From: a virus
Taxonomy: Duplodnaviria; Heunggongvirae; Uroviricota; Caudoviricetes
Direction: 5' to 3' (one strand)
Virus record (IMG/VR): IMGVR_UViG_2744054872_000002
Length of the DNA stretch: 7,793 bases
Part shown: positions 1-7,793 of the stretch, one piece after another
Layout of the letters: each line of letters starts with the position of its first letter
Position numbering within the stretch: the first letter of the stretch is position 1
Program-made: the position numbers and the translations under genes
The notes under the pieces: generated by a model
Seen by the model: only the letters and a program-made list of their open reading frames with translations
Database searches by the model: none
Told to the model about the DNA's origin: nothing

Positions 1-469
1 TTAATACCCCAGCGCGATAAAACAACAATCTTCGGTGCCCTCTCCGGATGGCGACCAGTTCTGAATACTGATATGCGTTCTGCTGGCAATACGCACATTC
101 ATCGCGGCATTGTAGCCAGATGTTCCACGGTTTCCGGTCGCAAATAAGCCTGCATAGGGAAAAGCAAATGGTAAGGCATATCCAGCATCAGCTCCCTTTT
201 GTGTTGCCACCGTTCCCCACTGCAACATAAGTTTCACCGGGTTTCCTGTCGTCGCAATGCATGGAATGTAGATGTAGCCATTCCCTGACATCATTGACCT
301 GAAGCTGTCTAAATCCAGTAACTTCGAGGCATTATCTGCTCCAACATCTCGTGTTGCGGCGGTCCCTAACTGGAGCGCATTTCGGAAGGCTGATACATCA
401 GAAATATCAGCTCCATTAGCCGATTTCTGCATAGCTCCGGAGGCTTTATTTATCGTTTCTCCCAAACCA
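1..469 (-). CDS. Tail-fibre variable C-terminal (receptor-binding) cassette inside an invertible segment; silent orientation, lacks the constant N-terminal part (outside window)
   Basis: The minus-strand frame is open from 510 to a TAA stop at 3-1. The translation carries a QWG...LPFAFP motif and a Gly/Ala/Thr-rich C-terminus, typical of Mu S / P1 S / lambda Stf-type fibre tips. It begins at the crossover site next to the invertase gene and reads away from it, as Mu S'v does relative to gixR and gin. The ATG at 510 is probably incidental, since the real protein would be made only after fusion to the constant fibre part. Confidence 0.6.
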
Positions 470-482
470 ACGTTTAAGAAAA
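457..482. other. gix/hix-like 26-bp recombination crossover site (imperfect 12-bp inverted half-sites around a central AA)
   Basis: Sequence TTCTCCCAAACC-AA-CGTTTAAGAAAA. The left half-site matches the remembered Mu gix half-site TTATCCAAAACC at 10 of 12 positions, and the right half-site (reverse complement TTTTCTTAAACG) at 8 of 12. It has the AAACC-NN-GGTTT-like core and lies about 56-80 bp upstream of the invertase start codon. Confidence 0.6.
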
Positions 483-537
483 TGCAGAGGTAACAGCTAA
501 CTGGCATCATCCCCGGTTTTTATTCAGGGGGATAATC

Positions 538-1131
538 ATGCTTATTGGCTATGTACGCGTGTCAACAAATGACCAGAACACGGAATTGCAGCGTAACGCG
601 CTGGAGTGCGCAGGATGTGAGCTGATTTTTGAGGATAAAATCAGCGGCACTAAGTCCGACCGACCGGGACTGAAAAAACTGCTCAGGACATTATCGGAGG
701 GGGATACACTGGTGGTCTGGAAGCTGGACAGGCTGGGGCGTAGTATGCGGCATCTGGTCATTCTGGTTGAGGAACTGCGCGAACGCGGCGTTAATTTTCG
801 CAGCCTGACGGATGCTATTGATACCAGCACGCCGATGGGGCGTTTTTTCTTTCATGTGATGGGTGCCCTGGCTGAAATGGAACGAGAACTCATTGTCGAG
901 CGGACACGCGCCGGGCTGGAAGCGGCCAGAGCTAAAGGTCGTATTGGTGGCAGACGTCCGAAGCTCACCGCGAGTGAGTGGGAACAGGCAGGACGGTTGC
1001 TGGCTGCGGGTGAATCACGTCAACGCGTGGCGCTGATTTTTGATATTGGCCTGTCCACGCTCTATAAAAAATTCCCCTCATCAGCGACAAAGAATAAATT
1101 GTGTCATCCCTTAGCCAACCGGGACAAATAG
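538..1131 (+). CDS. Site-specific DNA invertase, small serine recombinase (Gin/Hin/Pin/Cin family)
   Basis: 197 aa. N-terminus MLIGYVRVSTNDQ carries the catalytic Ser in the YxRVST motif. Also present are GDTLVVWKLDRLGRS, MGRFFFHVMGALAEMERELI and a C-terminal GRIGGR plus helix-turn-helix region, nearly collinear with Gin, Hin and Pin as I recall them. Shine-Dalgarno AGGGGG lies at 525-530 before the ATG at 538. Confidence 0.93.
   Translation: MLIGYVRVSTNDQNTELQRNALECAGCELIFEDKISGTKSDRPGLKKLLRTLSEGDTLVVWKLDRLGRSMRHLVILVEELRERGVNFRSLTDAIDTSTPMGRFFFHVMGALAEMERELIVERTRAGLEAARAKGRIGGRRPKLTASEWEQAGRLLAAGESRQRVALIFDIGLSTLYKKFPSSATKNKLCHPLANRDK
621..682. promoter_or_regulatory. Candidate Fis-dependent recombinational enhancer within the invertase 5' coding region
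   Basis: A perfect 9-bp inverted repeat GCTGATTTT / AAAATCAGC (621-629 and 637-645) is followed by an A6 tract in GACTGAAAAAACTGC (668-682); both contain G-N13-C 15-mers with AT-rich centres. In Hin, Gin and Cin systems the enhancer lies inside the first ~150 bp of the invertase gene. Exact Fis sites cannot be fixed by eye. Confidence 0.3.
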
Positions 1132-1190
1132 CCTGACATCTCCGGCACAACTGAAAATATCACTCACCCATTAACCACGGAGTTAAACGG

Positions 1191-2381
1191 ATGAGTGACT
1201 ATCATCACGGCGTGCAGGTGCTGGAGATTAACGACGGCACCCGTGTCATTTCCACCGTATCCACTGCCATTGTTGGCATGGTCTGCACGGCCAGCGATGC
1301 GGATGCGGAAACCTTCCCCCTCAATAAACCGGTGCTGATTACCAATGTGCAGAGCGCAATTGCAAAGGCCGGTAAAAAAGGCACGCTGGCGGCGTCGTTG
1401 CAGGCCATCGCCGACCAGTCAAAACCGGTCACCGTTGTTGTGCGCGTGGAGGACGGCACCGGCGACGACGAAGAAACGAAACTCGCGCAGACCGTTTCCA
1501 ATATCATCGGCACCACTGACGAAAACGGTCAGTACACCGGACTGAAAGCCCTGCTGGCGGCGGAGTCGGTAACCGGTGTTAAACCGCGTATTCTTGGTGT
1601 GCCGGGACTGGATACCAAAGAGGTGGCTGTAGCACTGGCATCAGTCTGTCAGAAGCTGCGCGCTTTCGGGTATATCAGCGCATGGGGCTGTAAGACCATT
1701 TCCGAGGTGAAAGCCTACCGCCAGAATTTCAGCCAGCGTGAGCTGATGGTCATCTGGCCGGATTTCCTCGCATGGGATACGGTCACCAGTACCACCGCCA
1801 CCGCGTATGCCACCGCCCGTGCGCTGGGGCTGCGCGCTAAAATCGACCAGGAGCAGGGCTGGCATAAAACGCTGTCCAACGTCGGGGTGAACGGTGTTAC
1901 CGGCATCAGCGCATCTGTATTCTGGGATTTGCAGGAGTCCGGCACCGATGCTGACCTGCTTAACGAGTCAGGCGTCACTACGCTGATTCGTCGCGACGGT
2001 TTCCGCTTCTGGGGTAACCGTACCTGCTCCGATGACCCGCTGTTCCTCTTTGAAAACTACACCCGCACCGCGCAGGTGCTGGCCGACACGATGGCTGAGG
2101 CGCACATGTGGGCGGTGGACAAGCCCATCACTGCAACGCTGATTCGCGACATCGTTGACGGCATCAATGCCAAATTCCGTGAGCTGAAAACAAACGGCTA
2201 TATCGTGGATGCGACCTGCTGGTTTAGCGAAGAATCCAACGATGCGGAAACCCTCAAGGCCGGAAAACTGTATATCGACTACGACTATACACCGGTGCCT
2301 CCTCTCGAAAACCTGACCCTGCGCCAGCGTATTACCGATAAATACCTGGCGAATCTGGTCACCTCGGTTAACAGCAATTAA
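1191..2381 (+). CDS. FI: Contractile tail sheath protein (P2 gpFI-like)
   Basis: 396 aa, the length I recall for P2 FI, with N-terminus MSDYHHGVQVLEINDGTRVISTVSTAIVG. GGAG Shine-Dalgarno lies at 1179-1182 and the gene is first in the FI-FII-E-T-U-D order. Confidence 0.95.
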   Translation: MSDYHHGVQVLEINDGTRVISTVSTAIVGMVCTASDADAETFPLNKPVLITNVQSAIAKAGKKGTLAASLQAIADQSKPVTVVVRVEDGTGDDEETKLAQTVSNIIGTTDENGQYTGLKALLAAESVTGVKPRILGVPGLDTKEVAVALASVCQKLRAFGYISAWGCKTISEVKAYRQNFSQRELMVIWPDFLAWDTVTSTTATAYATARALGLRAKIDQEQGWHKTLSNVGVNGVTGISASVFWDLQESGTDADLLNESGVTTLIRRDGFRFWGNRTCSDDPLFLFENYTRTAQVLADTMAEAHMWAVDKPITATLIRDIVDGINAKFRELKTNGYIVDATCWFSEESNDAETLKAGKLYIDYDYTPVPPLENLTLRQRITDKYLANLVTSVNSN

Positions 2382-2393
2382 GGAGCCTGACCG

Positions 2394-2912
2394 ATGGCAA
2401 TGCCGCGCAAACTCAAGTTAATGAACGTCTTTCTGAACGGCTACAGCTATCAGGGCGTCGCAAAGTCCGTCACGCTGCCAAAACTGACCCGTAAGCTCGA
2501 AAACTATCGCGGTGCGGGGATGAACGGCAGCGCACCGGTAGACCTCGGCCTTGATGACGATGCGCTGTCAATGGATTGGTCGCTCGGGGGCTTCCCGGAT
2601 TCGGTTATCTGGGAGCTTTACGCCGCAACCGGTGTGGATGCCGTACCGATTCGTTTTGCAGGCTCTTACCAGCATGACGATACCGGCGAAACGGTGGCCG
2701 TCGAGGTGGTCATGCGTGGACGTCAGAAAGAAATCGACACCGGCGAGGGTAAACAGGGAGAAGACACTGAGTCGAAAATCTCCGTGGTCTGCACCTATTT
2801 CCGGCTGACGATGGACGGTAAGGAGCTGGTCGAAATTGACACCATCAACATGATTGAGAAGGTGAACGGCGTCGACCGGCTGGAGCAACACCGCCGCAAT
2901 ATCGGCCTGTGA
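2394..2912 (+). CDS. FII: Tail tube protein (P2 gpFII-like)
   Basis: 172 aa, immediately downstream of the sheath gene, with AGGAG Shine-Dalgarno at 2381-2385. Sequence MAMPRKLKLMNVFLNGYSYQGVAKSVTLPKL matches P2 FII as I recall it. Confidence 0.95.
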   Translation: MAMPRKLKLMNVFLNGYSYQGVAKSVTLPKLTRKLENYRGAGMNGSAPVDLGLDDDALSMDWSLGGFPDSVIWELYAATGVDAVPIRFAGSYQHDDTGETVAVEVVMRGRQKEIDTGEGKQGEDTESKISVVCTYFRLTMDGKELVEIDTINMIEKVNGVDRLEQHRRNIGL

Positions 2913-2921
2913 TTTTCATCC

Positions 2922-2940
2922 GGTCAGCCTGGCTGGCCGG
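2922..2940 (+). other. Short GC-rich hairpin in the FII-E intergenic spacer (possible RNA structure or attenuator, not a clear intrinsic terminator)
   Basis: CGGTCAG (2922-2928) can pair with CTGGCCG (2934-2940) through one G-U wobble, with a 5-nt loop. It is followed only by TT and then AACCC, so there is no U-tract. Confidence 0.2.
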
Positions 2941-2968
2941 TTAACCCTGATTCAGAAGTGAGAAAACC

Positions 2969-3244
2969 ATGAACAAAGAAAATGTCATTACCCTGGACAA
3001 TCCGGTCAAACGTGGTGAGCAGGTTATCGAACAGGTCACGCTGATGAAACCCAATGCCGGGACGCTACGCGGTGTCAGTCTGGCTGCGGTTGCAAACTCC
3101 GAAGTCGATGCACTGATTAAGGTGCTGCCGCGCATGACGGCACCGATGCTGACCGAGCAGGAAGTCGCCGCGCTGGAACTGCCTGACCTTGTGGCGCTGG
3201 CCGGTAAGGTGGTCGGTTTTTTGTCGCCGAACTCGGTGCAGTGA
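2969..3244 (+). CDS. E: Tail assembly chaperone gpE (zero-frame product)
   Basis: 91 aa, MNKENVITLDNPVKRGEQ..., ending at TGA 3242-3244. It sits between the tube and tape-measure genes as in P2. Confidence 0.9.
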   Translation: MNKENVITLDNPVKRGEQVIEQVTLMKPNAGTLRGVSLAAVANSEVDALIKVLPRMTAPMLTEQEVAALELPDLVALAGKVVGFLSPNSVQ

Positions 3245-3396
3245 CGTTTCCGAAAAATCTCTCGGTCGATGACCTGATGGCGGATGTGGCAGTGATATTT
3301 CACTGGCCGCCATCAGAACTGTATCCCATGAGCCTGACCGAACTCATCACATGGCGCGAAAAGGCGCTCCGGCGAAGCGGAAACACGAATGAGTAA
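2969..3396 (+). CDS. E+E': Tail assembly chaperone gpE+E', produced by programmed -1 ribosomal frameshift near 3217-3223
   Basis: After a -1 slip on TTTTTTG the frame starting at 3223 reads VAELGAVTFPKNLSVDDLMADVAVIFHWPPSELYPMSLTELITWREKALRRSGNTNE and stops at TAA 3394-3396, overlapping the T start at 3389. This is the same architecture as P2 E/E' and lambda G/GT. Confidence 0.8.
3217..3223 (+). promoter_or_regulatory. -1 frameshift slippery heptamer T_TTT_TTG
   Basis: Zero-frame codons are GGT TTT TTG (3215-3223). The T6G run lies 19 nt before the E stop codon, and the -1 frame is open from this point to 3396. Confidence 0.8.
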
Positions 3397-5836
3397 CAAT
3401 GTAAAATTACAGGTATTGCTCAGGGCTGTTGACCAGGCATCCCGCCCGTTTAAATCCATCCGCACAGCGAGTAAGTCGCTGTCGGGGGATATCCGGGAAA
3501 CACAAAAATCACTGCGCGAGCTGAACGGTCAGGCATCCCGTATTGAGGGATTTCGCAAGACCAGTGCACAGCTCGCCGTGACTGGTCATGCACTTGAAAA
3601 GGCACGGCAGGAGGCCGAAGCCCTTGCCACACAGTTTAAAAACACCGAACGTCCGACCCGTGCTCAGGCGAAAGTGCTGGAATCCGCAAAGCGTGCGGCG
3701 GAGGACTTACAGGCGAAATATAACCGCCTGACGGATTCCGTTAAACGCCAGCAACGGGAACTGGCCGTTGTGGGAATTAATACCCGCAATCTTGCACATG
3801 ATGAGCAGGGACTGAAAAACCGTATCAGTGAAACCACCGCACAGCTTAACCGGCAGCGCGACGCGCTGGCGCGTATCAGTGCACAACAGGCAAAACTTAA
3901 CGCAGTAAAACAGCGTTATCAGGCCGGAAAAGAACTGGCCGGAAATATGGCCTCGGTGGGCGCTGCCGGTGTGGGGATTGCGGCGGCGGGAACGATGGCC
4001 GGAGTTAAGCTGCTGATGCCCGGTTATGAGTTTGCGCAGAAAAACTCAGAATTGCAGGCCGTGCTCGGTGTGGCAAAAGATTCCGCCGAAATGGCCGCGC
4101 TCCGCAAACAGGCGCGCCAGCTCGGCGACAATACCGCCGCCTCGGCGGATGATGCGGCCGGTGCACAGATAATCATCGCGAAAGCGGGTGGGGATGTTGA
4201 TGCCATTCAGGCGGCAACGCCGGTCACGCTGAATATGGCGCTGGCGAACCGCCGCACGATGGAAGAAAACGCCGCCCTGCTGATGGGGATGAAATCCGCC
4301 TTTCAGCTTTCAAACGATAAGGTCGCTCATATCGGGGATGTTCTCTCCATGACGATGAACAAAACCGCCGCCGATTTTGACGGCATGAGCGATGCGCTGA
4401 CCTATGCCGCACCTGTGGCAAAAAATGCCGGTGTCAGCATTGAAGAAACCGCCGCAATGGTCGGGGCGCTGCATGATGCAAAAATCACAGGCTCAATGGC
4501 GGGGACGGGAAGCCGTGCCGTGTTAAGCCGCCTGCAGGCACCGACGGGAAAAGCATGGGATGCACTCAAAGAGCTTGGTGTGAAAACCTCAGACAGCAAG
4601 GGAAACACCCGACCAATATTTACCATTCTGAAAGAAATGCAGGCCAGTTTTGAGAAAAACCGGCTCGGTACTGCCCAGCAGGCTGAATACATGAAAACTA
4701 TTTTCGGGGAGGAGGCCAGCTCAGCCGCCGCCGTGCTGATGACTGCCGCCTCAACCGGAAAGCTGGACAAACTGACCGCTGCGTTTAAAGCCTCAGACGG
4801 GAAGACCGCCGAGCTGGTAAATATCATGCAGGACAACCTAGGCGGTGACTTTAAAGAGTTTCAGTCCGCTTATGAGGCGGTAGGGACAGACCTGTTTGAC
4901 CAGCAGGAAGGCGCACTGCGTAAGCTCACACAGACGGCCACAAAGTATGTGTTAAAACTCGACGGCTGGATACAGAAAAACAAATCACTGGCGTCAACCA
5001 TTGGCATCATTGCCGGTGGCGCGCTGGCGCTTATTGGCATCATCGGTGCCATTGGTCTTGTAGCCTGGCCGGTTATCACTGGCATCAATGCCATCATCGC
5101 GGCAGCAGGCGCAATGGGGGCAATCTTCACGACGGTTGGCAGTGCTGTTATGACGGCCATCGGGGCGATTAGCTGGCCGGTTGTGGCCGTGGTGGCCGCA
5201 ATTGTCGCCGGGGCGTTGCTTATCCGTAAATACTGGGAGCCTGTCAGCGCATTCTTTGGCGGTGTGGTGGAAGGGCTGAAAGCGGCATTTGCGCCGGTGG
5301 GGGAACTGTTCACGCCACTTAAACCGGTGTTTGACTGGCTGGGTGAAAAGTTACAGGCCGCGTGGCAGTGGTTTAAAAACCTGATCGCCCCGGTCAAAGC
5401 CACCCAGGACACCCTGAACCGTTGCCGTGACACGGGCGTCATGTTCGGGCAGGCACTGGCTGACGCGCTGATGCTGCCGCTTAATGCGTTCAATAAACTG
5501 CGCAGTGGTATTGACTGGGTACTGGAAAAACTCGGTGTTATCAACAAAGAGTCAGACACACTTGACCAGACCGCCGCCAGAACTCAAGCCGCCACGTATG
5601 GCAGCGGTGGTTATATTCCGGCGACCAGCTCTTATGCAGGTTATCAGGCTTATCAGCCGGTCACGGCACCGGCTGGCCGCTCTTATGTAGACCAGAGTAA
5701 AAACGAATATCACATCAGCCTGACGGGTGGTACTGCGCCGGGGACACAGCTCGACCGCCAGTTACAGGATGCGCTCGAAAAATACGAGCGGGATAAACGT
5801 GCGCGCGCCCGTGCCAGCATGATGCATGACGGTTAA
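3389..5836 (+). CDS. T: Tail tape measure protein (P2 gpT-like)
   Basis: 815 aa, with a coiled-coil-like Q/R/A/L-rich N-terminal third and a long Gly/Ala/Ile-rich hydrophobic segment (LASTIGIIAGGALALIGIIGAIGLVAWPVITGINAIIAAAGAMGAIF...) typical of tape measure proteins. It directly follows E/E'. Confidence 0.95.
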   Translation: MSNNVKLQVLLRAVDQASRPFKSIRTASKSLSGDIRETQKSLRELNGQASRIEGFRKTSAQLAVTGHALEKARQEAEALATQFKNTERPTRAQAKVLESAKRAAEDLQAKYNRLTDSVKRQQRELAVVGINTRNLAHDEQGLKNRISETTAQLNRQRDALARISAQQAKLNAVKQRYQAGKELAGNMASVGAAGVGIAAAGTMAGVKLLMPGYEFAQKNSELQAVLGVAKDSAEMAALRKQARQLGDNTAASADDAAGAQIIIAKAGGDVDAIQAATPVTLNMALANRRTMEENAALLMGMKSAFQLSNDKVAHIGDVLSMTMNKTAADFDGMSDALTYAAPVAKNAGVSIEETAAMVGALHDAKITGSMAGTGSRAVLSRLQAPTGKAWDALKELGVKTSDSKGNTRPIFTILKEMQASFEKNRLGTAQQAEYMKTIFGEEASSAAAVLMTAASTGKLDKLTAAFKASDGKTAELVNIMQDNLGGDFKEFQSAYEAVGTDLFDQQEGALRKLTQTATKYVLKLDGWIQKNKSLASTIGIIAGGALALIGIIGAIGLVAWPVITGINAIIAAAGAMGAIFTTVGSAVMTAIGAISWPVVAVVAAIVAGALLIRKYWEPVSAFFGGVVEGLKAAFAPVGELFTPLKPVFDWLGEKLQAAWQWFKNLIAPVKATQDTLNRCRDTGVMFGQALADALMLPLNAFNKLRSGIDWVLEKLGVINKESDTLDQTAARTQAATYGSGGYIPATSSYAGYQAYQPVTAPAGRSYVDQSKNEYHISLTGGTAPGTQLDRQLQDALEKYERDKRARARASMMHDG

Positions 5837-5850
5837 GGAGGTGACGAAAA

Positions 5851-6330
5851 ATGATGCTCGCGTTAGGTATGTTTGTTTTTATGCGCCAGACGCTGCCACA
5901 CCAGACCATGCAGCGTGAATCAGATTATCGCTGGCCGTCAAATTCCCGTATCGGTAAACGGGATGCCTTTCAGTTTCTCGGTGTGGGTGAGGAAAACATC
6001 ACGCTTGCCGGTGTGCTTTATCCCGAACTGACCGGCGGCAAGCTGACGATGACCACGCTCAGGCTGATGGCAGAGGAAGGCCGGGCGTGGCCGTTGCTGG
6101 ATGGCACCGGCATGATTTACGGCATGTATGTCATCAGCAGGGTGAGTGAAACAGGGAGTATTTTCTTTGCAGACGGCACACCCCGGAAAATTGATTTTAC
6201 GCTGTCGCTCACCCGCGTTGATGAATCACTGGCCGCGCTTTATGGCGATATCGGTAAACAGGCGGAGTCGCTCATCGGTAAGGCCGGCAGTATGGCGACC
6301 AGATTCACAGGTATGACGGGGGCGGGATAA
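5851..6330 (+). CDS. U: Tail protein gpU-like (tail terminator/completion)
   Basis: 159 aa, directly after T with GGAGG Shine-Dalgarno at 5838-5842. Its stop overlaps the next start as TAATG. Confidence 0.9.
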   Translation: MMLALGMFVFMRQTLPHQTMQRESDYRWPSNSRIGKRDAFQFLGVGEENITLAGVLYPELTGGKLTMTTLRLMAEEGRAWPLLDGTGMIYGMYVISRVSETGSIFFADGTPRKIDFTLSLTRVDESLAALYGDIGKQAESLIGKAGSMATRFTGMTGAG

Positions 6331-7493
6331 TGCTGGATGCACTGACATTTGATGCAGGCAGTACGCTGACGCCGGATTACATGCTGATGCTCGACAGCAG
6401 GGATATTACCGGCAATATCAGCGACCGTCTGATGAGCATGACCCTGACGGATAACCGGGGCTTTGAGGCTGACCAGCTTGATATTGAACTGAACGATGCC
6501 GACGGGCAGGTCGGACTACCGATTCGTGGCGCTGTCCTGACGGTGTATATCGGCTGGAAAGGTTTTGCCCTGGTATGCAAAGGGAAATTTACCGTTGATG
6601 AGGTTGAACACCGGGGCGCACCGGATGTGGTCACCATCCGCGCCCGGAGTGCAGATTTTCGCGGGACGCTCAATTCCCGCCGTGAAGGCTCATGGCATGA
6701 CACCACGCTCGGTGCGATTGTTGAGGCGATAGCCTCCCGTAACAGGCTGGAAGCCAGTGTCGCTCCGTCACTGGCCGGAATTAAAATCCCGCACATCGAC
6801 CAGTCGCAGGAGTCTGATGCGAAATTTCTGACCCGTCTTGCAGAACGCAACGGCGGTGAGGTGTCGGTAAAAATGGGAAAACTGCTGTTTCTCAAAGCGG
6901 GGCAGGGGGTGACGGCCAGCGGTAAAAAAATCCCGCAGGTCACCATCACCCGCAGCGACGGTGACCGCCATCATTTTGCGATTGCTGACCGTGGAGCCTA
7001 CACCGGCGTAACGGCAAAGTGGTTACACACCAAAGACCCGAAGCCGCAAAAGCAGAAGGTAAAACTGAAACGCAAAAAGAAAGAGAAACACCTGCGCGCA
7101 CTGGAGCACCCGAAAGCGAAACCGGTCAGGCAGAAGAAAGCGCCTAAAGTACCGGAAGCGCGTGAAGGTGAATACATGGCCGGTGAGGCTGACAACGTTT
7201 TTGCCCTGACCACGGTATATGCCACGAAAGCGCAGGCCATGCGCGCCGCTCAGGCGAAGTGGGATAAACTGCAACGGGGCGTTGCGGAGTTCTCCATCAG
7301 CCTGGCTACCGGTCGGGCTGATATTTACACGGAAACACCGGTTAAAGTGTCAGGCTTTAAGCGCGTCATAGACGAGCAGGACTGGACAATCACTAAGGTG
7401 ACACATTTTCTGAATAATAGCGGCTTCACGACGTCCTTAGAGCTTGAGGTCAGGCTTTCTGATGTGGAGTACGAAACAGAAGATGATGAGTGA
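6330..7493 (+). CDS. D: Tail protein gpD-like (baseplate hub / late tail gene D)
   Basis: 387 aa, translationally coupled to U through the ATG at 6330, and last gene of the FETUD-type operon. It contains an internal Lys-rich basic segment. Confidence 0.9.
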   Translation: MLDALTFDAGSTLTPDYMLMLDSRDITGNISDRLMSMTLTDNRGFEADQLDIELNDADGQVGLPIRGAVLTVYIGWKGFALVCKGKFTVDEVEHRGAPDVVTIRARSADFRGTLNSRREGSWHDTTLGAIVEAIASRNRLEASVAPSLAGIKIPHIDQSQESDAKFLTRLAERNGGEVSVKMGKLLFLKAGQGVTASGKKIPQVTITRSDGDRHHFAIADRGAYTGVTAKWLHTKDPKPQKQKVKLKRKKKEKHLRALEHPKAKPVRQKKAPKVPEAREGEYMAGEADNVFALTTVYATKAQAMRAAQAKWDKLQRGVAEFSISLATGRADIYTETPVKVSGFKRVIDEQDWTITKVTHFLNNSGFTTSLELEVRLSDVEYETEDDE

Positions 7494-7511
7494 TGTTTTT
7501 ATTTTATCTGT

Positions 7512-7540
7512 TTGTTTTATAAGGAAAAATTAACTAAAAT
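7512..7540 (+). promoter_or_regulatory. Candidate sigma70 promoter for ogr (TTGTTT -35, 17-bp spacer, TAAAAT -10)
   Basis: TTGTTT at 7512-7517 and TAAAAT at 7535-7540 are separated by exactly 17 bp in an AT-rich spacer after the D stop codon. This would place the transcript start near 7547, upstream of the Shine-Dalgarno GAGG at 7563-7566. Confidence 0.45.
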
Positions 7541-7574
7541 GGCACCATCAACAAAACCGGAAGAGGTGCTCGCG

Positions 7575-7793
7575 ATGTTTCATTGTCCTTTATGCCAGCA
7601 TGCCGCACATGCGCGTACAAGCCGCTATATCACTGACACGACAAAAGAGCGTTATCACCAGTGTCAGAACGTGAATTGCAGCGCCACGTTCATCACTTAT
7701 GAGTCGGTACAGCGATACATCGTGAAGCCGGGAGAAGTCCACGCCGTGAGGCCGCACCCGTTGCCGTCAGGGCAGCAAATTATGTGGATGTAA
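7575..7793 (+). CDS. ogr: Late-gene transcription activator Ogr (Cys4 zinc-finger, P2 Ogr / P4 Delta family)
   Basis: From the internal ATG at 7575 the product is 72 aa, MFHCPLCQHAAHARTSRYITDTTKERYHQCQNVNCSATF..., with a Cys-X2-Cys-X22-Cys-X4-Cys arrangement. The ORF-track start at 7512 is a TTG that overlaps the putative -35 element and has no ribosome-binding site, so 7575 is the likely true start. The stop is at the window end. Confidence 0.9.
   Translation: MFHCPLCQHAAHARTSRYITDTTKERYHQCQNVNCSATFITYESVQRYIVKPGEVHAVRPHPLPSGQQIMWM

Follow-up and report, generated by a model that had tools for sequence, protein, structure and literature searches.

In P2, the position directly upstream of the tail sheath gene FI holds the non-essential gene fun(Z), and the question raised by the DNA analyzed here is what occupies that position in a related prophage, where an antisense reading frame resembling a tail-fibre tip is followed by a recombinase gene. 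We analyzed a stretch of 7,793 bp in which both lie at the left end (hereafter, the window), together with the chromosomal DNA around it. With considerable confidence, we interpret the window as starting within a Pin-type switch, by which site-specific inversion would give a P2-like prophage two alternative tail-fibre tips.

Genomic setting of the invertase gene

The window matched the chromosomes of E. coli GZEC065, SCEC020022, and J-8 at 100% identity. In GZEC065, it makes up the right-hand portion of a P2-like (Peduoviridae) prophage adjoining pflB, and about 19 kb of this locus was scanned (L001, in which position 9001 is window position 1). According to the annotation, the prophage is structurally complete in appearance, from capsid to ogr. 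Open reading frames, Pfam matches, and annotation gave the gene order 3' of the switch as FI, FII, E/E', T (tape measure), U, D, and ogr, i.e., the P2 order, and the slippery sequence of the E/E' -1 frameshift (GGTTTTTTG, window 3215–3223) is identical to that of P2. The features of the window discussed below are as follows.

1–468, minus strand: silent alternative tail-fibre tip cassette (155 aa), a variable C-terminal part of the fibre gene H
457–482, no strand: right 26-bp crossover site (pix/gix-like), TTCTCCCAAACC-AA-CGTTTAAGAAAA, with the core dinucleotide at 469–470
483–537, plus strand: 55-bp leader with the ribosome-binding site GGGGGA, between the crossover site and the invertase start (upstream alignments)
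538–1131, plus strand: DNA invertase gene (197 aa), outside the invertible segment (Pfam, PHROG, and Gin structures)
556–627, no strand: putative Fis-dependent recombinational enhancer in the 5' end of the invertase gene (homology)
1095–1190, plus strand: P2 pF late-promoter region (alignment with P2 and pro483; P2 annotation)
1191–2381, plus strand: FI, tail sheath (Pfam Phage_sheath domains; L001 and P2 annotation)
2394–2912: FII, tube (open reading frame list, Pfam, and L001 annotation)

In this prophage the invertase module lies directly upstream of FI, in the place that fun(Z) takes in P2. A sequence-only reading of this DNA had placed it at the Z/fun position, and rightly so, because the P2 annotation has fun(Z) antisense and immediately upstream of the pF promoter and FI. 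Alignment with P2 located a homologue of the Ogr activator-binding site at approximately 1095–1123 and the expected transcription start at approximately 1165–1167. From approximately 1099 onward the window is pF promoter DNA, which marks the right edge of the inserted module.

The same reading had assigned the product of 538–1131 to the Gin/Hin/Pin family of invertases, and this was borne out by matches to Pfam Resolvase (E = 2e-52) and HTH_7 (E = 1e-12), to PHROG 125 "DNA invertase" (E = 6e-101), and to the Mu Gin structures 3uj3 and 4m6f (E = 1.6e-94, no gaps over residues 1–182). Pairwise identities were 98% to the invertase of pro483, 86.7% to PinE of e14, 80.1% to Mu Gin, and 79.8% to P1 Cin. 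The nucleophile motif MLIGYVRVSTNDQ, with Ser9 intact, is identical to that in the Gin structures, and the helix-turn-helix (HTH) domain is also intact. By these sequence comparisons the protein belongs to the Pin/Gin/Cin/Hin subfamily of small serine recombinases, and the closest known system is e14 Pin (87% identity, near-identical site), not Gin. In NCBIfam, the invertase had sub-threshold matches only, and the fibre parts had no match. We also considered reading the recombinase as a resolvase or transposon enzyme, and rejected this given the 80–87% identity to Gin, Pin, and Cin and the Gin E value above; the gamma-delta and Tn3 resolvase structures matched far more weakly (E = 6e-33 and 2e-27, respectively).

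The last ~11 codons of the invertase reading frame and its stop (1129–1131) are read from pF promoter DNA, which has replaced the native C-terminal tail and accounts for a length of 197 aa against the 184–193 aa of Pin, Cin, and Gin. The replacement is probably harmless, because the Pfam HTH domain extends no further than residue 181. Upstream, alignments showed conservation of the leader across e14, pro483, and Klebsiella P2-like phages; it contains a weak hairpin and T-run at 499–518. A consensus scan for a sigma-70 promoter upstream of the invertase gene found none.

Changes at positions 106 and 114 render Gin and Hin independent of Fis. The window invertase has H106, as in 4m6f, and M114, where both 3uj3 and 4m6f have valine; with these two residues unmutated, a Fis-dependent enzyme would be expected. 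Two Fis-consensus cores, 48 bp apart, were found in the 5' end of the gene, at 560–574 (TGTCAACAAATGACC) and 608–622 (GCGCAGGATGTGAGC). The degenerate consensus used, KNNYRNNWNNYRNNM, that of the cin enhancer literature, is loose and has about one chance match per 128 nt. It matched at the same gene positions (nucleotides 23–37 and 71–85) in the window, Mu gin, P1 cin, and a Klebsiella P2-like phage, and both positions are inside the Cin enhancer that the P1 record annotates at nucleotides 19–90 of cin. Among residues conserved in all four genes, identical codons were used at 5 of 19 inside the region and at 7 of 74 outside it, an excess that is suggestive in a region where coding constraint also explains conservation. 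The center of the proximal core is ~98 bp from the center of the crossover site, and the native enhancer-site spacing of Hin is 99 bp (PMC3798978). On the strength of this homology, we regard the region as a putative enhancer.

Crossover sites and fibre tips

The right crossover site has one mismatch to the palindromic consensus derived from hix and gix sites (TTNTCNNAAACCNNGGTTTNNGANAA), and 200 shuffles of the window or of the 19-kb locus produced no match to this consensus. The site differs from its e14 counterpart beside pinE (TTCTCCCAAACCAACGTTTATGAAAA) by a single nucleotide, and it is 55 bp from the invertase gene, compared with 54 bp in Mu. Homology to other invertase-bearing P2-like phages, as detected by megablast, starts at 454–471, i.e., at this site. 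The gix-like element proposed at 457–482 from the letters of the window is thus well founded.

An inverted partner had been predicted to the left, beyond the window, and it was found in GZEC065, whose DNA is 100% identical to the window. The left site, TTCTCACATACC-TT-CAATTGGGAGAA (L001 7923–7948), is inside the fibre gene H, 1,534 bp left of the right site and 1,052–1,077 bp upstream of window position 1, and has four mismatches to the consensus. A scan of the 19 kb of L001 at ≤5 mismatches detected only these two sites, at 7923 (core TT) and 9457 (core AA), with ~0.04 sites expected by chance at up to four mismatches. The core dinucleotides TT and AA are reverse complements, so the sites are in inverted orientation, as inversion requires. 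In either orientation of the segment, one of the two sites is degenerate, with four mismatches to the consensus, and three of the four adjoin the core, within the half-site that moves together with the QLGE tip. The sites were first spotted by eye and then confirmed by the consensus scan; a generic inverted-repeat search of L001 6500–10200 did not report them, because they share too few contiguous bases. A third site, at the internal LQLGxAAxRDVG repeat of the window cassette, was considered and rejected, as there is no site-like DNA there.

The genes to the left of the window in GZEC065 complete the module.

L001 7109–8371: fibre gene H (420 aa), with N-terminal Phage_tail_fib and C-terminal Gp53-like_C domains
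L001 8374–8607: 77-aa open reading frame behind the expressed H tip
L001 8588–8998, antisense: Caudo_TAP tail-fibre assembly gene (136 aa; Caudo_TAP E = 1.7e-29)

These are followed by the antisense cassette (window 1–468), the right site, and the invertase gene. The constant 5' part of a fibre gene, which had been expected to the left, is thus present in H. In the state seen in the window, this constant part (276 codons) is joined to a 144-aa tip and followed by the 77-aa reading frame, and the 155-aa tip of the window and the 136-aa Caudo_TAP gene are antisense and silent.

The protein encoded by the window cassette begins GLGETINK and ends FIALGY at its stop codon. It matched Pfam Gp53-like_C (E = 1.2e-8) and the tail-fibre PHROGs 1396, 4209, and 295, in agreement with the earlier description of the 1–469 product as the C-terminal domain of a tail fibre. 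The cassette has neither a start codon nor a promoter of its own, and its expression depends on an inversion that joins it to the constant H part. Its usable coding part begins at 468, directly after the core at 469–470, and the ATG at 510 from which RefSeq annotates a protein of 169 aa, beyond the site, is very likely an artefact of open reading frame calling. The antisense tip cassette of the sequence-only reading is therefore present, with the start of its usable coding part corrected to 468.

Both tips have gp53-like C-terminal domains. They are distantly related, with one significant local match, the motif QLG(E/T)AA(K/T)RDVG (E = 7e-5), and they likely recognise different receptors. A pair of opposed tail-fibre assembly genes had been anticipated between the two sites. 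Opposed accessory genes are indeed there; one is the Caudo_TAP gene and the other is the 77-aa reading frame, which follows the expressed tip in place of a recognisable assembly protein. The 77-aa product is a member of a conserved family, with no match in Pfam and no sequence match in the PDB. A Foldseek search of its confident structural model (pLDDT 89.9) against the PDB gave no match, and comparison with BFVD gave weak matches only, some of them named tail fibre assembly protein.

Arrangements of the module among E. coli genomes

When the 1,536 bp including both cores were inverted in silico, H stayed in frame as a product of 431 aa, in which GLLTYL of the constant part is joined to GLGETINK and the C-terminal part, ending FIALGY, is the window cassette. 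The flipped H would precede the tail-fibre assembly gene. The left junction predicted for this state (the constant part of H with the window cassette) was contiguous in 75 complete E. coli genomes, with an identity of 97.6–98.9% among the best 30 of the 75 matches, and the flipped right junction was found in 16 records.

Both flipped junctions were present in strain SCPM-O-B-12142 (L003). Its annotation lists an intact H of 431 aa and, after a gap of 2 bp, the 136-aa assembly gene; the 77-aa reading frame and the other tip follow in antisense, and then the invertase gene. BLAST comparison of the GZEC065 locus with this strain gave three blocks: a collinear left flank (97.7% identity), a collinear right flank (95.7%), and a middle block (L001 7935–9473) that is inverted in SCPM-O-B-12142 with 99.6% identity over 1,539 bp. 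Adjacent blocks overlap nowhere but in the two sites, and the right breakpoint, L001 9454–9473, corresponds to window 454–473. The hybrid sites of SCPM-O-B-12142, TTCTCGCATACC-TT-GGTTTGGGAGAA and TTCTCCCAATTG-AA-CGTTTATGAAAA, are those predicted for a reciprocal exchange at the cores. At some point in its history, the module underwent an inversion between these two sites. As the flanks are 2–4% diverged, what the comparison reveals is a past inversion and not an ongoing one. The two orientations that the sequence-only reading led us to look for were thus encountered between genomes, in the pair GZEC065 and SCPM-O-B-12142 and in the 75 genomes with the flipped left junction.

GZEC065, SCEC020022, and J-8, which are identical to the window, share one orientation. 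The native arrangement of this tip pair was found in only five complete E. coli genomes, and the same pair in the flipped state only in SCPM-O-B-12142 among the candidates. The partner of the window cassette varies from one complete E. coli genome to another, an instance of the modular exchange of fibre cassettes that is familiar from such sites; in strain 10, for example, the window tip is expressed and the silent partner is a different one. We also sought the same prophage lineage in both orientations as a sign of recent switching, and the candidates were uninformative, EC3 being a deleted remnant. Decayed derivatives of the module were detected in AR_0137 (truncated invertase), EC3 (deletion), and phi458 (IS1 insertion).

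Proposed switch, alternative readings, and known relatives

The course proposed for the switch is that long established for Hin and Gin. The invertase would recognise the two 26-bp sites at window 457–482 and L001 7923–7948, and host Fis would bind the enhancer at window 556–627, following the Hin/Gin paradigm. Two site-bound invertase dimers would then assemble with the Fis-bound enhancer on supercoiled DNA, Ser9 would cleave at the 2-bp cores, and a 180-degree rotation of subunits followed by religation would leave the 1,536-bp segment flipped (see PMC3798978 for the underlying mechanism). In the flipped state, H would be joined in frame to the window tip with the assembly gene behind it, and the other pair would be silent. 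Low expression of the invertase would make any ongoing switching in this strain slow and stochastic. With alternative tips fused to H, a lysogen population would release particles of two receptor-binding types, which may serve as bet-hedging in host range.

The same parts could alternatively be those of an inversion switch that no longer flips at a meaningful rate in this prophage, with the cassette permanently silent and the invertase kept by chance or for action in trans. The left site is indeed four mismatches from the consensus, but exchange between exactly these two sites has occurred, as the comparison of GZEC065 with SCPM-O-B-12142 revealed. The C-terminus of the invertase was altered by fusion to pF DNA, but this alteration lies past residue 181, the last of the HTH domain, and the invertase reading frame is intact, as are Ser9, the HTH domain, and the two Fis-consensus cores. 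The lack of a recognisable invertase promoter in the sigma-70 consensus scan also fits a loss of activity, although the Pin family is generally weakly expressed. The single orientation of the three window-identical genomes and the decayed derivatives in AR_0137, EC3, and phi458 are further points for a frozen module; the silent cassette and the assembly gene, on the other hand, have remained intact reading frames, 99.6% identical to the copy that is in the expressed position in SCPM-O-B-12142. Taken together, we regard it as unlikely that the module is frozen.

The main selected effect of the switch might otherwise be on the lysogen and not on the host range of the phage, either through action of the invertase in trans on e14 or other prophages, or through a fused fibre that alters susceptibility to phages. 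With a right site 1 nt from that of e14 and an invertase 87% identical to PinE, cross-action is plausible, and an invertase-matching region is present in 2,981 of 5,426 complete E. coli genomes (median 1 and up to 6 places per genome). There is also a published precedent, as PinQ-driven inversion of the e14 P segment is reported to yield StfE2 and to block T2 adsorption (PMC12529663). Against an effect on the lysogen, the prophage is structurally complete in appearance from capsid to ogr, and the sequence gives no sign of a defence function. In P2, H is a late gene under Ogr-dependent control and, with the pF site conserved here, fibre fusions should therefore not be expressed in an uninduced lysogen. 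We consider a switch that mainly serves the host extremely improbable. A bolder proposal, in which the switch or a trans-acting invertase alters the phage susceptibility of the lysogen and the 77-aa product represents a new minimal class of fibre chaperone, appears very unlikely.

The Pin-type switch that we favor belongs to a class of system that is well understood and has been described before. Its closest relative is the P segment of e14 in E. coli K-12, which has the most similar invertase (PinE, 86.7%), a near-identical site, and a conserved leader between the site and the ATG. The layout is also alike, i.e., the constant part of a fibre, a tip with tfa, an antisense tfa with a tip, and the invertase. 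However, e14 is a defective lambdoid element in which stfE is annotated as a pseudogene, whereas the window belongs to an apparently complete P2-like prophage, its tips are gp53-like, and one of its accessory genes is the 77-aa reading frame and not Tfa.

The Mu G segment with Gin and the P1 C segment with Cin share with the window invertases of 80% identity, 26-bp sites with a 2-bp core, and Fis cores at the same codons. The frame of the fusion at the site is likewise comparable (NLGLQETVN in Mu and YLGLGETIN in the window). In Mu and the window the site is upstream of the invertase at 54–55 bp, whereas the cix site of P1 is downstream of cin. The Mu G (~3 kb) and P1 C (~4.2 kb) segments contain long Sv/Sv' parts and 175-aa U/U' proteins, compared with a 1.5-kb segment and tips of 144 and 155 aa here; the core is AA in the window and GA in the Mu gix site, and the Mu and P1 backbones are unrelated to the window prophage.

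Among P2-like elements, pro483 carries a DNA invertase annotation in this slot; the protein is 98% identical, and from the site onward its DNA shares 96.5% identity with the window. The homology stops at the site, and the tip cassettes differ. Fels-2 (Fin/STM2702) and two P2-like prophages of EPEC E2348/69 also have an invertase in the slot between the fibre genes and FI, again with different cassettes. In the latter two prophages, Goldberg et al. detected coexisting orientations in clonal cultures by sequencing (PMC4272514). An inversion of the Fels-2 tail fibre between LT2 and LT7 has been attributed to a pin homologue (PMC7953296), and a 2024 preprint describes the P2 Z/fun hotspot as often containing a DNA invertase with inversion of adjacent genes (bioRxiv 10.1101/2024.10.15.618418). 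These three reports agree with the earlier remark that the class of system is known. They also qualify the description of the locus as a Mu G/P1 C architecture grafted onto a P2-like tail operon: the architecture is as described, and the graft is not new.

The tip pair, comprising the QLGE tip with the 77-aa reading frame and the GLGE tip with the 136-aa Tfa, has not been characterised previously. The significance of the locus is small beyond correct annotation. It explains why RefSeq lists a "gp53-like domain-containing protein" of 169 aa that runs antisense to the tail operon from a start that is very likely artefactual. Between assemblies of strains carrying this prophage, a 1.5-kb inversion is predicted that is programmed and does not reflect an assembly error.

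The same two tips (94–95% amino acid identity) are also found, in convergent orientation, in the side-tail-fibre region of the lambdoid phi458, together with a Pin-like invertase. On this lambdoid backbone, with IS1 inserted into one of the cassettes and a truncated invertase, the switch is dead. The two tips are interchangeable receptor-binding parts common to P2-like and lambdoid phages, and could be used in the engineering of P2-type phages and tailocins.

Movement of the invertible module between phages

The tip cassettes of the switch were also found outside the P2-like prophages. In the lambdoid Escherichia phage phi458 (L007 3700-6000), both are present on the side-tail-fibre gene with 94-95% amino-acid identity, and this region also encodes an ORF of the 77-aa type and a 136-aa tail-fibre assembly protein (Tfa). 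Given that the same cassettes and accessory ORFs occur in this lambdoid phage, we conclude that the whole invertible module moves between unrelated phage backbones. A comparison of the GZEC065 and SCPM-O-B-12142 loci (L001 and L003) revealed higher identity in the invertible segment (99.6%) than in the flanks (97.7% and 95.7%); that the segment is closer than either flank suggests that P2-like prophages have exchanged it as a unit.

Decayed forms of the same switch were detected at three loci. In AR_0137, the invertase is reduced to a 108-bp pseudogene and the expressed state is locked with the window's tip; in EC3, a deletion extends from the assembly gene into the tail sheath gene FI; and phi458 has a truncated invertase and an IS1 within its window-type cassette.

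Two records of strain NDM2, NZ_CP083887.1 (43,140 bp, called a plasmid) and NZ_CP083886.1 (the chromosome), both hold the first 1,190 bp of the window with 97.4-97.6% identity. Excision or circularisation of the P2-like prophage may have yielded a copy that the assembly captured as the 43-kb "plasmid".

The small ORF behind the expressed tip

L001 8374-8607, left of the window and within the invertible segment: 77-aa ORF, directly 3' of the tip expressed at present

This ORF occupies the slot where a tail-fibre assembly gene is expected. Members of its family, from E. coli, Citrobacter, Enterobacter and Phytobacter, retain a length of 77-80 aa with identity down to 59%. Searches of Pfam and of PDB sequences returned no match, and no structural match to the AF2 model of the product (pLDDT 89.9) was found in the PDB. 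The sole hints of a relation to Tfa, both weak, are a match of the N-terminal 31 aa to PHROG 188 (E 9e-5) and a BFVD match to a LIMEzero "tail fiber assembly protein" (E 0.059).

The two ends of the invertase gene

Window 499-518, plus strand: hairpin followed by TTTATT, just 5' of the invertase RBS

The sequence of this hairpin is also kept in e14, pro483 and Klebsiella phages, and the structure might block late-operon transcripts crossing the invertible segment from entering the invertase gene. At the other end, the invertase ORF takes its final ~11 codons and its stop codon from DNA of the P2 pF late promoter (window 1095-1131), a stretch that contains the Ogr activator-binding site homologue, and the gene therefore physically overlaps the promoter of the F operon.

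Sequence motifs in the window

Window 277-372, minus strand: motif repeat QLGTAATRDVGADN, cassette residues 33-64, ~32 residues in

Within the window's cassette, QLGTAATRDVGADN repeats the motif QLGEAAKRDVGTGN of the crossover region of the tail-fibre gene H. The repeat resembles the remnant of an earlier junction; no crossover-site-like DNA is present at 277-372. Farther downstream, the slippery sequence of the P2 E/E' programmed -1 frameshift, GGTTTTTTG, is exactly conserved at window 3215-3223, and the E' frame at this locus runs on to 3396.

Follow-up and report, generated by a model that had tools for sequence, protein, structure and literature searches.

The question raised by this locus is whether a 26-bp imperfect palindrome at positions 457–482, next to the gene for a serine recombinase, is a site at which part of a tail-fibre gene is inverted. 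The DNA analysed, a stretch of 7,793 nucleotides that we refer to as the window, had been read from its letters alone as containing a crossover site of the Hin family with a central AA dinucleotide. Window 1–1200 is 100% identical to three complete genomes; one of them (NZ_CP032892.1, the 19.2-kb prophage stretch of which we call L001) matches all 7,793 bases exactly, with window position 1 at L001 9001. The window belongs to a P2-like (Peduovirus) prophage of E. coli, and its genes run in the order fibre C-terminal fragment, serine recombinase, sheath FI, tube FII, E/E′, tape-measure, U, D and ogr. It starts at the stop codon of the fibre cassette (1–3, minus strand) and ends at the ogr stop codon (7791–7793). 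Because it is cut at gene boundaries, the partner site and the assembly gene of the cassette are absent from it. The features of the window on which the analysis turns are the following.

1–468, minus strand: silent C-terminal tail-fibre cassette (cassette A) with a gp53-like C-terminal domain (Pfam PF21882, Gp53-like_C).
457–482: crossover site, invertase-proximal (right), 26 bp, TTCTCCCAAACC-AA-CGTTTAAGAAAA; 25 of 26 bases as in the e14 and pro483 sites; offset kept in relatives.
457–468: inner half-site, which travels with the invertible segment; its minus strand codes for G-L-G-E.
469–470: central dinucleotide AA, the strand-exchange point as judged from L001 against the loci L002, L094 and L095.
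471–482: outer half-site CGTTTAAGAAAA, which remains with the invertase gene in flipped loci.
483–537, plus strand: spacer from the site to the invertase start, presumed to hold the promoter and ribosome-binding site of the invertase (putative).
538–1131, plus strand: serine DNA invertase of 197 amino acids with catalytic Ser9 (Pfam Resolvase, 2e-52, and HTH_7).
556–627: putative Fis-dependent recombinational enhancer, by homology to the annotated P1 cin enhancer.

The dyad symmetry of the site is by itself poor evidence. Its halves agree with each other at 8 of 12 positions, and agreement of at least 8/12 is reached at 29 of the 7,767 window positions; with one mismatch, two occurrences of the pattern AAACC-NN-GGTTT are present in the window, where 0.32 would be expected. 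The 26-mer itself, TTCTCCCAAACCAACGTTTAAGAAAA on the plus strand, has no other match in the window at up to three mismatches (0 expected, 200 shuffles). The family half-site consensus is more telling. When both halves were scanned with TTCTCNNAAACC, 457–482 was the sole hit in the 7.8-kb window, and L001 gave exactly two positions, against 0.045 expected in shuffles. The same scan retrieved exactly the annotated cixL and cixR of P1 and the two boundaries of the Mu G segment, and it returned two sites apiece in e14, pro483 and Fels-2; the sequences of the reference sites are those in the annotated records of P1, Mu and K-12. As the sole consensus hit in the window, where 0.045 are expected per 19 kb, the half-site match at 457–482 is not chance. 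At the specified consensus positions its two halves score 10/10 and 8/10. The known sites compare with it as follows.

K-12 e14, beside pinE: TTCTCCCAAACC-AA-CGTTTATGAAAA, 25/26 identical to the window site.
Phage pro483, proximal site: the same sequence as in e14, 25/26 identical.
P1 cixR: TTCTCTTAAACC-AA-GGTATTGGATAA, a weaker match.
Mu gix: TTCCTGTAAACC-GA-GGTTTTGGATAA, a weaker match.

By these alignments the window site is of the e14/Pin type and not of the Mu type. The original prediction had likened its left half to Mu gix, which is roughly right (10/12 against one gix half-site, TTATCCAAAACC, and 8/12 against the other), but the nearest relatives are the pix site of e14 and the site of pro483. 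In a set of one genome per species, the exact 26-mer had 0 matches, and a degenerate 26-mer was found in two E. coli genomes and one Shigella genome and in nothing else. The site does lie inside an open minus-strand frame, as had been proposed: the ORF 510..1 stays open through it, and the site codes for ...NVGLGE....

The second of the two consensus positions in L001 is the partner site. It had been expected upstream, and it lies there, outside the window, within the tail-fibre gene; it was found by eye, from the reading frame and by the half-site scan. Its surroundings in L001 are listed here.

L001 7109–8371, plus strand: tail-fibre gene H.
L001 7923–7948, within gene H: partner site TTCTCACATACC-TT-CAATTGGGAGAA, inverted relative to the window site.
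L001 8374–8607, plus strand: ORF of 77 amino acids, which follows the cassette now fused to H.
L001 8588–8998, minus strand: tail-fibre assembly gene, directly after the window cassette.

The two cores are 1,534 bp apart, which gives an invertible segment of 1.5 kb, and the central TT of the partner is complementary to the AA of the window site. Compared with the reverse complement of the window site, however, the partner is identical at only 18/26 positions, a divergence too great for similarity searching: at up to three mismatches, a search for a reverse-complement partner of the 26-mer returned nothing beyond the site itself in the window or in the 19 kb of L001, and generic repeat finding did not report the pair. 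The lack of such a reverse complement in the adjacent sequence had been named as grounds for rejecting the site, but this test gives a false negative here, since the search comes back empty despite a real partner. It misleads because the recombinase reads half-sites, and a pair of sites needs only matching central dinucleotides. The inner half-site of the partner has CAATTG beside the core, with three core-proximal departures from the GGTTT consensus, and the asymmetry of the pair could make the switch slow or biased. Both central dinucleotides occupy codon positions 2–3 of the fibre frame (ctt in H, gtt on the minus strand of the window), and an exchange between them would therefore fuse the constant and variable parts of the fibre in frame, as had been foreseen, with ...GLLTYL|GLGETINK... 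as the predicted product.

In the present orientation, the other cassette forms the end of gene H and the window cassette is silent. The latter is promoterless and is expressed only once inversion fuses it to H. The 77-residue product of the ORF behind the expressed cassette, annotated as hypothetical, is unlike the typical assembly protein of ~136 amino acids, and the 3′ end of this ORF overlaps the convergent assembly gene by 20 bp. A third candidate site, TTCTCCCAAATG-GT-ATGATTCGACAG at L001 8040–8065, was rejected for having no second half-site and a mismatched core. This look-alike sits in the expressed cassette, in direct orientation to the window site, and is probably a coding coincidence (I-L-P-N-G).

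If the two sites recombine, genomes carrying the segment in the flipped state should exist. Predicted junctions were built for an exchange at the central dinucleotide and searched in complete E. coli genomes. The junction J1, which joins the N-terminal part of H to the window cassette, was recovered at full length from 78 E. coli genomes, with identity reaching 98.7%; a full-length J2, which joins the other cassette to the invertase side, is present in 37. In NZ_CP144928.1 (L002), both junctions occur within one prophage. A BLAST comparison of L001 with L002 gave a collinear left flank (98.2% identical), an inverted segment corresponding to L001 7935–9473 (99.6% identical) and a collinear right flank (94.6% identical). 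The sites in the two loci read as follows.

L001 (window): left site TTCTCACATACC-TT-CAATTGGGAGAA; right site TTCTCCCAAACC-AA-CGTTTAAGAAAA.
L002 (flipped): left site TTCTCGCATACC-TT-GGTTTGGGAGAA; right site TTCTCCCAATTG-AA-CGTTTATGAAAA.

The inner half-sites have been swapped in L002 and the outer ones kept, with the inner half of the window site appearing as GGTTTGGGAGAA in the left site, in gene H. Two further loci, L094 and L095, have a P2-like backbone with flanks that are only ~80% identical to those of L001, and they carry the same segment, 99.35% identical and flipped. The step in identity falls exactly at the two sites, the right one of which reads TTCTCCCAATTG-AA-CGTTTAAGAAAA; the outer half-site beside the invertase is thus CGTTTAAGAAAA in these loci and CGTTTATGAAAA in L002. 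By sequence, L094 and L095 together represent a second, independent case of the flipped segment. In the comparisons of L001 with L002, L094 and L095, the switch of partners falls between window positions 468 and 471. The two parental sites differ on either side of the core (position 12, C/G; position 15, C/G), and because these mismatches flank it on both sides, the exchange is confined to the 2-bp core at 469–470. The predicted junction at the central AA has thus been borne out, by the comparison of genomes and not from reads. The predicted fusion protein, consisting of the N-terminal part of gene H and the window cassette, matches the annotated tail protein of L002 at 428/432 positions, stop included.

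These comparisons show that both orientations exist among E. coli genomes and that the exchange occurs at the central dinucleotide. For the prophage of the window, the flipped state is predicted to read H-TT-GGTTTGGGAGAA... at one end and ...CAATTG-AA-CGTTTAAG at the other, switching at 469–470. Judged by sequence comparison, 457–482 is confirmed as a genuine crossover site of the Pin/Cin/Gin/Hin type in a P2-like E. coli prophage.

The conservation of the site was assessed in relatives, taken as 79 IMG/VR contigs that encode invertase homologues. In 69 of the 79, a site lies 79–86 bp upstream of the invertase ATG, the distance in the window being 81 bp; nine of those 69 sites equal the window 26-mer exactly and 42 are the e14 variant. 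A distal candidate was found in 53 relatives, with a reverse-complementary core in 50 of them and a median segment of 1.85 kb. When 68 distinct flanks were aligned on the core, mean column conservation was 0.49–0.56 in the cassette, 0.97 across the 26 bp (inflated at the ten specified positions per half, because the sites were chosen by consensus) and 0.87 in the next part of the spacer (+14 to +43). The cores co-vary between partners, being AA/TT in the clade of the window and GA/TC in Fels-2 and Mu.

Several relatives have unusual arrangements. In Peduovirus magyaro (NC_041848.1; L010, 3471–3512), the invertase-side site TTCTCCCAAACC-AA-GGTATGCGAGAA is a perfect reverse complement of the left site of the same locus. 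Next come GACC and the customary outer half CGTTTATGAAAA, so that 16 bp of gene H sequence appear to have been inserted at the core. The invertase coding sequence is shortened to 495 nt as well, and the arrangement may be an aberrant product of recombination. In L003 and L004 (5065–5172), the invertase is reduced to a 108-nt remnant and the window cassette is fused to H, which leaves it locked on. In L096 (222–2524), an IS21-family element takes the place of gene H and the left site, and the orphan right site is identical to that of the window. Finally, the IMG/VR contigs L015, L051 and L057 have an additional site, directly oriented with respect to the invertase-proximal site (TTCTCCCAAACC-AA-GGTTTTCGAGAG is one example), with three sites in L051. 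This suggests multi-site, multi-cassette switches like that of the three-repeat P2-like prophage of EPEC (PMC4272514).

The alternatives to an inversion site have to be judged against this evidence. The 26-mer could have been kept merely because it encodes the GLGE motif of the tail fibre, with the cassettes replaced horizontally or by homologous recombination. The inner half does code for L-G-E, similar L-G-x-A-A-x-R-D-V-G motifs recur in fibre proteins, and the sharing of one cassette by P1-like phages and diverged P2-like backbones shows horizontal exchange. However, the 2 bp of identity between flanking mismatches are far too short for RecA-dependent recombination. Moreover, the outer half is non-coding for the fibre in either orientation and yet has a fixed offset from the invertase in 69 loci, and the cores of the partners co-vary, with AA/TT here and GA/TC in loci of the Fels-2 type. 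We therefore regard this alternative as highly improbable. A functionless chance palindrome, for which one could cite the modest dyad of 8/12 and the 29 window positions that are as good, has a negligible probability. It is refuted by the fact that no other window position matches the family consensus (expectation, 0.045 per 19 kb), by the agreement with the e14 site at 25/26 bases and by the conserved position relative to the invertase.

A further possibility is that the site is a fossil, the switch being frozen in this prophage because the partner has become too degenerate or the invertase is not expressed. The partner matches at only 18/26 positions and has CAATTG in its inner half where the consensus is GGTTT, no promoter consensus was found upstream of the invertase, and frozen relatives do exist, as illustrated by the invertase remnants of L003 and L004 and by the loss of gene H and the left site in L096. 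The three genomes that are 100% identical to window 1–1200 also share one orientation. Against a fossil, finished assemblies give the majority orientation only, and the invertase has an intact ORF whose product can be aligned to Gin and PinE with no gaps. The CAATTG half-site occurs in both places: L001 has it fused to H, and in L002, L094 and L095 it adjoins the invertase. Its presence in both positions means that this half-site has taken part in exchange. A frozen switch is accordingly improbable. In our assessment, this P2-like prophage very probably carries a two-state inversion switch, with 457–482 as one of its two recombination sites.

The enzyme that would act on these sites is encoded by an intact ORF, the start of which is 81 bp from the start of the site. 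Residues 1–182 align without gaps to Mu Gin (PDB 3UJ3; E = 1.6e-94, ~78% identity), and identity is 87% to PinE, 78.5% to Cin and 85% to the Fels-2 invertase. In Hin, Q151, R154 and L155, together with a basic helix B, make the contacts with Fis and the enhancer, and the Fis-contacting residues of helix 1 are conserved only among DNA invertases (PMC3798978). The invertase of the window keeps the Q-x-x-R-L motif in helix 1 (Q150, R153 and L154, in EQAGRLL) and the basic residues K46, K47 and R50 of helix B.

In the P1 record, the Cin enhancer is annotated at nt 19–90 of cin; the positional equivalent in the window, 556–627, is identical at 58/72 positions and begins ~86 bp from the core of the window site. 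It also codes for the conserved catalytic N-terminus, so its conservation is not diagnostic of an enhancer. Against the Fis consensus GNNYRNNWNNYRNNC, which specifies seven positions, the 15-mer GCGCAGGATGTGAGC at 608–622 has no mismatch, and each of the five invertase genes that were compared scores 7/7 there. A weak G-N13-C element is present at 559–573, and the starts of the two Fis candidates are 49 bp apart. In the Hin system, the Fis-bound enhancer of 65 bp lies ~100 bp from the nearest hix site, with 47 bp between the centres of its Fis sites (PMC3798978); the spacing of the candidate 15-mers is unlike that reported for hin, which counts against the enhancer assignment. By homology, the 5′ end of the invertase gene may hold a Fis enhancer.

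In the spacer that precedes the invertase ORF, the motif TGGCATSAT occurs at 502–510 (TGGCATCAT here and TGGCATGAT in Mu and Fels-2). The motif is invariant in 6/6 aligned loci, from this prophage to Mu, though the surrounding spacer diverges, and it overlaps a terminator-like hairpin at 499–518. Possibly it belongs to the promoter of the invertase or is a regulatory element; a promoter scan upstream of the invertase found no sigma-70-like promoter.

From these elements, a mechanism can be proposed. A dimer of the invertase, encoded 81 bp downstream, would bind the two 12-bp half-sites of the window site, and a second dimer would bind the partner in gene H, 1,534 bp upstream. The dimers would pair into a tetramer, probably with Fis on the enhancer in the invertase 5′ coding region. 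The tetramer would then cut both sites with a 2-bp stagger at AA/TT (469–470), rotate and religate, leaving the segment inverted. The segment comprises two convergent cassettes, each made up of a fibre C-terminus and a downstream gene. Inversion would swap the last ~145 residues of the fibre, the presumed receptor-binding tip, for the ~155 encoded by window 468..1 on the minus strand, and it would also bring the assembly gene at L001 8588–8998 into the expressed orientation. We infer the dependence on Fis and the enhancer, the 2-bp staggered cut, an effect on host range and ongoing activity in this strain.

Switches of this kind are already known, as is this class of P2-like prophages, and the window holds a textbook crossover site. 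The closest parallel in the sites themselves is e14, which likewise has a constant fibre gene, two convergent cassettes each with a downstream gene, and an invertase with the site at the same offset upstream. However, e14 is a defective lambdoid element, whereas the present prophage is P2-like (Peduovirus), and the two have different cassettes and different constant fibre parts. They also differ at one base of the outer half-site (window 476, A versus T) and in the distal site, which is CTCTCGAAAACC-TT-GGTTTGGGAGAA in e14 and TTCTCACATACC-TT-CAATTGGGAGAA here. P2-like phages with an invertible fibre, such as pro483, Fels-2 of Salmonella and the P2-like prophages of EPEC E2348/69, have the invertase between the tail-fibre genes and sheath FI, as here. 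The pro483 phage carries other cassettes, and its invertase region has 97% DNA identity to the one described here; Fels-2 has the central dinucleotide GA/TC in place of AA/TT. Inversion in e14 and in P2-like prophages of EPEC has been demonstrated by whole-genome sequencing and PCR, and one EPEC P2-like prophage has three inverted repeats and four variants (PMC4272514), whereas only two sites were found here.

The Cin/cix system of P1 and the Gin/gix system of Mu share with this locus the 26-bp sites, the AAACC-NN-GGTTT cores and in-frame Sc–Sv fibre fusions. Their enhancer lies within the 5′ part of the invertase coding sequence, as the P1 record annotates it, and the invertase described here is ~78% identical to each of theirs. 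In P1, however, cixL overlaps the 3′ end of cin, whereas the site described here is upstream of the invertase gene; Mu has a GA/TC core, unlike the AA/TT of the window; and the segments of P1 and Mu measure 3–4 kb, against 1.5 kb here. The sites of Mu form a perfect 34-bp inverted repeat. The Hin/hix system of Salmonella flagellar phase variation also combines two 26-bp sites with a serine invertase. In contrast to the present locus, in which the invertase is outside the segment and coding 3′ ends are swapped, the hin gene lies inside the segment and is inverted along with a promoter.

The same sites may bound modules that pass between phages. The window cassette is present, 97–99.8% identical, in the Punavirus vB_EcoM-813R1 (L011, 3547 and 5457) and in phage phi458. 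In the P1-like phage it is fused to the fibre gene at the same crossover point, and the outer half of the other site, TTTTCTTAAACG, is the reverse complement of CGTTTAAGAAAA and thus identical to that of the window. Fibre-tip modules, delimited by crossover sites, seem to be exchanged among P1-like and P2-like phages. The 99.35% identical module within flanks of ~80% identity, with the step at the sites, and the P1-like fusion at the same point led us to consider whether crossover sites are also portable junctions for the exchange of fibre tips between unrelated phage lineages, possibly through rare intermolecular reactions of the invertase. We regard this extension as unlikely. Fibre mosaicism at such sites is, as a general idea, already present in the older literature.

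The switch bears directly on how the locus is annotated. RefSeq has a coding sequence at 1–510 (minus strand), a 'gp53-like domain-containing protein', with its start ATG at 510, beyond the crossover site and in the spacer. This start is probably an artefact of the ORF staying open across the site. The real coding unit is the cassette, 468..1, and the free-standing call appears systematic, as it recurs in L002, L094 and L095. Elsewhere in the window, the heptamer T_TTT_TTG occurs in the zero frame at 3217–3223, near the end of the gpE-like ORF (2969–3244), which the E′ ORF (3241–3396) overlaps. The E and E+E′ tail assembly genes of P2 have a known −1 frameshift, and the heptamer fits a frameshift of this type.

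Beyond correct annotation, the significance of the finding is small, and it opens no new question. For the prophage itself, the analysis means that two alternative fibre tips are encoded, which is relevant to annotation, to the prediction of host range and to prophage typing, and knowing where the inversion occurs helps to avoid misassembly calls at this locus.

Follow-up and report, generated by a model that had tools for sequence, protein, structure and literature searches.

In phage Mu, the alternative ends of the tail fibre are encoded in the G segment of about 3 kb, in which the constant part of the fibre gene is followed by a crossover site, a variable end with its downstream gene (Sv-U), a convergent second pair (U'-S'v), a second site and, outside the segment, the gene for the invertase Gin. 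The P segment of e14 with PinE (StfP/TfaP versus StfE/TfaE) and the C segment of P1 with Cin likewise combine two cassettes, convergent assembly genes and an adjoining pin-type invertase. P2-like phages are represented as well: Fels-2 is P2-like and has a fibre invertase. Likely programmed inversion in Salmonella Fels-2 is reported (PMC7953296). Experiments on growing cultures of EPEC E2348/69 found tail-fibre segments of P2-like prophages side by side in both orientations, or in four (Goldberg et al. 2014, PMC4272514), and the same report establishes that three-site P2-like loci exist in E. coli E2348/69.

Here we analyse a stretch of 7,793 nucleotides from a virus (IMGVR_UViG_2744054872_000002), referred to below, at its full length, as the window. 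The window very probably opens inside an invertible tail-fibre segment of a P2-like E. coli prophage that is flipped by a Gin-like invertase. The gene order is that of the Mu G segment, from the constant fibre part through the two convergent cassettes to the invertase; the invertase gene lies outside the segment, and its product and Mu Gin have 80% identity across 181 aa (MLIGYVRVSTNDQ included). In the alignment of the window with Mu, the crossover site next to the invertase gene falls column for column on gixR, and the peptide encoded there reads NLGLQE in Mu and NVGLGE here. Unlike Mu, this locus belongs to a P2-type prophage, whose fibre has the Phage_tail_fib N-terminal domain of P2 H in its constant part; the segment is about half as long (1.5 kb), the tips are Gp53-like or R-pyocin-like rather than Mu tips, the 77-aa ORF among the downstream genes falls into no recognisable family, and the core of the site is AA, not GA.

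The locus shares its two cassettes, convergent assembly genes and adjoining pin-type invertase with e14 P and P1 C, whereas the phage backbone differs and the K-12 e14 cassettes are at most distantly related. A direct identification of the cassette studied here with K-12 StfP or StfE was considered and rejected (28% identity over 54 aa to StfP and no match to StfE). The E2348/69 loci, by their description, have in common with it the P2-like prophage, the hin-family invertase with inverted repeats and the alternative fibre C-termini, but three sites and four isomers are described for one EPEC locus, compared with two sites here (PMC4272514). A literature search for phage pro483 together with the invertase found nothing. 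This class is long known, and flipping has been demonstrated before for P2-like members; the switch is ordinary biology, and its textbook mechanism is already known.

Tail genes of a P2-like prophage

Over its 7.8 kb, the window spans a P2-like prophage tail module, in which the serine recombinase gene (538-1131, plus strand) is followed by the genes for the tail sheath FI (1191-2381), the tail tube FII (2394-2912), E/E' (2969-3396), the tape measure (3389-5836), U (5851-6330) and D (6330-7493), with an Ogr-type zinc-finger activator at the 3' end. Three complete E. coli chromosomes (GZEC065, SCEC020022 and J-8) match the first 1190 bases at 100% identity, and GZEC065 served as the reference for the extended context (locus L001, in which position 1 of the window is position 9001). 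The order in GZEC065 is P2 I, H (420 aa), a 77-aa ORF, a convergent tail-fibre-assembly gene (tfa, 136 aa), the cassette that opens the window, the invertase gene and FI/FII/E/T/U/D/ogr. The G+C content of the invertible segment is 0.45-0.49 versus 0.52-0.60 in the flanks, which is consistent with horizontal exchange.

Further observations concern the tail genes. Close to the end of the gpE ORF (2969-3244) lies a slippery run, GGTTTTTTG (3217-3224), with the overlapping E' frame (3241-3396) downstream, which looks like the P2 E/E+E' programmed -1 frameshift for tail chaperones; the gpE and E' pieces are two separate CDSs in RefSeq. The P2 late-promoter motif (TGT-N12-ACA), sought upstream of the sheath gene, had its sole match at 273-290, at chance level.

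The first 468 bases encode a C-terminal fibre tip

The minus-strand ORF at 510-1 encodes 169 aa, includes GYIYIP and LMLQWGTVATQKGADAGYALPFAFP, and ends with a TAA stop codon at positions 1-3. Its last 155 residues (GLGETINKASG...CCFIALGY), encoded by positions 4-468 on the minus strand, make up what we take to be the silent variable C-terminal cassette of a tail fibre. The first ~35 residues resemble Mu S/S' just after gix: in a phmmer search against solved structures, the first 35 residues (GLGETINKASGAMQKSANGADI...) match the Mu S/S' fibre (8JU3, GLQETVNQASGALQQNQNGADI...), and the tip weakly matches gp53 of Acinetobacter phage AP22 (4MTM). Residues ~80-155 correspond to a receptor-binding beta-sandwich tip of the Gp53-like or R-pyocin-like kind, and the Pfam domain Gp53-like_C (PF21882) is recognised in residues 94-169 of the 169-aa ORF with 35.8 bits against a cutoff of 24.9 (E = 1.2e-8); it is detected in the fused 431-aa fibre described below, too.

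The 155 residues of the cassette were modelled with AlphaFold from an alignment of 33 sequences; the model has a mean pLDDT of 84.7 and consists of short helices followed by a seven-strand beta domain. The sole significant solved-structure matches of this model in Foldseek are the C-terminal parts of the R2/R1 pyocin fibres (E = 1.9e-6 to 1.6e-5, probability 1.00), with ~103 alignment columns for the R2 fibre. The R-type pyocin fibres (6CT8, 6CL6, 6CXB, 6CL5) share with the cassette the fold of the C-terminal tip, and with its phage the P2-type contractile tail and the need for a dedicated downstream chaperone gene; they differ in sequence (~21% identity), and their genes have no inversion switching. 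Among 1.84 billion representative proteins, the stronger full-length matches are 163-592 aa long, and in most of them the domain extends to the last residue. The Pfam match, the pyocin-type fold and the C-terminal position of the domain in full-length relatives make it well supported that the 155-aa cassette is a C-terminal tail-fibre tip. Both the protein searches, with their tail-fibre homologies (Mu S/S', AP22 gp53, R pyocins), and the structure prediction bear out the first-pass annotation, which had recognised a fibre-tip-like domain in this minus-strand frame.

The fibre gene H and the downstream genes

The fibre gene H (L001 7109-8371, plus strand, 420 aa) encodes the Phage_tail_fib N-terminal domain and a Gp53-like_C tip of its own; a crossover site closes its constant N-terminal part, which is ~276 aa long. 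Downstream of H is the 77-aa ORF (L001 8374-8607, plus strand), ~390-630 bp to the left of window position 1. From the opposite side, the cassette of the window is followed by the 136-aa tail-fibre-assembly gene (L001 8998-8588, minus strand; Caudo_TAP, E = 1.7e-29), which begins 2 nt past the cassette stop codon and lies outside the window. The segment holds exactly two convergent pairs, each of a cassette and a downstream gene. A cognate assembly gene on the minus strand just left of position 1 had been anticipated from the window and is indeed found in GZEC065, where its product has 136 aa instead of the roughly 175 aa that had been expected.

The 77-aa protein is encoded where an assembly gene would be expected behind the currently expressed cassette. 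It belongs to no Pfam family, and its sequence does not significantly resemble that of the 136-aa Caudo_TAP protein; a new kind of mini-chaperone and a truncated remnant are both conceivable. The 3' end of its ORF overlaps the convergent assembly gene by 20 bp.

The alignment of the two cassettes of the segment is confined to a junction motif of 32 aa. The cassette of the window carries ~32 extra residues (GLGETINKASGAMQKSANGADISDVSAFRNAL) ahead of the motif QLGTAATRDVG, and in the other cassette (L001 7937-8030) the corresponding QLGEAAKRDVG directly makes the inner half of the crossover site.

A Gin-like invertase and two inverted crossover sites

The gene at 538-1131 (plus strand) encodes a 197-aa serine DNA invertase of the Gin/Cin/Pin/Hin family with Resolvase (E = 2e-52) and HTH_7 (E = 1e-12) domains; the ORF is intact, contains the catalytic-serine motif YVRVSTNDQ and is preceded by a Shine-Dalgarno sequence, GGGGGA, at 526-531 on the plus strand. 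The best relatives of the protein among solved structures are those of Gin (3UJ3/4M6F, E = 1.6e-94), and the first 223 bp of the gene have 70% DNA identity to Mu gin.

The homology to Mu Gin stops at residue 181, and the DNA similarity to several phages stops at 1073-1076, so that the last 16 residues (SATKNKLCHPLANRDK; window 1076-1131) apparently are read from the P2 backbone upstream of the sheath gene; judging from these end points, 1076-1131 seems to be the right-hand boundary of an imported inversion module. The gene also contains a 12-bp direct repeat, GCTGATTTTTGA, at 621-632 and 1032-1043. In strain 1000C-3 (L002 4740-4760), the 411 bp between the two copies are deleted, the invertase gene is a pseudogene and the studied cassette is locked in the expressed orientation; the partner cassette is shorter there (108 aa), and its crossover site is still present.

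The crossover site proximal to the invertase gene, the equivalent of gixR or cixR, occupies 26 bp at 457-482, with the sequence TTCTCCCAAACC-AA-CGTTTAAGAAAA and the 2-bp core at 469-470; its minus strand encodes ..FLNVGLGE.. The sequence occurs nowhere else in the 19-kb locus, and 200 shuffles gave 0 matches. A spacer at 483-537, which contains ATG-ATG on the minus strand (510-505), puts 55 bp between the site and the start of the invertase gene, and the distance between gixR and gin in Mu is about equal. The crossover site that the first-pass annotation placed between ATG 510 and the cassette is thus of the Gin type and adjoins a gene for a Gin-like invertase. Megablast comparison with 50,697 phage records gave matches that all begin at 447-471, and none spans the cassette; since the similarity to phages begins at the crossover site, the site is a mosaic boundary as well.

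The partner site, TTCTCACATACC-TT-CAATTGGGAGAA, lies left of the window within the P2-type fibre gene H, at L001 7923-7948. It was missed by a generic inverted-repeat search (seed 8) and by a pattern search with 3 mismatches, and was found on reading the H sequence and then by a scan with the palindromic consensus TTCTCCCAAACC-NN-GGTTTGGGAGAA across all 19 kb. With a maximum score of 24, the invertase-proximal site scored 20, the H-proximal site 19 and the next best position 15. The H-proximal site departs from this consensus at 5 positions, its inner half containing CAATTG versus GGTTTG in the consensus; because the QLG..A..RDVG motif is conserved at both cassettes, this degenerate half-site, CAATTGGGAGAA, may have been derived from that fibre motif. 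An orphan site, that is, a dead switch, was briefly suggested by the missed partner and is refuted by the degenerate partner in H and by the natural flipped isomer described below. As the 19 kb contain exactly two sites, the locus is, judging from the site scan, a two-state switch and no shufflon.

Inversion creates an in-frame fibre fusion and is seen in other genomes

The cores of the two sites, which are 1532 bp (~1.5 kb) apart, are complementary when read on one strand (TT on the left, AA on the right), and both occupy codon positions 2-3, so that inversion yields an in-frame fusion. Inversion of the 1532 bp in silico gives an H protein of 431 aa that ends ...LLTYLGLGETINKASG...CCFIALGY. 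The predicted fusion has the length of the annotated 'phage tail protein' in strain 1000C-3 and in a further locus (L003), and the junction DNA matches too. That inversion would join the cassette to the upstream constant part of the fibre, as had been supposed from the window, agrees with this fusion and with the junction being contiguous in 75 genomes; in the copies in the active orientation, the same sequence is the C-terminus of 431-aa H fibres.

These junctions were counted with four junction queries in all complete E. coli genomes, a single contiguous match covering at least 80% of the query being scored. The predicted inverted left junction (400 bp of constant H and 500 bp of the cassette) was present in 75 genomes, at 97.9-99.1% identity among the 30 matches listed, with the cassette annotated under 'phage tail protein | tail fiber assembly protein'. 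The predicted inverted right junction (the other cassette and the invertase gene) was present in 15 genomes, the right junction of the window type in 51 and the left junction of the window type in 5. The unequal counts show that the partner of the cassette varies from prophage to prophage; in strain NDM2, for example, the partner is formed by an H of 428 aa and a tfa of 200 aa.

Both inverted junctions, 1532 bp apart, are combined with an intact invertase gene in SCPM-O-B-12142, where the site in H reads TTCTCGCATACC-TT-GGTTTGGGAGAA and the site beside the invertase gene TTCTCCCAATTG-AA-CGTTTATGAAAA. By this sequence comparison, the SCPM-O-B-12142 prophage is the exact reciprocal flip of the window arrangement, with the half-sites swapped at the 2-bp core. 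The survey across genomes shows that both orientations occur naturally, with the exchange at the core.

In strain NDM2, the record 'plasmid unnamed3' (L009, NZ_CP083887.1, 43,140 bp) contains a whole P2-like prophage with the silent cassette, in the same arrangement as on the NDM2 chromosome. The record also includes the chromosomal genes yegQ, udk, dcd and asmA and many frameshifted CDSs. We considered this 43-kb 'plasmid' as an excised phage or episome; given the chromosomal genes and the frameshifts, it is probably an assembly artefact.

The route that these elements suggest is the one known from the Gin/Cin/Pin/Hin paradigm. Two variable C-terminal cassettes, each with a small downstream gene, face each other between the H site and the site at 457-482. 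By analogy, the Gin-like invertase (538-1131), acting locally with Fis and with an enhancer in the 5' region of its own gene, would pair the two inverted 26-bp sites, cut at the 2-bp core (AA/TT), rotate the strands and religate them, flipping the 1532-bp segment. In the current orientation, cassette 468-4 points away from H and, by the anatomy of the locus, would be silent; after inversion, it would be fused in frame to H as a 431-aa fibre, with the 136-aa Caudo_TAP chaperone gene directly downstream in the late operon. As in Mu G, P1 C and e14 P, the expected consequence would be virions with a different receptor-binding tip and a different host range, a change that we infer from the divergent tips and from the fold of the receptor-binding domain.

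Alternative readings of the locus

RefSeq/PGAP annotates 510-1 as a CDS, 'gp53-like domain-containing protein' of 169 aa, in hundreds of E. coli genomes, and the 169-aa protein forms clusters with hundreds of members, so a genuine stand-alone gene that provides a free fibre-tip protein in the lysogen has to be weighed; we judge it highly improbable. The frame is open from the ATG-ATG pair at 510-505, where the minus strand reads ...CCCCCTGAATAAAAACCGGGG-ATG-ATG-CCA..., and a GGGG run directly abuts the first ATG (510-508), which is preceded by AATAAAAACCGGGG and lies 26 nt beyond the crossover site. However, no Shine-Dalgarno sequence with proper spacing precedes ATG 510, a search for sigma-70-like promoters on both strands of 1-1300 found none, and about half of random stretches of 14 codons are free of stop codons. 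The 14 codons from the ATG to the core lie outside the invertible DNA; as this leader, the window has MMPVSCYLCIFLNV, a second cluster has MMPVSRYLFIFLNV, and the flipped isomer, in which the leader stands equally before the other cassette, has MMPVTRYLCIFINV. Being outside the segment, variable, with non-synonymous changes between relatives, and shared with the other cassette, the leader is part of the upstream region of the invertase gene and not of the cassette. Furthermore, the product would be devoid of the N-terminal Phage_tail_fib domain that is needed for joining the baseplate, and a like over-extension is found in the RefSeq record of Mu (L004 3068-4054), in which the S' variable CDS Mup52 ('predicted by GeneMark') extends 28 nt past the boundary of the G segment and reaches an out-of-segment ATG, as at 510 here. 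Most likely, the 169-aa CDS is an artefact of ORF calling. The absence of a credible start of the cassette's own, which had been inferred earlier from the window, stands, given the lack of a promoter match and a leader that is foreign to the segment; the position of ATG 510 beyond the crossover site stands too, whereas the claim that it has no ribosome-binding site has to be narrowed to the absence of a properly spaced one. Pointing away from H, without a promoter and without a usable translation start, the cassette would be silent in the orientation of the window, as far as the anatomy of the locus tells.

That the switch is a fossil, the cassette being a leftover that is no longer invertible owing to decay of the H-proximal site or loss of the enhancer, appears very unlikely. 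This reading draws on the 5 mismatches of the H-proximal site, on the rarity of the left junction of the window type (5 genomes) and on the related prophage of 1000C-3, locked after the 411-bp deletion in the invertase gene by way of the 12-bp repeat. Against it stand the intact invertase ORF with its catalytic motif and its high identity to Gin, a cassette and tfa that are both intact, with up to 100% protein identity to copies that other elements have in the expressed position, and the occurrence in nature of the exact flipped isomer with the same degenerate half-sites. Natural hix sites, moreover, tolerate strongly divergent half-sites. In addition, other Pin-type invertases of E. coli could act in trans, as PinQ does on the e14 P segment (PMC12529663). 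A multi-site, shufflon-like system with a choice of three or more fibre tips, of the kind known from p15B Min and from the three-site P2-like loci of EPEC E2348/69 (PMC4272514), might be evoked by the 32-aa stretch after which the cassette has a second LQLG..A..RDVG motif resembling the junction of the other cassette. The DNA of this internal motif (ALQLGTAAT), however, did not score as a site, only two positions in the 19 kb reach 19/24 or more, the next best being 15/24, and the segment is filled by the two convergent cassette pairs, so we regard a third tip at this locus as exceedingly improbable. The preferred reading remains the two-state switch operated by the Gin-like invertase.

The cassette is found on several fibre backbones

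In a collection of 5.8 billion proteins, the identical 155-aa cassette (97-100% identity) is joined at ...LGLGE to several unrelated N-termini: in a 252-aa protein of E. coli and Salmonella, in a 250-aa Enterobacter protein, in a 268-aa protein and in a fragment with Phage_fiber_2 repeats. The N-terminus of the 252-aa protein, joined to the cassette at ...NLGLGE, comprises its first 97 residues, which appear to be the constant part of an e14-type StfP fibre. The gene for this version lies behind a Mu-type baseplate (homologues of gp45-gp48) and is followed by a Caudo_TAP gene of 136-148 aa; of three places examined, two continue with a convergent cassette that has a Collar domain and its own tfa, and one of those two has a resolvase-family gene after it.

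Altogether, the cassette with its chaperone is found on at least four fibre backbones in E. coli, Salmonella and Enterobacter (P0014, P0003, P0020 and P0094; L006-L008), and near-identical fragments of the cassette are also named from Klebsiella and Citrobacter. In the four fibre sequences that we read, the join is at ...LGLGE, the peptide of the crossover site. The crossover site seems to be a joint for the exchange of tips between phage families.

Implications

The fibre switch might also be of use to the host. After PinQ-driven inversion of e14 P, StfE2 reportedly masks the receptor and blocks the adsorption of unrelated phages (PMC12529663). By analogy, the cassette in the ON orientation in a lysogen could provide a fibre that masks an outer-membrane or LPS receptor and blocks unrelated phages, the flipping being the work of the resident invertase or, in trans, of PinE, PinQ or PinR; we consider this extension very improbable. 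If it were true, the recurrence of the cassette on e14-type, Mu-baseplate-type and P2-type elements would reflect selection on the host, and prophages with a deleted invertase gene, locked in the ON state, would fit such selection.

The practical results are the coordinates of the sites and their cores, the proof that the fusion is in frame, the natural flipped isomer and a warning about the 169-aa CDS, which in RefSeq most plausibly represents the silent half of an invertible fibre gene rather than a separate gene. Host-range predictions for such P2-like prophages, and for tailocins engineered from these, have to take both tips into account. The exchange of cassette and chaperone exactly at the crossover site suggests that invertase sites double as recombination joints in fibre mosaicism.
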